Assembly (NCBI GenBank): GCA_020628305.1
Contig: JAHDFH010000003.1
Span: forward strand, 22,033 to 86,032
DNA: 64,000 nucleotides
From: Acidimicrobiales bacterium
GTDB taxonomy: Bacteria; Actinomycetota; Acidimicrobiia; Acidimicrobiales; SZUA-35
Reading direction: 5' to 3'
Shown here: positions 1 to 64,000 of the stretch, piece by piece
How the letters are laid out: every line of letters starts with the position of its first letter
How positions within the stretch are numbered: the first letter of the stretch is position 1
Notes under the pieces: model-generated
The model's database searches: none
What the model saw: only the letters and a program-made list of their open reading frames with translations
What the model was told of the DNA's origin: nothing
Program-made: the position numbers and the translations under genes

Positions 1-39
1 AGATCTGCTAAGCTAGGCGTAGGTCGGCAGTCAAGGACA

Positions 40-1446
40 GTGCAGTTGATAAGGCGAGATAACTTCAGAATATTTGCCGTTCTTTCGCAGCTTTTGCTGT
101 TTGGCCTGTTCATTATCGACTACCTAACCCGGACCGAATCTCGCCAGGACCAAGACTTGCTAGTTTTAAGCTTCGCAGCTGCTGGATTTGGATTTTCTTA
201 TTGGGCAGCTGATTGGGAAAGAGCAGGGCGAATTCTAAAAGTTGCTCCCTTTGCTACAACCGCTGGTTTACTGAGTTTGGCTGTCGTATGGACAAATGCT
301 GATCAGTCAGTCGGGTCCTCCGTGGCTCTAAGCCTCATCCTCGCGATAAATTCAGTTGGCGTAGGCGTTATTTATGGCAGGGGACTCCCCCTTGCTATCA
401 CTGCTCTGACTGGGGCTGGCCTGCTTATTGCCTCAGAACAAGGATGGCTTGCTACTCAATCAGCTGCGATCTGGCTGGGCACACCCATAGTGGCGATCCT
501 TGGCGAGCTAGCAGTTCAGACCCAACCTCACCTCGCTCAAGAACGGCTCTCAGCGGCTAAGAATCTGAATCGTACGCTAACTGAGTTTAGAAGACCTCGC
601 AGTATCTCAGACGCAGCAACTGGCATAGCTAAAGCTACCGAGCGGCTACTCAACCCTGCCTACGTCACAGTAGTTCTAGCAGGTCCAGACATGGAGCTTG
701 TAACAGCGAAAGGTGGCACGGCCCTCGATGCTACGACTAAAAAGCCTGACTCTAAAACTGCCCAGCTAGTGGTGGATGCCATCGGCGGAGCCAAACCTGA
801 AGTGATTGACTATGACGGAAATGCGCTACTGGTCTGCCCTATCCCCTCCGCTGACCGCCCGGCAGGAGCGGTTGTAGCTTACCCCTTCCCTCAGGCCGAT
901 CCAGAGTTTCTGACAGAGACGGCCAGCCTGTTCAGCATTCAGATCGGCATGGCCATTCAGCATCTGTACGAATTTGATGCCTTGGAAAAGGCCGCACGGA
1001 CCGATGAGCTGACAGGCTTAGGCAATCGCAAACACGCAAATGAGCTTGTTAGCGCCCTGCGAGGCGGCGATGCCCTAATTCTTCTCGACCTCGACGGTTT
1101 CAAAGCAGTGAACGACTCGCTCGGGCACCCAGCCGGAGACCAAGTCCTACGAGACCTTAGTAAGCACTTGCAAAGCTGCCTACGTGATTCAGATACCTCA
1201 GCCCGGCTTGGGGGCGATGAGTTTCTTGTAGTTGCCAAGCGAGCATTTGCCGACCCAGAAGCCGTCGCTCGAAGAATCCTTACAGGCTGGAACACCCCAG
1301 AAAGAAACACAACATTAAGCATAGGTATAGCGCTCCATGATGCTGAAGTTGAGCCGCAGCAAACCTACAAGCGAGCCGACGAGGCGCTTTACGAGGCTAA
1401 ATCAGCGGGGAAGAACCAGTGGCAGCTTTGGCGGGCAGATTCATAG
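40..1446 (+). CDS. membrane-anchored diguanylate cyclase (GGDEF domain)
   Basis: 468-aa ORF with a GTG start. The N-terminus is hydrophobic with several TM segments. The C-terminal domain has DELTGLGNR, an intact GGDEF motif, an RxxD I-site (RDSD) exactly 5 residues upstream of GGDEF, and an ALYEAK..GKN ending typical of GGDEF domains. Confidence 0.85.
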   Translation: MQLIRRDNFRIFAVLSQLLLFGLFIIDYLTRTESRQDQDLLVLSFAAAGFGFSYWAADWERAGRILKVAPFATTAGLLSLAVVWTNADQSVGSSVALSLILAINSVGVGVIYGRGLPLAITALTGAGLLIASEQGWLATQSAAIWLGTPIVAILGELAVQTQPHLAQERLSAAKNLNRTLTEFRRPRSISDAATGIAKATERLLNPAYVTVVLAGPDMELVTAKGGTALDATTKKPDSKTAQLVVDAIGGAKPEVIDYDGNALLVCPIPSADRPAGAVVAYPFPQADPEFLTETASLFSIQIGMAIQHLYEFDALEKAARTDELTGLGNRKHANELVSALRGGDALILLDLDGFKAVNDSLGHPAGDQVLRDLSKHLQSCLRDSDTSARLGGDEFLVVAKRAFADPEAVARRILTGWNTPERNTTLSIGIALHDAEVEPQQTYKRADEALYEAKSAGKNQWQLWRADS

Positions 1447-1894
1447 CCGGTTGTTGGGCTCGAAACTCGATAACATCCGCTTCTAGATCTTCTTTGATAG
1501 ACCCGATCGGAAGAACCTGAAGCACTCCTTGGCCGGGAGTCTTGAGCAGTTCAACGATCTCGTCCGGAGACTTGACCCAAACAAGGTCGCTACCGCTGAT
1601 AACAAGATTCGCCGTTACGATTTCTGCACCGAGCTCCCCTCGCATAAACTCGAATACTTGACGGATGCCTTCAAGGCGAGCACCTGAGTCGAGTAGCGCC
1701 TTGATTACTTTCAGCTCAAGGAGTTCAGTGTACGAATACTGACGTCGACTGCCAGAGCCAACTGCTGCAGCAAGGCTAGGAGTTACAAGCTTTGTGCGGG
1801 TCCAATGGTCGAGCTGACGGTACGTTATGCCGACGATTTCAGCAGTCTGCTTGGCGGAGTACCCTCGTTCGTTCATTGGCTCCCTTTCAGTCAT
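1397..1894 (-). CDS. MerR-family transcriptional regulator
   Basis: N-terminal HTH YSAKQTAEIVGITYRQLDHWTRTKLV is MerR-like. It lies in the conserved actinobacterial gcvH-FHA-DUF151-MerR neighbourhood. The start could be Met7. The 3' end overlaps the convergent GGDEF gene by 50 nt. Confidence 0.8.
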   Translation of the reverse strand: MTEREPMNERGYSAKQTAEIVGITYRQLDHWTRTKLVTPSLAAAVGSGSRRQYSYTELLELKVIKALLDSGARLEGIRQVFEFMRGELGAEIVTANLVISGSDLVWVKSPDEIVELLKTPGQGVLQVLPIGSIKEDLEADVIEFRAQQPAMNLPAKAATGSSPLI

Positions 1895-1945
1895 CTAAAC
1901 TACAGCAAGGTAATACTACCCAGAAAAATCACTTTTATAAGTTTC

Positions 1946-2443
1946 TTAAGAAAAGTCTTCGGGCTTCACATCATCGAGAAAGGCTCTAAGCTCTTCAATG
2001 ATCTCTTCTTCTGAAGATTCTGACTGCTCTTCACCTTTGTCGACAATGCCGGCTTCATCGACCACTGTCTCGGCTGCAAGGATAGGGCTATTGGTTCTGA
2101 CGGCTAGAGCTACCGCATCTGATGCTCTGGCAGACACCTCAATTGTTTCAGCGGCAGGGCCTTCAAGTCGAAGACTTGCATAGAAGGTGCCGTCTTTGAG
2201 GTCCGAGATGACCACACTGATAAGTTTTGAGTTGAGGCTAGCGATTGTGTCCAAGAAAAGGTCGTGCGTCATCGGTCTAGCCACCTTGGTTCCTGACACA
2301 GCAAGATCGATGGCGTGGGCCTCTGGTCCCCCAATGAAAATGGGAACGAGTCTACCTTCACCTTCGGTTTCCTTTAGAATCAGAACTGGTGAATTAGTTG
2401 GCATCTGAATTTTTACACCAACTAGTTCCATTTCGACGGTCAT
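1946..2443 (-). CDS. bifunctional nuclease family protein (DUF151/BFN domain)
   Basis: Pattern VGV...P.V.LKE..G.R.VPIFIGGPEA.AI......RPMTHDL matches the DUF151 core. The C-terminal tail is acidic. Its position matches the Rv1829-type gene. Confidence 0.8.
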   Translation of the reverse strand: MTVEMELVGVKIQMPTNSPVLILKETEGEGRLVPIFIGGPEAHAIDLAVSGTKVARPMTHDLFLDTIASLNSKLISVVISDLKDGTFYASLRLEGPAAETIEVSARASDAVALAVRTNSPILAAETVVDEAGIVDKGEEQSESSEEEIIEELRAFLDDVKPEDFS

Positions 2444-2922
2444 GGGGCCTCTTCTGTGTCTTGCACTTTGAGGAAAACCAATTTGAACTTGCCAATCTGC
2501 AACTCGTCTCTATCCTTTAGAAACGTTCGCTCAGTTAGACTTTTGTTAACGTAGGTGCCGTTCATGCTGCCAAGGTCAATGACCTCAAACTCCTCACCAT
2601 TGGGAGATACCTTTGCATGACTTCTAGAAACTGTGACGTCGTCTAAGAAAACATCGCAGGATGGGTCTCGACCTATGGTCAACTCCTCGGTTCCTAACGC
2701 TATCCGGGTGCCCTTCTTGGGACCTGAGTAAACCACAAACGCTGCGACTGACCCTTCTGGCAGATCAGTAACGTCCGGAACTTCTTCTATGTCTAGTGGG
2801 ATTGGCTCGTAAGCAGCCGTGACATCGTCAACCCTCTCCGCCTTCTGAAGCTGAGTTCCACAGGAGGAACAGAAGTTCGCTCCAACCACATTTTCGTAAT
2901 CACACACGCTACAAGCTGCCAT
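2440..2922 (-). CDS. FHA-domain protein with N-terminal zinc ribbon
   Basis: The N-terminus has CSVCDYEN..FCSSCG (a CxxC-x11-CxxC zinc ribbon). The C-terminal FHA signature is TIGRDPSCDVFLDD.TVSRSHA......DLGS.NGTYVN. It occupies the GarA/OdhI position next to gcvH. Confidence 0.85.
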   Translation of the reverse strand: MAACSVCDYENVVGANFCSSCGTQLQKAERVDDVTAAYEPIPLDIEEVPDVTDLPEGSVAAFVVYSGPKKGTRIALGTEELTIGRDPSCDVFLDDVTVSRSHAKVSPNGEEFEVIDLGSMNGTYVNKSLTERTFLKDRDELQIGKFKLVFLKVQDTEEAP

Positions 2923-3323
2923 TACTTTCCCTCCAACAATTCAAGGTAGGCCCTTGAGCTTAGCAAACTATCGATAACTTCAAGGTTCTCGACCTTAACT
3001 CTAAAGAGCCAGCCTTCTCCATAGGGGTCGGCATTAATCGCCGATGGCGCATCTTGTAACTCGTCATTAACCTCAACAACGGTGCCAGTAACAGGCGAGA
3101 ATACGTCAGAAACCGATTTAGTTGACTCCACTTCGCCCAGCATCTCTTGGCTACTTACCACTCGATCAATCGCTGGAAGCCCAACGAAGACAATCTCACC
3201 GAGCGAATCTTGGGCAAAGTCAGTAAGCCCCACTGTAACTACACCCGCTTTGCGGTCATAAATCTTGACCCACTCATGGTAACTTGAGTAACGCAGTTCT
3301 TCAGGAACATCCATTGCAGACAA
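2922..3323 (-). CDS. gcvH: glycine cleavage system protein H
   Basis: 133 aa. It has YS.YHEWV, the lipoyl-lysine motif VESTKSVSDV, and a PYGEGWLF ending, all typical of GcvH. Confidence 0.92.
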   Translation of the reverse strand: MSAMDVPEELRYSSYHEWVKIYDRKAGVVTVGLTDFAQDSLGEIVFVGLPAIDRVVSSQEMLGEVESTKSVSDVFSPVTGTVVEVNDELQDAPSAINADPYGEGWLFRVKVENLEVIDSLLSSRAYLELLEGK

Positions 3324-3355
3324 TCTAGTCGAGGGATTTCACGCTCAACAAACGG

Positions 3356-3922
3356 CTAGGTGCTTTTAACCAAATAGGTTTTCACATAGTCAAACAATAC
3401 GGAATAAAAGCCAAACAATAGACCCGGCACGCTCAGTATCCACGCTCCCAACACAAGCTGGTCTGCATAGAACGCTTCAGTGGATCCGCCCAGAAACATA
3501 GGAAAGGCAAACATTAAAAAGAAGGCCCCAGTTTTACCAGCTTTGGAGACCTTGACTACTTCTCTGCTCTTAAGCCAAACCCAGGCTGCAAGCGCAGCCA
3601 CCAACACTTCTCTCAGTAAAGCCAGACCCGCCAACCACCACGGTACCGCTCCTTCGATGACTATTGATGGAACCGCAACCGCAAACATCAGTCGATCGAC
3701 AGTTGGGTCAAAAACTGCCCCAAACTGAGATCTCTGGTCAAGCTTACGGGCAAGGAAACCGTCAACCCAATCAGTTGCGCCAAGAAACCCTAATAACCAA
3801 GCTGCGACCAGTGGGCGGTCCAAGGTGAATAGGAGGTACACAAAGTAAGGGATCGCACAGAGGCGAAGCGCTGTGAAAGCGTTAGGCCATGTCCTGATCT
3901 GCCCTCGTAGGTCACTCGCCAT
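3356..3922 (-). CDS. CDP-alcohol phosphatidyltransferase (PgsA-like)
   Basis: Signature DGFLAR-x8-G-x3-D-x3-D (DWVDGFLARKLDQRSQFGAVFDPTVDRL). The protein is polytopic and 188 aa. Confidence 0.85.
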   Translation of the reverse strand: MASDLRGQIRTWPNAFTALRLCAIPYFVYLLFTLDRPLVAAWLLGFLGATDWVDGFLARKLDQRSQFGAVFDPTVDRLMFAVAVPSIVIEGAVPWWLAGLALLREVLVAALAAWVWLKSREVVKVSKAGKTGAFFLMFAFPMFLGGSTEAFYADQLVLGAWILSVPGLLFGFYSVLFDYVKTYLVKST

Positions 3923-5324
3923 CTGTTAAGTATAGAACGACGCCATCTTTGTTGTACGCAGGACTGTAGCCAAGTGTTTCGATCTGGGACGCGAACTCAG
4001 CCTCAAAGTCAGAGTCAAACTCTACAAAATCGCCCGCCACGATCAGAACCCCGTCGACGTTACCTCGTGTAGCCGCTACAGCGCTGAGCGTCTGTAGGTC
4101 TGAATCGAATTCCACAAACGATGCCCTACCTACCAACTTTGCTAACGCTGATTCTGAGGAACGGACTCTGGCACCATCTGGGATCTCAACTATTGCCTCA
4201 TCAACAGCGTCGGTCTTAGCACTTGCAGCCCAATTCCAGGGCTCCTGTGATATCGAGATCGGAGAGTCAGCGACGTAGAACACTAAACCGGCAAAGGCAA
4301 GTGCGGCTACCAATCTAGGATCATTAAAGACACGACTGACACCAAGTTTGCCAAGTCTCTGGAGAGAGTACGCCAGAGCTATAAACGAGAACGCTAGCAG
4401 GAAAGGTCTTGGGTCTCCGTACTCAATGCTGCCAGAAGTCGCAAGATAGACCGCAGCTAGGGGCAAAGCTGGGAAGAGGTACCTAAATGACAAAACAGGT
4501 AAGAAAAGCAGCGGAGCCAACAAAGCCAAGATCAGATCTACGTTGGCAGTAGTTAGCAAATTTTGTGACCAACTAAACTCATCAATCCCAAAGATTGGCT
4601 GAAGTACCAGCAGAAAAACAAAAGCCCAACCGGAACCAATCGCAACTGAACGGATACCTCTGGCTGTTCGACCGTCACGCATCAGCACGAAACCCCAGAC
4701 CGCCACTAACAGTCCGAGATCCGCTCTCAGCAGCAAAATACAGATGACACATATCCAGTAGTAACGCCACTTGGTTGCTGCGCTGGCATAGGCCATAGCA
4801 ATCACTAACGGAAGCGCCAGAGTTTCAGGCGAGAAATCAGATACAGCTAGGTCGTGCGTCATTGGGTGAAGCAAAAAACTGGCAATTAGGGCGAGAGACG
4901 CTGCCAGACGCAAACGAATAATCTGACGAGCAAAAGCCCACAAAGGGATAACGGTGATTCCAACAGCGAGAGCCTGTCCAACCATTAGGGCTTGCACTGG
5001 CTCAAGAAAGATCGATAGCAAGCTCAATGGAAAGACAGCTAGAGAGCCGTACAACTCGATCACAGAGTGCTCAATCCCAGTGGCAGGAAGATCTGATACG
5101 GTACCGCTGGCAGCAGATTTGATTGCTTCTGCGTAGCGAGCGACACTAGAACCAAGACCGTTACGCTGATAGTTAGCTAAAGAAAACCTTGTAAGGACGC
5201 CAACGAATACAGCAGCAGCAAACGCTGGAATCCAACGGTCGGCTAAACCAGCTTCAGCCCTCGATTGTGCTTTGACGTACCAGCGGCGAGCGCTGCGCTG
5301 CAAGTGAGCAATTTCCACATCCAT
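3912..5324 (-). CDS. polytopic membrane protein, possibly DUF2079/GT-C-like
   Basis: 470 aa with about 9-10 hydrophobic helices followed by a soluble C-terminal region of about 110 aa. The family assignment rests on overall architecture only. Confidence 0.35.
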   Translation of the reverse strand: MDVEIAHLQRSARRWYVKAQSRAEAGLADRWIPAFAAAVFVGVLTRFSLANYQRNGLGSSVARYAEAIKSAASGTVSDLPATGIEHSVIELYGSLAVFPLSLLSIFLEPVQALMVGQALAVGITVIPLWAFARQIIRLRLAASLALIASFLLHPMTHDLAVSDFSPETLALPLVIAMAYASAATKWRYYWICVICILLLRADLGLLVAVWGFVLMRDGRTARGIRSVAIGSGWAFVFLLVLQPIFGIDEFSWSQNLLTTANVDLILALLAPLLFLPVLSFRYLFPALPLAAVYLATSGSIEYGDPRPFLLAFSFIALAYSLQRLGKLGVSRVFNDPRLVAALAFAGLVFYVADSPISISQEPWNWAASAKTDAVDEAIVEIPDGARVRSSESALAKLVGRASFVEFDSDLQTLSAVAATRGNVDGVLIVAGDFVEFDSDFEAEFASQIETLGYSPAYNKDGVVLYLTDGE

Positions 5325-5395
5325 ACACTAGCGCAGCCTGAGATTTTAAAGGCGCTCAACACTTAAAGCTGAAACAGATTCAAACAGCGGTTCAG

Positions 5396-5469
5396 TCGGG
5401 CTGACTGGATTTGAACCAGCGACCTCTCCACCCCCAGCGGAGCGCTCTACCAAGCTGAGCCACAGCCCG
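5396..5469 (-). tRNA. tRNA-Pro (anticodon GGG)
   Basis: The reverse complement folds as a cloverleaf: acceptor CGGGCTG/CAGCCCG, D arm GCTC-AGCTTGGTA-GAGC, anticodon stem CTCCG/TGGAG with loop CTGGGGG (anticodon GGG), T arm GCTGG-TTCAAAT-CCAGT, discriminator A. No CCA is encoded. Confidence 0.9.
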
Positions 5470-5513
5470 AACCATGCTGATGATATCAGCCCAACAGCAC
5501 TTCTCTCAACAGA

Positions 5514-6728
5514 TTAAGACACAACAGATGTATCAGGCCGGTACGCTGCCCAAGCAAACCAGAAAGCGTCCAGGTGCGTCACGGGCTCGAGCCGATCGAT
5601 GTCTGACTCCCCATCAACTAGTTGACCAATTATGCTCCAAGTGCGGCCCTGCGAATCACGAAAGTTGTCTCCGTCTGGAGTGAGGCTCTCGATCCCCTCG
5701 GGAAGTCGAAACACCCCGGTTTGCCCGATATCTCTGCCCTCGCTTATTTCTGAAGAATCAAGCGCAGAGTTAAGACCTGACCTGTGCAGTACTGCAAATT
5801 CATCCTCGATTAGAACCACGCCAACATCTTCAAGCAAGCTAAACGGCACCGCCAATGCCTGACCTTCAGCGGCTATCCCAACTACCCTCTCCTGCGCTGG
5901 CAACCTTGGGTCTGTTTGCCCGTCGAATAAGAAACCAATATTGTTGGTGTCGTAACCAACATACGGGTTACGACCGTAACGCCCTTCTTGTGCATTCTCT
6001 TCGTGGAACTGGCTCAGAATCCTACCATCCGGAAAAGCCCTAGAGAACTCTTCAAACGACACTGTCTGAGCAGGTATCTTGTTCAGATCAAGACCGGCAT
6101 AGTGGCCGAGCACTCCCTCACCTGTGAAGTGGCTCCATAAGGATTCCGTCTGACGGTCATACATTAACAAGGCTGAGTTTAAGAGCGTGCCAGAAACTCC
6201 GAAATCTAATAGCCGAGAACCAACCCGCCTGTCGAAAGCTAACGCCGAGTTACACAGTGGACAGAAGGTGACGGTTACAGGCACGCCGCCTATCTCTGTG
6301 TTGACAATCTCATGGCTGATCATCACTCTTAATGGAAATCCTACAGCGTCGCCATTCACTTCAACTAACACAAGCGGCTCGGTGGGAGATGTTAGATAAT
6401 CAACCTCATCAACTCCAACAAATTTCGGTTCATCGATGGGAGGGATGCCATCAACTCCAACACCCCCAGATAGCACGTCATTAGGATCGATCAAAGCCGG
6501 AGGGAATCCTTCTGAGACTTCTTCGGCTCTAAGCACTACGTCTAGTGCAGAGCCCGCTGGATCTGAATTGTAATCAAAACTGCTGTAGGCCTCGTCGACA
6601 ACTTCTATGGGTTGCACCTCATCTGCTGCTAATTCAGTATCCAAACCAATGTTGGTGGAGGCAGATGAGTTTCCGCCACATGCGGCAGCAAACGCTATTA
6701 CGCCAAAGACTAGGAGATGCTTTTTCAT
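5514..6728 (-). CDS. DUF3179-family lipoprotein
   Basis: Lipoprotein signal peptide MKKHLLVFGVIAFAAAC. It has DGIPPIDEPKF and TFCPLCNSA motifs, which I recognise as DUF3179. Confidence 0.7.
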   Translation of the reverse strand: MKKHLLVFGVIAFAAACGGNSSASTNIGLDTELAADEVQPIEVVDEAYSSFDYNSDPAGSALDVVLRAEEVSEGFPPALIDPNDVLSGGVGVDGIPPIDEPKFVGVDEVDYLTSPTEPLVLVEVNGDAVGFPLRVMISHEIVNTEIGGVPVTVTFCPLCNSALAFDRRVGSRLLDFGVSGTLLNSALLMYDRQTESLWSHFTGEGVLGHYAGLDLNKIPAQTVSFEEFSRAFPDGRILSQFHEENAQEGRYGRNPYVGYDTNNIGFLFDGQTDPRLPAQERVVGIAAEGQALAVPFSLLEDVGVVLIEDEFAVLHRSGLNSALDSSEISEGRDIGQTGVFRLPEGIESLTPDGDNFRDSQGRTWSIIGQLVDGESDIDRLEPVTHLDAFWFAWAAYRPDTSVVS

Positions 6729-6783
6729 GCAAGCTTCAACAGCAATGCGACTCTGAAGATTCCGAACCCCTAAGTTCCCATCT

Positions 6784-6975
6784 CTAAACTATCGATGCAA
6801 TAAACACAACAGCCCGCCAAACTAGGTAGGCAACTAGTGCTGCTATGAGGACCCAAAAATGCCAGGGAGGACCGTCAACCGCAACTTGGTCGCTCGTATC
6901 AAGTTCTGCGCCGCAGTCGTTGCATTCTTTCTCAGCTGTCTCAATCTGCTTGTCGCAGGTGTCACACCAAGGCAC
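6784..6975 (-). CDS. small zinc-ribbon membrane protein
   Basis: 63 aa. It has CDTC-x13-CNDC followed by one TM helix (WHFWVLIAALVAYLVW). Its start overlaps the stop of the upstream PP2C gene at 6975. Confidence 0.5.
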   Translation of the reverse strand: MPWCDTCDKQIETAEKECNDCGAELDTSDQVAVDGPPWHFWVLIAALVAYLVWRAVVFIASIV

Positions 6976-8060
6976 TAGTCTCGCCTAACAACCAGAATAG
7001 CTAGATCATCGGTGAGCGGCCCTTCAGCAAAGTCTCTAGCGGCTTCGACGAGTGAAGAGGTCATAGCTTGAGCCGAAACAGTTGGGTCTCGTCGAACCAC
7101 TGACGCAATGCCATCCTCACCAAACAAAACATCACCCTTGCGTGCCTCAGCAAGGCCATCAGTGTAGAGCACTGCCACGTCATCTTGTTCCCAAGAGATT
7201 TCCCTTGAGTGGTAAGTGCCCTTAGGGTCAAGGATCAAAAGTGGACCCGTTGCCCCTAGTGGCTTAACCTCTCGATCGTGCCAAACAAACGCAGCAGGAT
7301 GCCCCGCTGATGCGTAGCGAACCGTGTTTGCGTCCTGATCGAACACCAGAACCACAAGCGAAATGAACTCCTCACCTCGCTCAAGCACAAACATCTGCTC
7401 ATTAAGTTCTTGAAGTGCTTGCCCAGGATCACGATACTGCAATAAAAACGCTCGGAGCAGGTACTTTGCTTGTAGGGCTGTAATCGATGGTTCAATGCCG
7501 TGTCCTGTCACATCACCAATCACTGCTGCTATGCGATGATCATCAACTCTGAACACGTCATAGAAGTCGCCCGACATGACACCGCTGCTAGCGTCATAAG
7601 CTTGTCCAATTTCGAGCCCGGGAAACTCTGCGAATTTAGACGGAGCCAATCGCGCTGCCCATTGCAATGGGGCCAGTTCCTCCTGAGACAGAACTTCTCG
7701 CGCCTTTTGTTCAACCTCTACCCTGCTCTCAGCGATCTTTGCTATCTCCATTTGCGCACCTGAATAAAGCAACGTAACTGCAGAGGGCAAGGCAAGAAGG
7801 GAAACAATGATTGCTGGAAACAGGCTAATGCCAGCAATTGTTACTGTCGCCATGGCTACAGCAGCAAGAACGGTGAAGACAGCCATCTGGATGTCCCTGC
7901 GATAATCGTTGTTTGCTAAACGCCACAGATCATAATCGACCTGATCCTCAGCTAACCGCTTGACGACTCGATCTTGCCGACGCGCTGCTCTTATCCAAAC
8001 AACAGCAGCAAAAGCTGAGACTAGAGCACCTAAACCTGGCAACACATATTCCACTAACAT
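6975..8060 (-). CDS. membrane-bound PP2C/SpoIIE-family serine phosphatase
   Basis: The N-terminus has TM helices. The C-terminal domain has SGDFYDV, GDVTGHG, ASAGHP and LYTDGL motifs of the RsbU/SpoIIE PP2C family. Confidence 0.85.
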   Translation of the reverse strand: MLVEYVLPGLGALVSAFAAVVWIRAARRQDRVVKRLAEDQVDYDLWRLANNDYRRDIQMAVFTVLAAVAMATVTIAGISLFPAIIVSLLALPSAVTLLYSGAQMEIAKIAESRVEVEQKAREVLSQEELAPLQWAARLAPSKFAEFPGLEIGQAYDASSGVMSGDFYDVFRVDDHRIAAVIGDVTGHGIEPSITALQAKYLLRAFLLQYRDPGQALQELNEQMFVLERGEEFISLVVLVFDQDANTVRYASAGHPAAFVWHDREVKPLGATGPLLILDPKGTYHSREISWEQDDVAVLYTDGLAEARKGDVLFGEDGIASVVRRDPTVSAQAMTSSLVEAARDFAEGPLTDDLAILVVRRD

Positions 8061-8107
8061 GATCCTACCCGCAAAGAAAAATCGAAGATGTGACCTTCGT
8101 AAAGAGA

Positions 8108-9406
8108 TTACTCGTTACGAAGCCGGACCCGCATCTTTATTGGGGCCGAACCAAACTCATAGGCGGAACGAAGCTCACGTTCGATGTATCGAAGGTAAGT
8201 CTCGTGGAGCTTTCGATTAGCGAACAATGTAAATGTTGGAGGATCTGTAGCACCTTGCGTTGCGTAGAGGATTCTTGCCCCTTCTGGTGCTGGCTGTGCC
8301 TGTTGCGCCCGACGGACGATAGCGTTTACATCTTTAGTTGGAACTCGCTTGGAGTAAGCTTCAATAGCATCGCTCAACGAGGGCATAATTTTGTTAACGC
8401 CCTTCGATGTGAGAGCCGACACTCGATGCACCGTAGGCGAGGGCAGGAATGAAAGGCGCCGCTTGATTGAATCATCTAAATCGAGTCTTGCCTGGGTATC
8501 AATCAGGTCAATCTTATTGATCACTATGACGATTGGGCAGCCCGCTGCGTCCACTCGTTCAGCAAGCCGTTGGTCTTGCTGGGTAACACCTTCTGTAGCA
8601 TCGAGTACTAGAAGCGCAATGTCTGCTTTGTCAACGCTCTTCAAAGTTCGAAGCACAGAATAGAACTCTGTGTCGTCATCGATTTTAGACTTGCGACGCA
8701 TACCAGCTGTATCTAGAAACTTAATTGGCCCAATCTCTGTGTCTATGGTTGTGTCTACGGTGTCGCGAGTTGTACCTGCAAAGTCATGGATGATTGACCG
8801 TTCTTCACCAATCATCAGGTTAAAGAGGCTGGACTTGCCGACGTTGGGACGGCCAACAAACGCCACAGCGAAGACCCGTTCCTCTTCGCTACTTGGCTCG
8901 GGTGTTGTCTCAGCTGGCAGACGGTTTACGACTTCATCGAGCATGTCTGCTACGCCTTTGCCATGTAAAGAACTAATAGCAAACGGTTCGCCTACTCCTA
9001 ACCTCATAAAGTCCCAGACTGCAGTTTCCAATGCATCAGTATCAACCTTGTTAGCTGCCAACATCGCCGATTTAGCCTTGCGATTTATAACTGCTGCGGC
9101 TTGCATGTCCTCTGAGGTCACCCCAATGCGAGCATCAACTACAAGGATTGCCACATCAGCCTCAGCGAGAGCAGCCTCTGCTTGGACAGTGACCTTGTCA
9201 TCGAGCTCAGAACCACCCTGCATCCAACCGCCCGTATCGATTAAGGTGAATTCGCGTCCTTGCCATTCAGCGTCGGCTTCTTTGCGATCCCTGGTGACTC
9301 CAGAAACGTTCTCAACAATCGCTTCTCGGCGCGCCAAGATACGGTTCATTAGCGTGGATTTACCAACGTTTGGTCGTCCGAAAATAGCAACTTTTGCCAT
9401 GGTCAT
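8108..9406 (-). CDS. der: ribosome-biogenesis GTPase Der (EngA)
   Basis: Two tandem GTPase domains, each with GRPNVGKS(T/S)L, DTGG/DTAG and NKxD motifs, plus a KH-like C-terminus. Confidence 0.95.
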   Translation of the reverse strand: MTMAKVAIFGRPNVGKSTLMNRILARREAIVENVSGVTRDRKEADAEWQGREFTLIDTGGWMQGGSELDDKVTVQAEAALAEADVAILVVDARIGVTSEDMQAAAVINRKAKSAMLAANKVDTDALETAVWDFMRLGVGEPFAISSLHGKGVADMLDEVVNRLPAETTPEPSSEEERVFAVAFVGRPNVGKSSLFNLMIGEERSIIHDFAGTTRDTVDTTIDTEIGPIKFLDTAGMRRKSKIDDDTEFYSVLRTLKSVDKADIALLVLDATEGVTQQDQRLAERVDAAGCPIVIVINKIDLIDTQARLDLDDSIKRRLSFLPSPTVHRVSALTSKGVNKIMPSLSDAIEAYSKRVPTKDVNAIVRRAQQAQPAPEGARILYATQGATDPPTFTLFANRKLHETYLRYIERELRSAYEFGSAPIKMRVRLRNE

Positions 9407-9505
9407 AGCAGCACCTCAAATATCTGGAGCTAGTCCAGTGTAGAAGGGTTATCGAAAAGGTGGTTCTATATATATGACCCAGAAAGCTCCGCTAGTGTAA
9501 ATACC

Positions 9506-10765
9506 ATGAAAGTAGCTATTGTTGGCTCAGGCGTTTCCGGACTAGTCGCAGCTTGGAATTTAAGCAAGTCCCATCAAGTAACGCTATACGAAGCAAATTC
9601 CCGACTTGGAGGGCACGCCAACACTGTTCGCGTGGATGTCAACCCATCCCCGCTTTGGATAGATACGGGTTTCATCGTGCACAACGATCGAAACTACCCG
9701 ATCTTGACAGATCTCTTCAAAGAACTTGGCGTAGCTACAACACCTAGCAATATGAGCTTCTCCGTCTCGTCTCCAAGTACTGATGTCTACTACCGGGCAA
9801 CTAACCTTGCCTCTCTCTTTGCGCATCGGCCAAACCTTGGCAACAAAGAATTTCTGAAAATGTTGTACGAGATCCATAAATTCAACAAAGTGGGCCGTGA
9901 ACTGCTCTCCACGAGCTCCAAAGATGTCACGACTAAAGAATTCGTTGAATCACTTCAAATGAGCGACTTTTTCCTCACTCATTATCTCATACCGTTAGGT
10001 GCCTCAATTTGGTCCGCAGACCCGGGAACTTTTCTGGAGTTTCCAGCCGAATCGTTGCTCCGATTCTTGGATAATCATGGATTAATCAGCTTAGGCAATA
10101 GGCCGCAATGGAAGACCATTGTTGGAGGGTCAGTTCAGTATGTCGCCAAGATAGCTTCTGGCCTAGAAGAACGTGGAGGTGAAATTCTTCTGGATGCTGC
10201 AGTGACTGATATTACTCGAGCGGAAGCCTCTGTCACGGTCTCATCTGCTGCTGGGACGCATACCTATGACAAAGCCATTATTGCGACTCATTCTGATCAA
10301 GCGCTGCAGATGTTGTCAACTCCAACTGCGCTTGAGTCAGAGCTTCTTGGTTCCATTGCGTACCAACCCAACTCAGCGACTCTTCACACTGATACATCCT
10401 TAATGCCCCCAAACATGAAGAACTGGGCCGCCTGGAACTATTCCCATAATGCCACCGACCAAGATCTTGCAACTCTTACATATGATCTCACACTGCTACA
10501 AGGACTCGGCACCAAAAAACGCTACCTAGTCAGCCTCAACTCTGACCACGCCATCGATCCAGCTACAATCCTGGCACAGTCCAATTATGCACATCCCGTT
10601 TTTGACATGGCCGCTCTTAGAGCCCAACGGCGCTATGGCGAGCTGATCAAAGCAAGTACAGCAACAAACACGTACTTTGTTGGAGCTTACTGGCATTATG
10701 GGTTCCATGAAGACGGAGCAAAATCAGCAATGCAAGTAGTGGAAGCCATCGAGCAGAACACCTGA
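9506..10765 (+). CDS. FAD/NAD-binding oxidoreductase (amine-oxidase/desaturase-like; UfaD-like)
   Basis: N-terminal dinucleotide-binding motif KVAIVGSGVSGL..A..L...H.VTLYEA...LGGH. It is 419 aa and sits first in the conserved oxidoreductase-DUF1365-CFA synthase arrangement. Confidence 0.75.
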   Translation: MKVAIVGSGVSGLVAAWNLSKSHQVTLYEANSRLGGHANTVRVDVNPSPLWIDTGFIVHNDRNYPILTDLFKELGVATTPSNMSFSVSSPSTDVYYRATNLASLFAHRPNLGNKEFLKMLYEIHKFNKVGRELLSTSSKDVTTKEFVESLQMSDFFLTHYLIPLGASIWSADPGTFLEFPAESLLRFLDNHGLISLGNRPQWKTIVGGSVQYVAKIASGLEERGGEILLDAAVTDITRAEASVTVSSAAGTHTYDKAIIATHSDQALQMLSTPTALESELLGSIAYQPNSATLHTDTSLMPPNMKNWAAWNYSHNATDQDLATLTYDLTLLQGLGTKKRYLVSLNSDHAIDPATILAQSNYAHPVFDMAALRAQRRYGELIKASTATNTYFVGAYWHYGFHEDGAKSAMQVVEAIEQNT

Positions 10766-11508
10766 TGCTTACACCCGGAACCCCACAAGCTCATTTTGCG
10801 AAGGTCTGGCATCGCAGGAACTATCCCAAGGTAAATGAGTTTTGCAGAACTACGACCATGATCTGGATCGACCCAAGCAGCCCAGAAGAGCTTTTCAAAA
10901 GATCACGTTTTTGGAGAGTGGGAAAGACTGCACCGATTCGATTCAACCGCACCGACTATTTTGTATCTGATGAACCTGACTTAGGACAGGCAGTAAGAAA
11001 CAAAATAGCATCACAGCTTGGTACAGATACAAGCGGCGAGCTACGCATGTTGACACAGCCACGAATCTTAGGCTGGCTGTTCAACCCAATAACGGTATTT
11101 GTGCTCTATGACACTCATGGTGATATCAACGCTGTCTTACTTGAAGTCACAAACACCCCCTGGAAAGAAACTCAGCACTACGTTCTTGCTCCAAGCGAGG
11201 ACGAGGGGTCGAAGATTGCATTCGAGAAGAAAATGCATGTCTCACCGTTTCTTGGGATGGACTACCAATACCTTGTCGAGTTCTCAGCAGATGGCTATAG
11301 GATCAATGTCATAGATGGACAAGGCCAACCCATCGTCGAAACGGCAGTCAGAACAGATGACTCCACGGCGATAACCAATCGGCTCAGCTCGGCTGTGTAC
11401 CGCAATCTCGCAAGCACATTAAAAACAAGCGCCAGTATTCATTGGCAGGCGCTAGTCCTTTGGCTCAAACGTGTAGGGTTTAAACCACATCCCTCACGTA
11501 AGCAGTAA
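10765..11508 (+). CDS. DUF1365-family protein (UfaO-like)
   Basis: 247 aa. Its start overlaps the upstream stop (TGATG). The H.R......F.Y-type N-terminus (VWHRRNYPKVNEF) and its position between the oxidoreductase and the CFA-synthase-like gene are characteristic of DUF1365. Confidence 0.65.
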   Translation: MLTPGTPQAHFAKVWHRRNYPKVNEFCRTTTMIWIDPSSPEELFKRSRFWRVGKTAPIRFNRTDYFVSDEPDLGQAVRNKIASQLGTDTSGELRMLTQPRILGWLFNPITVFVLYDTHGDINAVLLEVTNTPWKETQHYVLAPSEDEGSKIAFEKKMHVSPFLGMDYQYLVEFSADGYRINVIDGQGQPIVETAVRTDDSTAITNRLSSAVYRNLASTLKTSASIHWQALVLWLKRVGFKPHPSRKQ

Positions 11509-11579
11509 GCATAACCTGGGTCTCTTTCCGACAAACTTCCGTCGGTTGAAGCTAGACTCGCCTTAGATGGCAAGGAAGA

Positions 11580-12833
11580 GTGCTCTTGACTGACCGGCAG
11601 ACTAACACCGCAAAACTACTTGAGAAATCACGCTCGATTAGACCTAAGCTCCTCAGCCCAAACTCTTCTCGAGCGATGCTGACCAAGCTGCTTAACCGAT
11701 CTGTCTACGGCAAGCTAAACATTATTGAATCTGGGCACTCCCCTATAATGATTTCCGGAAACAGACCTGGACCGGCAGCCGCCATCGAGGTTGTAGATGC
11801 TAGGGCATGGCAAGCTGTGGCAGTTGAAGGTAGCGCCGGTTTGGGCAGGGGCTACATGGAAGGCTGGTGGGATTCACTCGATCCTGTTGCTGTAATTTCC
11901 TTTCTTAACCTCAACCTGCGATCTCTTGATAGCGCAAGAAACTTCCTAGCAAGCATCGCAAGTCCAATCTCGAAGCTTAAGCACTCTGTGTTCAAGCCAA
12001 CCGAAGTTCGAGGCGAAGACAGAGACAACATTGGATCGCACTACGACATCGGCAACAGCTTCTTTGAACTATTCCTAGATGAGACTATGACCTATTCATC
12101 AGGGATCTTCAACTCCCCAGATGACTCTTTGACTCAAGCAAGTCTTAACAAGTATGACCGCCTAATCGAGCGTACAGGCATAACCTCAGGCTCGAAAGTC
12201 CTGGAAATAGGAACCGGCTGGGGTGGGTTTGCTGCAAGAGCCGTGGAGACAGCAGGCTGTCAGGTAACAACTACCACCATTTCCGAAGAGCAGTACGACG
12301 CCGCAGCGGCAAAGTTCACTGACCTCGGCATTACAGTTGAACTACGCAAGTCTGACTGGCGTGATCTCGACGGCGTCTATGATCAGCTAATTTCAATCGA
12401 GATGATTGAGGCGGTTCACTGGCGAGATTACCCTGCGTTCTTTTCAAAAATTGCTAACTCGTTGCGCTCTGGTGGAACCGCCGGGATTCAAGCCATATGC
12501 GTTCCCGATCGCAACTATGAACGAATCAAGCAAACAAAAGACTTCATTCGAAAGTTCATTTTTCCTGGAGGCTTCCTACCATCAGTCGAGCTAGTAGAGA
12601 GCCACAGCCGCCAAGTTGGCTTGGAGACAATTGAGGTGTTCGATATGTCATCGCACTATGTGACGACCCTGCAACTATGGCGAGAACGTTTCGATACAGC
12701 TGCGGATCGGCTCAGTGAGTTGGGTTTAGATGAGCAGTTTCAAAGACTTTGGCGCTTCTATCTGATGTATTGCGAATCAGCATTCACTCAGCGCTCATGC
12801 ACCGTCAACCAGATCCTCTTGAAGAAAGCTTAA
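11580..12833 (+). CDS. cyclopropane-fatty-acyl-phospholipid synthase-family SAM methyltransferase
   Basis: GTG start preceded by AAGGAAG. It has the HYD.GN.F..FLD..M.YSS..F motif, the SAM-binding VLEIGTGWGG motif, and a CFA-synthase-type C-terminus (W..Y..YCE..F). Confidence 0.85.
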   Translation: MLLTDRQTNTAKLLEKSRSIRPKLLSPNSSRAMLTKLLNRSVYGKLNIIESGHSPIMISGNRPGPAAAIEVVDARAWQAVAVEGSAGLGRGYMEGWWDSLDPVAVISFLNLNLRSLDSARNFLASIASPISKLKHSVFKPTEVRGEDRDNIGSHYDIGNSFFELFLDETMTYSSGIFNSPDDSLTQASLNKYDRLIERTGITSGSKVLEIGTGWGGFAARAVETAGCQVTTTTISEEQYDAAAAKFTDLGITVELRKSDWRDLDGVYDQLISIEMIEAVHWRDYPAFFSKIANSLRSGGTAGIQAICVPDRNYERIKQTKDFIRKFIFPGGFLPSVELVESHSRQVGLETIEVFDMSSHYVTTLQLWRERFDTAADRLSELGLDEQFQRLWRFYLMYCESAFTQRSCTVNQILLKKA

Positions 12834-12836
12834 CCA

Positions 12837-13874
12837 ATGGAACAAACCCAAAAAGTTGAAAAAGTGCTGCTCTGCGCTCCCCGAGGGTTTTGTGCTGGGG
12901 TTGAGATGGCTATTAAAGCCCTTGCATGGATGGTGAAAGCTTTCGAAGCTCCCGTTTACTGCTACCACGAAATCGTCCACAACAAACTCGTAGTTGAAAA
13001 CTTCAAATCACAGGGTGTGGTTTTTGTAGACAACATTGCCGAAGTTCCTGAAGGCAAACCGATCATGCTCTCAGCCCACGGTTCTGCCCCCGAAGTGGTG
13101 GCAGCGGCAAAAGCCAACGGCAGCTACGTCGTTGATGCTGTCTGCCCCCTAGTAACCAAAGTGCACCACGAAGTTAAGGTCCGGTCTAAAAAAGGTTACA
13201 GGATTGTCTATGTAGGCCACGCAGGTCACGAAGAAGCGGTTGGCACAATGGCTGTTGCCCCAGAATCCATACACCGAGTTGAGTCAGTTGAAGATGTAGC
13301 TCAGTTGCCAGAATTTGAGGAGCCAACTGCCCTACTTGCACAAACCACGCTTTCGCATCGCGACTGGGCAGATGTGGCAGACGCCGCTAAAGAGAAGTAT
13401 CCGGATATTTTCACCCCGACCAGAAGCGACCTTTGCTTCGCCACAACCAACAGGCAGGCAGCGTTGATGCAAATTGCCAATCGCTGTGATGCCTTTGTAG
13501 TAATTGGATCAGCCAACTCATCAAACACAAACGCTCTTGCCCAACTAGCGAGAGAATCTGGTTGCGAAAGCGTTTACAGGGTGAATGGCCCTGAAGAACT
13601 CCCAACTGATATCTCGGGCATTGTCGGTGTGACTGCTGGAGCGTCCGCTCCTGAACATGTTGTTCAGGCAGTGATTAAACAACTCGCACCCCAAGACGGG
13701 GTCGAAGAAGTAACAGTTACTCAGGAAGATGAATACTTTCCTCCACCACGCAACTTAAGAAATCTTTTATCCGGCCTGGAAGCAGCTGCATCGCTTGCGT
13801 TGGGACAACATCCGTCCAATCAACCCGAGCTACCCGACCGCTATCTTGATGCCTCAAGCGTTCTAGTCGACTAG
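12837..13874 (+). CDS. ispH: 4-hydroxy-3-methylbut-2-enyl diphosphate reductase
   Basis: It has the LLCAPRGFCAGVE..I start, HNK.VV, SAHG, and conserved Cys positions of IspH/LytB. Confidence 0.92.
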   Translation: MEQTQKVEKVLLCAPRGFCAGVEMAIKALAWMVKAFEAPVYCYHEIVHNKLVVENFKSQGVVFVDNIAEVPEGKPIMLSAHGSAPEVVAAAKANGSYVVDAVCPLVTKVHHEVKVRSKKGYRIVYVGHAGHEEAVGTMAVAPESIHRVESVEDVAQLPEFEEPTALLAQTTLSHRDWADVADAAKEKYPDIFTPTRSDLCFATTNRQAALMQIANRCDAFVVIGSANSSNTNALAQLARESGCESVYRVNGPEELPTDISGIVGVTAGASAPEHVVQAVIKQLAPQDGVEEVTVTQEDEYFPPPRNLRNLLSGLEAAASLALGQHPSNQPELPDRYLDASSVLVD

Positions 13875-14543
13875 CGAGCTCGCCTCATCAAAGACACTTT
13901 GCAAATTAAGCTGTACTTCCTCGGAATAGGTTTGCACAGCTGAGCGTTTTACCCTGCTGCCCTCCTTTGTTGGTGGAAGCATTGGTTCTCCAATGACCAA
14001 ACTGCAACGACCAGGACGAATCCACAGACGACCTTTGCCCATAATCTGTTCCAAACCACCAATCCCTACCGGCACGATCGGCACCTGGGCGCGCGCAGCA
14101 ATAAAGGCTATCCCGGGTTTGATTGGGAGAACTTCTGCCCCGCTGAAGCGTGCCCCTTCTGGGAACATTACAAGGGGTTCGCCCTGGCTCAGAACTTGCT
14201 CGGCCAAGCCAAGCGCTTGCCGGTCGCTGGCATCACGGTCAACAGGAAACCCGCCCATTGCCCTCAAGAAAGAACCAAGAACTGGCTTTTCAAAAAAAGA
14301 GTTCGCCCCCATGAATCGTAGGACCCTGTCGCTGGCTTGAGTTACGACGGGGGTATCAAGATATGACCTATGCCCCGCAGGGGCAAGAATAAATCCACCT
14401 GCGCTTGGAATGTTAGCTGCGCCTTCGACCTTCAGACGAAGATAGCTCTTGCAAATTCCGCCCATTAGTCTTCGTCCTAAGCGATACGCTCTGCGTTGTG
14501 CCTGCGACATAGGAAAGTCGCCAGATTGATTGGCTGCCTGCAT
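13863..14543 (-). CDS. plsC: 1-acyl-sn-glycerol-3-phosphate acyltransferase
   Basis: It has the HX4D motif (AGHRSYLD) and the FPEG motif. It is 226 aa. Confidence 0.8.
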   Translation of the reverse strand: MQAANQSGDFPMSQAQRRAYRLGRRLMGGICKSYLRLKVEGAANIPSAGGFILAPAGHRSYLDTPVVTQASDRVLRFMGANSFFEKPVLGSFLRAMGGFPVDRDASDRQALGLAEQVLSQGEPLVMFPEGARFSGAEVLPIKPGIAFIAARAQVPIVPVGIGGLEQIMGKGRLWIRPGRCSLVIGEPMLPPTKEGSRVKRSAVQTYSEEVQLNLQSVFDEASSLVD

Positions 14544-15608
14544 CTAAACAAGCTCGCTTACTCTATGAACAAAGTTCCCATCACCTAGAGCCTGTGACAG
14601 TCTTTCAGATTCACCAGCAGAGATCACAAGGCTGAGGAGACCGCTATTTGAAGATACAGAGTGAGCAATAGACAGATCATATATGTTTACCCCATTAACA
14701 GCCGCTAGCCGAGTGATCTCGGCAATCTGTCCGGGTTCATCGCTGAGGCTGAGTTGCACAAGACAGAACTCAGAGACATCTCCAACAATGTGCGGCAAAG
14801 TAGAGCGCCATTGCCTGGCGGACTCTAGGTAGTTCAGCAGAGACTCCGAATCGCCCGACGCCACAATTTCAGCGAGGTCACTAAGCGACTTACTTAAGTG
14901 ATGTAGATGGTTTGAGATGCTCTTTGAATTTGCTTGGCAAATGTCAACCCACATATTCGCGGCGCCGGCAGAAACCCGGGTCATATCTCGGAAGCCGCCA
15001 CCAGATAGAGAGAAAGCAAGCTTTGGATCATTTGAAGTCTCAGTAACGGCAGCCATAAGCGCAGCTGCAGTTAGATGGGGAACGTGGCTAACCTGAGCAG
15101 TTAGCTCATCATGTGTCTTAGCGTCAAGAACTAAAGGTTGAGCACCCAAAGACCTCACAACTCGAAATACTTCGTCAAGGGTTGAGTCAGCACTCTCGAC
15201 GCTGGGTGTCAAGATCCATGGAGCGTCACTAAAAAGAGTTCCTCTGGAACCTTCTGGACCAGATATCTCTGATCCTGCCATAGGGTGTCCGCCAACAAAT
15301 CGAGGATCCTTAACGCTTTCGCAAATCAAAGACTTAGCAGAGCCCACATCAGTTACGATTCCCTCGGTTTGTGCAAGTGCTTGGACTACAGTGTCCACAA
15401 CCTGCCCAACTGGAGTTGCCACAAAAGAGATATCGGCTGTTGGATCAATGCCAACCTCATGGGCGTACCCCATGCTTTGCACTGCTTGCGCTGCCGCTGT
15501 ATTGATATCTGTAACAGTGACAAACCAGCCAAGTTCGGCCAACCTTGCCGCTATAGAACCACCAATTAGACCACAGCCAAAAATCTGTGCACGTCTACCC
15601 TCATTCAT
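14544..15608 (-). CDS. tyrA: prephenate dehydrogenase with C-terminal ACT-like domain
   Basis: N-terminal Rossmann motif IFGCGLIGGS, the GGHPMAG motif, and a C-terminal region of about 70 aa resembling an ACT domain. Confidence 0.85.
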   Translation of the reverse strand: MNEGRRAQIFGCGLIGGSIAARLAELGWFVTVTDINTAAAQAVQSMGYAHEVGIDPTADISFVATPVGQVVDTVVQALAQTEGIVTDVGSAKSLICESVKDPRFVGGHPMAGSEISGPEGSRGTLFSDAPWILTPSVESADSTLDEVFRVVRSLGAQPLVLDAKTHDELTAQVSHVPHLTAAALMAAVTETSNDPKLAFSLSGGGFRDMTRVSAGAANMWVDICQANSKSISNHLHHLSKSLSDLAEIVASGDSESLLNYLESARQWRSTLPHIVGDVSEFCLVQLSLSDEPGQIAEITRLAAVNGVNIYDLSIAHSVSSNSGLLSLVISAGESERLSQALGDGNFVHRVSELV

Positions 15609-15976
15609 AGCTCGTTATCACCAGCCTGAGCTAAATCGGGCCTCAGCTTCGTAGCCGAACCGAGAAAAACATGCTGAGGAGCGTGTGAGGATTCAACATG
15701 GACAAAACACCTAATCACTCGCTCCATTGAACCCTCGACAAACATCTCTTGTGCACATAGTAGCGGGACGTCCCCCAAGTCGAGTTCTCGCACTCCCACT
15801 GCGGGAGCAACAGATCGAATATCTGAAGTGGCTGTGAAGAATATGCTGACAACATCATCAGAAACTAGGGAGTTACGCTTGAGAATTTCTTGGAGAAGCA
15901 GAGCGGAGCGCGACTTAACCTGATCAGGTGTATCTTCTGGTACTGAAACTGCTCCCCGAATCGCTACTATAGCCAC
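15605..15976 (-). CDS. aroH: chorismate mutase, AroH type
   Basis: 123 aa. It has the AIRGA start and overall AroH-class pattern (FFT.T.D..S..PA...R......VPL.C..E). It overlaps the tyrA start by 4 nt. Confidence 0.8.
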   Translation of the reverse strand: MAIVAIRGAVSVPEDTPDQVKSRSALLLQEILKRNSLVSDDVVSIFFTATSDIRSVAPAVGVRELDLGDVPLLCAQEMFVEGSMERVIRCFVHVESSHAPQHVFLGSATKLRPDLAQAGDNEL

Positions 15977-15985
15977 CCCGATACC

Positions 15986-16738
15986 CTAGCCGTTGTGCCG
16001 AATAGTTGTGATTGATTTCTGTAAATCATTCACTTCGTCCTGCATGAGCTGACGATACTCCCCTGGAGCGAGTTTAGGATCTGCCAAACTCCCAATTCGA
16101 GTTCGAACAAGCCGCAGACAAGGTCTTCCAATAGCGTCGCACATTCTTCGAACCTGGCGATTTCTACCCTCATGGATGGTTAGCTTGAGCAATCGATCAG
16201 CCGGACTGGTTGCTTTGGCAGGCGCTGTGGGTCCATCATCTAGTTCTAAACCATCCCTGAGGCGCTTAAGGTCGCCTGGAGTAGGGGTGCTTTCTAGATA
16301 TGCCAGGTACTCCTTCTCTACACCGAAACTTGGATGGGTGAGACGGTAAGTAAGGTCGCCGTCGTTAGTAAGCAGTAGTAAGCCCTCAGTTTCGTAATCT
16401 AGACGACCGACCGGAAAAATTCGATGAGCGGAATCGACGAGCTCTGTAACTACTTTGCGCCCTCGATCATCTGAGGACGCTGATATGTATCCGGCCGGTT
16501 TGTTGAGCAAAAAATAGACAAGATCAACTTGATGGGAGTACGTTACCCCGTCAACGGTTATTTCGTCCTCGGACGTCACCTTGTCACCAACTCGAGCGAC
16601 TTCGCCGTTGACAAGAACTCGGCCTTCGGCAATCAACTCTTCCGAGAACCTACGACTAGCAATGCCGATGCGGGCCAGAACCTTGTGGAGACGTTCAGGC
16701 GTTATCGACATTACCGACTGATTCTTCGACCAAATCAA
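15986..16738 (-). CDS. rluB: pseudouridine synthase (RluB/RsuA family) with S4 domain
   Basis: It has an S4 domain (RLHKVLARIGIASRR..E.LI..GRV.VNG) and the catalytic motif GRLDYETEGLLLLTNDG. The true start is probably Met10. Confidence 0.88.
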   Translation of the reverse strand: MIWSKNQSVMSITPERLHKVLARIGIASRRFSEELIAEGRVLVNGEVARVGDKVTSEDEITVDGVTYSHQVDLVYFLLNKPAGYISASSDDRGRKVVTELVDSAHRIFPVGRLDYETEGLLLLTNDGDLTYRLTHPSFGVEKEYLAYLESTPTPGDLKRLRDGLELDDGPTAPAKATSPADRLLKLTIHEGRNRQVRRMCDAIGRPCLRLVRTRIGSLADPKLAPGEYRQLMQDEVNDLQKSITTIRHNG

Positions 16739-17429
16739 TGACCGGTTCGGGGTCTGTTAGATCAATCACTTCGTCAGACTCATCCGGCATGAGCATTCCG
16801 TTCTTAGCTGACTCTCGAGCAGCAGAAGCTCCCTCGACTCTCAATGCGTTCTCTAGCACCTCGAGTACTTCTGCGGAAGGCACAAAGTCCCCGAGTGATG
16901 GCAGTTCATCGATGCTTGATAGCCCAACGCTCTCCAAGAAAAAGGACGTTGTACCATATAGGGTCGCTCTACCAGGGCCAGAATCTTCTCCAACCTCTGC
17001 AACGTAGCCTCGCTGAAGCAAAGTCTTCAATACCCCGTCTACATTCACGCCACGAATCGCTGACATCTGAACCCGAGAAACAGGCTGTTTGTAGGCAATG
17101 ATCGAAAGGGTTTCTAACGCAGCTGCTGACACCTTGGCAGTATGTCCGCTCAAAGCAAAACGTTCCATGTACGGAGCCATATCTTTACACGTCTGATAGC
17201 GCCAGCCCCCAGCAATAGCTGCGAGCTCATAGCCAGCACCCCGCTCTTGGAGTTCATCGCGTATATGTTCGCAGAGTTGCCTTACGCGTTTCAATGGAAT
17301 CTCTACGAGTTCTGCTATCAACAACTCAGGCATTGGTTCAGTTGTCACCAGGAGTACAGCTTCTATTGCTCGAATGGCCTGCGAATCGTCCAGTTCCGCT
17401 TTAAATGCTTCTTTTACTTCATCCGTCAT
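16695..17429 (-). CDS. scpB: segregation and condensation protein B
   Basis: It has A.EA.L.....P, LSIIAYKQPVSR..... IRGV..DGV..L and an acidic C-tail. It is adjacent to scpA. Confidence 0.88.
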   Translation of the reverse strand: MTDEVKEAFKAELDDSQAIRAIEAVLLVTTEPMPELLIAELVEIPLKRVRQLCEHIRDELQERGAGYELAAIAGGWRYQTCKDMAPYMERFALSGHTAKVSAAALETLSIIAYKQPVSRVQMSAIRGVNVDGVLKTLLQRGYVAEVGEDSGPGRATLYGTTSFFLESVGLSSIDELPSLGDFVPSAEVLEVLENALRVEGASAARESAKNGMLMPDESDEVIDLTDPEPVIDLVEESVGNVDNA

Positions 17430-18192
17430 AAGTGTCTACCTCATCAATACTTTGCGTAACGCTGACCGTTACCGGACTCAGTCGCAACTCTCCATCAGAT
17501 TTACTTTGTTCGATATCAATGATTCCCTGCTTGAAGAGCTCGAGAATAGCTAGAAAATGAACAACAATCTCCAACCTCTCCATTGAAGCATCAACGATGT
17601 CCCGATAGCGCAAGGACTCACCCTTCTGCAGACGGCTCGAAATGCGCTCTATCGCCTGCGGGACGCTCCAACGTAATTGAGCCACGTGGTGTAGTGACAC
17701 CTCAGGCACTGGCTTTGGAGAAGCCAGCTTAATAAAAGCTCGCTGAAGTCTGTCTGCAGTCATTCCTGAAAGTGGATCTGGAGTTAGATCGATGTAAGGC
17801 TCTTCCAAACCGACCGATCGTGGCACACTAAGGTTGGCGCCCGAGAGAAGCTCTTCGATAACTTGAGCAGCGTCTTTGAATGTTTTACACTCAAGCAGTC
17901 TCGCTAGTAGTTGGTCCCGCTCTTCCCAAATTCCTAGCTCTTCGTCCAAAGCAGCTTCTGAAGCAGCTGGGAGCAAGCGGCGACACTTTAACTCAACTAA
18001 GGTTGAAGCAATCAACAGAAACTCGGTAGCGACATCTAGATCGCACTCGTCCATCTTAGAGAGTTCAGCCAGGTAGGCATCTACGATCTGAGTGAGATCC
18101 ACTTCGTACAGATCAACGTCATCTTTGAGAATCAAATGAAGCAGAAGATCAAACGGACCTTCAAATACTTTTGTCTGGACTGTGTAACTCAC
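17419..18192 (-). CDS. scpA: segregation and condensation protein A
   Basis: It has the FEGPFDLLLHLI....D.Y.V.L..I...Y motif typical of ScpA. Confidence 0.9.
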   Translation of the reverse strand: MSYTVQTKVFEGPFDLLLHLILKDDVDLYEVDLTQIVDAYLAELSKMDECDLDVATEFLLIASTLVELKCRRLLPAASEAALDEELGIWEERDQLLARLLECKTFKDAAQVIEELLSGANLSVPRSVGLEEPYIDLTPDPLSGMTADRLQRAFIKLASPKPVPEVSLHHVAQLRWSVPQAIERISSRLQKGESLRYRDIVDASMERLEIVVHFLAILELFKQGIIDIEQSKSDGELRLSPVTVSVTQSIDEVDTYDG

Positions 18193-18281
18193 CTCCTACA
18201 GCTTAGACAACCTGTGAGCCACCCGCTCCCAAAGACAACAAACTTCCTCCCAGATCGCCCATTTCAACTACACTCACAAGA

Positions 18282-19067
18282 GTGACTTACCTCGACAAGA
18301 TCATTGACTTCCACCGCCAGCGAACCCAAGCTGACCGACGCAACATCTACGCCGTCAAAGAAGCCGCCCAGCAAAAACCCATGCCCCCAAGCTTCGCTGG
18401 GTCGATCCAAAAGACATCAGCTGTGTCTGATGTTGCCCTGATAGCCGAAATCAAAAGAGGTTCACCGTCTAAGGGACAATTTGACGTGTCGGGGCTACTC
18501 CCCGTCGAGGGCTGGGCGCAACAGTACGCTGAGGCTGGAGCCAATTGTCTTTCTGTGCTGACAGACTCACAACACTTCTTTGCTGAGCCAGAGGATTTGG
18601 CTTCGGCTGCGAAGACGAAGTTACCTATCTTACGCAAAGACTTTACTGTTTCTCAACTCGACGTTCTTGATGCCAAGATCATGGGCGCATCAGCGGTGCT
18701 TCTGATTGTTGCTGCTTTATCTGATCAGGAGTTAGAAGAGTTCTACGGACTGGCCACCGAGATAGGAATCGACAGCTTGTTTGAAGTCCATTCCGACGAA
18801 GAGTATCGGCGAATCAAGCACTTGGCACCAAAGATCGTTGGCGTCAATCAACGAGATCTGCAGAGCTTTGAAGTAGACATCAATCGCGCTGTGGAGGTGG
18901 CTGTTGCTCTTGAGAGCACCACTATTAAAGTTGCTGAATCAGGAATCGAAAGCCGAAAAGATGTTGAGGTTCTGACCAAAGCAGGCTTTGATGCAATTCT
19001 TGTCGGCACCTCGATCGTCGAGAGCTCAAACATTCAGGAACAAATTCGTTCACTGCTCGGAAGTTAG
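18282..19067 (+). CDS. trpC: indole-3-glycerol phosphate synthase
   Basis: GTG start. It has YLDKI, IAEIKR.SPSKG, LSVLTD..FF, LRKDF, EVH and GVN.RDL motifs. Confidence 0.92.
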   Translation: MTYLDKIIDFHRQRTQADRRNIYAVKEAAQQKPMPPSFAGSIQKTSAVSDVALIAEIKRGSPSKGQFDVSGLLPVEGWAQQYAEAGANCLSVLTDSQHFFAEPEDLASAAKTKLPILRKDFTVSQLDVLDAKIMGASAVLLIVAALSDQELEEFYGLATEIGIDSLFEVHSDEEYRRIKHLAPKIVGVNQRDLQSFEVDINRAVEVAVALESTTIKVAESGIESRKDVEVLTKAGFDAILVGTSIVESSNIQEQIRSLLGS

Positions 19068-19900
19068 ATCAGCTCCTCTATTTCAATTGTGGCCCCCGAT
19101 TCGGCACCTGTTGCCCGGGGTTCGATATGCGAGCGTTTGATCAGCGCTAAGCCAACCGTGACGCCGTCGCCTGATGCTATCGAGGTAACACGGCCAATGC
19201 CTTGGTGATTGCTGGAATAGAGTTCTTCCTTAGAGAAGGTACTGGTACTTCTAACTCTGGTGAGCCGCACGGGAGGAGCCACCGACCTCGAATCCATGCG
19301 AGCTACTAGCTCTTGACCAACGTAGCAACCTTTATTGAAATCAACGGCCCCTTCAACGACTCCAACAGAGGCGGGAATAGTCTCAGCATCAATTTCCAAA
19401 CCATAGGCTGGCACTCCAGCCTCTATGCGCGCCAAATCGTAATTGCCCTGATCTGACAGCTCACTTGGAAAGTCTAGATAGTCCCCTCCGAACCAGGCTG
19501 GCCAAAAACAGTCGACCATTTCCGGCGCTTCAACTTCTTCCCAAGTTGATAGCAAGGCCTTCACCATGTCGTGAGACTTGCTACGTACTGAACCCACTTG
19601 CCGGACACTTAGATTGAAACTGACATTTGACCGCAGCACAAACCTTTTTAAACGCCCCATGAACGCTTCACCTCGCCCAGCTTGCAGGTAGGCCTCAAAC
19701 GATTCTTGACTAGTGCGCTTTAGCCTGAACCATGCCACCATCTTGCCTTGAGGGCTCAAGAGAAGTGATGGCGAAGTTTCGCCCACTGCTAGGCCCGCTA
19801 CGTTCGAGCTCACCTGACCGTGCAAGAAGCTTTCGGCATCAGCCCCTTCTACAGTTACCACCTCTAGTGACCTTAAAGCTACATGAACGTCGTTGTTCAC
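19064..19900 (-). CDS. ygfZ: folate-binding YgfZ/GcvT-like protein
   Basis: It has the signature FNKGCYVGQELVARMDSR of the YgfZ family. It overlaps the trpE stop by 4 nt. Confidence 0.75.
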   Translation of the reverse strand: MNNDVHVALRSLEVVTVEGADAESFLHGQVSSNVAGLAVGETSPSLLLSPQGKMVAWFRLKRTSQESFEAYLQAGRGEAFMGRLKRFVLRSNVSFNLSVRQVGSVRSKSHDMVKALLSTWEEVEAPEMVDCFWPAWFGGDYLDFPSELSDQGNYDLARIEAGVPAYGLEIDAETIPASVGVVEGAVDFNKGCYVGQELVARMDSRSVAPPVRLTRVRSTSTFSKEELYSSNHQGIGRVTSIASGDGVTVGLALIKRSHIEPRATGAESGATIEIEELI

Positions 19901-21399
19901 TTTGACTCGGTTCTTGAAAACATTTGCCGAGCTCCTGTAACGGCTGCCAACAGGACTTTAGCCTTGTTGAAACATTCAGCGTCTTCAGCTTCGGGCTGAG
20001 AATCAGAAACGATCCCAGCGCCAGCTTGGACATAACAACCGCTTTGGTCCCAGAACATTGTTCTTATTGTGATGGCTGTGTCCATGTTGCCTGAAAAGTC
20101 AAAATACCCGACAACACCTGCATAAGGGCCTCGGCTAATTGGTTCTAGTTCAGAGATCAGCTCCATGGCCCTAACCTTAGGGGCACCAGAAACAGTCCCT
20201 GCAGGAAACGTTGCCTTAAACACCTCCACCACGCTTTTGTCCGCACTCAATGTGCCCGACACTTGCGAAGTTAGGTGCATAACGTGGCTGTAGCGCTCCA
20301 GCTCCATGGTCTGATCAACTTCAAGAGATCCGAACTCGCAAACTCTCCCGACATCGTTGCGCGCAAGGTCGACCAACATAACGTGTTCTGCAATTTCTTT
20401 GGGATCAGCTTCGAGGCATTTTGCCAGAGCTTCATCTTCGTCTGGCGTCGCTCCACGAGGCCTGGTGCCGGCAATGGGCCTTGAGGTGACCCGGCCATCA
20501 GCGACTCTCACCAAAGCTTCAGGAGAACAGCCAACCAAGGATAACTCTTCGTTTTGCAAGTAATACATATAGGGGCTGGGGTTGGTTTGCCTTAGAACTC
20601 GGTATACATCAAGCGGCTCGGCCGGATCACTGATTCTGAATCTTTTCGATAGAACTACCTGAAATATGTCACCCTTGGCGATGTATTCTTTAGCCTTTTC
20701 GACAGCTTGACAGTACTGATCTGTGGACGATACTGGCGAATACTCACACACCCCACCGTCTTTAGGGGGGTGTACCAAAGGTTCTGAAATTGGTGTTGCC
20801 CCGTCGGCTGCAAACAAATCCAAGGAGGTACACGCTGAGTCATACAGACTTCGCAATTCCTCCCTACTAGCGCCACTAGGAATATATGCCGCGCTAATAA
20901 GGGTGACTTGCTGCGTCCAGTGATCAAAAACTGCGAGGTCACCTATCAAAGAGACAACCGATGTAGGTGAGACACCTTCACCACTTGCCAACCCAATGTT
21001 TTCAATCTCGTCGATCGTTTCGTACCCCCAGAAACCAACCAGTCCAGAATTCAAAGGAGGGAGGTCGATATTCTTTGGCGCCTTTAGGTTAGAAACAAGA
21101 TGATTTACAGCCGCAAGGATGCCTTGATCAAGCGGAGTATCGCTGACTGGCAATGCACCCTCCACTTCAACGTTTCGGCCACGAGAAACTAAAGTCGCCT
21201 TGGCACGACGGCCCACGAAAGAATAGCGGTTAGCTGTTGCATCATCTTCTACGGACTCAAGCAAAAAGCCACGCTCATTTCGGACGCAGCGAAGAAAGAT
21301 CCCAATTGGAGTTGTCAAATCAGACAAGAGCTTTCGCCAAACAGGCACAACGGTATGGTCTGTGGCCAGGTCAACAAACTCATCAAAGGTAAGGCTCAT
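19897..21399 (-). CDS. trpE: anthranilate synthase component I
   Basis: It has LLESV...........RYSFVG and NPSPYMYYL (Trp-feedback motifs). It has PIAGT (Ala rather than the PabB Lys) and a chorismate-binding C-terminus (GPYAG..GY). Confidence 0.9.
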   Translation of the reverse strand: MSLTFDEFVDLATDHTVVPVWRKLLSDLTTPIGIFLRCVRNERGFLLESVEDDATANRYSFVGRRAKATLVSRGRNVEVEGALPVSDTPLDQGILAAVNHLVSNLKAPKNIDLPPLNSGLVGFWGYETIDEIENIGLASGEGVSPTSVVSLIGDLAVFDHWTQQVTLISAAYIPSGASREELRSLYDSACTSLDLFAADGATPISEPLVHPPKDGGVCEYSPVSSTDQYCQAVEKAKEYIAKGDIFQVVLSKRFRISDPAEPLDVYRVLRQTNPSPYMYYLQNEELSLVGCSPEALVRVADGRVTSRPIAGTRPRGATPDEDEALAKCLEADPKEIAEHVMLVDLARNDVGRVCEFGSLEVDQTMELERYSHVMHLTSQVSGTLSADKSVVEVFKATFPAGTVSGAPKVRAMELISELEPISRGPYAGVVGYFDFSGNMDTAITIRTMFWDQSGCYVQAGAGIVSDSQPEAEDAECFNKAKVLLAAVTGARQMFSRTESK

Positions 21400-21746
21400 A
21401 GATACAGCCCCGTGTGAGAATCATCCAGCCGACTGGCTGCTACAGCGTGAACGTCACGCTCTCTCAGGATTATGTAGTCACGGCCAGAAACCTCGACTTC
21501 ATATCTGTCTTCAGGGTTGAACAGAACGCGATCTCCGAGTTCGATTGACCGAGCATTCGGCCCAAGGGCCACAACCACCGCCCATGTGAGTCGTTTCTCG
21601 ACTTGGGCGGTCGCGGGTATCAGTATCCCGCCTGTTGATTTCCGGTCACCATCGGCCTGTTCGATATCAACCAAAAGCCGATCGTTTAACATCTTTATAG
21701 CCAGTCTATCGCTACTCTGAATATCGCTCGGTTGTGCCATGAACAT
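21396..21746 (-). CDS. GroES/Cpn10-fold protein with C-terminal extension ending GLYL
   Basis: It aligns by eye to GroES: I.ML.DRLLV.....D...STGGILIP..A......W..VVALGP......GDRVLF.......V...G.DYIILRERDV.AV. About 13 extra residues follow (ASRLDDSHTGLYL). Its stop overlaps the trpE ATG (ATGA). Confidence 0.7.
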   Translation of the reverse strand: MFMAQPSDIQSSDRLAIKMLNDRLLVDIEQADGDRKSTGGILIPATAQVEKRLTWAVVVALGPNARSIELGDRVLFNPEDRYEVEVSGRDYIILRERDVHAVAASRLDDSHTGLYL

Positions 21747-21889
21747 GCAACTTTAGCAGCAAAGCTAGGTCTTGAGTACCACAAGTTCTATTGCAGGCGA
21801 ACTGCCGCGATACTAGCTACAGATTCTTAGGAAAATGTCGATTAAACTACGGCGAGGAGTTGTTGGCGTTGCGAGCTGAATCATTCAAA

Positions 21890-22873
21890 TTGGTACCGAG
21901 AAAGAAGATTTTTGGCATGTTCGCTCTTTGCGTTGCCTGCATTGGCCTCACAACCTCTGGCAACGACCCTTCCTACGCCCACACAACCCTTGGTGAAATT
22001 CCGGACCAACTAGCTTCAGGCGAAGCTGCTAACGCAACCCAAGACACCGCCAACAGTAGCTCGAACCCCAACGTTGATTCTTTTGAAACTAAAACCCAAG
22101 AGCAAGCAACGTCTGGCTCACAGGGGGACCCTAACAACAGAGCCACGGACAGCGCTTCGACGAACAACCCCAACGGTCCGAGCGACAGCCAAACTAACGG
22201 AACTTCAACCCTAGGTTCATCCATTGCTTCGCCTAACAACAACTCGGCTGTCCCTTCAACAGCCACGGGCCAAACTGCACAATCAGCAACACAAACTACT
22301 TCAGCACCTTCGCAATCCAATAACCAACCAACCACAACAGTTGCCGTAACGCAACCACCAACAACGCAACCTCCAACTACTCCAGCGCCCGCACCAAGCT
22401 ATTCTGTGACAGCAATGGAGCGCGAAATTCTAAACCTGATTAACGAATTTCGCTCCAGCCCTAACGGTCGACTAAAACGCGTCAAGCCGCTCCCTTCAGA
22501 ATGTTCTAGCACGGCGGGGCTCAGTCCTTTGATTCTCAACAACGCAGCCTCAGTTGAGCTTTCAAGAGACTGGTCACAGAAGATGGCCGCTGCCAACGTA
22601 ATGTCACATCGAGCAAGCTCCGAGCAACGCACGATACTAGAGCGCATAGGAGCTAGCTTTTACACCTGGGGTGAGAATGTCGCCTGGCAGAAGGGATATC
22701 GAACAGCGTCGGGCGGAGACGCTGCTGTAGCGCTTGTATTCTTTGAAGGCTGGCGGGAATCCGATTCTCATTTCTGCAACATGGTCAACCCCCGGTTCAC
22801 CCACACTGGCATTGGACACCACTATGACCCCAACAGTGGGCGAGACTGGGCTACGCAGAACTTTTACGGTTAA
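21890..22873 (+). CDS. secreted CAP/SCP (YkwD-like) domain protein with Ser/Thr/Asn/Pro/Gln-rich linker
   Basis: The signal peptide begins at in-frame TTG 21890 (LVPRKKIFGMFALCVACIGLTTSG); an alternative ATG lies at 21917. A low-complexity linker of about 170 aa includes TQPPTTQPPTT. The C-terminal CAP pattern is MSHR...GENVAW...W..S..H..NM..P.FTH.GIG. Confidence 0.75.
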   Translation: MVPRKKIFGMFALCVACIGLTTSGNDPSYAHTTLGEIPDQLASGEAANATQDTANSSSNPNVDSFETKTQEQATSGSQGDPNNRATDSASTNNPNGPSDSQTNGTSTLGSSIASPNNNSAVPSTATGQTAQSATQTTSAPSQSNNQPTTTVAVTQPPTTQPPTTPAPAPSYSVTAMEREILNLINEFRSSPNGRLKRVKPLPSECSSTAGLSPLILNNAASVELSRDWSQKMAAANVMSHRASSEQRTILERIGASFYTWGENVAWQKGYRTASGGDAAVALVFFEGWRESDSHFCNMVNPRFTHTGIGHHYDPNSGRDWATQNFYG

Positions 22874-22883
22874 CCTTGAGGAC

Positions 22884-23066
22884 ATGAGCCTCAAAACGTC
22901 TGAACTTTCTTCAATCGCCGACCAACTAGATGATCTCGTCAGAAGGATTACAGTCATGTGTCAGCAGGCGCATGACGAAGATGATGACCTTGCAACCGTC
23001 ACCGAGATCGAACGACAGCTCAATCAGGCGAGTCGACGACTAACCAAGTTTGTCAACAAGCTTTAA
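22884..23066 (+). CDS. small helical hypothetical protein (60 aa)
   Basis: ATG lies 10 nt after the CAP gene stop, and GAGGA is only 1 nt upstream. The sequence is strongly helical and charged (SSIADQLDDLVRRI...IERQLNQASRRLTKFVNKL). Stable hairpins follow directly. No homology was recognised. Confidence 0.4.
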   Translation: MSLKTSELSSIADQLDDLVRRITVMCQQAHDEDDDLATVTEIERQLNQASRRLTKFVNKL

Positions 23067-23075
23067 AACGAAAGA

Positions 23076-23143
23076 CGCCGGTGTCTCTAGGAGACACCGG
23101 CGGTGCGAAAAGGGGCGGCGGACCCCCTAACTTTCGCTTTTTT
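23076..23143 (+). terminator. tandem hairpins ending in a T6 tract (probable intrinsic terminator)
   Basis: The first hairpin is a perfect 12-bp stem, CGCCGGTGTCTC/GAGACACCGGCG (23076-23102). The second (23105-23137) has outer stem GCGAAA/TTTCGC plus inner GGGG/CCCC and is followed by TTTTTT (23138-23143). Confidence 0.55.
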
Positions 23144-23219
23144 ACCAGGTGGCGGGAACCTGGTAGTCACTAACTTAATTCATCTCCGACCCTTAATGTG
23201 TGACCTTAGGTTATTTTCT

Positions 23220-23861
23220 CTATGAGACCTTGGCGCTAGGACACAACTCTGCCAAGGAGCACTCCCCACACTTAGGTCGCCTTGCAATGCAGACTCGCCT
23301 GCCGTGAAGAATCATGCGTAGGCTGAACTCGCCCCAGTGGTTCTCGGATAGAAGCTGACACAGATCATCCTCAATGACCACAGGATCTTGCGAATCTGTA
23401 AGATCTAAGAGATTACTTAGGCGCTTTACATGTGTGTCTACCGGCAGACCTGGCAGATCGAGCGCCACCGATCGAACGACGTTTGCCGTTTTGCGCCCTA
23501 CCCCAGCCAGCGAGGTAAGGTCCTCAACGCTATGAGGCACCTCAGAGTTGAACACCTCAACCAAACGCTTAGCGCAATCAATAATCCGCTTGGCTTTCGT
23601 GCGGTACAGTCCGATTGTTGCAATAAGCGGTTCGACCTGTTCAACCGAGGCGAGCGAGAGGGCTTGTGCAGTTGGGTACTCTTTGAACAATCCAGGAGTT
23701 GCCTTATTAACCCCAACATCGGTTGCTTGAGCCGAGAGAATAGTTGCTATCAAAAGCTCAAAAGCATTGCTATGCGTAAGTTCGCATTCGGCGACGGGGT
23801 ACAAAGCGCTCAACTCCTGTTGAATTATCTTGATTCGCTTTTGTCGGTCTTCGGTAGCCAT
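23220..23861 (-). CDS. nth: endonuclease III
   Basis: It has an HhH-GPD fold (LPGVGRKTANVV-like: LAGVGRKTANVV), the catalytic D (VDTHV), and the C-terminal 4Fe-4S cluster C-x6-C-x2-C-x5-C (CIARRPKCGECSLAELC). Confidence 0.92.
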   Translation of the reverse strand: MATEDRQKRIKIIQQELSALYPVAECELTHSNAFELLIATILSAQATDVGVNKATPGLFKEYPTAQALSLASVEQVEPLIATIGLYRTKAKRIIDCAKRLVEVFNSEVPHSVEDLTSLAGVGRKTANVVRSVALDLPGLPVDTHVKRLSNLLDLTDSQDPVVIEDDLCQLLSENHWGEFSLRMILHGRRVCIARRPKCGECSLAELCPSAKVS

Positions 23862-23884
23862 TCAATCAGCAATGATAGCCTGGG

Positions 23885-24697
23885 ATGGTGGAGTCGATAC
23901 TTATCAAAGGACGAGCTACCGATAGCGCCCGGTTGGCCAAGTTCTTCCAAGGCGATGGTTTGGAAAGACATCTGGATGATTTGCCAAAGCCTGAGAATGC
24001 TTGGCTACTGCTTGATGATACTGGGATCTTAGCTTGCCTTTATAAGAACCCGGCAGAAGACTCATTCGCCCTATCCGCTACTGCACTTAGCGATAGACAC
24101 CTAGATTTGTTCAGCCAGTTACCTTGGTTCCACCAAAATGAAATCTGGCTTAAACCCGCAGTTGGTGAAACAGTCCACACCTTTGCGCTCCGTGGATGGC
24201 AAACTCTCCGCACTGTTGTACAGATGCAACTGCAGGAGCCACTGCCCAACAAAGCAGGGCTTTCGTTGGATACTTACGCTGGTGAAGTCCAAGCAGTTAC
24301 TGCTCTCAACAACTTAGCATTTAGCAGTCACCCCCAACAAGGCAACAAAGAAGTTGCCTACTTTGAGCAGATAATCTCAGCCCATGACTTTGCCCCCGAG
24401 GATCTCCTAATTTACAGAGAACAAGGAATCGAAAGAGGTTTCTATTGGTCGAAGCCCACTGCTAGCAATTCTCGAGAAATCTATCTCGTGGCACTGCATC
24501 CGCAACTGCACGGACAAGGGCTTGGACAGAAGCTTATACAAGCCGGACTAACATTTCCAGGCACTGAAGCCGGTAGCTACTTCTTGTATGTGGAGGGGAA
24601 CAACCTCGCTGCGCTCAGAGCCTACGAAACGGCAGGGTTCAGCCGGTCCCACACTCTGCACTTGATTTCACCCCCAGGGGCTACACTTGAACAGTGA
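23885..24697 (+). CDS. GNAT-family N-acetyltransferase (two-lobed, possibly mycothiol synthase-like)
   Basis: It has the acetyl-CoA motif HPQLHGQGLGQKLI and a C-terminal N..A...YE..GF. Its length and two-domain appearance resemble MshD, but this is not established. Confidence 0.55.
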   Translation: MVESILIKGRATDSARLAKFFQGDGLERHLDDLPKPENAWLLLDDTGILACLYKNPAEDSFALSATALSDRHLDLFSQLPWFHQNEIWLKPAVGETVHTFALRGWQTLRTVVQMQLQEPLPNKAGLSLDTYAGEVQAVTALNNLAFSSHPQQGNKEVAYFEQIISAHDFAPEDLLIYREQGIERGFYWSKPTASNSREIYLVALHPQLHGQGLGQKLIQAGLTFPGTEAGSYFLYVEGNNLAALRAYETAGFSRSHTLHLISPPGATLEQ

Positions 24698-25746
24698 CTT
24701 CCCCATGGAATCCAACTAGAGAAGAGTATCGAGAGATACTGACAGAGATGCCCGGTTATCGCCTGGACCAATTGTGGTCAGGGTTGTACAAGGATGGCTT
24801 AGAGCTTCAAGAAATATCAACCCTGCCTAGCGCTATTAGAAAAGAGCTCGGTAGCAAGTTCTTTCCTGGACTCGAAGAGGTTGCTTTACAGCAAAGCGGC
24901 GATGGCCAAACCAAAAAGTGGCTTTGGCGTCTCGCCGACGACGCTCATATTGAAACCGTTCTGATGTACTATCCGAAGCGCTCCACAGTTTGTATCTCAT
25001 CCCAAGCTGGTTGTGCAATGGGTTGTGGCTTCTGTGCTACTGGTCAAGCCGGCTACTCGCGCCATTTGAGCGTGGGGGAAATTCTTGAACAGGTCGCTGC
25101 TGCCACGCGACAGAGTCTGCTAGACGGCCGACGACTCTCAAACGTTGTCTTCATGGGAATGGGAGAACCCATGGCGAATCTGGCTGCTGTCATCGAAGCA
25201 GTGAATCGAATCACTACAGATTTCGGAATCGGCGCGCGCAATATCGTGGTTTCAACCGTTGGGCTCATCCCTCAGATACGTAAATTGGCCGAGCAGGAAC
25301 TTCAAATCGGGTTAGCGGTTTCACTACATGCAGCCAACGACGAACTTCGAAACAAGCTCGTACCTATCAACAAACAGCACCCGATTTCAGAACTCAAACT
25401 GGCTTGTATTGACTATCGTCGAGCAACAGGCAGAAGGGTTTCCATCGAGTGGGCGATGATGGCTGGAGTGAACGACTCATTAAAGGATGCAAACGAACTT
25501 GCCGAGTTTGCGCACTCTACAGCTGCACACGTCAACCTCATCCCACTCAATCCAACCCCTGGCTGGCCGACTGTTGGATCAACCCCTGAAGTTATTAAAC
25601 GATTCTGCGAAGAAGTAGAAAGATCAGGCGTTAATATTACGGTACGAAAGAATCGCGGCAACGACATCGACGCCGCCTGCGGACAGCTCGAAGCAAATAC
25701 CCTGAAGATAAAATCCAAAGATGAACAAGCCGCTACCAAAGCCTGA
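24694..25746 (+). CDS. rlmN: 23S rRNA/tRNA A2503/A37 C2-methyltransferase, radical SAM
   Basis: It has CISSQAGCAMGCGFCATGQ (CxxxCxxC), GMGEP and N.IP.N motifs. It is 350 aa. Confidence 0.92.
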   Translation: MTSPWNPTREEYREILTEMPGYRLDQLWSGLYKDGLELQEISTLPSAIRKELGSKFFPGLEEVALQQSGDGQTKKWLWRLADDAHIETVLMYYPKRSTVCISSQAGCAMGCGFCATGQAGYSRHLSVGEILEQVAAATRQSLLDGRRLSNVVFMGMGEPMANLAAVIEAVNRITTDFGIGARNIVVSTVGLIPQIRKLAEQELQIGLAVSLHAANDELRNKLVPINKQHPISELKLACIDYRRATGRRVSIEWAMMAGVNDSLKDANELAEFAHSTAAHVNLIPLNPTPGWPTVGSTPEVIKRFCEEVERSGVNITVRKNRGNDIDAACGQLEANTLKIKSKDEQAATKA

Positions 25747-26413
25747 AGAAAAGCGTCAGAGCGTTCAGAGGATGTTTGATGGGATCGCAGGCAGATACGA
25801 CCTCGTCAACAGGGTACTCACATTTCGCTTAGACGTTCGATGGCGCAAGCTTACCTTGCAGAAGCTTGCGCTCAAGCCCGGAGATGTCGCTCTTGACCTA
25901 GCCTGTGGGACCGGAGATTTCGCAACCGTACTTGCAGAGCAAGGCGTTAACCCGATTGGTATAGATCTTTCTTATGGCATGCTAACTAACTACCAGACCA
26001 ACCTTGGCAGGGCACAAGGTGATCTTTTGGACCTACCAATCAAGACCGCTAGTGTCGAAGGTTGTGTATGCGGTTTTGCTCTCAGGAACCTAACTGAGAT
26101 TCCTCCTTTCATCGACGAACTGTTTCGAGTAACCAAACCTGGTGGACGGATTGCGCTACTAGAAGTTTCTGAGCCGAAGAACGCTTTGCTGAGAGCTGGA
26201 CATAAACTCTATTTCCAGACAATAGTTCCCAGAATCGGTGCTCTGCTGTCAGACAAAGATGCGTATTCCTATTTACCTGCTTCAGTCGAGTACTTACCTA
26301 GCACCCATGAGTTGCTAGGTATGATCCAAGCCTCCGGCTTTGTTAATGCTGAAAACCAGCAGCTCACAGGCGGAATCTCTCAGCTGTTTAGCGCGACTAA
26401 ACCAGAGGTCTGA
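25721..26413 (+). CDS. ubiE: demethylmenaquinone/ubiquinone methyltransferase (UbiE/MenG family)
   Basis: It has V..MFD.IA.RYDL.N..L.F..D..WR and the SAM motif LDLACGTGD. Confidence 0.88.
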   Translation: MNKPLPKPEEKRQSVQRMFDGIAGRYDLVNRVLTFRLDVRWRKLTLQKLALKPGDVALDLACGTGDFATVLAEQGVNPIGIDLSYGMLTNYQTNLGRAQGDLLDLPIKTASVEGCVCGFALRNLTEIPPFIDELFRVTKPGGRIALLEVSEPKNALLRAGHKLYFQTIVPRIGALLSDKDAYSYLPASVEYLPSTHELLGMIQASGFVNAENQQLTGGISQLFSATKPEV

Positions 26414-26469
26414 ACGACCTATAGAGGGTGAGTTAGATTAACCTCCTGAGGGGTGTCAAGTGCGCCCTC

Positions 26470-28071
26470 GTGATAAACTCGAATACGGCGGGTAAAGGTG
26501 TTCTAATGGCTACAAGAGCAATCAACAAGATTAATAGGCTCTTCAGACCGCAGCTTGCCATTGATCTAGCCCTAGTTTCCATGATTTGGGGAACAGTGGT
26601 AATGGCTTCTCGCATCACGATAAGGCCTGTTGAGCAGTCGCTATCGTTTGCAGTTGCCGCTATAGCAGCAACCATGTGGATGTTCCGACGCAAAGGTCTT
26701 TACTCAACAGCTCCGGCTCTGCCACGAACCGAAGAGATCGCTCGAGTCTTTATTGGTGTTTTGACTGGCGCAGCTGCTGTAACAATTTTTGCTTCATTCT
26801 CAGACTGGCCTTTGGGAGCCGCTGAAATCCTCATCGCTTCTGTGACTCTTTTTGCACTTCGAATGCTCACCAAAGGTCTTATCAATTCGCTTAGCTCCGA
26901 ATTCGCGCCGAAGCTGTCTTCGCAACGAGTAGTGATCGTCGGGGCAGGTATCGAAGCCCAAGAAATAGTACAGCTGATAAGTGACCATCCTGAAATCAAG
27001 CTCAATTTCTGCGGAATCATCGGGAACCTCGCTGTAGCTGAACAGCACGGACTTGCAGATCAGTGGATTGGACCTACTGACCGAATGATTGATATTCTCG
27101 AACGATGCGAGATTGACTCAGCCATCATCACCACGACAGGGTTCCGCGGTGAGAGATTCAAGCAACTTAGCCAAGAGCTTTTTTCAGCAGGCTATGACGT
27201 GCATCTAACTACTGGTGTAGGACGACTCTGGGAGGGGCGCTTCGAATTCAAGTCGCTAGTGCACGAGCCGTTCATTAGCATCGGACGCAATCAGCCTCCC
27301 AGCTGGCAGGTAAGAGCAAAACGGGCCCTAGATGTGATCGGTGCAGTGAGCGCTTTGCTGCTTGCTAGCCCTGTTCTGCTTGCCGCAGCTCTAGCTATCT
27401 ACGCTAGTGACCGTGGGCCGGTCTTGTACTCTTCACGCCGAATTGGCATGGACTCGCAAGAGTTCAAAATGTACAAGTTTCGATCGATGGTCATGAACGC
27501 TGAGGCGTTGAAAGAGGATATGGAAGGCGACAATGAGCGATCCGGGCCGCTCTTTAAAGTCTCTCACGATCCACGAATTACTAAAGTCGGAAGGTTCCTA
27601 AGAGAGACTTCAATAGACGAGCTACCCCAACTCATCAATGTATTGCTCGGCGATATGTCCCTTGTAGGCCCAAGACCTGCCTTACCTGAAGAAACACTCG
27701 CTTTTGATGCCGAGTTGCAACGCCGTACCGAAGTTAGACCAGGGATCACGGGCCTTTGGCAAGTTGAAGCTAGGTCAAACGCTTCATTCAATGCATACAG
27801 ACGCCTAGATTTGCATTACGTAGAGAACTGGAACTTCTGGCTCGACATCCGGATACTTTTGGCTACCGCAGAACAAGTAGGAGTCTCACTTGCAATGATC
27901 CCGTTCAAACGGGTCTTCGGAACAAAAGTGTCTAATGATTCAATCGATGCAACACAACGGTCACACATTGAGCTCGTTGAACCATTCACATTCGAAGACG
28001 TAATCGACTTAACAACTAAGGACTCCAGCGATGCTAGCGATCCTGATGCTGTATCGCCAACAACACGCTAA
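26470..28071 (+). CDS. polyprenyl-phosphate glycosyl-1-phosphate transferase (WbaP/EPS initiating sugar transferase)
   Basis: It has N-terminal TM helices and a central Rossmann-like segment (VVIVGAGIEAQEIV). The C-terminal bacterial sugar-transferase domain has KFRSM, DELPQL.NVL.G.MSLVGPRP and RPGITGLWQV. The true start may be ATG 26506. Confidence 0.88.
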   Translation: MINSNTAGKGVLMATRAINKINRLFRPQLAIDLALVSMIWGTVVMASRITIRPVEQSLSFAVAAIAATMWMFRRKGLYSTAPALPRTEEIARVFIGVLTGAAAVTIFASFSDWPLGAAEILIASVTLFALRMLTKGLINSLSSEFAPKLSSQRVVIVGAGIEAQEIVQLISDHPEIKLNFCGIIGNLAVAEQHGLADQWIGPTDRMIDILERCEIDSAIITTTGFRGERFKQLSQELFSAGYDVHLTTGVGRLWEGRFEFKSLVHEPFISIGRNQPPSWQVRAKRALDVIGAVSALLLASPVLLAAALAIYASDRGPVLYSSRRIGMDSQEFKMYKFRSMVMNAEALKEDMEGDNERSGPLFKVSHDPRITKVGRFLRETSIDELPQLINVLLGDMSLVGPRPALPEETLAFDAELQRRTEVRPGITGLWQVEARSNASFNAYRRLDLHYVENWNFWLDIRILLATAEQVGVSLAMIPFKRVFGTKVSNDSIDATQRSHIELVEPFTFEDVIDLTTKDSSDASDPDAVSPTTR

Positions 28072-28124
28072 GGACTTCTACACAGCTCCCCCAAGCACAG
28101 GCGAGTATCAACTAACATAGCGTC

Positions 28125-29678
28125 ATGGCTTTGAGCACCACGCGTATAGTTAAGGCTTGGATCGTGGAGCTACTCAATAGCTGGATGATTGCATCGGCTT
28201 TGATCGTTCTCGCCGCCATCGCTGGGCTTTACAGTGCCATGTCTGCCAGTCCTCTTTACTCTTCGACAGCGGCTGTTGGTTTGCAAGCTATCGAGGAATT
28301 GAATGAGTCTGAAGCGAACCCAGACGCACTTTTGGCTTCTGAGTTAGCCGAAGCTACTGCTTCTGACATTGTTGACATAGTGACCAGCTCAACAGGACGA
28401 GAAATAGAAGTTTCCATCTCGTTAGACACAGACACCGAGAGCACGATCGAGTTCACTTCTGTTTCGCCCACACCTGAACTAGCAGCAGACGATGCTAACG
28501 CAGTTGCCGAAACCTACGCTGAGAGCAGGGTCCAACGCACTCGTTCGGCCCTCGAAGAGTCCCTTGCGCTTCTTGAAGTTAATAGAACCGCTCTGACGTC
28601 CTCTGCTGGCCTAGACGAAGCGGTCAATGCAACTGATATAACAGCTTCGGCTGCTCAACTCGCAGAGCTAAACGTTTTGAACGAGCGCATAGTCGATATC
28701 GAATTAGCTCTGAATTCAGCTGAATCTGCTGCCAGGACTGTGAGACCCGCAAAATCGCCCTCCGAGCCAAATTCAAACGATCTATTCACCAACACATTTT
28801 TGGGTGCTTTGATTGGTTTTGGGCTGGCAGCACTCTATGCACTCGCCCGCTCAATAACAAGCCAAGTTATACGATCACCTCGCGATATCGAAGACTTTGC
28901 TCTTCCGTTTCTTGGTGTTATGCCACTAGTCAAAGCAGAGTCTCAGATTTTCCTCGGCAACACTAGCTTGCCCGAAGCAGAAGCTGCGATATCACGGCTG
29001 CGTCTGGGACTAGAGCGCAGAAACCAGCTGGGGGGAACTAGCCAGGTGCTCTTCACCAGTCCGACTAGTTGGGGCGGAACCTCAACAGTTGCTGGCAACC
29101 TTGCAGCTGAACTGGGACGAGCACGCCGCAAAACCATCTTGCTTGATGGAGCTTTCCGCCGTCCTGACCTCCACAACGTCTTTGGTATTGCCCAAACCCC
29201 CGGCATAACAGACCACATCAACCAAGGTGTTTCTCTAGCTCAAGTTGCTCAGCGTGCTGAGGGGCTTTCTAACAGCCTGATAATTCTTCCTGGAGGGTCC
29301 GACCTTGAATCCCCCCAGGATTTGTTGTTGTCTGAGCGTCTAGAGGCATTCTTCAAAGGTCTGGTCCAGCAAGCAGACTGGGTGGTAATGGATGCTCCCC
29401 CCGTTCTAGGCCATACCGATACTCTAGTCCATGCAAAACACGGTTTCTCGGTTGTACTGCTTGTCCGTGTTGGTACCACTAAACGGGGCGATTTGAGAGA
29501 AGCGGTTGACGCTCTTCACTCAGTTGGGGCTGACATACTTGGACTGTACGTTGTCGGTGACCGCCCGGAGCAATGGCAAGAGTTGATGGGCATATCAGCC
29601 ATCGATCTAACAGCCCAAAGTGATCTTGCGACGGAGAAGAGTTTCTGGGGCGAAATCAACTCCAAAGTTTCCAGCTAG
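28125..29678 (+). CDS. Wzz-type chain-length determinant fused to a BY-kinase-like P-loop domain with degenerate Walker A
   Basis: Architecture is TM1, an extracytoplasmic coiled region, TM2, then a CapB/CpsD-like domain. Walker A reads TSPTSWGGTST (Thr where the invariant Lys is expected). Walker A' reads ILLDGAFRRP (second Asp lost). Walker B VVMDAPP is present. There is no C-terminal Tyr cluster. Confidence 0.75.
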   Translation: MALSTTRIVKAWIVELLNSWMIASALIVLAAIAGLYSAMSASPLYSSTAAVGLQAIEELNESEANPDALLASELAEATASDIVDIVTSSTGREIEVSISLDTDTESTIEFTSVSPTPELAADDANAVAETYAESRVQRTRSALEESLALLEVNRTALTSSAGLDEAVNATDITASAAQLAELNVLNERIVDIELALNSAESAARTVRPAKSPSEPNSNDLFTNTFLGALIGFGLAALYALARSITSQVIRSPRDIEDFALPFLGVMPLVKAESQIFLGNTSLPEAEAAISRLRLGLERRNQLGGTSQVLFTSPTSWGGTSTVAGNLAAELGRARRKTILLDGAFRRPDLHNVFGIAQTPGITDHINQGVSLAQVAQRAEGLSNSLIILPGGSDLESPQDLLLSERLEAFFKGLVQQADWVVMDAPPVLGHTDTLVHAKHGFSVVLLVRVGTTKRGDLREAVDALHSVGADILGLYVVGDRPEQWQELMGISAIDLTAQSDLATEKSFWGEINSKVSS

Positions 29679-30450
29679 CTTCACCCGCTGCCCATAGACG
29701 GTTTAGCTCTGCATACTCCCGATATGTGTCCATTCCCATCCAGAACCCTCGGTGGCGGAACATTCCCAATTTGCCGTCTGCTGCCAGCTTACTCAATGGC
29801 CCGTGCTCAAAGAAGTGGGAAGGATCGTCGCTGTCAAGATAGTGCAGGAACTCCTTTTTGAAGGCGAAAAAGCCTCCTGATACCCAGCTTTGTGAAGGGA
29901 TTTTCTCTGCAAAATCTGTGACCATATCACCAACGACTTCAAGTTCGCCGTAACGGCTGGTCGGATTGACACCACAGACCAAACCGCTGTAATCGGAGTT
30001 GATGAGCATATCGAGCTCAACGGTAACATCTATATCGCCAAGACCGTCTCCATAACTGCACATAAAGTATTCCGTATCCAGGAACTTGGCAACTTTACTG
30101 AGCCGGCCACCAGTGCCAGAATCCAGGCCCGTCTCGGCCAACGTGACCTCCCAGTCATCTTCTGGGCTTACGCCAAGCTGGGTAACGAGCCCACTAGCTG
30201 TGTTTACCACAACATCACTTGTGGCTGCTTGGTAAGTCAGAAAAAATTCTTTGATATCCCAACCCTTATAGCCAAGGCACAGAATGAAACGTCGAAATCC
30301 GAACGATGAATAGAGTTTCATAATGTGCCATACGATGGGCTTAGAGCCAATCGGCACCATTGGCTTGGGAATATTGTCGGCAACATCCCTTATCCTCATC
30401 CCCTTACCACCACAAAAAATAACTACAGGGATGTCGGCGACGGATATCAT
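29656..30450 (-). CDS. rfbF: glucose-1-phosphate cytidylyltransferase
   Basis: It has VVIFCGGKGMRIRD....PKPMVPIG.KPI.WHIMK.YS..G...FILCLGYKG..IKEFF, characteristic of RfbF/DdhA. Confidence 0.85.
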   Translation of the reverse strand: MISVADIPVVIFCGGKGMRIRDVADNIPKPMVPIGSKPIVWHIMKLYSSFGFRRFILCLGYKGWDIKEFFLTYQAATSDVVVNTASGLVTQLGVSPEDDWEVTLAETGLDSGTGGRLSKVAKFLDTEYFMCSYGDGLGDIDVTVELDMLINSDYSGLVCGVNPTSRYGELEVVGDMVTDFAEKIPSQSWVSGGFFAFKKEFLHYLDSDDPSHFFEHGPLSKLAADGKLGMFRHRGFWMGMDTYREYAELNRLWAAGEASWKLWS

Positions 30451-30453
30451 GGG

Positions 30454-32013
30454 CTACACCAACTGCTCAGAGCTCTGAGACGTTACCGCAGAGAGGTCGA
30501 TCTGAGGCTTGGTGCGGCCAGCACCTGCTTTAGCCGGGATCGTGATGACTGGCAGCAGCTTGTCTGTTACCTGGCTAAGCTGGCGACCCAGGTCCTGAAG
30601 CTCATGTACTTTCTGACGAGAGATCGGTGTAGCAAGAACCACTGCGTCTGCGAGGCGGGTTAGCTGAATAGTGGAGGCCAGATCGAGCGCAGGGCCCCCA
30701 TCAACGACAATGACTTGTGCTTTTCGGGCTGCCGCTTCGATGATATTGGCCACGTTATCTCGCTTGAGTGTGGACATCCTGTTGGAAGCGCCCAATCCCA
30801 AAACGCTAACTCGAGGGTCCATTGTTTTGGTGAAGACGGTGAAACCTTGCTTGTCAACCAACGCTCCATCGTTGGCGAGTACTGCTGGAATGCCGCCATT
30901 GCGTTCGCCGTTGAACACTTCAGTAACTGCTGGATCTCTAACGTCGGCATCTACAAGCACTACCGCCGATCCGGATGTCGCAAACCTCTCAGCCATGGCG
31001 AGTGCCAAAGTACTTGCGCCGGCGCCACGCTGAGTACCTACAACGGCAACGACAAGCTTTCCTTGGAGCTTAGCCTTGGCCTCAGAACGTACACATAGCT
31101 GATCTATTACCGGGACCGCAGACCTTGGCAATGCTCTAAAGGCGGCTAGCATGTTGCGAGCAAGTGAGCGGTAGTGGGGCATCTCCGCCACAACTGGGGT
31201 GCCTAAGAGCTCTCCTACCGAGAGTTCGTCGAGTACCTTGGTTGAGAATCTTGCCCAAGCCAATGCTGCAAGCAGCCCCAACATTGCGCCGCTTATGAGT
31301 CCACCCAGAATGAATAGTTCAGACCCAGTTCTGATCGGATCCGCCTTTACAGCCTCTTCAAAGATTCGGCTATTCGCAGGAACACTGAGTGCCGCTAGCC
31401 GCTCTTCTCTCGAAGATATTTCAGCAATCAGGCGGGTGCGCTCAAAATCAAGGTCGGGCGCTGCAACAGAAAGGTTGGCTTCGTTTGCGGCTACCGTTCT
31501 GTCAATTTGGTCATTTACTTCAGCTATTTGTTCGAACAGTCCAACCGAATTGGGATCATCAGGGTCTCCATAAAGTTCGTTATTGATCTTTGTTGTTTCG
31601 GCCTGGTTGAGGCTATCTTCCTCAATCGTCTCAAGGTAGTTCTGAGCATAAGCGTTTGCCAGCTGAATCGGAATCTCTTTATTTGGATGAGTAGCAGTTA
31701 TTAGCACAGCATCAGTTTCCGGCTTCTGCTCGATACTTATTGCATCGGCGACTTCATCAAAGGTCAAGACATCAAATTCATCAGCGGTTTGTCTGATAAA
31801 GCGGCTACTTGAAATAACATCTAGCTCAGTGGCTAGATACCGTTCTGGGTCTTGGTTATCCCCCACTGGCTGCCTGACGACAAGACCGACCGAAGACTCA
31901 TAGCTGATGTCACTTGGAGCTACGGCCAACCCAAGGATGAATCCTGCCATTGCAAAGAGCGCAATTATCCAAAATCGACGCTTCAGAGCTGAGATAACAA
32001 ATGAAAGTTCCAT
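30454..32013 (-). CDS. second Wzz/BY-kinase-like protein with degenerate Walker A
   Basis: It has the same architecture as 28125..29678. Walker A reads VVGTQRGAGAST (Ala where Lys is expected). Walker A' VLVDADVRDP and Walker B VIVVDGGP are retained. There is no C-terminal Tyr cluster. Confidence 0.72.
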   Translation of the reverse strand: MELSFVISALKRRFWIIALFAMAGFILGLAVAPSDISYESSVGLVVRQPVGDNQDPERYLATELDVISSSRFIRQTADEFDVLTFDEVADAISIEQKPETDAVLITATHPNKEIPIQLANAYAQNYLETIEEDSLNQAETTKINNELYGDPDDPNSVGLFEQIAEVNDQIDRTVAANEANLSVAAPDLDFERTRLIAEISSREERLAALSVPANSRIFEEAVKADPIRTGSELFILGGLISGAMLGLLAALAWARFSTKVLDELSVGELLGTPVVAEMPHYRSLARNMLAAFRALPRSAVPVIDQLCVRSEAKAKLQGKLVVAVVGTQRGAGASTLALAMAERFATSGSAVVLVDADVRDPAVTEVFNGERNGGIPAVLANDGALVDKQGFTVFTKTMDPRVSVLGLGASNRMSTLKRDNVANIIEAAARKAQVIVVDGGPALDLASTIQLTRLADAVVLATPISRQKVHELQDLGRQLSQVTDKLLPVITIPAKAGAGRTKPQIDLSAVTSQSSEQLV

Positions 32014-32043
32014 AAATTTCCTTCGTCTGGCTGGCTGCCAAGA

Positions 32044-32931
32044 CTATTTACCCTCACGACGCTGTTGCAATAATCCGTATACCCGACCTAGTGCTATTGC
32101 TCCCCTCCTAGCGTAGTGGAATATCGACAAATGCTCTACTTGTTGGCCATTTGGCTTTAATTTCTTGAAGAAGTTATCGCCCTGCGAGCCCTGCTGAGAT
32201 GGGTTCTCGTATTTTGAGATAACTTCGCTGAATCCCCTGCCATACATAAAGTGCTGTTGAAGAAACTTCCATAACCCTTTACGGTGTCGGTAGTAAACGA
32301 TAGCTTGTGGAACGTATCTGAGCTCAACTCCGTTGTTTTGCAACTGCCAACCAAAAGCAATGTCCTCACAACGGGTTAAGGATGTGTCAAACCCGCCTAC
32401 TTTTTCGAATTGCTTGGCGTGCAGAGCCATGTTCCCTGATAGAAGGTACTTTGCCCCCATAAACGTCGGAAGTTCGCCTGGAGTTGCCTGCGGCCTCCAT
32501 TTTCCTTGTCCAGCGATGCCGAGTTTAGTCTCATCTAAGTATCCGCTGCATGCCATTTCTGGAGACGAGACTACGGCGTTGTAAAGCTCGGCCAACCAAT
32601 CTGGATGCGCTAGATCATCGCTATCAATGAAAGCAATAATCTCTGAGGACACCTCGGAAGCTCCTGCGTTGCGTGTGTAAGCCGCTCCTTTTCCGCTATC
32701 GGCGACGACGATCTTGGTGTCAGCAAGATCAGAATCTGCTAAGACTTGAATCAGCTGTTTATGAACGCTTGACGATTGCGAGTTAAGGCTTACAACTAGC
32801 TCCCAAGACTTATCAAATCTCTGATTCTCTAGGGAAGCGAGAGTAGCCATAAATTCATTGTCGACTTCGACCGCTGGCATCACGACTGAAACTGCGGGGG
32901 TTGGAGGATGTTGGCCTTCTTTATCTGTCAC
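32044..32931 (-). CDS. family 2 glycosyltransferase
   Basis: It has the GT-A N-terminus VSVVMP......F...L.SL.NQ, the IAFIDSDD (DxD) motif, and a C-terminal QxxRW-like region. Confidence 0.8.
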   Translation of the reverse strand: MTDKEGQHPPTPAVSVVMPAVEVDNEFMATLASLENQRFDKSWELVVSLNSQSSSVHKQLIQVLADSDLADTKIVVADSGKGAAYTRNAGASEVSSEIIAFIDSDDLAHPDWLAELYNAVVSSPEMACSGYLDETKLGIAGQGKWRPQATPGELPTFMGAKYLLSGNMALHAKQFEKVGGFDTSLTRCEDIAFGWQLQNNGVELRYVPQAIVYYRHRKGLWKFLQQHFMYGRGFSEVISKYENPSQQGSQGDNFFKKLKPNGQQVEHLSIFHYARRGAIALGRVYGLLQQRREGK

Positions 32932-34274
32932 GAGTTGGTTTCCCTTAATGTAGAGCCGTCCCTCAGCTTTTGGTAGTAGACAAGTGAGATCCAGCTAACT
33001 ACTACCAAAATCGCTTCCGATATTAATGTACCGGCGACCGCACCTTTCCATCCCCAGAGGGGCACTAGAACAATATATGCGCCTAGCGAAAAACCAGCTG
33101 AAGCTAGGAAAAGATATCCACGCTCTTTTGCTCGACCCAGCCCTATCAGGCCGTTCATTGGGGTCCCCGAAAGCGCCATTAAAGGGATAAAGGGTAATAG
33201 CCACGGCACCATGCTTTTAGCCTCAATGAACTCTTCATCGAACAGAAAATCCAGGAGCGGTAAAGATAGATAAATCACAAAGGTCACGATGAGTGAACAA
33301 CCAAACATCAATGCTGTGAACCTAACGCTACGCCTCATGTGAAGCCCTGCATCGCTTTCGTCGTCTGGAAGAAACCTCTGGAATGCGGCAGAATCGAGTG
33401 CCAACAGTGGAGTCATTCCCAACGATACAACCCGATAAGCTGCTCCATAGAGACCAGATTCTGCCACGAGGTTGTATGCGTTGAGCACTACTTTGTCGGA
33501 TCCAGCTTGCACGCTACTTGCAGCTGTAGGTAGCGCAAAAGTCAAAGAGTGGTTGAAAGCTTCTCGGGTATTTCTCTGTCTGCGATAGTTTAGCCCTCTT
33601 CTAGGACCATCTTTTTTCAGCAGCCAAAGAGAATATGCGCCATAGCCCAAGCACTGGCCAACAGCAAGGTTGAGTACCGTCAGCGACTCGAAGCGTTCAA
33701 CTCCTACGGGTATAGATTCGATAAATGAATACCGCTCAGCTAGCCTGAGATCAAGCGCTACTAGGGGCACCATAATCAGTGCTCTTACGGCGACAAGACC
33801 TAATCTCATCCGTTTCATAACTGCGAAGCCAAAGCCTGCTTGAACTACTGATGAGTAGATGTAGACAACTGTCACCGCAATCAGCTCGCCTGCAAATATG
33901 AAGACTGTCTCCCACAAACTGATCCCGCTGACGACAAGCGAGGATAGGCCAACTCCGATCAAGAAGCTGCCTACCGCCGCCAAGAGCGCCACTGACAGAT
34001 AGGCATTCAAGGTTTCTGAAGCGGGCCGCTTGTCTCTTAGCAAGGCCGTCAGCGCTGCAAGCGCAGGACCAGAAAACACCAGAGCCCCCAGTGGTGCTGC
34101 GATGGCGTACGCGGAGATGTAGCCGCCATATTCGGCCGGACTTAGAACACGCTGCAACATTAAGAAAGAAAACAGAGTGAACGCCATTTTTACTATTTCA
34201 GAAGAGATCGCCCACAGCGTGTCCGCAGCAAGTTTGTCGGAGGCGTGCCATACCCAGTTGATAATTCTTCCCAC
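32928..34274 (-). CDS. polysaccharide flippase (Wzx/MOP superfamily)
   Basis: 448 aa with about 12-14 TM helices. It lies in the polysaccharide locus and overlaps the GT2 start by 4 nt. Confidence 0.7.
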   Translation of the reverse strand: MGRIINWVWHASDKLAADTLWAISSEIVKMAFTLFSFLMLQRVLSPAEYGGYISAYAIAAPLGALVFSGPALAALTALLRDKRPASETLNAYLSVALLAAVGSFLIGVGLSSLVVSGISLWETVFIFAGELIAVTVVYIYSSVVQAGFGFAVMKRMRLGLVAVRALIMVPLVALDLRLAERYSFIESIPVGVERFESLTVLNLAVGQCLGYGAYSLWLLKKDGPRRGLNYRRQRNTREAFNHSLTFALPTAASSVQAGSDKVVLNAYNLVAESGLYGAAYRVVSLGMTPLLALDSAAFQRFLPDDESDAGLHMRRSVRFTALMFGCSLIVTFVIYLSLPLLDFLFDEEFIEAKSMVPWLLPFIPLMALSGTPMNGLIGLGRAKERGYLFLASAGFSLGAYIVLVPLWGWKGAVAGTLISEAILVVVSWISLVYYQKLRDGSTLRETNS

Positions 34275-35564
34275 TTACTGGGACCCTGCAACTCGTTTGT
34301 ATGCTGATCTGTCTCGATCTGCTTTCAGGCGCATTAAAACGACCTTCATAATCAAGATGAATGACAGCCAGCCGCTGAGGTACATGGCTTCAGAAATGCT
34401 CATATAGATCATCGCAACTGAGATAGCCAATATCCAGACAGCCCACTCCGAGTTATGCTTAATCTCAGACCACGCAGCCCCTACTGTGCCCAACAGAATC
34501 AAGATAAATACTGCAGCACCGACAATTCCGAGTTGCAAAGTGACATCTAGCAGGCCGTTGTGAGGGTGATAAGCATCAAAGCCCACGGCTCGCCAAAATT
34601 GAATGGTTTCTTGGCTATGCACACCCCCAACAGGGCTAAACAAGCCACCCAGCCCGTAGCCCTGTAAGGGGCGTTCGGAGATGAACTGGACTGTCGTTGA
34701 CCAAATATCTGTCCTCCCGCTGAACGACATATCTTTCCCGCTAGCGCTAACGACTAGACCAAGAGAGGCGAAGATAGCAGCGATGAAAAAACTTGCCATT
34801 GCAAGAGTTGATGCGACCAAGAAAGAACGGCTCCTCGTGTCGCTGCCTGCCACCATTTTGAGCCAAATGTAAACGCAAAGAGCTACAAGCGCACCTGAAA
34901 TGCCTGTGATTGAAGTCGACAGTACTAGCAGCGCTGAAATGGAACCGATCATCAACCATTTGACTAGGCGCTGTGTTTCGAACACAAGCACCGAGATCAA
35001 TGACAACACAAGCACCGGGCTCAAACTATTCTTATGGCTAAAAAATCCGTGCCAGCCTGGGTATGTTCCGTCTACGAAACCGTCGTCGATATGTATTCTA
35101 GTCTCGGGAAAAATCGCCACCGCTAATAAAGTCGAACCAACTACTACACGGGCGAGCCACAGCATCGAAGATTTGATATCTGAGTAGCTCAACACAGATG
35201 CAAGAACGTAACTCGTCAAGAAACCCGGAATGGTCTGCAATAGATCGAATCTTGTGGCGCTCGGAGATAACGACCAGCCGTAAGAGAACAACATCCAGAC
35301 AAAAAATATAACTACTGAAAGAGATATCGGAGCTTTCAACAAAATTGGACTTGGGATCAAACTAGTAACAAAAAGCGTTGCTATGAACAACACAACGTGC
35401 ACCTCTGGCCGGTTCAGCTCGAGAAACGGTAACCCTGAAACTGCCCCAATTCCAATAGCTAATGACACTACGAGTAGTGTTTTACACAGCCATCTCGCCA
35501 CTGGTCCAATTTCTGATGCGTCGAGGTACCCAACCGAAGTACTTCTGGGAGACAATAACATCAC
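34275..35564 (-). CDS. O-antigen ligase/polymerase-like (Wzy_C) membrane protein
   Basis: 429 aa, polytopic, with a large loop containing SGRTDIW......I.E.P..G.G.G and H..HN, typical of Wzy/WaaL-family proteins. Confidence 0.7.
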   Translation of the reverse strand: MMLLSPRSTSVGYLDASEIGPVARWLCKTLLVVSLAIGIGAVSGLPFLELNRPEVHVVLFIATLFVTSLIPSPILLKAPISLSVVIFFVWMLFSYGWSLSPSATRFDLLQTIPGFLTSYVLASVLSYSDIKSSMLWLARVVVGSTLLAVAIFPETRIHIDDGFVDGTYPGWHGFFSHKNSLSPVLVLSLISVLVFETQRLVKWLMIGSISALLVLSTSITGISGALVALCVYIWLKMVAGSDTRSRSFLVASTLAMASFFIAAIFASLGLVVSASGKDMSFSGRTDIWSTTVQFISERPLQGYGLGGLFSPVGGVHSQETIQFWRAVGFDAYHPHNGLLDVTLQLGIVGAAVFILILLGTVGAAWSEIKHNSEWAVWILAISVAMIYMSISEAMYLSGWLSFILIMKVVLMRLKADRDRSAYKRVAGSQ

Positions 35565-35608
35565 TTAAGGTCCTTAGATAGTGCCAGTGCAAGCCTACTT
35601 GGAGCGGC

Positions 35609-38600
35609 TCAAAGAACCACTACCGACTCCCCAAACTGAATTCGCAGATCTGCTATCAAACCCCCCTTAGAGCTAACTGTGATTGAGGGCCCTAGCGATA
35701 CGGTCGTTTCATCATCTAAGGTTATTATGACTTCTGAATCACCAGGATGCTTCTGCAGCGTCTCATGGAGCTGCGCTAAGCGCTCATCGGTTGTGTTGGT
35801 ATGGTCGAGCTTAAGCCGAACAGGAGCAGCTGAACCAGTGACTGAGGCGTTGAATGGAGCTATTGTCTGAGCCATGAGCTTAGGGAGATCATCCCGCTTG
35901 TCTAGCCGACCCTTGATTACAACAATTCGGTCATCTTCAAGTAAATGCCCATAATCGCTGAAGGTTCTTGGGAAGACCATAACTTCGATCGCGTCGGTCA
36001 GATCGACAAGGTTAAGCACCGCCATAAGGTCGCCCTTACGGGTCCACTTTTTCGCCAGTTCAGAGACGACTCCAACAAGTGTTACGCTTGCTCCTTCCTC
36101 CACTGCATCTAAGTCTGCTGTGGCATGCGAAGCAGCTGCTGCAATTGCGTCCTCAAGCCCTCTCAAAGGATGATCTGATATGTAAAGCCCAAGCATCTCC
36201 TTTTCATGAGCCAGCTTTGGAGCTTTTTCAAACTCTTCTTTTGCGATGCGGGGGCGATCGTCAAAATTGTCGCCGTTGACGTCACCGAGCTCTCCGAACA
36301 GAGTCATGACCCCCATGTCTTTCTCGCGGCGGCTGCTTAGAGTCATGTCAATAATCTCACCGCACACCTCTAGCAAGCTTTTGCGAGCGTGCCCGACTGA
36401 ATCAAAGGCGCCAGCTTTTACTAGAGATTCAATGGATCGTTTGTTGAGAACTGAGTAATCGACTCTTTCGCAAAAGTCGTAAAAGTCAATGAACGCTCCA
36501 TTAGCGTTACGTTCTTGTAAGATCAGACCAACTAAGCCCTCACCCACATTCCTGATTGCTGATAGGCCAAAAGAGATGTCATTAAGTTCGTTCTCTTCAG
36601 ATGGAACAGATGAGAAGTCCATCTCAGACGAGTTGATATCTGGAACCCTTACTTTTATTCCAAAGCTGCGACACTCATTAAGGTAGATTCCCGCTTTGTC
36701 CAAATTAGACTTTACGCTTTTTAGCAGACAGGCCAAATATTCAGTCGGATAGTTAGCCTTTAGATAGGCAGTCTGGTAGCTGACTAGGCCATAGCCATAA
36801 GAGTGGCTTTTATTAAACGCGTAGTCCGCAAACGGTTCCATCGTGTCGAACAACTCTTCGCCAAGTTCCCGACCATAGCCAGTTGCTTCGCAGCCCTTCA
36901 CAAAGGTCTCTCGTTCAGCCGCAATTAGCTCACGCACTTTCTTACCCATTGCCTTGCGCAAGTTATCCGCCTGCGCCAAATCGTATCCAGCGAACTTCTG
37001 AGCCAACATCATTAGCTCTTCTTGATAGATACACAAGTTGTACGTCCCTGCCAAGATCTCTTCGGCATCAGGATGAAATGCTATGGACTCTTTTCGCCCG
37101 TTTTTACGGTCCGCATAGTCGTTGTGCATGTTGGCCGCCATCGGACCGGGACGATAGAGCGCTACCAGCGCTGCGATATCTTCAAACTCGGTAGGCGCCA
37201 TAGAACGCATCAATGCGCGCATTGGAGAAGATTCAAGCTGGAACACGCCAATAGAATTACCGTCGCGCAAAAGTTCATAGGTCGGCTCATCATCTAGCGC
37301 AACGTTGTCTATGTCGACCTCATCGCCGGTCGCTCGCTTGATGAGTTCAAGGGTATCTGAGATCACGTCCAGGTTTCGCAGGCCAAGAAAGTCCATCTTG
37401 AGGAGCCCCAACTCTTCAACCCCATGCATTTCATATTGGGTAACTACTGGAGCTTCATTAGGGTCTTGGCCACTCTCAGGCTTTCTTTGAATCGGAAGGT
37501 ACTCCGTCAGCGGTTCTTTCGTAATAACGACCGCAGCAGCGTGTATGCCATCCTGGCGACGTAGGCCTTCGAGCCCTTTTGCCACGTCTACAACTTGCTC
37601 CACCACTTCATCAGTTTCGTACATTTCCCGAAGACTGGCAGCAGCCTTGTAACCATCTTCATACTTTGGATGCTGCTCAAAGCAGTATTTAAGCGGTGTA
37701 TCTCGCCCCATCACCAGAGGAGGCATTGCCTTGGCAACCTTGTCTCCAACAGCATATGGCATTCCTAGCACGCGAGCAGCATCGCGAACTGCGGCTCGAG
37801 CCTTAATCTGAGAGAAGGTTACAATTTGAGCCACATGATCTCGACCGTAGCGGCGAGCAGCGTAGTTAATCATGTCGTCTCGGTATCGAGAGTCAAAATC
37901 CATGTCAATGTCAGGCATAGAGATACGCGACGGATTGAGAAAACGTTCGAATACTAAGTCGTACTTGATTGGATCAAGATCTGTAATCCATAAGCAGTAA
38001 GCCACCGCACACCCTGCCGCTGACCCACGTCCTGGCCCAACCCGAAAGTTCTCATCTCTGGCAAACTTGATCAGATCCCAAGTGATCAAGAAGTATGAGC
38101 TAAATCCCATTGTCTTGATGACATCCAGTTCATACACAAGACGTTCTGTTATCTCATCGGTTAAGGTGTTACCCCAACGCACCTTAGCGCCTTCCATGGT
38201 CAGATGTCGGAGATAGTCATCTGCACCCTCGAACTCATCTGGGATAGGAAAATCTGGCAGGAGCGGCTTGCCAAATTCAATCTCAACATCGCACCGCTCA
38301 GCAATCCAAAGAGTATTGTCGCAGGCTTCAGGCAGCTCTGACCAGTCGGCTCGCATCTCTTGAGCGGTTTTCAGAAAATGTTGATCGCCATGAAATTTGA
38401 AGCGGTCGGGGTCGCTCATCTGTGAGCCAGTTTGAACGCACAACAGAGCATCGTGGGCGGTGTGATCATGTTGCTCGGTGTAATGTGAATCATTGGTCGC
38501 AAGTAACGGCGCGTTAATCTTCTTTGCTATCTCAACCAATTTTGGGTTGGTATCAATTTGGGCAGGGATTCCATGGTCCTGTAGCTCTACGAAGAGATTG

Positions 38601-39154
38601 TCTCTACCAAAAATCTCCTGAAGCCGCCCGGCTCTTTCCACTGCCAGATTGAAGTTATCATTCATTAGCGCCTGAAGGACTTGCCCTCCTAGGCACCCAG
38701 TTGTTGCTATAACTCCTTCGGAGTGATCGCTGAGAACATCCCAGTCCACACGAGGCTTGTAATAGTATCCCTCCATGTAGGCCCGGGAACTCATTTGAAT
38801 AAGGTTCTTATAGCCAGTGTTGTTTTCGGCCAACGCAGTTAGGTGGTAGTAAAGCTTGTTGCCACCATCGGTGTTTCCACCAGAATCATCGACCTTGCCT
38901 CGTCTGCTAGGTCTCTCTTCTCGAGATGAGTGAGCTTGATAAAGTTCAGAGCCAATGATCGGTTTGATACCTTTTTTGCGGCACGCCTTGTAAAAATCCA
39001 GTACGCCATACATATTGCCGTGGTCGGTAATGCCAAGCGCTGGCATCTCATCTCTAGCTGCTTTATCAACCAACTCGTCCAATCGAGACGCTCCATCAAG
39101 CATCGAGAACTCGGTATGGACATGCAGATGGACGAAGGAATCAGTTGAAGACAT
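35609..39154 (-). CDS. dnaE: DNA polymerase III alpha subunit
   Basis: 1181 aa. It has the PHP domain start FVHLHVHTEFSMLDG, the catalytic PDID(M)DF motif (MPDIDMDFD), HhH and OB-fold regions. Confidence 0.97.
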   Translation of the reverse strand: MSSTDSFVHLHVHTEFSMLDGASRLDELVDKAARDEMPALGITDHGNMYGVLDFYKACRKKGIKPIIGSELYQAHSSREERPSRRGKVDDSGGNTDGGNKLYYHLTALAENNTGYKNLIQMSSRAYMEGYYYKPRVDWDVLSDHSEGVIATTGCLGGQVLQALMNDNFNLAVERAGRLQEIFGRDNLFVELQDHGIPAQIDTNPKLVEIAKKINAPLLATNDSHYTEQHDHTAHDALLCVQTGSQMSDPDRFKFHGDQHFLKTAQEMRADWSELPEACDNTLWIAERCDVEIEFGKPLLPDFPIPDEFEGADDYLRHLTMEGAKVRWGNTLTDEITERLVYELDVIKTMGFSSYFLITWDLIKFARDENFRVGPGRGSAAGCAVAYCLWITDLDPIKYDLVFERFLNPSRISMPDIDMDFDSRYRDDMINYAARRYGRDHVAQIVTFSQIKARAAVRDAARVLGMPYAVGDKVAKAMPPLVMGRDTPLKYCFEQHPKYEDGYKAAASLREMYETDEVVEQVVDVAKGLEGLRRQDGIHAAAVVITKEPLTEYLPIQRKPESGQDPNEAPVVTQYEMHGVEELGLLKMDFLGLRNLDVISDTLELIKRATGDEVDIDNVALDDEPTYELLRDGNSIGVFQLESSPMRALMRSMAPTEFEDIAALVALYRPGPMAANMHNDYADRKNGRKESIAFHPDAEEILAGTYNLCIYQEELMMLAQKFAGYDLAQADNLRKAMGKKVRELIAAERETFVKGCEATGYGRELGEELFDTMEPFADYAFNKSHSYGYGLVSYQTAYLKANYPTEYLACLLKSVKSNLDKAGIYLNECRSFGIKVRVPDINSSEMDFSSVPSEENELNDISFGLSAIRNVGEGLVGLILQERNANGAFIDFYDFCERVDYSVLNKRSIESLVKAGAFDSVGHARKSLLEVCGEIIDMTLSSRREKDMGVMTLFGELGDVNGDNFDDRPRIAKEEFEKAPKLAHEKEMLGLYISDHPLRGLEDAIAAAASHATADLDAVEEGASVTLVGVVSELAKKWTRKGDLMAVLNLVDLTDAIEVMVFPRTFSDYGHLLEDDRIVVIKGRLDKRDDLPKLMAQTIAPFNASVTGSAAPVRLKLDHTNTTDERLAQLHETLQKHPGDSEVIITLDDETTVSLGPSITVSSKGGLIADLRIQFGESVVVL

Positions 39155-39220
39155 TAAAGAGAGCTCGATTTGGTGGGAATCATATTTTCTAACACAGCAG
39201 GACGCTTAAGTCTAGCGAGA

Positions 39221-39838
39221 CTAGTAGTTTTCTAACAGCTCAACCTGAGCCCATCCCCAAGCCAGCGTGTACTCAGATTTTGTTCCCGCAACCTTGTGAA
39301 CTTGAACGAATTTTGGAGGGTTTGGAAATTGGATCGTTCGACACTGCTCTCCGTACTTGGCAACCATCTTCGATTCGTCAAATTGATCGATCTCAAACCG
39401 TTTAGCCAGGCGCCGCGCCCAGGCTCGTTCTTCGCCACCAGGCCGGCCTCTTGGCACGGGGTTCGGGTCGACCACACCTTCCAACAGAACAAGAGCTGAT
39501 TCATCTCCAGCCCTTAGGGCAAATATGACATCCTCATCAGGGAAGGCCACCCTAGCCTTGCGTCTAACAGCATCAGACAGACTCTGAACCACTCGGGCAG
39601 ATCCCGCAGCTGCTAGGCCGAACAAAACAGTGGGAGTGCCACCAATTCTTTCCAAGGTCGCCAACACAAAGCCACATATGTTCGAGTTGTTGCGTGCAAT
39701 GAAGGCAGTCACCCACAAGTCTCGCTCTTTTGAGAGGATGCCAAATGCGGTTTCGCCAAAACCAGAGAGTTGAGCCATTTCCTCGAGATCGATCTCTGAG
39801 AGGCTTGAACAATCTTGGTTTGTAATGGCGATAGACAC
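39221..39838 (-). CDS. hypothetical protein (possibly acyltransferase/GNAT-like fold)
   Basis: 205-aa ORF co-directional with bpa and 81 nt downstream of it. No diagnostic motif was recognised. Its composition and lack of competing ORFs suggest it is a real gene. Confidence 0.35.
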   Translation of the reverse strand: MSIAITNQDCSSLSEIDLEEMAQLSGFGETAFGILSKERDLWVTAFIARNNSNICGFVLATLERIGGTPTVLFGLAAAGSARVVQSLSDAVRRKARVAFPDEDVIFALRAGDESALVLLEGVVDPNPVPRGRPGGEERAWARRLAKRFEIDQFDESKMVAKYGEQCRTIQFPNPPKFVQVHKVAGTKSEYTLAWGWAQVELLENY

Positions 39839-39919
39839 GCTCAGAGCTCCTCTGCTAACGCCCAGTCCACTTCAATGCTCTCACATCGAGCATCATCAAG
39901 CAAGCCTTTGAGGCAAGAG

Positions 39920-40411
39920 CTAGAGGTAGACGCCGCCGTTGTCGGAGCTATCTGGGCCCGGAGGCAAACCTTGGGTTTGAATTTGCTCCAGTTGTTTGCG
40001 CGCTGCTGCCTGCTGTGCAAACAACGTTGCCTGGATGCCATGGAAGAGACCTTCAAGCCAACCGACTAACTGGGCTTGCGCAACCCTTAGTTCTGGGCCA
40101 GTTGGTATTTCGTGGTCATCGAACGGCAAAGCAAGACGTTCTAGTTCCTCTTGCAAATCAGGCGATAAAGCGTCCGCTAGCTCAGTGACGGACGTTTCGT
40201 AGATCTCTTTCAGCCGGTCACGGCCAGGCTCATCTAATTCTGTTGCTTTCACTTCTTCAAGTAGCTGGCGAATCATTGATCCTATACGCATGACTTTGGC
40301 TGGCTCGGCAATAGTACCTGATTTGCTCTCTTCATCTTTGGGTTCAACGATTTCCGGTTTAGCTGAAGCTTCTTTGCCATCTTTAGCTGATGTCACATCT
40401 TCAGAATCCAT
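39920..40411 (-). CDS. bpa: bacterial proteasome activator Bpa (PafE) homologue
   Basis: It closely matches my recollection of M. tuberculosis Rv3780: PAKVMRIGSMIRQLLEEV, AQAQLVGWLEGLFHGIQ..LFAQQ.AAR.QL. The C-terminus ends GVYL, versus GQYL in Mtb. Confidence 0.85.
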   Translation of the reverse strand: MDSEDVTSAKDGKEASAKPEIVEPKDEESKSGTIAEPAKVMRIGSMIRQLLEEVKATELDEPGRDRLKEIYETSVTELADALSPDLQEELERLALPFDDHEIPTGPELRVAQAQLVGWLEGLFHGIQATLFAQQAAARKQLEQIQTQGLPPGPDSSDNGGVYL

Positions 40412-40469
40412 TAGGTGCCTCCTTTAGTAATCACTACACGTATTTGACCGAGTCTAGCTGTTAGAAGAA

Positions 40470-41576
40470 TCAGCAAGCTATTGTCAACAAAGGTACCAAC
40501 ATCTCTGCAGAGGTCAGCGAACCATGCCGGCCTCTTAGCTCAAACGGACCTGTGTCGAGCGGATCTGCAAAAGCAGTATCGGCAAATGGCAGTAACGCAA
40601 CTTGTCCCAACCTAGATCTAGCTTCCACAGAGACGACTGGACCAAACAGCTTCAGATCCATAACCTCTTCGAAGCTCAAAACCCAGGCAACGTCTCCATA
40701 GAGTTCTTGTGAGACCCGTTGGACTTCAGCCACTTGATCGACCCCGCAGTGCAACCACCGGAAGCGACCTTCACCGCTCAGCCCTGAGACTTTCTCAGCC
40801 AATGTGGGATCGAGCACGATCTGATTCGTTCCGCAGTCCACTTGTCCATGATCAGCTGTAACTACCAACTGGGTTCCGGAAGGTAGTGCCTCAGCAAGCA
40901 GGCCAACAAAGTTGTCAGTAAATGCCACTTCCGCATCAAACTCTTTGCCAAAGCCGTACTCATGGCTCACTTTATCAATACCGTCGTAGTAGCAGTAGAT
41001 AAACTCTTCACCTTGACCCATTAGTTGCACGCTCTGACTTAGGAGCGACCCTAGCGTCCGGTAACCAACGAGCTGAGATCCTCGCCAGCTAGCTTCGGTA
41101 AAACCACTGCCCCGAAATTCTTCCTTTGACACGTAGCTACAACGATGGCCTAGAAATGGTTCATAGGGCTGAACCGTGTGTGGTGGCACAGTTTGACGCA
41201 GGTCCTTAAACTCAGGATCTCGCCATGTCAATGCATTGAGGATCTGACCATCCACAACAAATCGATACCCCACAACCCCGTGTTCTCCCGGACTCATTCC
41301 AGTTGTGATTGAAGTTAACGCAGCTGACGTAGTTGAAGGAGCTACAGAAGTTATTGCCCCACCCGACATGGAGCTTAGGTTTGGGGCAAGGTCTGAGCGC
41401 TCCTGGAGCTGCTCCCAACCAAGCCCATCAAGTACGAGTAGAGCTTTGGGAGAATCATTGTCCAGGTCCACTGGCAGCTCGCAGAATGCGCCCTCAAAGA
41501 TCGTCGGCACCAAATCGGAGATACAGCCTGCACCAAACTTAGGGAGGACCATTTCTGGTGGCACTGGAGGGGTCAT
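40470..41576 (-). CDS. alkaline-phosphatase-superfamily protein (type I phosphodiesterase/nucleotide pyrophosphatase-like)
   Basis: It has LVLDGLGWEQL, APSTTSAALTSITTG..PGEHG and VVTADHGQVD motifs. The start is set at ATG 41576 (MTPPV...), because the longer ORF to 41738 would overlap lspA. Confidence 0.7.
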   Translation of the reverse strand: MTPPVPPEMVLPKFGAGCISDLVPTIFEGAFCELPVDLDNDSPKALLVLDGLGWEQLQERSDLAPNLSSMSGGAITSVAPSTTSAALTSITTGMSPGEHGVVGYRFVVDGQILNALTWRDPEFKDLRQTVPPHTVQPYEPFLGHRCSYVSKEEFRGSGFTEASWRGSQLVGYRTLGSLLSQSVQLMGQGEEFIYCYYDGIDKVSHEYGFGKEFDAEVAFTDNFVGLLAEALPSGTQLVVTADHGQVDCGTNQIVLDPTLAEKVSGLSGEGRFRWLHCGVDQVAEVQRVSQELYGDVAWVLSFEEVMDLKLFGPVVSVEARSRLGQVALLPFADTAFADPLDTGPFELRGRHGSLTSAEMLVPLLTIAC

Positions 41577-41593
41577 AGCTTCACCTGTCGGCA

Positions 41594-42130
41594 CTAATCG
41601 TGGCTCATTGACTCTTCGGGTTCTGAATCCAGTTCCAAAACATCTGCTGCTACGGCTTTGTCGTGGTCCAGGAAGAACGCTAAGGCAATAGCACCGCAGA
41701 CGATACAAACATCTGCAATGTTGAATACCGGCCACCACCCAAGATCGATGAAATCAACAACTGCGCCAGATAGCCAGCCTTCTTGGGCTCGGAAAATTCG
41801 GTCAGCTAGATTTCCCAGCGCTCCACCCGCAAGCACTCCGAGAATAATCTGAGTCCTTAAACTTTCACGCTTAGTGCCAATAAAGATGAGAATCCCTACG
41901 ATGATGAACGCAAGAACACCAAATAGGGGCCCAAAGTTAGCCCCCGTAGAGAACGCTGCCCCTTCGTTGAAAACAAGCCGCAGCCGAACACCTAAAAAAA
42001 GATCCGTGCAAGCAAACGAACCGGAATCACAGTTCATAGCTACTAGACGCGACAGCGCCCACTCTTTAGTCAGTTGATCTAGCGCCAGCACAGCCAGAGC
42101 CGCCGGAATCATTCTTGGAAATCGAGCCAC
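41594..42130 (-). CDS. lspA: lipoprotein signal peptidase (signal peptidase II)
   Basis: It has the FNEGAAFS and VFNIADV motifs and four TM helices. Confidence 0.9.
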
Positions 42131-42132
42131 GA

Positions 42133-42816
42133 TTAAACAAACATAGATGTTTTGTGCTCAACACACACTGATGCTTCGGGAATGTACTCTAATCTGGCCT
42201 TGGGAATAGCATCACCACCAGCTACACAGATCCCGTACACACCGTCCTCTATTCGCTTAAGCGCCTCGTCAATGTCGTGTACTGCTTGTCTTGCCTGAGC
42301 AGAAAGCGCCAGGTCGCGATCTCTTTCAACCGCTAAAGTATCTCCCTCGCCTGATTCCTCATCGAATTGCACATCTCCTGGTTCTCTATCTGCCATGAGA
42401 GCTGCCGCTTCTGCAGCTAAGCGGTCCGCTGATTGAGTATAGGAGTCACGAGTTTCCAACAAGACTGCTTTCTGCTTCTTTAGCCAATCCTTATCCATGA
42501 GGTACTTTGCCCTGGCCGGAATTGCTGGTTTCGAAGAGTTCTTTTTGACTGGTGCTTTCTTAGCCGCTGGGCTTTTCTTGGCTGAGGCTTTCTTCTTAAC
42601 TGGAGCTTTCTTAGCCGCTGCTTTTTTCTTGGCCGCAGTCTTTTTGGTACTAGATTTTGCAGCAGCTTTCTTGGCGACTTTTTTCGATGCCACCTTCTTG
42701 GCTGGCGCTTTCTTTTTAGCTGCGGTCTTCTTTTTGGTTGCAGCTTTCTTAGCCGCTGGCTTCTTCTTAGCTGGTTTTGACTTTTTCGCTGTTTTTTTGA
42801 CTGCCATAGCACTCAC
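42133..42816 (-). CDS. DksA/TraR-family protein with N-terminal Lys/Ala-rich histone-H1-like tail (DdbA-like)
   Basis: About 90 N-terminal residues consist of AKK/KKA repeats. The C-terminal DksA-like coiled coil has a D-x-x-D-x-A region, followed by a finger reading C-V-A-G ... C-V-E-H, so two of the four canonical Cys are absent. Confidence 0.75.
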
Positions 42817-42899
42817 CTTCTATTGCCAGCAAAAGACTGGCCAGTGGCGCCAAAGTCTAGTCGGATCGCTTGGATTTGCAACCCTTACCAGAAATGGGG

Positions 42900-44090
42900 C
42901 TACTTCTTTCGCCCAAACCAGCCAGCAGCCTTAGCTGAGCCCTCTTCTTCAACCTCAGAATCCAGGAACGCCTGTATGGTGTCATCTTCTGAGGACTGTT
43001 CCGTAGTGGCTCGCTTTAACTCCTCGAGGAATGGGTCAGAGGTAGTGTACTCAGCGCTTGGTTGCGGGGGAATCGCTGCTAACTCATCTGTCATGAAGGA
43101 CTCTTCGATAAACACCTCAGCCTCAAACTCTGGTTCGTAGGTCTCAGGGATCTCAATTACCTCAATCTCAGAAGAGAGATTGATCTGCTGAACTTCGGCG
43201 GAGATGAACGCATCGATCTCAGCAGATATCATTGCCGTTTCGACCTCTTCTACTTCCACTTGTGCTTCCACTTTAGGCTCAGCATTAAATGAAGCCGATG
43301 CTGAGGCCACTTCCTCAGCCAACGAATCGAGACCTGACAGGTTTAGAGCGATATCTTGGAATCCATTGGGATCAAAGTCCTCTAAGTCCTCAGACTCCAA
43401 AGGCATCTGCTCCCGGAGCTTAGAAGGGTTGTCCAAGACTGCAGCAATTTCTTCAAGTGCGCCCTGAATATCGCCACGACGCTTGCCCAAATGCGACTCA
43501 AATCTTTCGACGTCTCGTCGTAATAGGCGATGGGTTTCACTCAGATCACGAATCTGAGCGATCAGCGCATCACGTTCTGAGACGTGAGAAGCCCGTAGTT
43601 CTTCTTCCAGCTCGGAACGCTTAGTTGCCACCTCTTTGGAAAGCGACTCTAGCCTGGAGACCTTCTCGATTTCCAAGTCAGTTAAAACCTCTTGAGTTTG
43701 AGCCTTAGCATCGCGCACCACTTCAGTGGCTTCCAGGCGGGCCTCTTCAATAAGGCTACTGGCCTGCAGATGTGCCTCTTCACGAAGACGAGCTGCCTCG
43801 GCAGTTGCCTCTGCAACAGTTACATCTGCCTGCCGCTGAGCCGATACCAAGGTATTGCGCAAAGTTTCGTCGAAATCGCCGCTAATTTCAGGCATTACAT
43901 GCACTGGAGCTTCGGCTGGGGAGCTGACAGACATCAAGCGCTCCTCTGCTGCTAGGGCTCGCTTCTCGTAGTCTTTGAGTTTATTCTGAAGACGTTCGAC
44001 GTCTTCAGCGATCGGAGGAAGCTTGGCGAGCACCCGCCGAACCTGGTCTCTTGAAACGCCCAGCTCGGTAGTTTCGAAGTTGATTGACAT
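42900..44090 (-). CDS. divIVA: DivIVA-domain coiled-coil protein with long acidic C-terminal region
   Basis: It has a DivIVA-type N-terminus (F.T...G..RDQV...L), long heptad coiled coils, and a position downstream of sepF as in other actinobacteria. The start is ambiguous (ATG 44090 or 44132), and the ORF is open to 44255. Confidence 0.7.
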   Translation of the reverse strand: MSINFETTELGVSRDQVRRVLAKLPPIAEDVERLQNKLKDYEKRALAAEERLMSVSSPAEAPVHVMPEISGDFDETLRNTLVSAQRQADVTVAEATAEAARLREEAHLQASSLIEEARLEATEVVRDAKAQTQEVLTDLEIEKVSRLESLSKEVATKRSELEEELRASHVSERDALIAQIRDLSETHRLLRRDVERFESHLGKRRGDIQGALEEIAAVLDNPSKLREQMPLESEDLEDFDPNGFQDIALNLSGLDSLAEEVASASASFNAEPKVEAQVEVEEVETAMISAEIDAFISAEVQQINLSSEIEVIEIPETYEPEFEAEVFIEESFMTDELAAIPPQPSAEYTTSDPFLEELKRATTEQSSEDDTIQAFLDSEVEEEGSAKAAGWFGRKK

Positions 44091-44292
44091 GCAGTGCCGC
44101 AAAAAATTCAGAGATTCAGAGTTCAAAGCCATAGTTTGAGAATACAGGATATTTTGCAATAGCCCACACAAGGAGCGACAAGCTTCTAGATAATAGCGTG
44201 AGTCATAGTCCCTACGATCTATAGATCTCGGGATTTTGGAGCCATTTGGAGGCAAAATGCGCTTTCTCAGCTGTTATGAGTAAATTGGAGAC

Positions 44293-45111
44293 ATGTCAGA
44301 TCGATACGAATTTTCAGATCCTCGCCGTGACCCAGATGGTGGCTGGTTTCAGCTTGGTGATATTCCAGCTTCCACAACCCTAATCGGAACGGCGTTTTCT
44401 ATCGCAGCGCTTTTCGCCAGTGCCATCTCAGGAAGCACCGGCAGCTTTAACGAAACGACCTGGCTCTCCGCTAATGCAATATCACAGCTCGAAGCATGGA
44501 GAATCATCACCTGGCCATTAGCCACCCAGGTCAGTTTATGGTCGTTCCTCGCAGTAGTCGTGTTCTATCTGATTGGATCCCAACTTGAAATGATGCTCGG
44601 CAAAGAGCGTATGCTCCAGTTACTAGCCGGAATTGTTGTAGTCCCGGCCGCTGCTGCTGCTTTGCTGGCATTTACGATTGCCCCAGATGGCGCCCCACTA
44701 CTAGGGTGGCACCAGCTCAACTTAGGCCTAATCATTACTTTCGCCACCGTTGTTCCATCCGCTCGATTCTTTTTCCGTATTCCTGCCTGGGGCTTTGCAG
44801 TTGCCCTCGTTGCGCTCCAGATTCTCCTCGCATTAGCCAATCGACAGTTCATAGAGATGTTCTACACCATAGGTCTAGCCATTTTTGTTGTAGCCTTTGT
44901 TACCCGAGTTGGCCTCGCTCATGAATCGGTTAGCAAAATTCTACCCACCCCGCTGGCCCAGAAGCGCACTAAGCCGAAACTCACAGTCGCCGCACCACCG
45001 GTGGACGAGTCTGAGATGAACCGCCTGCTCGACAAGTTGAATTCTGAAGGTTTAAGCAAGCAGGAAAAAAAGCGCCTCAAAGAGCTTTCTGATCAGTTAA
45101 AGAACAACTAG
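44293..45111 (+). CDS. rhomboid-like polytopic membrane protein lacking recognisable catalytic Ser/His
   Basis: EAWRIITWPL......YLIGSQLEMMLGKERMLQLL aligns by eye with the rhomboid WR..T..L...YLG...E..LG block. No GxSG motif was found. The ANGAH-equivalent reads ANRQF. The C-terminus is helical and charged (LNSEGLSKQEKKRLKELS). Confidence 0.5.
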   Translation: MSDRYEFSDPRRDPDGGWFQLGDIPASTTLIGTAFSIAALFASAISGSTGSFNETTWLSANAISQLEAWRIITWPLATQVSLWSFLAVVVFYLIGSQLEMMLGKERMLQLLAGIVVVPAAAAALLAFTIAPDGAPLLGWHQLNLGLIITFATVVPSARFFFRIPAWGFAVALVALQILLALANRQFIEMFYTIGLAIFVVAFVTRVGLAHESVSKILPTPLAQKRTKPKLTVAAPPVDESEMNRLLDKLNSEGLSKQEKKRLKELSDQLKNN

Positions 45112-45557
45112 CAAGAGACTAGCTCAACAGAGAACCGCTCTACCACTGAATCGAGCTCAGCTCTGGTCAGCTGAACGCCTTGCGGACAAATGACCAACAG
45201 CCGCTCCGCTACCCTCTCCATCGACCCACCGCTCGTGTAGCAAAAACCACTGCAGAAATCCACGAGTCTCCTTGCCAAGCGATCTTCTGCCGTGTGGAGA
45301 TCTAGAATGACCGATCTTCCATCGGTGTAGTGATCTGCGATCAACTTGGCAGCAGCGAACGATCTTGGAGCAACGTATCGTGTCTCGTGTCGAAGATCCA
45401 GCGTCCTGAAGTCTTGTGGCTCGGGAAGAACTTCTAATTTAGCTTTCATCTCAGCGAGACGATCTTTCTCCAAGTGCTGAGACGATACTCTATAGCCGAG
45501 TGGGGGCAAGTCCGGCCTTCTCTCATCACTAGTTTTTCGTTTTCTTATCAAGTTCAT
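45108..45557 (-). CDS. sepF: cell division protein SepF
   Basis: It has VAPRSF..A..I......G..VILDL.......A.RLVDF..G........ER, which matches the SepF core. Confidence 0.88.
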   Translation of the reverse strand: MNLIRKRKTSDERRPDLPPLGYRVSSQHLEKDRLAEMKAKLEVLPEPQDFRTLDLRHETRYVAPRSFAAAKLIADHYTDGRSVILDLHTAEDRLARRLVDFCSGFCYTSGGSMERVAERLLVICPQGVQLTRAELDSVVERFSVELVSC

Positions 45558-45612
45558 CTATCCCTCTAGAGGTTAGGCTAGGGCGGATCTCCCAGCCAGA
45601 AACTCCGTGAAA

Positions 45613-46266
45613 CTACCCAGGCCGCTGACCGAATAGCTTTGTACCGACTCGAATATGAGTTGCCCCCATACGCAAAGCTAGTTCAAAATCGTTTGACATG
45701 CCCATGGAAAGCTTGGAAAGCCCGAGATTGGAGTTTGTCTCAGCAGTAAGCTCGAAAGAAGCTGAAGGGTCAGCCCCGTTAGAAGGGCCCATGGTCATCA
45801 GGCCCTGCACATCTAGTCCAAGGGCTTTGGCTGCATCTACCAACTCTGGCACCTCAGAAACATGTGCGCCGGACTTTGTGTCCTCTCCAGTTGAGTTCAC
45901 TTGAATGAAGATCTGAGCCCCAGGACAACGTTTAGCTAGTTCTGAGATTAAGTCTAAACGGTCAACGGTGTGCCATTGATCCACCAGGTGAGATATTTTT
46001 TTAACTTTGTTGCGTTGTAACGCTCCAATGAAGTGCCAAGACGCGTTGCTGATCTCAGTTGCTTTACTAATCAGCTCCTGAGCATAGTTCTCTCCAAAAT
46101 CCACGAGACCAGCATCGATACCTGCCTTAACGATTGAAGAGTCAAACCTCTTGGTGACGCCAATAACTCTGACCTGATCAGGTTCTGGACTGAGGCGATA
46201 AATCGATTCGGCAACCTTTGCCAGCCTCTGCTCAATTGCCGGCGCCCCGTGAGGCCGATCAGTCAT
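45613..46266 (-). CDS. yggS: YggS-family pyridoxal-phosphate homeostasis protein
   Basis: It has VIGVTKRF (PLP lysine), FGENY.QE, HFIG.LQ.NK and LSMGMS.D motifs. Confidence 0.9.
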   Translation of the reverse strand: MTDRPHGAPAIEQRLAKVAESIYRLSPEPDQVRVIGVTKRFDSSIVKAGIDAGLVDFGENYAQELISKATEISNASWHFIGALQRNKVKKISHLVDQWHTVDRLDLISELAKRCPGAQIFIQVNSTGEDTKSGAHVSEVPELVDAAKALGLDVQGLMTMGPSNGADPSASFELTAETNSNLGLSKLSMGMSNDFELALRMGATHIRVGTKLFGQRPG

Positions 46267-46930
46267 TCTGAGTAATCCAAGCTACAGTTGCTTGTCGCCC
46301 AGCATCTTGACGAACCCGATGACTGAAGAACTTTCCTGAAGATGTGTTCTCAGCGGCTTCGGGAAGCTGTAGAGAGGCAGCGTTACACTGCTGTAGCACC
46401 GCCTGAAACATGTCAAATGCTGGCTCATTACTACTCGTGCGACCAACAACAGTTGGGCCCATCGATTCCGCTAGAGGTTGGAGATCCTCTGGAGAGAATG
46501 CATAGTCAGCAACGTGGATGTGCGGCCCCAAAAGTGTCTTGATTGGAGTCGAGCCAGACGCCCTCATCTGATGTGCGCATTTCTGGACTATCTGAGACTG
46601 GAGGCCCCTCCATCCTGCATGAACAACTCCAACAGCATCTGCTGCAACCAGAACAAGAGGGACACAATCTGCAGTCGTGACTGAGATTGGAGTATTCAGC
46701 GCCCGAGTGATCAAACCGTCGGCCTCCCCCACAAAACCAGAAGGCTGTGTAACAGTTACCACCTTGTTCGAATGGGTTTGCCTAGGCCAACTCCACTGCA
46801 TATCCACGATCTGAGCTCTGTTTGCAGCTAGCTGCTCAGAGTCTGAATCAATCTGAAAATCACCATCATTAACATCGGTGAAAGCAACATGAATGGTCAC
46901 ATCCTCGGTGGCGATCTGGTGATGCTGCAT
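46259..46930 (-). CDS. pgeF: YfiH/PgeF-family (polyphenol-oxidase-like / peptidoglycan editing factor) protein
   Basis: It has TADCVPL, HAGWRG and SHR motifs. Its position directly downstream of ftsZ matches other actinobacteria. Confidence 0.85.
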   Translation of the reverse strand: MQHHQIATEDVTIHVAFTDVNDGDFQIDSDSEQLAANRAQIVDMQWSWPRQTHSNKVVTVTQPSGFVGEADGLITRALNTPISVTTADCVPLVLVAADAVGVVHAGWRGLQSQIVQKCAHQMRASGSTPIKTLLGPHIHVADYAFSPEDLQPLAESMGPTVVGRTSSNEPAFDMFQAVLQQCNAASLQLPEAAENTSSGKFFSHRVRQDAGRQATVAWITQND

Positions 46931-46933
46931 TGT

Positions 46934-48148
46934 CTATTTCAAGAATGATGGAACATCAAAATCATCGTCGAAATCATCAGAGTCTGCAAAGAAATCTGAC
47001 AACTCTTTCGAGAACTCACTTGTGGGCAGATCTGGTTGATTAGCCTTGGCAGGATCAAAGGCTGGGGTTTGCCCACCAACTTCATCGCTTGTCAAATCAA
47101 TCATGTCGTCAACCACAGCTGTAGCAGATCCAAAGTCGAAATCGTTGCTGCTTTCCAAGTTAGCCTGAGCTGCTTCAAATGGAGTTGCTGGAACCATTGG
47201 CTTCTCATTGTGTTCAAAGCCCGTGGCTATTACGGTCACACGAATTTGGTCCTCAAGGCTTTCATCAACTACCGTTCCAAAGATGATATTTGCATCTGGG
47301 TGAGCAACACTATGAATAGTCTCGGCTGCTTCATTTACCTCGAAGAGCCCGAGACTGGAGCTACCCGCCACTGTTAGCAGCACACCTTGCGCTCCATCAA
47401 TAGAAGACTCTAACAACGGTGACTCGATTGCTGCCCTAGCAGCTGTAAGGGCCCGCTTCTCTCCGCTAGCGGAGCCAATACCCATAAGCGCTGATCCGGC
47501 CTCGTGCATAATCATCTTTACGTCCGCAAAGTCCGTGTTGATTAACCCAGGAGTGGTAATTAAGTCGGCGATGCCTGAAACACCCTGAAGTAAGACTTCG
47601 TCAGCCATCCTGAACGCATCGACCATGGAGGTACTCTGATCAGCTATTGAGAGTAGGCGGTCATTTGGGATAACGATCTGAGTATCGACTTCCTCTCTCA
47701 GCCTTAGCACACCATCTTCAGCTTGATTTGTGCGCCTTCGACCTTCGAAACCAAAAGGCTTTGTTACCACACCGATTGTCAACGCTCCGGCGGCCTTAGC
47801 AATTTCAGCGATTACAGGCGCAGCTCCGGTGCCAGTTCCACCACCTTCACCAGCGGTGATAAAGACCATGTCTGCCCCGGCTAGAGCTTCAGATATTTCC
47901 TCGGCATGTTCTTCGGCTGCCTTTTCACCAATACTAGGATCACTGCCTGCACCCAAACCACGTGTGAGCTCTCGTCCAATGTGGATCTTTGTTTCTGCAT
48001 CGCTCATCAATAGAGCCTGAGCATCAGTATTGACGGCGATGAAATCAACGCCTCTAAGACCGGAGTCGATCATGCGGTTGACTGCGTTGCAGCCCCCTCC
48101 TCCGACACCGACTACCTTCACGACTGCCACATAGTTTTGTGTGTTCAT
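46934..48148 (-). CDS. ftsZ: cell division GTPase FtsZ
   Basis: It has [14 protein letters not shown], the [11 protein letters not shown] tubulin signature, and the C-terminal [10 protein letters not shown] peptide. Confidence 0.98.
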
Positions 48149-48251
48149 TGTCTGCTTTCAACTTGGCGGGCACAACTCAAAGTTGTTGTAGCGAAGCCTA
48201 TCGCTTGAGCAAGTCAAACTACACACGTTGGACTAGGCAATATCCCCGAGA

Positions 48252-49025
48252 CTAGTTGCAAGCCCCAGAACGCTCTACCGTAGGCAACCCTGATGCTGTC
48301 ACGTCAATCGCTGTAACGCAGCTTAACTCCACGCGCTCAAGCACAGTCAACAAGTCTCTCTGTTTGCTTTCAATATTTGTAGCGGTCCCAAACTCAACGG
48401 TAGTCCCACCATCAATTTGCGCAGTTACGAATCCAAGTTGGTCAAACGAGACATCGCTCAGACGACTCAATACATCCAAAGATAGACCGTTCAAAACCTT
48501 AACCGCCCCAAGAGCGGCAGCGCTTGCTGGTTGACCTACAACCTCTGCTGGAGCGGGGCCCTGTGCAATTAGAAAGCCTTCGGGAAGTTCTGTGGTTTGG
48601 CCGAGGATAAAACCATCACCTGTTACTAACCAGTACCCGGTTGGCGCCGTGATAGCTAACTGTGGAGCATGGTCAGTCACAGTTAACACCACATCGCCAG
48701 TCCAAAGATCTCTGTCTAGGTTCGCTGCGGCTACTGTCCCCAGGGCTTGTACGTTCTCAATGATTTGATCCGGATCCAAAAGAATAAGTGACGAGCCTTC
48801 GGCTATCTCTGAGGACTCAGCGATTAGCGCTGCTGATGTGAACTGATTGCCTTGAACGATGATTCTATCTACTGCGAATAAGGGCGTTGCCAGCAACACC
48901 ACCGCACTAGCAACAATGAAGACCAAGACCACGATAGCTTTAACTACAGGGCGACTAAGCCGTGATTCAGCTGCGGATTGCAACCGGGGCTTATGGTCAT
49001 AATATCTCGACGCTCGGATTGGCAT
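48252..49025 (-). CDS. ftsQ: cell division protein FtsQ (POTRA domain)
   Basis: It has a single TM helix followed by a POTRA-like region (I.V.GN......I). It lies between murB and ftsZ. Confidence 0.75.
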   Translation of the reverse strand: MPIRASRYYDHKPRLQSAAESRLSRPVVKAIVVLVFIVASAVVLLATPLFAVDRIIVQGNQFTSAALIAESSEIAEGSSLILLDPDQIIENVQALGTVAAANLDRDLWTGDVVLTVTDHAPQLAITAPTGYWLVTGDGFILGQTTELPEGFLIAQGPAPAEVVGQPASAAALGAVKVLNGLSLDVLSRLSDVSFDQLGFVTAQIDGGTTVEFGTATNIESKQRDLLTVLERVELSCVTAIDVTASGLPTVERSGACN

Positions 49026-49091
49026 AGCACCGCTACGTTAGACGATCCCGAGACCCCAAATGCGCATAGGTGTTTATGCCCAAATCCTTGT

Positions 49092-49988
49092 TTAATCGAA
49101 ACCAATCAGACGGTTCTCTACCCTAAGTTCATAGCCAGTTTCCGCAAGGACTACTCGCTTAATATGCTCAATCAATCTATACACGTCATCTGCTGAACCA
49201 TCAGCTGTGGCCTGAATAAAATTGGCGTGCTTTTCGCTTACAGATGCTGTCCCCATCGTGAAACCTTTGAGTCCACACTCGTCAATCAACTTGGCAGAAT
49301 GGGTTCCTTCAGGGTTAGCGAAAACACTCCCAGCGTTGGCTCCGCCCGGCTGGTGGCTTCGGCGCCACTGAACGATTTCTGAAATTTCTTGCTTCGCTAC
49401 CTCAGCTTCCCCTCGCTCAAGTCGCAGCCTTGCACTAAGAACCAGCTGTGTCTGCTTGATGCTAGATGAGCGATATCCCAACTTCAACTCCGCAGCCGAC
49501 AGTGTATGTAAAGCTCCATCTGAGAAGTCGAATAGGTGAACATCAATCAAATTTGCAGCCATGTCGGAACCATGACCGCCAGCGTTCATCCTGACAGCGC
49601 CACCGAGCGAACCCGGGACTCCAACAGCCCATTCGAAACCGGTTAAGCCAGCTGCTGCTGTTTGTCGTGCCACTATTGGCAAGAACGTTATCGCCCCAAC
49701 AGTAACAACCTGACCATCAATTTCTACGAAATCGAAAGCCTTACCAAGTTGTATGCAGAGCCCCTCAAACCCATTGTCTGCAACGAGAAGGTTAGATCCT
49801 TTACCAATCATTAAGGTCGGCAAGCTAAACCTTTCAGCAAACGCCTTAGCCTGGACAAGGTCATCTACTGAATCAATCGAGACGAAGTACTTTGCGGGAC
49901 CACCAACGCGATAAGTGCAGTATCTGGCCATGCTGTGGTCGATTTCGTAGTGCAGTTGCGTCGATGCTAAAAATTCTAGCTCATTCAT
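49092..49988 (-). CDS. murB: UDP-N-acetylenolpyruvoylglucosamine reductase
   Basis: It has an FAD-binding domain (T...VGG.A, GKGSNLLV), GVPGSLGGAV.MNAG, and a C-terminal GS.F.NP. Confidence 0.9.
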   Translation of the reverse strand: MNELEFLASTQLHYEIDHSMARYCTYRVGGPAKYFVSIDSVDDLVQAKAFAERFSLPTLMIGKGSNLLVADNGFEGLCIQLGKAFDFVEIDGQVVTVGAITFLPIVARQTAAAGLTGFEWAVGVPGSLGGAVRMNAGGHGSDMAANLIDVHLFDFSDGALHTLSAAELKLGYRSSSIKQTQLVLSARLRLERGEAEVAKQEISEIVQWRRSHQPGGANAGSVFANPEGTHSAKLIDECGLKGFTMGTASVSEKHANFIQATADGSADDVYRLIEHIKRVVLAETGYELRVENRLIGFD

Positions 49989-51391
49989 GAGCGTGCCTTA
50001 AGATTCTCTAGGATCCGGGAGGGCGATTCGGTGAGGTCACCTGCCCCAAGAGTGAGACATAAGTCACCTGCTTGAAGGTTGTTGATAGCAAAGCTCTCAA
50101 CTTCGGCAAGAGTCTCAATGTATTTGACCTCGGTGTTGTGATCTTGCCCCCTAACAGCATTGGCGATCAACTCACCTGTAATCCCCTCCCGCTTGGGCTC
50201 ACCGCTGGAGTAGATGCCGGTGACTATGAGCAGGTCTGCTCCAACGAAGGAAGTTCCAAATGATTCCCATAGTTGTTCTGTTCGGCTGTAGCGATGTGGC
50301 TGAAAGATAACCACTAACCGCTTCGGGGATGTTGATGAGGCCGCAGCGATCGCTGCCTCAATCTCGGTTGGCAGGTGCGCATAGTCATCAACCAAGGTAA
50401 TTCCGTTTGTTGACCCTCGCAGCTCATATCGTCTTCCAACTCCGGTGAACTCTCCAAGTTTGGCAAACACTTGACCTGTGTCTAGCCCCTTAGCGATTGC
50501 GAGTGTCGCTGCACCGAGCGCATTAGTTGCGTTGTGCGCCCCAGGTTGAGCAAGGACGGACTCAAAGATTTTGTCTCTATATGCAACTTTAACTTTCTGA
50601 CCTACTCCGTTTGGCTCAGTTGCTAAGATCTGCCACTCAGCAGAATCGTCAAAACCAAAAGTGACCACTTTATGTTTATGGTCTGCGGGCAAGTTGTGTA
50701 GTAACCGTTTACAACCCGGGTCATCCAAGCACAATGCAATAGGCCCATCTACTCCCTTGGCAAAATCGACAAAGGCAGCTTCTAAGGTTTCAAAATCACC
50801 ATAGTACTCTAGGTGATCAGGCTCGATATTTGTAATTACAGCACCCGAGGCGTCTAGCTCTAAAAACGTTCCATCGCTTTCATCAGCTTCAATTACGAAA
50901 TAGTCACCTTCTCCCACTCCGGCGCCACCCCCAAGGGCTGGTATCTGGCCACCGACGATGAAACTAGGGTCCTTTCCTAGAGTTGATAAGAGAACCGCAA
51001 GCATGGATGTTGTCGTGGTTTTTCCATGGGTACCTGCGATGAGTAAAGCCTCTTTGGTTCGGCTAATAGCAGCTAGCACCTGAGAACGTCGCATCACAGG
51101 CAAGTCTCGAGCTCTCGCTTCAACCAACTCTGGATTGTCCTCAGGAACAGCTGTTGAATGGGTAACTACTTCAGCTTGACCTATGTTGCCAGCAGCATGT
51201 CCCACAAAGACTTCAGCACCTAGCGAGCGTAGCTCATCTAGCATGTCTGATTCCGCAGCATCAGAGCCAGCAACTTGATGACCCAATCCCAGTAGCACCT
51301 TGGCAATGGCGCTCATCCCAGCTCCACCTATGCCTACCACAAAAAAACTAGATCGCTTCGAACTTAGGTTAAGGTCATTGTTAGTCAACAT
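49985..51391 (-). CDS. murC: UDP-N-acetylmuramate--L-alanine ligase
   Basis: It has the FFVVGIGGAGMSAIA start, GTHGKTTTTSM and DDYAH.P.E motifs. Confidence 0.93.
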   Translation of the reverse strand: MLTNNDLNLSSKRSSFFVVGIGGAGMSAIAKVLLGLGHQVAGSDAAESDMLDELRSLGAEVFVGHAAGNIGQAEVVTHSTAVPEDNPELVEARARDLPVMRRSQVLAAISRTKEALLIAGTHGKTTTTSMLAVLLSTLGKDPSFIVGGQIPALGGGAGVGEGDYFVIEADESDGTFLELDASGAVITNIEPDHLEYYGDFETLEAAFVDFAKGVDGPIALCLDDPGCKRLLHNLPADHKHKVVTFGFDDSAEWQILATEPNGVGQKVKVAYRDKIFESVLAQPGAHNATNALGAATLAIAKGLDTGQVFAKLGEFTGVGRRYELRGSTNGITLVDDYAHLPTEIEAAIAAASSTSPKRLVVIFQPHRYSRTEQLWESFGTSFVGADLLIVTGIYSSGEPKREGITGELIANAVRGQDHNTEVKYIETLAEVESFAINNLQAGDLCLTLGAGDLTESPSRILENLKARS

Positions 51392-52481
51392 TTATCCCAC
51401 CAGTTTCTAAAGTCAGTTCTGCTACTAACGTAGCGGCATTTGGCCGACTAGCCTGTGTTGCAGCTGCCCGCATCTTCTGCAACACAGCATCGGAGAGCAA
51501 TAACTCGCTCAGCTGAGCGTCGATGTGCTCAGCTGTTAAGTCTGAGTCTTTAACCAAGCGCGCTGCTCCTAAGTCAACTAGCTCAGCCGCATTGTGAGTC
51601 TGATGATCGCGCGGCGCCCCGGGCAAAGGAACCAACAGCGAGGGCAAACTGGCAACCGCCAGCTCACCCACAGTGGACGCCCCAGAACGACAAATTGCAA
51701 GGTCAGCTGCATGCAAGACCGATTTCATGTCGGTCTCATACTCAACAACCCTGTATCGACTGTGGGCTCTATCAACGAACGCTTCATAGTCGCGCCGTCC
51801 TACAATGTGATACACAAAGATCGGTTCCTTAAGATGCGAAGCTGCATATTCTGATACAGCGTCATTGACCGAGCGAGCTCCCAAAGAGCCCGACCAAACA
51901 GCCACGACTTGGGCATCAGCTGGGATTCCAAGTTGCTTCCTTGCAACTAGTCGATCTTGTGAGCTAGGGGCCGTGATCGAGTTTCTAACCGGGTTGCCAG
52001 TCAGTTTGCCGTTTGGAAGGTCTGTGTCAGGAAATGGCAATGCACAAACCTTTGCGTACTTTGACACGAACCTATTCACGGCGCTGGCTCGTGAATTCTG
52101 TTCTGACACTACAATCGGTCGTCGTAAAATAATCGCTCCAACCGAAGCTGGCAGTGCTGCATAGCCACCTAGACAGACCACAACCTTGGGCCGCCGCCGG
52201 GCAACTAAAACGATTCCCCGCAGAACGCCCCAGATCAGACTTAGCGCTGCAAAAAGCGACGTGAGGCTGACCTTACGCTGAACTCCGCGACCGGGCAGAG
52301 TCATAATTCGAAATCCAGCCGCTTCGACTAGCTCGCGTTCACTTCCTCTCGAGCCTCCTACGAAGAGAATGCTTTCACGCGTTAACCCCATTTCAACAAG
52401 TGCCTCTGCGGTAGCAATGCCAGGGTTAGTGTGACCCGCTGTTCCACCACCAGCAATAATGACATCAGCGCTGGCAACCAT
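51381..52481 (-). CDS. murG: undecaprenyldiphospho-muramoylpentapeptide beta-N-acetylglucosaminyltransferase
   Basis: It has the IAGGGTAGH start, a GT28 C-terminal domain (R.GAST..E), and dcw context. Confidence 0.9.
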   Translation of the reverse strand: MVASADVIIAGGGTAGHTNPGIATAEALVEMGLTRESILFVGGSRGSERELVEAAGFRIMTLPGRGVQRKVSLTSLFAALSLIWGVLRGIVLVARRRPKVVVCLGGYAALPASVGAIILRRPIVVSEQNSRASAVNRFVSKYAKVCALPFPDTDLPNGKLTGNPVRNSITAPSSQDRLVARKQLGIPADAQVVAVWSGSLGARSVNDAVSEYAASHLKEPIFVYHIVGRRDYEAFVDRAHSRYRVVEYETDMKSVLHAADLAICRSGASTVGELAVASLPSLLVPLPGAPRDHQTHNAAELVDLGAARLVKDSDLTAEHIDAQLSELLLSDAVLQKMRAAATQASRPNAATLVAELTLETGGINVD

Positions 52482-53722
52482 TACGCTACCCGAGCCCGCT
52501 TAGCAACATTTGTCAGGAGACCAGCGGCGACAAGAGTCATCACCAAACTGGAACCCCCAGCTGACACAAAAGGAAGAGGCACACCCGTCACTGGGAACAC
52601 GCCCAATACCACCCCAATGTTAAGAAACGCCTGAGTAACAATCATCGTTGTTAGACCGGTAGCTAATAGCATTCCAAATCGGTCAGGTGCATTCATGGCC
52701 GCCCTAAGCCCAAACCAAGCAATCAACAGATAGAAGCTGATAACTGCGCATGAGCCAATTAGCCCAGTCTCTTCGGCTAAATTTGCGAAGATAAAGTCTG
52801 ACTCAACCTCGGGCAAGAACCCGTACTTAATTCGCCCGGCACCGATCCCAACGCCAGTTATCCCACCAGAAGCAGCTGCAATCTGGCTCTGCACTGGCTG
52901 CCAAGCAATATCGTTCAGATGGTCCATCGGATTCAGGAAGGCATCTATACGACGCATAGCATGATCAGAAGTCAAAACAGCGAAAGCAAAAGCAACCACT
53001 CCCGCACCCACCCAAGAAAAAACCGATCGTAATTGCGCTCCGCCAACAAAGAGTAGTACAACAACCACGGTACCCAAGACGATTATGGAGCCAAGTTTCG
53101 GTTGCAGTGCAAACAAGACGGCATAGATTCCAAAGACAAGCATCACCGGGCGAACCGTTAGTTCAGGTTTATCCATTCGCCGTTCTCTTAGCGTAAGTAG
53201 ATGCGCAATGAAGACAATTAGGGCGAACTTGCCAATCTCGGCAGGCTGAATCACGACCGGTCCAAGCGATAACCACCGGCTAGAGCCGTTTAAGTTAACT
53301 CCGACTCCTGGTACCAGCACGAGGCCCATCAAAGCAAATGAGCTGAGTAACATCAGCGGTACAAACTTCCGCAGTAGCCGGTAGTCGACTCGAGAAGCCA
53401 CAAAGAAAGCTACGCCCCCTAAGCAAGCCCAAACGAATTGCTTGCGAAACAGCTGCAAGGAATCACCGGATTCGTAGTGGGCGCTAACAGACGATGCGCT
53501 AAGCAGAACGATTAGTCCGAACGCAGTCATCACTGCGAACAACAAAGAAAGGTACAGCCCATGCATCTGGCCAACATCAGTGATTTTCAGAGGGCGCCTG
53601 CTTCTAGCTGAGGTGTTAGAGGCGAACAAATCGGCGGTCAGACCGGGTTGATAGGCAGATCTATGAGTTCTAGTAGACGATCGTTGTTTGCTAGACTTTG
53701 AGTCTTGGCGCTGTGACATCAC
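52481..53722 (-). CDS. ftsW: SEDS-family peptidoglycan polymerase FtsW
   Basis: It is a 10-TM FtsW/RodA/SpoVE-type protein with QP.E..K, E.H.DFIF-like and GGSS motifs. Confidence 0.88.
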   Translation of the reverse strand: MMSQRQDSKSSKQRSSTRTHRSAYQPGLTADLFASNTSARSRRPLKITDVGQMHGLYLSLLFAVMTAFGLIVLLSASSVSAHYESGDSLQLFRKQFVWACLGGVAFFVASRVDYRLLRKFVPLMLLSSFALMGLVLVPGVGVNLNGSSRWLSLGPVVIQPAEIGKFALIVFIAHLLTLRERRMDKPELTVRPVMLVFGIYAVLFALQPKLGSIIVLGTVVVVLLFVGGAQLRSVFSWVGAGVVAFAFAVLTSDHAMRRIDAFLNPMDHLNDIAWQPVQSQIAAASGGITGVGIGAGRIKYGFLPEVESDFIFANLAEETGLIGSCAVISFYLLIAWFGLRAAMNAPDRFGMLLATGLTTMIVTQAFLNIGVVLGVFPVTGVPLPFVSAGGSSLVMTLVAAGLLTNVAKRARVA

Positions 53723-54792
53723 GTAACCGCCGCTCGGTAGTCAGAATAGAAGATCCCTAGTGCTACAAGGGTCAAGGCTCCAGCGATTATCCAAAAACGA
53801 ATTATTACTTTCGTTTCTTTCCAGCCGCCTAGCTCGAAATGATGATGGATGGGCGCCATTCTGAAAAGACGCTTCCCCTTAGTTGCTTTGAAGAAAGCGA
53901 CCTGCGCCATGACTGACGCAGTCTCAAGCACAAACACGCCACCAATGATTGGTAGCAGCAAGTGAGTGTTAGTCATTAACGCCAGACATGCTAGAGCTGT
54001 ACCAATTGCCAATGAACCGGTATCGCCCATGAAAATGTCAGCTGGAGCGGCATTAAACCACAAGAAACCAGCACACGAGGCGAGCAAGGCAGCAGCCACG
54101 ACGGCTAGGTCGAGGGCATGGTCCACATCGTAGACTTCAATAATAGGATCATCCATCTGTCTAAAGATCCAGAAACAAATTGCACCATAAGCTGCGAAAG
54201 AAAACATACCGGAACCAGCCGCCAAGCCATCTAGCCCGTCGGTTAAATTAACGGCGTTGGAGGTGGCGTAAATCAGTAGCACAGCCCAGATTGTCCAGCC
54301 AACGGAGCCCAAATCGATATTCCACAGCCCCTGGCGAGCAAAGGCCAACTCAGTTGAGATTCCGGTGTGGTTTAAAGCCAAAACAGCGAACCCTAAAGCG
54401 ACCCCAAGCATGCCGGCAGTTTTAGCTCCAGCGTTTAACCCAAGATTACGCTCTCTAGAAATCTTGATCCAATCATCAATGAACCCGACGAATCCTGCGC
54501 AGCAAGTCGCCCCAATCACCAAAAGACCCGAACGAGTGAACGGAGAAAAAACACCATCCGCACTGCCAGCAAAAGAACCGATTACCCCACTGAGCAGATA
54601 GCCAAGAAGCCCACCAAGAACAATCGCAATTCCTCCCATAGTAGGAGTACCTGTTTTAACAATGTGCCCTTGAGGACCGTCTTCGCGAATTGGCTGCCCT
54701 ATCTGTGAGATACGCAGTATGTCGATTAGAAGCTGGGTCAGAAATGCAGTAGCACCAAACGAAATCACAACTGCGAGCAAAATTCTGATCAC
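53719..54792 (-). CDS. mraY: phospho-N-acetylmuramoyl-pentapeptide transferase
   Basis: It has K..TPTMGG, NAVNLTDGLDGLA, GDTGSL..G and APIHHHFE motifs. Confidence 0.95.
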   Translation of the reverse strand: MIRILLAVVISFGATAFLTQLLIDILRISQIGQPIREDGPQGHIVKTGTPTMGGIAIVLGGLLGYLLSGVIGSFAGSADGVFSPFTRSGLLVIGATCCAGFVGFIDDWIKISRERNLGLNAGAKTAGMLGVALGFAVLALNHTGISTELAFARQGLWNIDLGSVGWTIWAVLLIYATSNAVNLTDGLDGLAAGSGMFSFAAYGAICFWIFRQMDDPIIEVYDVDHALDLAVVAAALLASCAGFLWFNAAPADIFMGDTGSLAIGTALACLALMTNTHLLLPIIGGVFVLETASVMAQVAFFKATKGKRLFRMAPIHHHFELGGWKETKVIIRFWIIAGALTLVALGIFYSDYRAAVT

Positions 54793-56177
54793 GTCAGTGC
54801 CTCCAGTGCTTCTTTTGCCACCTGAACGTCATCAAATTCAAGTACTTCCCCCATAACATACTGACCTGTTTCATGGCCTTTCCCAGCGACCACAACAACG
54901 TCGCCAGCAGCAGCGGAACCCACGGCTTTGTGGATCGCTTCGCTCCGGTCTTCGATCAACAGAACTGAATCAGGGTCGGCTAATCCGTCGAGCACGTCAT
55001 CGAAAATCTGCTGCGGGTCCTCGCTCCGAGGATTATCAGTTGTGAGAATTGCGAGATCTGCCATTTCCTCGGCAATCGCCCCCATCTTGGGGCGCTTTTT
55101 AGAATCGCGATCTCCTCCACAGCCAAACACCAAAATTACCTTACCTGTGCCACTAATCTCTCTAGCTGCTCGGGCAACTGCCGCTAACGCATCCGGAGTG
55201 TGAGCATAATCAACTGCAACCACGAAGGGGTGACTTTCAGAAACTATTTGCAAACGACCCTTCACTGGTGCAGATTCAGACAGCGCTGCGGCTATATCAG
55301 CCACTGCTATTCCAAGAGCTTCGGCTGCTGTTGCAGCTGCTAGTGCATTCATCACATTATGAGTGCCAATCAGATTAAGGCGAACATCCTCACCTCTCCA
55401 AGTAAAATGAGAGGCCGCTCCAACTATCTTTAGGTCCTGAGCGTCACTTAGACTAAAGCCAATCCCTCCACAGCGCTCAATTAGTGTTTGCCCATAGGGG
55501 TCATCAGCGTTGATAACTTGTTGCCGAGCGACGCCTGGAATGAATAGCCGAGCCTTGGCCTCGAAATAGTCCTCCATGGAACCATGAAAGTCCAGGTGAT
55601 CGTGACTCAGGTTGGTGAAGATCGCCACTTCGAAGGTCACCCCTTTGACCCTGTTCATTGCTAGGGCATGAGAAGAGACTTCCATCATTACGAACTCAGC
55701 ACCCCCATCAGCACTTCGTCTGAGTTGTTCTTGAAGCTCTGGCGCCTCAGCTGTAGTACGAGCCCCCGTTAGCGTTCCGTAGACTTCGGAGGGGTCGCCC
55801 GCTTGTCTGGCGATATCGTCCAAGAGCTGAACGACCGAGGTTTTTCCATTGGTGCCAGTTACACCAATTACCTGGATTTCAGAGCTTGGGTTATCGTGGA
55901 TAGCAGAACTGGCGAGACCTAGAACGCTCCTGACATCATCTACCACGATGCTCGGCACACTGTAGAGCGAGTCATGTTCAACTAGAAGCGATGTTGCTCC
56001 TGCGCTGATTGCTGAGTCAATAAAGTCGTGCCCATCGAAGCTCTCACCTTTGACAGCTGCAAACATCACTCCAGGCGCTACCGAACGCGAGTCCATTGTT
56101 AGCGTCACTGGAGCTTCTCCCGTTCCCAGCAGACGGCCACCAACAACCTCAGCTATATGACGTAGACTAGTCGACAC
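54789..56177 (-). CDS. murE: UDP-N-acetylmuramoyl-L-alanyl-D-glutamate--2,6-diaminopimelate ligase
   Basis: It has GVTGTNGKTS, MEVSSHAL..NR and FTNLSHDHLDFH. The MurE-specific TTDNPRSEDP (DNPR) motif distinguishes it from MurF. Confidence 0.88.
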   Translation of the reverse strand: MSTSLRHIAEVVGGRLLGTGEAPVTLTMDSRSVAPGVMFAAVKGESFDGHDFIDSAISAGATSLLVEHDSLYSVPSIVVDDVRSVLGLASSAIHDNPSSEIQVIGVTGTNGKTSVVQLLDDIARQAGDPSEVYGTLTGARTTAEAPELQEQLRRSADGGAEFVMMEVSSHALAMNRVKGVTFEVAIFTNLSHDHLDFHGSMEDYFEAKARLFIPGVARQQVINADDPYGQTLIERCGGIGFSLSDAQDLKIVGAASHFTWRGEDVRLNLIGTHNVMNALAAATAAEALGIAVADIAAALSESAPVKGRLQIVSESHPFVVAVDYAHTPDALAAVARAAREISGTGKVILVFGCGGDRDSKKRPKMGAIAEEMADLAILTTDNPRSEDPQQIFDDVLDGLADPDSVLLIEDRSEAIHKAVGSAAAGDVVVVAGKGHETGQYVMGEVLEFDDVQVAKEALEALT

Positions 56178-58063
56178 TAGTTTCCTCCTGCGCCCGAAAC
56201 GTTTTGACCAACTACCGCCGAAGCATCTGGTTCAGAGATTTCTTCAGCATCAGGCGCCTGCGCAGCGTTGGCCCTTACCTTGCCTTCAAGTGAAAAATCA
56301 TGTGCAACAAGCTCAGGCCGCAGACTCAGTCCATATGACATTATTTCCGAGAAGATTGGCGCTGCTGTAGTGGAGGCGACTTGGGTCGTTATTGGTTCAT
56401 CAACCATTACAGAAACGACTAGTGCCGCATCGCTTGCGGGTGCAAACCCAGAGAAAGTTGTTGTATAGCGACGGTTACCAGCTTCACCGTATGTGAACTT
56501 TCCGGGAGCTGATTCGAAAACCTTCCAGGAAGTTCCCGTCTTACCAGCGGCTTGAACACCTGGCACAGCAGCGCGCTTGCCTGTTCCGGAAACTACTACC
56601 TCAGAAAGACCTTGTACTACTTCTTGGGCGGTCGCTGGTGAGATGACTCGCTGCGCCTCAATTGGCTCAGGCATTAGGTCAGCACCTTCGGGCGAACGTA
56701 GGTGAGAGATCAGCGTTGGTTGAACTCTTTTACCTTGGTTAGCCAAGGTTGCGTAAGCTGTGTTGATCTGCATCAAAGAAGTGGCAATTCCTTGTCCGAT
56801 CGAGATGGAGCCAAGGTCAGAGCCGTACCAATCAGATACTGGACGCAGCCGCCCCGATGCTTCCCCACCCAGGCCTGTCTTGGTGGTGCTGCCGAAGCCG
56901 AACGCAGAAAGTGACCCATAGAGACCTTCTGCCCCAAGCCGCTTCGCCATCGAGATGGTGCCAACGTTGGAGGACTTGGCCAACACTTGGGTCACTGTGA
57001 AATCTTCGGTGGCTCTTTCGGGATGGTCAGAGAACTCTTTATCCCCCACCACAATTTCTGGGGGCAAGTTCAGAACCGTCGAAGCCGAATAGGAAAATTC
57101 GTCCATAGCTGCGGCTATCACAAACGGTTTGAGTACGCTCCCTGGCTCATATGAATCAAGAAGCGGCTTGTTGTAACGAGCTATTGAGCATTGTTCATCA
57201 TTACGCTGAACCGACGCCATGGCTAGCACAGCACCTGTGCCTGGCTCTGAAACAACTGCGGAGACACCTGCAGCCTGCTGAAGCTCACAGTGACGCTTAA
57301 GTATCTCCTCGGTAGTGAACTGCAAACGGTGATCAATCGTGAGCACCACGTCAAAGCCGCTCTGCGCCTCTCGAATCTGCGACGCTCCCAAACCGATACT
57401 GCCGCCGAAGTTATTGCGTTCAAATTCCGCAGACCCGGCAACGCCGCGCATCACCTCATCGAACTGTGACTCCACACCAAAGACGCCAACAGAATCCGGG
57501 TCAACTCGCCCAACAATGGAAAGCGCTAGCTCCTCAGCAGGGTAAGTCCTCTGGTCTTGCTCTTCAAGATACACTCCGGCCAAAATCCTGGGCGAACCAG
57601 CTATCAGCTCTTTTACTGCAGTTGCTTCATTATCGTTAAGATTACGCTTGATCAGCTCGTACCGATCATTCTCAGACGCTCCAGTCAAGTCCGCCAACAC
57701 TTGCTCGATCGACAAATCAACTACAGGGGCCAGCAGCGCTGCAGCCTCCGCCTTTGACTCAACCCGACTTGGATCAGCGATTAGATAGTGAGTGGGTCTT
57801 GATGCGGCTAACACAAAGCCAGTTGAATCTAAAATATCGCCCCGAGTTGGCTCAAGAGTTGCCGTTGCGGTGCGCTGAGAGACACCCATGGTGCGAAACT
57901 CTTCAGCACCTACGGCTTGGAGGTCTACCAGTACAGCCATAAACGCCGCACCTATCACTATGAACCCTGCTAAAAGCCCAATGAGCTTATTGCGTGGATT
58001 TTTAGGTGTAGTAGTTTTCGCAAACCTCTGGCGACGTTTGGAGTGAGTATATTTCTTAGTCAC
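56177..58063 (-). CDS. ftsI: class B penicillin-binding protein (FtsI-type transpeptidase)
   Basis: It has an N-terminal TM anchor and a dimerisation domain. The transpeptidase motifs are SVLK (SxxK), SSN (SxN) and KTGT. Confidence 0.9.
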   Translation of the reverse strand: MTKKYTHSKRRQRFAKTTTPKNPRNKLIGLLAGFIVIGAAFMAVLVDLQAVGAEEFRTMGVSQRTATATLEPTRGDILDSTGFVLAASRPTHYLIADPSRVESKAEAAALLAPVVDLSIEQVLADLTGASENDRYELIKRNLNDNEATAVKELIAGSPRILAGVYLEEQDQRTYPAEELALSIVGRVDPDSVGVFGVESQFDEVMRGVAGSAEFERNNFGGSIGLGASQIREAQSGFDVVLTIDHRLQFTTEEILKRHCELQQAAGVSAVVSEPGTGAVLAMASVQRNDEQCSIARYNKPLLDSYEPGSVLKPFVIAAAMDEFSYSASTVLNLPPEIVVGDKEFSDHPERATEDFTVTQVLAKSSNVGTISMAKRLGAEGLYGSLSAFGFGSTTKTGLGGEASGRLRPVSDWYGSDLGSISIGQGIATSLMQINTAYATLANQGKRVQPTLISHLRSPEGADLMPEPIEAQRVISPATAQEVVQGLSEVVVSGTGKRAAVPGVQAAGKTGTSWKVFESAPGKFTYGEAGNRRYTTTFSGFAPASDAALVVSVMVDEPITTQVASTTAAPIFSEIMSYGLSLRPELVAHDFSLEGKVRANAAQAPDAEEISEPDASAVVGQNVSGAGGN

Positions 58064-58436
58064 TACCTACCGCCTGGATAACCACAGGCTGTTCAGCTCG
58101 AACTAAACCAAGATCTTCGGCTCGTTCCACGATGCGCTTAGGAGCACTAGCAACTGCCACTGCGTGTTCTAAGGTGCTTCTTTCGGCCTCGAGAGACACC
58201 AACTGGTCTTGTAGATCATCCAGTTCTTGCTGCGGTGACACAAGAAGCGCCTGAGCGAAAGTAACTGCGAACAACATAGCTAAGGTAAAAAGTAGCAGAA
58301 TAAATCCGGCGAACCGGCGACGCATTCCAGAAGGTGAAGTTTGTTTCTCGATGAGTTTGAGAGTAGTACCAATTTTCGGCCCTTGCATCGTCCTAAACGG
58401 TGAAGTTGCTCGGGTTTTTGGAGACATCTGTAGCAT
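58056..58436 (-). CDS. ftsL: FtsL-like septation membrane protein
   Basis: 126 aa, with a single TM helix followed by a coiled coil. It lies between rsmH and ftsI. Confidence 0.6.
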   Translation of the reverse strand: MLQMSPKTRATSPFRTMQGPKIGTTLKLIEKQTSPSGMRRRFAGFILLLFTLAMLFAVTFAQALLVSPQQELDDLQDQLVSLEAERSTLEHAVAVASAPKRIVERAEDLGLVRAEQPVVIQAVGSD

Positions 58437-59369
58437 CTAGGCTGCCACCCTTTCAATTACGCGCAGACGAGCGCTCTGGGAGCGAGAATTGCTTGTCAAT
58501 TCAGCTTCACTAGGTCTTATTACTTGAGGCGAAGATTTTTTGAAAGACGGAATGTCTACCGGCTTGGGCAATCCTGGCGGGTCTGTTGACATTGACAAAG
58601 CACTAAACACTGACTTAACGATTCTGTCCTCACCGCTGTGATATGTAATGACGAGCCCTTTGCCGCCTTCCTGGAGTGCGTTTGTTGCTGCCAGAATTGA
58701 TTCAGCAAGTATGTCGAGTTCATCGTTGACCTCGATCCTTATTGCCTGAAATGTTCTTTTCGCTGGATTGCCACCTTTACGGCGAGCCGCATGAGGTATC
58801 GCAGCAATAACAATTTCGGCAAGTTGATCTGTGCTGAGCACAGGACGAGCTTCAACAATGGCTCTAGCTATTCGGCCGGCAAACTTTTCGTCAGAATAGT
58901 CTGAGATCACTGCCCGCAACTCGGATTCGCTATAGCCGTTCACAACATCTGCAGCGCTTAACTCAGCGCTTATGTCCATTCGCATGTCCAACGGCCCACT
59001 GAAGCGATAAGCAAAGCCACGTTCCGCAGTGTCCAGCTGATAAGAACTCACTCCAAGGTCAAACAAGTAGCCAACAAGTGGCCTCCCAGCAAGCACTTCG
59101 AGTACTTGGGAGAAGTTGGCCTTAACGATTTCGACTCGCGAATTGAAACTACTTAAGCGGGTCGAAGCAGTAGCTATTGCTTCCTCGTCTTGGTCTATCC
59201 CGATCAGCTTCAACCCCCCGTTGGACTCCAAGACTGCTCTAGAGTGCCCGGCTCCCCCGAGGGTTGCGTCCAAAAATAGACCATCTTCCATATTTTTGGC
59301 TGCCGATACAACCTCAGTGAGCATGACAGGAACATGTGAGAAACTTGCCTCCACGTGACTCTCAGACAT
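58437..59369 (-). CDS. rsmH: 16S rRNA (cytosine1402-N4)-methyltransferase
   Basis: It has HVPVML.E, DATLGGAGHS, FDLGVSS.QLD, RGF and YHSGEDR motifs. Confidence 0.95.
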   Translation of the reverse strand: MSESHVEASFSHVPVMLTEVVSAAKNMEDGLFLDATLGGAGHSRAVLESNGGLKLIGIDQDEEAIATASTRLSSFNSRVEIVKANFSQVLEVLAGRPLVGYLFDLGVSSYQLDTAERGFAYRFSGPLDMRMDISAELSAADVVNGYSESELRAVISDYSDEKFAGRIARAIVEARPVLSTDQLAEIVIAAIPHAARRKGGNPAKRTFQAIRIEVNDELDILAESILAATNALQEGGKGLVITYHSGEDRIVKSVFSALSMSTDPPGLPKPVDIPSFKKSSPQVIRPSEAELTSNSRSQSARLRVIERVAA

Positions 59370-59795
59370 TTACAAACCCAGCCTTGCGACCGCTTCGGCC
59401 AGCTCTTCAGAGGTAGCAACATCACCTTGCTCTGTCGCATAAGACTCTGCGGGCCAGATCTCAACCCGATCAAACAGACCGCTAACAACTACCTGCGAAT
59501 CAAAATTCAATTGTTCAAGAAGTTCAGATGGCAAATTGATTCGTCCAGCGGAGTCTAATTTGACTTCGCTTACCGAGTTCATCAGCTTGCGGAACACCTT
59601 CATAGAGATTCGACCTGCTTCTGACTCGGCCTTCCATCTTTGAGCTACCTCGGAAAACTTGTCTGAGCTCCATAAACCAATGCAATTATCCAACAGGGTT
59701 ACATAGCCACGTTCGGCAACGAAGGCACGGAACGGCGCAGGCAGGACGACACGGCCCTTTGCATCTAATGCGTGATCGTACTGTCCTACAAACAC
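59370..59795 (-). CDS. mraZ: transcriptional regulator MraZ
   Basis: GTG start preceded by GGGGAG. It has F.G.....LD.KGR...P and a second D..GRI.LP repeat. It is the first gene of the dcw cluster. Confidence 0.93.
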   Translation of the reverse strand: MFVGQYDHALDAKGRVVLPAPFRAFVAERGYVTLLDNCIGLWSSDKFSEVAQRWKAESEAGRISMKVFRKLMNSVSEVKLDSAGRINLPSELLEQLNFDSQVVVSGLFDRVEIWPAESYATEQGDVATSEELAEAVARLGL

Positions 59796-59918
59796 CGACT
59801 ACTCCCCAAGGCGAATACAACACTTCACGACCCCAGGGTTTCCCCCAGGGCCACAAAGAAAGCCAGCGCACTAACTACCAAACAGCCAATTTCTTGACTG
59901 CCACCCATGTGGGCCAGA

Positions 59919-59953
59919 CCCACTACGTGACACATTATGACACTTTGCCACAC
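59919..59953 (-). promoter_or_regulatory. putative MraZ operator: four direct GTGKN boxes with 10-bp phasing
   Basis: The minus strand reads GTGTG-gcaaa-GTGTC-ataat-GTGTC-acgta-GTGGG. On the plus strand the boxes lie at 59949-53, 59939-43, 59929-33 and 59919-23. The array is 124-158 nt upstream of the mraZ start. This matches the known organisation of MraZ boxes: pentameric G-rich repeats with 10-bp periodicity. Confidence 0.55.
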
Positions 59954-60023
59954 ATTGCAACCATTTAGAAGATTTATCCGACACATCGCCACCCGCCGGT
60001 AAAGGACATCAACCAAATAGAAT

Positions 60024-60686
60024 GTGGCAATGGATTGGCGCTTCAATGAGCAACTTGGAACTGCAGATCAGCTCCACAACATGGCAGCACCACTTGGGGG
60101 TGGCTTTACCGCAGCCCTCAACCAAATAGCGACCGATGCTTTGGTTCTTGGCAGCTCCCAAACCACTGACCTCATCGACCAAAAAAGAGCTAACGATGAC
60201 AGCATTGAGATCGCCAAGCGCAGAACCGGAGGCGGAATCGTCTTTATTGACAAACGACAGGATGCTTGGCTAGATATTTATGTGCCAAGTGATGCCCCCT
60301 TCCTTAGCCCAAAGATCGAAAATTCGTTCGATTGGCTCGGCCTCATCTGGCTGGAAGCCCTAAAAGCTACAGCGCCCGAGGTTGGCTTTAGATTGCTAAA
60401 GAGCAAGCCAACGAACCCAGCAAGCCTTGCTGGCTCACTGTGCTTTAACTCCATGGGCTTCGGAGAGATTGCGCTAGGCCCAAGCAAAGTCGTTGGGATC
60501 TCCCAGAGACGGTCGAGAGACTACAGCAAGTTCCAATGCTTATATTGCCCCTCCGGAGGACTAACCCGAGTTTCCAAATACTTGACCAGCAAGCCGAGCT
60601 TAATTTCAGCCCAACACGACGTCGACCTACTACCCAGCGCCAGCGCCGTGGTAGAAGTATTTATGGATCAGCTTCATAGATTTTGA
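60024..60686 (+). CDS. lipoate/biotin protein ligase-family (BPL_LplA_LipB) protein
   Basis: It has RRTGGGIVFID and GEIALGPSKVVGISQRR (conserved Lys-x-x-G-x-(S/A)-Q-x-R block) of the LplA/LipB fold. It is short (220 aa) and divergent from mraZ. Confidence 0.5.
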   Translation: MAMDWRFNEQLGTADQLHNMAAPLGGGFTAALNQIATDALVLGSSQTTDLIDQKRANDDSIEIAKRRTGGGIVFIDKRQDAWLDIYVPSDAPFLSPKIENSFDWLGLIWLEALKATAPEVGFRLLKSKPTNPASLAGSLCFNSMGFGEIALGPSKVVGISQRRSRDYSKFQCLYCPSGGLTRVSKYLTSKPSLISAQHDVDLLPSASAVVEVFMDQLHRF

Positions 60687-60735
60687 TGACTTCAAGTTAA
60701 GCTAATAGTCGTTAGTTTCATAAGAGAAGAGATAG

Positions 60736-61719
60736 ATGACAACCACCACTGCGTCCCGACTGACAGAAGATACAGCTCAAAGATTCTCTGCCGCTTTTTC
60801 TGCAATCAGAGACAACATGCAAACAATCCTTCAAGGAAAGCCCGAACTCGTTGAGAACTCACTCCTGTCGCTGGTATCCGGTGGCCACATCCTTGTCGAG
60901 GACGTACCAGGGTTGGGTAAAACTCTGTTGGCCAAGGCGCTGTCAGCTTCTGTAGGCGCAAACTTGGGACGCATCCAGTTCACGCCCGACCTCCTCCCAG
61001 CCGATGTGACCGGCGTCAGCATCTGGAACAGGGAAACGTCATCATTTGAATTTAGGCCTGGCCCTATCTTCACGGAGCTCGTCTTGGCCGATGAGATTAA
61101 CCGAGCCGCCCCAAAGACTCAATCTGCTCTGCTCGAGGCTATGGCTGAATCTCAAGTGACGGTAGATGGACACACACATGGCCTACCGGATCCTTTTATG
61201 GTTATCGCCACACAGAACCCAATCGAGCAAGAGGGAACCTACCCGCTCCCAGAGAGCCAGCTTGACCGTTTCTCGTTGAAGGTGTCTGTTGGTTACCCAA
61301 CCCGCCAAGATGAAATCTCGATCTTAGAGACACACGAAACCGACAACGCTTTGACCGAGCTGCAAGCAGTCGCTACCCTAGCGGACATCAAACGGATGGC
61401 GGCCATGATCCCTGAGGTTTACATTGCGCCAGCTTTACGTGACTACATTGTGTCGATCGCTGATGCAACTAGAAACCATCAGGCAATCACTTTGGGAGTG
61501 TCTCCACGGGCTGCACTGGCGTTACAAAAAATCTCAAGGGCGAAAGCAGCGGCGAGTGGTCGAAACTTCGTAAACGACCACGACATTAAATCCACCGCCG
61601 TGGCGGTGATGGCCCATCGTCTCATTCTTACCCCAGAAGCTCACCTACAGCAGGCCACACCCGAGTCCATCATGGAACAAATTCTTAACTCTGTACCAAC
61701 TCCCAGCCCAGGAGCTTAA
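60736..61719 (+). CDS. MoxR-family AAA+ ATPase
   Basis: It has Walker A VPGLGKT, Walker B LADEINRA, ATQNP.E.EGTYPLPE.QLDRF and SPRA motifs. Confidence 0.93.
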   Translation: MTTTTASRLTEDTAQRFSAAFSAIRDNMQTILQGKPELVENSLLSLVSGGHILVEDVPGLGKTLLAKALSASVGANLGRIQFTPDLLPADVTGVSIWNRETSSFEFRPGPIFTELVLADEINRAAPKTQSALLEAMAESQVTVDGHTHGLPDPFMVIATQNPIEQEGTYPLPESQLDRFSLKVSVGYPTRQDEISILETHETDNALTELQAVATLADIKRMAAMIPEVYIAPALRDYIVSIADATRNHQAITLGVSPRAALALQKISRAKAAASGRNFVNDHDIKSTAVAVMAHRLILTPEAHLQQATPESIMEQILNSVPTPSPGA

Positions 61720-62865
61720 GTGAGACTCACCCGTGCAGGTTGGGGGCTAACCGCAGCCGGAGCAAACTCCGTGCTCATCGGGTACTTATTTGGTATCACC
61801 GAGTTATTCTTGCTTTGCGCCATGTGCCTTACAGCGCTTGTGGCAGCGCTCGTCTACGTGTCGGTAGTCTCCCCAAGCCTAAAGGCAAAACGATCTACCC
61901 GGCCGGCAAAGCTTAGAGCCGGAAACAAAGCTCAATTGTTGCTTGAGCTGACAAACAGGCGCAAGCGCCGAACTCCAATTCTCTTTGCAACAGACACGAT
62001 CGCAGGTGAGCACTCCTCAAAGCTTACTTTTGGTTCTATTGGCCCCCATTCCCAGATCAAGGTTGGCTATTCAATTCCAACAACAAAGCGAGGAATTCTG
62101 AGCGTCGGGCCCTTAACCACGACGATTCAAGACCCGCTTGGGTTGGCAAAACGCAAACTTAAACTGGAATCAAACTCCAAGTTCTTAGTGCGACCTCAGC
62201 TTAAGGAACTTCCAGCCATTAGCGCCTCAATGGGCCGCCTAAAGCGATCTCGAAAGAGAACGAGGTCATCGAACCACGGGGACGACGATTTTTACGCCCT
62301 CCGCCCGTACGTGATAGGCGATGATCTACGCAAAGTTCACTGGCGGGCTTCGGCGCGTAGCGAGGACCTTCTTGTGCGCCAAGACAAAGACATAAAGCTT
62401 GGGGCGGTGACTGTGGTATTAGACACCCAAGCCGCTAGTTACACAGCTGACGGCTTTGAGCGAGCGGTGATCGCAGCCAACTCATGTGCCCACGCAGCCT
62501 TCTCTGGAGGCGACTTGGTTCAGTTTTATACAACTGATGTCACGACTCCCGTAGTGATCGATTCAACCGAGTCCCTAAACAGCGTCGAAGAGCAGCTTGG
62601 CCTAATTGCTCCAGATCCGGATTCTGATGTAGAGCGAATCCTTGAGCCACTCTCACGCAAATCCGTTGGTGGAACGCTCATTGTTGTAGCCGGAAATATC
62701 TCACCAGAGTTAGCCCGACAAGTCAGCCACTGCAGATATCGTCACCGGCAAGTGATAGTAATTTCGTGTGAAGCGAATCGATCAAGTGGTTTAGCCGTTA
62801 TATACGATGATAGTCAACCTCTTGAGTCTGTTTGGGCCAAAGCGATGGCGGTTACAGCGAAATGA
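61720..62865 (+). CDS. DUF58-domain protein (vWA-like, MoxR partner)
   Basis: It has N-terminal TM helices, then the DUF58 signature DDFYALRPYV.GDDLR.VHW.ASAR...L.VR. It begins immediately after the moxR stop. Confidence 0.85.
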   Translation: MRLTRAGWGLTAAGANSVLIGYLFGITELFLLCAMCLTALVAALVYVSVVSPSLKAKRSTRPAKLRAGNKAQLLLELTNRRKRRTPILFATDTIAGEHSSKLTFGSIGPHSQIKVGYSIPTTKRGILSVGPLTTTIQDPLGLAKRKLKLESNSKFLVRPQLKELPAISASMGRLKRSRKRTRSSNHGDDDFYALRPYVIGDDLRKVHWRASARSEDLLVRQDKDIKLGAVTVVLDTQAASYTADGFERAVIAANSCAHAAFSGGDLVQFYTTDVTTPVVIDSTESLNSVEEQLGLIAPDPDSDVERILEPLSRKSVGGTLIVVAGNISPELARQVSHCRYRHRQVIVISCEANRSSGLAVIYDDSQPLESVWAKAMAVTAK

Positions 62866-64000
62866 AAACCACTCGACCAAGCGCACCTCTATATCTTGAA
62901 CTGGCCGCCACAGCACTCGTCCCGGCAGCAGCCATAGGCTTCATTAGAGTTTTTGCTGAACGTTCTGATACTTACTTGCTTGTGCTGAGCGCTGTAGCTG
63001 CTAGCGGGCTAAGTATTGGGCTGAGACGTCTGCGCCTTCCTCTCGCTCTTTCATTTGCAATCTCGGTAGCTACCTTAACCTTTGTTCTTACCTGGGGGTT
63101 CTTCTCAGAAACAGCCCTAGGTGGAATCGTTCCTACTCCAGAAACTGTTAGTGAGATAAGCGCAACTCTGGGCGAGCTGGTTGAGGACTTTAGAACCCAG
63201 ACCTCGCCTGTAGACGGCACGGACTCGTTTATGCTCTCAGGCATCACGCTGGCTTGGCTCCTGGCGATCTTGACCGATTGGGGTGCGGTCAAGCTAAAAC
63301 TGGCGTTTGAACCAGTACTTCCAGCGATTTTGCTTTTTGTGTTTGGCTCCATTCCTCCCATAAGCGCTGGTAGTTACACCTTTGAAGCTGCAAGCATTTT
63401 TGGCTTTGCTGTAGCGATATGGGCTGTTGCGCAACGTCATGCTCGGATTAATGCCTCGACTCTTGTTGTGGGATCGAAGAAGCGGACAATGCTGACGAGT
63501 TTGATTGTCGGGGCTGCTCTGATGTCGGCGGGTGCGGTCTTGATTGGTGGGACCTTTGGTGATGAACTTCCATTTGCTAACTCGGAACCAAAAATTGAAT
63601 TGAACTCAGATTTTCGCGAACGAGAGGTTTCTAATCCCTTCATTGATCTAGAACAGCGCCTGGTGGAGCAATCAGACAATTCTCTGTTTTCGGTAACCAG
63701 CAATGCGCGCTCGTATTGGCGCATCGTTGGTCTTGACACCTACAGTAATCGCAACAGCCTTGATCAAGTCACTTCCGTTTGGGAAGTTAGAATAGGTGGC
63801 TCCAACGATAAATCGTCAAGCTTCAACCAACCGGACTCGATTCCAGGTCAGACTATTGAACAAGACATCCAAATCGACTCTCTTGAAGTTAGGACACAAA
63901 GCGGCAACTCCCAGAATGTTTGGATTCCAGCCGCACTTACTCCTACGGCGATTACAGATGATGGTGGGGTAGATCTCTCAACCGACAGCATTACCCAAAC
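62862..64000 (+). CDS. TgpA-like transglutaminase-family membrane protein, N-terminal part (runs off window end)
   Basis: The ATG overlaps the DUF58 stop (ATGA), and the frame stays open to the window end. It is absent from the ORF track because it has no stop. It has about 6 TM helices, then SYWRIVGLDTY, typical of DUF3488/TgpA proteins that follow MoxR-DUF58. The transglutaminase core would lie beyond 64000. Confidence 0.6.
   Translation, partial: MKTTRPSAPLYLELAATALVPAAAIGFIRVFAERSDTYLLVLSAVAASGLSIGLRRLRLPLALSFAISVATLTFVLTWGFFSETALGGIVPTPETVSEISATLGELVEDFRTQTSPVDGTDSFMLSGITLAWLLAILTDWGAVKLKLAFEPVLPAILLFVFGSIPPISAGSYTFEAASIFGFAVAIWAVAQRHARINASTLVVGSKKRTMLTSLIVGAALMSAGAVLIGGTFGDELPFANSEPKIELNSDFREREVSNPFIDLEQRLVEQSDNSLFSVTSNARSYWRIVGLDTYSNRNSLDQVTSVWEVRIGGSNDKSSSFNQPDSIPGQTIEQDIQIDSLEVRTQSGNSQNVWIPAALTPTAITDDGGVDLSTDSITQ

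What the first reader, a model, noticed from the sequence alone, without database searches (positions are those of the whole stretch)
21396..21746. GroES-fold protein with a C-terminal G-L-Y-L tail, translationally coupled to trpE: candidate sevenfold proteasome-docking ring
Seen in sequence:
- The 116-aa product aligns along its length with Cpn10/GroES, including the STGGILIP mobile-loop region.
- It carries an extra tail of about 13 residues, ASRLDDSHTGLYL, that ends at the stop codon.
- The only other protein in the window ending in Gly-hydrophobic-Tyr-Leu is the Bpa homologue at 39920-40411 (GVYL).

Established knowledge: in mycobacteria the C-terminal GQYL motif of Mpa and Bpa inserts into pockets of the heptameric 20S alpha-ring and opens the gate. 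GroES is itself a heptameric ring.

Inference: a Cpn10-fold heptamer with seven GxYL tails would be symmetry-matched to the 20S core particle. It could be a cap or adaptor that, to my knowledge, has not been described.

The gene is not next to groEL. It heads a tightly overlapped groES-like/trpE/ygfZ operon with ATGA junctions, which is also unusual.
Basis: partly seen in the sequence, partly recalled or inferred. Interest (0 to 1): 0.7.

Follow-up and report, generated by a model that had tools for sequence, protein, structure and literature searches.

The report
GroES-like protein with proteasome-docking tail
This gene belongs to a large, undescribed actinobacterial family of GroES-like ring proteins that all end in the short tail known proteasome activators use to plug into the bacterial proteasome, so it may be a new proteasome cap, though no binding has been shown.

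Summary
ORF 21396-21746 (-) is a Cpn10/GroES-fold protein (Pfam E 8e-18; Foldseek top hits all Cpn10). It scores far below every NCBIfam GroES cut-off and lacks the 9-residue roof hairpin. It is never near groEL in 90 related loci.

The tail is the striking part:
- Every intact relative collected ends in T-G-(L/M/Q)-Y-L, about 470 proteins down to about 46% identity.
- The tail follows a linker that varies in sequence but is fixed at 9-10 residues.
- Tail codons vary synonymously, so selection acts on the peptide.

The family is widespread in Acidimicrobiia (at least 583 species genomes). It also occurs in Actinomycetes: Cellulomonas, Sanguibacter, Cellulosimicrobium, Isoptericola, Xylanimonas and Actinocrinis.

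The trpE coupling is lineage-specific. Acidimicrobiia show hisF-cpn-hisI-trpE. Actinomycetes pair the gene with the peroxiredoxin bcp.

A Bpa gene ending GVYL sits in the same window, which implies this genome has a 20S proteasome.

I could not test co-occurrence with prcAB across carriers, heptamer formation, or binding. Best reading, about 45%: a sevenfold ATP-independent 20S cap or regulator. Rivals are a specialised GroEL co-chaperonin, a ClpP cap, or another tail receptor. I found no description in the literature.

The parts
21396..21746 (-). Gene for the Cpn10/GroES-fold paralogue. It is 116 aa from the first ATG, and the public call starts at codon 3.
   Evidence: An exact-match protein, P0001, is in public data.
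21441..21698 (-). Cpn10 core, residues 17-102. It is a beta-barrel with the roof hairpin deleted.
   Evidence: Pfam PF00166 E 8.4e-18. AF2 strands at 23-28, 54-61, 73-76, 82-86, 89-95 and 99-103. Foldseek top 36 hits are all Cpn10/GroES/Gp31, TM 0.5-0.77. Canonical GroES needs a 9-residue insertion at the roof position when aligned to the family profile.
21588..21662 (-). Mobile-loop-like segment, residues 29-53 (EQADGDRKSTGGILIPATAQVEKRLTW).
   Evidence: G40, I43, P44, T46, A47, L53 and W55 are invariant across 119 aligned family members. Residues 32-37 have pLDDT below 50. The segment resembles the GroEL-binding loop of canonical GroES (alignments).
21411..21437 (-). Linker, residues 104-112 (ASRLDDSHT). 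It varies in sequence but is fixed in length, and is predicted disordered.
   Evidence: Entropy is 2.4-3.1 bits at positions -12 to -6. Linker length is 9-10 residues in 344 of 350 members. pLDDT is below 50 for residues 107-111.
21399..21410 (-). Terminal G-L-Y-L, residues 113-116, followed directly by the TGA stop at 21396-21398.
   Evidence: Entropy is 0.05, 0.45, 0.00 and 0.06 bits at positions -4 to -1 in 454 distinct tails. All synonymous codons and all three stop codons are used across 84 loci.
19897..21399 (-). trpE (anthranilate synthase component I). Its ATG overlaps the stop of the GroES-like gene (ATGA).
19064..19900 (-). ygfZ/CAF17-like folate-binding protein. Its GTG start overlaps the trpE stop (GTGA).
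39920..40411 (-). Bpa (bacterial proteasome activator) homologue ending GGVYL. It serves as a proxy for a 20S proteasome in this genome.
   Evidence: PF10759 E 4.6e-61. The literature states that Bpa occurs only in 20S-bearing actinobacteria (PMC8223512).

Best explanation
The gene encodes a member of a widespread, so far undescribed actinobacterial paralogue family of the co-chaperonin Cpn10/GroES.

Shown:
- It has a GroES beta-barrel core without the roof hairpin.
- It has a highly conserved mobile-loop-like segment.
- It has a disordered linker of fixed length (9-10 residues).
- It has an invariant extreme C-terminus, T-G-(L/M/Q)-Y-L.

Inferred:
- Like other Cpn10 proteins, it forms a heptameric ring. 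Without the roof hairpins that ring would have an open centre.
- Its seven tails insert into the seven inter-subunit pockets of the 20S proteasome alpha-ring. The GQYL tails of Mpa/ARC and Bpa/PafE, and HbYX tails in archaea and eukaryotes, dock this way: penultimate Tyr in the pocket, terminal carboxylate on a conserved alpha-subunit Lys.
- The ring would then be a symmetry-matched, ATP-independent cap that opens or regulates the gate. Alternatively it could template alpha-ring assembly.
- The conserved loops may act as a second contact with the alpha-ring surface, by analogy with the activation loops of 11S activators.
- Its placement in amino-acid-biosynthesis operons (Acidimicrobiia) or beside a peroxiredoxin gene (Actinomycetes) would tie its expression to starvation or oxidative stress.
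For: 1. The fold is Cpn10.
2. The tail is conserved in every intact relative:
   - 120 of 120 close hits.
   - 84 of 84 genomic loci.
   - 143 of 144 Micrococcales-side hits and cluster members fit G-(L/M/Q)-Y-(L/M); the other ends DMYL.
   - 119 of 119 further Actinomycetes hits.
   - 88 of 150 representatives at 50% identity. The rest look like frameshifts, truncations or read-throughs that still contain TGLYL.
3. The tail is anchored to the true C-terminus. Entropy is near 0 bits at -4, -2 and -1, against 2.4-3.1 bits in the linker, and linker length is fixed.
4. Synonymous codon variation and variable downstream DNA show that selection acts on the peptide, not on the overlapping start or RBS.
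5. Rare members carry exactly GQYL, the Mpa/Bpa motif (P0256, P0382). The Q of GQYL is reported as not essential (PMC12288473).
6. Bpa ending GVYL is in the same window.
7. Named carriers are nearly all Actinomycetota, the bacterial phylum in which 20S proteasomes are 'nearly universal' (PMC4255298). One MAG labelled Acidobacteria looks mislabelled.
8. It is not a housekeeping GroES. It scores 48 bits against cut-offs of 96 or more, has the roof hairpin deleted, and has no groEL within 10 kb in 90 loci.
9. There is structural precedent for a Cpn10-family ring capping a sevenfold protease: Chlamydomonas Cpn11/20/23 on ClpP (PDB 7ekq; bioRxiv 10.1101/2021.07.26.453741).
Against: - There is no physical or structural evidence of binding. 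Heptamer formation is assumed from the fold.
- Co-occurrence with prcA/prcB was not tested. The carriers include MAGs labelled Bifidobacteriaceae, a family whose cultured members are reported to lack 20S genes (PMC4254994; PMC3511204).
- The family does not appear among the hits for the best-studied proteasome-bearing genera (Mycobacterium, Streptomyces, Rhodococcus). It cannot therefore be a core proteasome component.
- No proteasome gene lies within 10 kb in any of 90 loci.
- The mobile loop is conserved and GroES-like, so GroEL binding is not excluded.
- Whether the GroES C-terminus points towards the same face as the loops was not checked here.
Confidence: 0.45

Rival explanations
1. It is a specialised second co-chaperonin that still works with GroEL, for example with the stand-alone GroEL paralogue common in actinobacteria. 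The tail would serve a chaperonin-related purpose, such as extra avidity for the apical-domain groove or substrate contact.
For: - The mobile-loop-like segment (S-x-G-G-I-L-I-P-A-T-A) closely resembles the GroEL-binding loop and is invariant in the family.
- The fold and the strands that form the subunit interface are retained.
- Public annotation calls it co-chaperone GroES or GroES family chaperonin.
Against: - It is never adjacent to groEL in 90 loci.
- It is far below all GroES equivalog cut-offs.
- The roof hairpin that closes the folding chamber is deleted.
- Groove binding would not explain the invariant Gly at -4, Tyr at -2 and a strictly terminal position.
- No solved GroES carries such a tail.
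Confidence: 0.2
2. It caps or regulates the heptameric ClpP1P2 protease rather than the 20S, as the chloroplast Cpn11/20/23 co-chaperonin caps ClpP.
For: - There is a direct structural precedent: co-chaperonin mobile loops insert into ClpP hydrophobic clefts and repress proteolysis (PDB 7ekq).
- The best PDB sequence match of the family profile is the roofless N-domain of Cpn20 from that complex.
- ClpP is present in all actinobacteria, so no phyletic conflict could arise.
Against: - Known ClpP docking uses internal loops (IGF/LGF or the mobile loop), not a free C-terminal G-x-Y-L.
- The tail matches the actinobacterial 20S motif, including rare GQYL variants.
- No clpP lies near the gene.
Confidence: 0.08
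3. The tail docks to some other receptor or is a regulatory element of the protein itself. Candidates are a PDZ or tail-specific protease, a C-terminal degron, or an enzyme of the neighbouring pathways such as TrpE, HisI or Bcp. The resemblance to GQYL would then be coincidental.
For: - Translational coupling to trpE in the window and conserved synteny with hisI/trpE in Acidimicrobiia.
- A conserved divergent pairing with bcp in Actinomycetes.
- Possible presence in lineages that may lack 20S.
Against: - The neighbours differ between classes while the tail does not, so no single neighbour explains it.
- No other receptor for C-terminal G-x-Y-L in actinobacteria turned up in the reviews read.
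Confidence: 0.2
4. It is a chance ORF or an annotation artefact.
For: None beyond the small size of the ORF.
Against: There are hundreds of orthologues at 46-90% identity, with purifying selection and conserved synteny.
Confidence: 0.01

Closest known systems
Cpn10/GroES co-chaperonin (Pfam PF00166)
   Same: - Same fold. About 31% identity to M. tuberculosis Cpn10 in the structural alignment.
- A GroES-like mobile loop.
- Conserved first and last strands, which form the heptamer interface in GroES.
   Different: - No roof hairpin.
- Below all NCBIfam GroES cut-offs.
- Not in a groES-groEL operon.
- Carries a 13-residue linker plus G-L-Y-L tail that no solved GroES has.
Bpa/PafE and Mpa/ARC, the actinobacterial proteasome activators with a C-terminal GQYL
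   Same: - An extreme C-terminal G-x-Y-L preceded by a flexible segment.
- The motif is conserved across orthologues.
- Predicted ring architecture.
- Actinobacterial distribution.
- Bpa in this very window ends GVYL.
   Different: - No sequence or fold relationship.
- Bpa is a dodecamer and Mpa a hexamer, so both mismatch the sevenfold alpha-ring. A Cpn10 ring would match it.
- Position -3 is usually L or M rather than Q.
- Binding has been demonstrated for Bpa and Mpa but not here.
11S activators (PA26/PA28), heptameric ATP-independent caps of eukaryotic 20S
   Same: The proposed logic is the same: a sevenfold ring, C-terminal tails in the alpha pockets, a second loop contact and an open central channel.
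   Different: - Unrelated all-helical fold.
- 11S tails lack the penultimate Tyr (PMC6017811).
- No bacterial counterpart is known.
- Everything on this side is inferred.
Chloroplast co-chaperonin Cpn11/20/23 capping ClpP (PDB 7ekq)
   Same: - A Cpn10-family sevenfold cap sits on a sevenfold self-compartmentalised protease.
- The Cpn20 N-domain also lacks the roof insertion and is the best PDB sequence match.
   Different: - The partner is ClpP, not 20S.
- Docking is by mobile loops, not by a C-terminal tail.
- The effect is inhibitory.
Proteasome assembly chaperones with HbYX tails (Pba1-Pba2/PAC1-2, archaeal PbaA/PbaB); recalled from general knowledge, not examined here
   Same: They are non-ATPase proteins that use HbYX-type C-termini to sit on the alpha-ring.
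   Different: Different folds and oligomeric states. No evidence here for a role in assembly.

Membership tests
Cpn10/GroES (PF00166) | Sequence match above the curated Pfam threshold | tested here: met
   64.6 bits against 21.1, E 8.4e-18, residues 17-102.
Cpn10/GroES (PF00166) | GroES beta-barrel fold | tested here: met
   AF2 model with core pLDDT 81-89. Foldseek top hits are all Cpn10/GroES/Gp31, probability 1.00, TM up to 0.77.
Cpn10/GroES (PF00166) | Flexible mobile loop with a hydrophobic tripeptide | tested here: met
   GGILIP is aligned to the GroES loop. The segment has low pLDDT and invariant residues.
Housekeeping co-chaperone GroES (NCBIfam equivalogs) | Score above the equivalog or subfamily cut-off | tested here: not met
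   The best score is 48 bits against a cut-off of 96. All 14 models are below their cut-offs.
Housekeeping co-chaperone GroES (NCBIfam equivalogs) | Roof beta-hairpin closing the dome | tested here: not met
   Canonical GroES sequences need a 9-residue insertion at this position relative to the family profile.
Housekeeping co-chaperone GroES (NCBIfam equivalogs) | groES-groEL operon | tested here: not met
   No GroEL match within 10 kb in 90 loci or in the window.
Housekeeping co-chaperone GroES (NCBIfam equivalogs) | Heptamer that binds GroEL with nucleotide | not testable with these tools
   This needs biochemistry or multimer modelling.
Actinobacterial 20S interactors with a GQYL/HbYX tail (Mpa/ARC, Bpa/PafE) | G-x-Y-L (Hb-Y-X) at the extreme C-terminus | tested here: met
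   GLYL is followed directly by the stop codon. Rare GQYL variants exist in the family.
Actinobacterial 20S interactors with a GQYL/HbYX tail (Mpa/ARC, Bpa/PafE) | Motif conserved in orthologues | tested here: met
Actinobacterial 20S interactors with a GQYL/HbYX tail (Mpa/ARC, Bpa/PafE) | Co-occurrence with prcA/prcB and absence from 20S-lacking lineages | tested here: inconclusive
   - Bpa is in the same window.
- Named carriers are nearly all Actinomycetota (one MAG labelled Acidobacteria looks mislabelled).
- No hits come from cultured Corynebacterium or Bifidobacterium among about 480 listed proteins.
- Whole genomes could not be inspected.
- MAGs labelled Bifidobacteriaceae carry the gene.
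Actinobacterial 20S interactors with a GQYL/HbYX tail (Mpa/ARC, Bpa/PafE) | Homology to Mpa or Bpa | tested here: not met
   Only Cpn10 is matched. Any membership would be functional, not evolutionary.
Actinobacterial 20S interactors with a GQYL/HbYX tail (Mpa/ARC, Bpa/PafE) | Tail-dependent binding to the alpha-ring and gate opening | not testable with these tools
   No multimer modelling or experiment was available.
11S-type heptameric ATP-independent activators | Heptameric ring with an open channel, docking by C-termini plus activation loops | not testable with these tools
   Inferred only, from the Cpn10 fold, the roof deletion, and the conserved loop and tail. There is no homology.

The most novel reading that the evidence does not exclude
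Actinobacteria recruited a roofless GroES paralogue as a symmetry-matched (7:7), ATP-independent cap of the 20S proteasome. Seven G-L-Y-L tails would anchor it in the alpha-ring pockets and seven conserved loops would act on the gate. It would be a bacterial analogue of the eukaryotic 11S activators, built on a chaperonin-lid fold. Its expression from amino-acid-biosynthesis or peroxiredoxin-linked loci would couple proteolysis to starvation or oxidative stress.
Probability: 0.4. Interest if true: 0.9.

Novelty: new variant of a known kind. Interest (0 to 1): 0.75.

Why it matters
Only three interactors of the bacterial 20S are known: Mpa/ARC, Bpa/PafE and Cpa. All mismatch its sevenfold symmetry, and all were found starting from Mycobacterium tuberculosis.

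This family is absent from the hits for that organism, so an M. tuberculosis-based motif search would not find it (PMC4254994).

If it binds the 20S, it would be:
- the first symmetry-matched cap of a bacterial proteasome;
- a new use of the co-chaperonin fold;
- a handle on how ATP-independent proteasomal degradation is wired to metabolism and stress in Acidimicrobiia, which are abundant in the environment, and in cellulolytic Actinomycetes.

It is directly testable with a small recombinant protein and a four-residue truncation. Even if the partner turns out to be GroEL or ClpP, a conserved tailed GroES paralogue in hundreds of species is currently mis-annotated as 'co-chaperone GroES'.

Tried and rejected
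1. Tail conservation as a by-product of the overlapping trpE start or RBS. Rejected: the tail codons vary synonymously, all three stop codons occur, and the downstream gene and spacing differ between loci.

2. The trpE/ygfZ coupling as a functional clue. Rejected as a family property:
   - In Acidimicrobiia the common order is hisF-cpn-hisI-trpE-ygfZ-trpC, which is the ordinary his-trp supercluster.
   - Actinomycetes members sit by bcp, rph and rdgB instead.

3. Search for prcA, prcB, groEL, clpP and bpa within 10 kb of the gene in 90 loci (1.5 Mb). Nothing was found.
   - The memory-typed GroES query did recover the family at 28-37% identity.

4. Literature searches for a described GroES-like proteasome interactor, and for the terms GLYL plus proteasome. 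Nothing was found.

5. Literature searches for prcAB presence in Sanguibacter, Cellulomonas and Promicromonosporaceae. Nothing usable was found. My recollection that these genera have prcAB is unverified and is not used as evidence.

6. The non-tailed 'representatives' in the 50% identity library. These were inspected and set aside as frameshifts, truncations or read-throughs; several still contain TGLYL internally.

7. Geometry of the GroES C-terminus relative to the mobile loops. This could not be obtained. The structure tool returns no coordinates, and the one paper found says only that the terminal residue is flexible.

8. A direct check for a canonical groES in the same genomes was not possible with the available look-ups.
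Full report
**1. What is at the coordinates**

ORF and fold:
- The ORF 21396..21746 (minus strand) encodes 116 aa from the first ATG. The identical public protein P0001 is called from the third codon, giving 114 aa.
- Pfam Cpn10 matches residues 17-102 (E 8.4e-18).
- Fourteen NCBIfam GroES models also match, but the best reaches only 48 bits against a curated cut-off of 96.
- Residues 104-116, ASRLDDSHTGLYL, lie outside the Cpn10 match and end at the stop codon.

Junctions and neighbours:
- The stop overlaps the ATG of trpE as ATGA.
- The next junction, trpE to a ygfZ/CAF17-like gene, is GTGA, not ATGA.
- trpC lies just beyond, on the other strand.

Bpa and other proteasome-related genes:
It is on the minus strand and ends GGVYL.
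- Of 324 frames of 60 or more codons in the window, only these two end in G-hydrophobic-Y-L.
- The window carries no detectable groEL, prcA, prcB or clpP.

**2. Fold**

- An AlphaFold2 model built on 119 relatives has a confident beta-barrel core. Blocks covering residues 51-100 average pLDDT 81-89.
- Low confidence is confined to the N-terminus (1-13), the loop (32-37) and the tail (107-111, 113-115).
- Foldseek against the PDB returns only Cpn10/GroES/Gp31 chains at the top. These include M. tuberculosis Cpn10 at 31% identity.
- A family profile aligned to PDB sequences shows that canonical GroES needs a 9-residue insertion where the roof hairpin sits.
- The best match is the naturally roofless N-domain of Chlamydomonas Cpn20.
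- No solved Cpn10 extends into the tail positions.

**3. The tail is a conserved, terminal, peptide-level feature**

Counts across the searches:

| Set | Result |
|---|---|
| Closest database relatives, 70-91% identity | 120 of 120 end GLYL |
| Representatives of 50%-identity clusters | Of 150: 83 GLYL, 2 GMYL, 1 each GQYL, GLYV, CLYL |
| Second search, seeded from a Sanguibacter member (hits plus cluster members) | Of 144: 122 GLYL, 18 GMYL, 2 GLYM, 1 GQYL, 1 DMYL |
| Third search, seeded from a MAG labelled Bifidobacteriaceae | 119 of 119 end G-(L/M)-Y-L |

The remaining 50%-identity representatives are fragments, frameshifts or read-throughs. Several of them still contain TGLYL internally.

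Pooling 454 distinct tails:
- Entropy is 0.05, 0.45, 0.00 and 0.06 bits at positions -4 to -1.
- Entropy is 0.73 bits at -5 (Thr).
- Entropy is 2.4-3.1 bits at -12 to -6.

The linker is 9-10 residues in 344 of 350 members. It is rich in Ala, Asp, Glu, Ser and Gly.

Across 84 genomic loci:
- The four tail residues use 4, 5 (plus one ATG for Met), 2 and 6 different codons.
- All three stop codons occur.
- The DNA downstream differs from locus to locus.

The conservation is therefore on the peptide and its free C-terminus, not on a translational-coupling signal.

**4. Other conserved features**

- In a 119-sequence alignment spanning both classes, 23 columns are invariant.
- These include the loop residues G40, I43, P44, T46, A47, L53 and W55.
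- They also include the L-R-E-x-D-x-H-x-V block (L94, R95, E96, D98, H100, V102) of the last strands, and Y115. R97 is nearly invariant.
- The loop resembles the GroEL-binding loop of GroES (alignments).
- An N-terminal low-complexity extension of very variable length precedes the core in many homologues.

**5. Distribution**

- The 80 best loci are all Acidimicrobiia-type MAGs or genomes: Acidimicrobiales, Microthrixaceae, Iamiaceae and Ilumatobacteraceae. A few carry evidently wrong labels.
- The family also occurs in class Actinomycetes. RefSeq isolates include Sanguibacter, Flavimobilis, Cellulosimicrobium, Isoptericola, Oerskovia, Promicromonospora, Xylanimonas, Myceligenerans, Luteimicrobium, Sediminihabitans, Antribacter and Cellulomonas.
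- MAGs labelled Actinocrinis, Propionibacteriaceae, Micrococcales and Bifidobacteriaceae also carry it.
- Public names are 'co-chaperone GroES' or 'GroES family chaperonin'.
- Among about 480 listed proteins, none is named as Mycobacterium, Streptomyces, Rhodococcus, Corynebacterium or a cultured Bifidobacterium.

**6. Genomic context**

In Acidimicrobiia:
- The dominant order is hisF, the gene, hisI, trpE, ygfZ-like, trpC. This order was seen in 47 of 84 loci, and most of the rest are truncated versions of it.
- hisI is the immediate downstream gene in 49 loci and trpE in 13 (examples).
- This is the ordinary actinobacterial his-trp supercluster. The window's direct coupling to trpE is a minority variant.

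In Actinomycetes:
- The gene is not near trpE.
- In five loci it is divergently paired with, or within one gene of, a Bcp-type peroxiredoxin. The wider neighbourhood holds thioredoxin and rdgB, plus rph in one locus.
- In the Bifidobacteriaceae-labelled MAGs it follows rph-rdgB and a small coupled ORF.

No groEL, prcA, prcB, clpP or bpa lies within 10 kb in any locus.

**7. Interpretation**

What the anatomy points to:
- It has a ring-forming fold, a flexible linker of fixed length and an invariant extreme C-terminal G-hydrophobic-Y-L. This is the anatomy of a docking tail.
- In Actinomycetota the known receptor for exactly this motif is the set of pockets between 20S alpha subunits. Those pockets take the GQYL tails of Mpa/ARC and Bpa/PafE (PMC8223512; PMC12288473).
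- The glutamine of GQYL is reported as non-essential.
- L-Y-L fits the general HbYX rule.
- A few family members carry GQYL itself, and Bpa in this window has GVYL.
- ARC proteins from proteasome-less actinobacteria lose the motif (PMC3511204). Retention of the motif here therefore argues for a living receptor.

Structural inferences:
- Cpn10 proteins are heptamers, so seven tails would match seven pockets.
- Deletion of the roof hairpin would leave the ring open on its axis.
- The chloroplast co-chaperonin Cpn11/20/23 has been seen by cryo-EM capping the sevenfold ClpP ring. A Cpn10 ring on a protease is therefore not without precedent.

Limits:
- I take the 20S-cap reading as the best single explanation, at about 0.45.
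- The oligomeric state, the direction in which the C-termini point, binding, and the effect on the gate (activation, inhibition or assembly) are all inferred.

**8. What keeps the confidence below one half**

- I could not inspect whole genomes. Co-occurrence with prcAB is therefore untested, except indirectly for this genome through Bpa, which is reported only in 20S-bearing species.
- Carriers labelled Bifidobacteriaceae are a potential counter-example. Their closest relatives are only other MAGs, not cultured bifidobacteria. That would also fit joint loss of the gene and the 20S in the cultured lineage.
- The conserved GroES-like loop leaves GroEL, or by the chloroplast precedent ClpP, as possible partners.
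- The family is missing from the classical proteasome model organisms.

**9. Novelty**

- Full-text searches combining GQYL, HbYX, GLYL, GroES, Cpn10, heptamer and bacterial proteasome found no description of such a protein. This includes 2025-2026 reviews of the bacterial proteasome.
- The ProEnd HbYX catalogue paper does not mention chaperonins.
- The original motif search that found Bpa was restricted to M. tuberculosis genes, so it could not have found this family.
- NCBIfam has no model for it.
- I rate it a new variant of known kinds: a Cpn10 paralogue carrying the actinobacterial proteasome-docking motif. It has a substantial chance of being a new type of proteasome cap.

Noticed in passing
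The ygfZ-like ORF uses a GTG start.
   Followed up: yes
window 19064-21746 compared with loci L002-L083: The window's genome has no hisI between the GroES-like gene and trpE. hisI is the immediate downstream gene in 49 related Acidimicrobiia loci and trpE in only 13.
   Followed up: partly
L084 9444-10333; L085 9446-10354; L087 9484-10414; L089 9388-10297; L090 8684-10384: In class Actinomycetes the tailed GroES-like gene is divergently paired with a Bcp-type peroxiredoxin (AhpC-TSA/Redoxin). In Actinocrinis it is one gene away (DUF3618). This suggests shared regulation with an oxidative-stress gene.
   Followed up: partly
L091 9735-10004 and L086 7811-8071: A small ORF of 86-89 aa with no Pfam match overlaps the start of the GroES-like gene by 4 nt in MAGs labelled Bifidobacteriaceae.
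   Followed up: partly
L084 10990-20333 (Sanguibacter sp. HDW7): Directly downstream of the GroES-like gene lies a block of genes that looks like an integrated mobile element: HTH, MerR/HTH_17 excisionase-like, ParB-like, FtsK-gamma and many small unknown ORFs.
   Followed up: no
window 39221-39838 (-): A 205-aa ORF between dnaE and bpa has no Pfam match.
   Followed up: no
window 21791-22873 (+): Divergent from the GroES-like gene is a CAP-domain (cysteine-rich secretory protein family) protein. It has a long Ser/Thr/Pro/Asn-rich low-complexity region and a probable signal or membrane segment.
   Followed up: partly
L031, L055, L082: The contigs are labelled Acidobacteria bacterium, Bifidobacterium sp. 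and Bifidobacterium breve. They carry a GroES-like gene 70-75% identical to the Acidimicrobiia query, and I take these as probably mislabelled or mis-binned MAGs.
   Followed up: no
P0162 (3803 aa): A trimeric autotransporter adhesin (YadA head, stalk and anchor) gives 12 weak Cpn10-like matches to the query. I take this as a repeat-driven spurious similarity, unrelated to the family.
   Followed up: yes
homologues P0005-P0140: Many family members are called with N-terminal low-complexity, acidic or Ser/Ala/Pro-rich extensions of up to about 90-190 residues. It is unclear whether these are real or start-codon miscalls.
   Followed up: no
L088 10001-10516: A divergent member (P0271, tail ETGLYL) lies next to heme-biosynthesis genes and a LarA-like gene, with RuBisCO, PRK and transketolase nearby. 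This is a third type of context.
   Followed up: no
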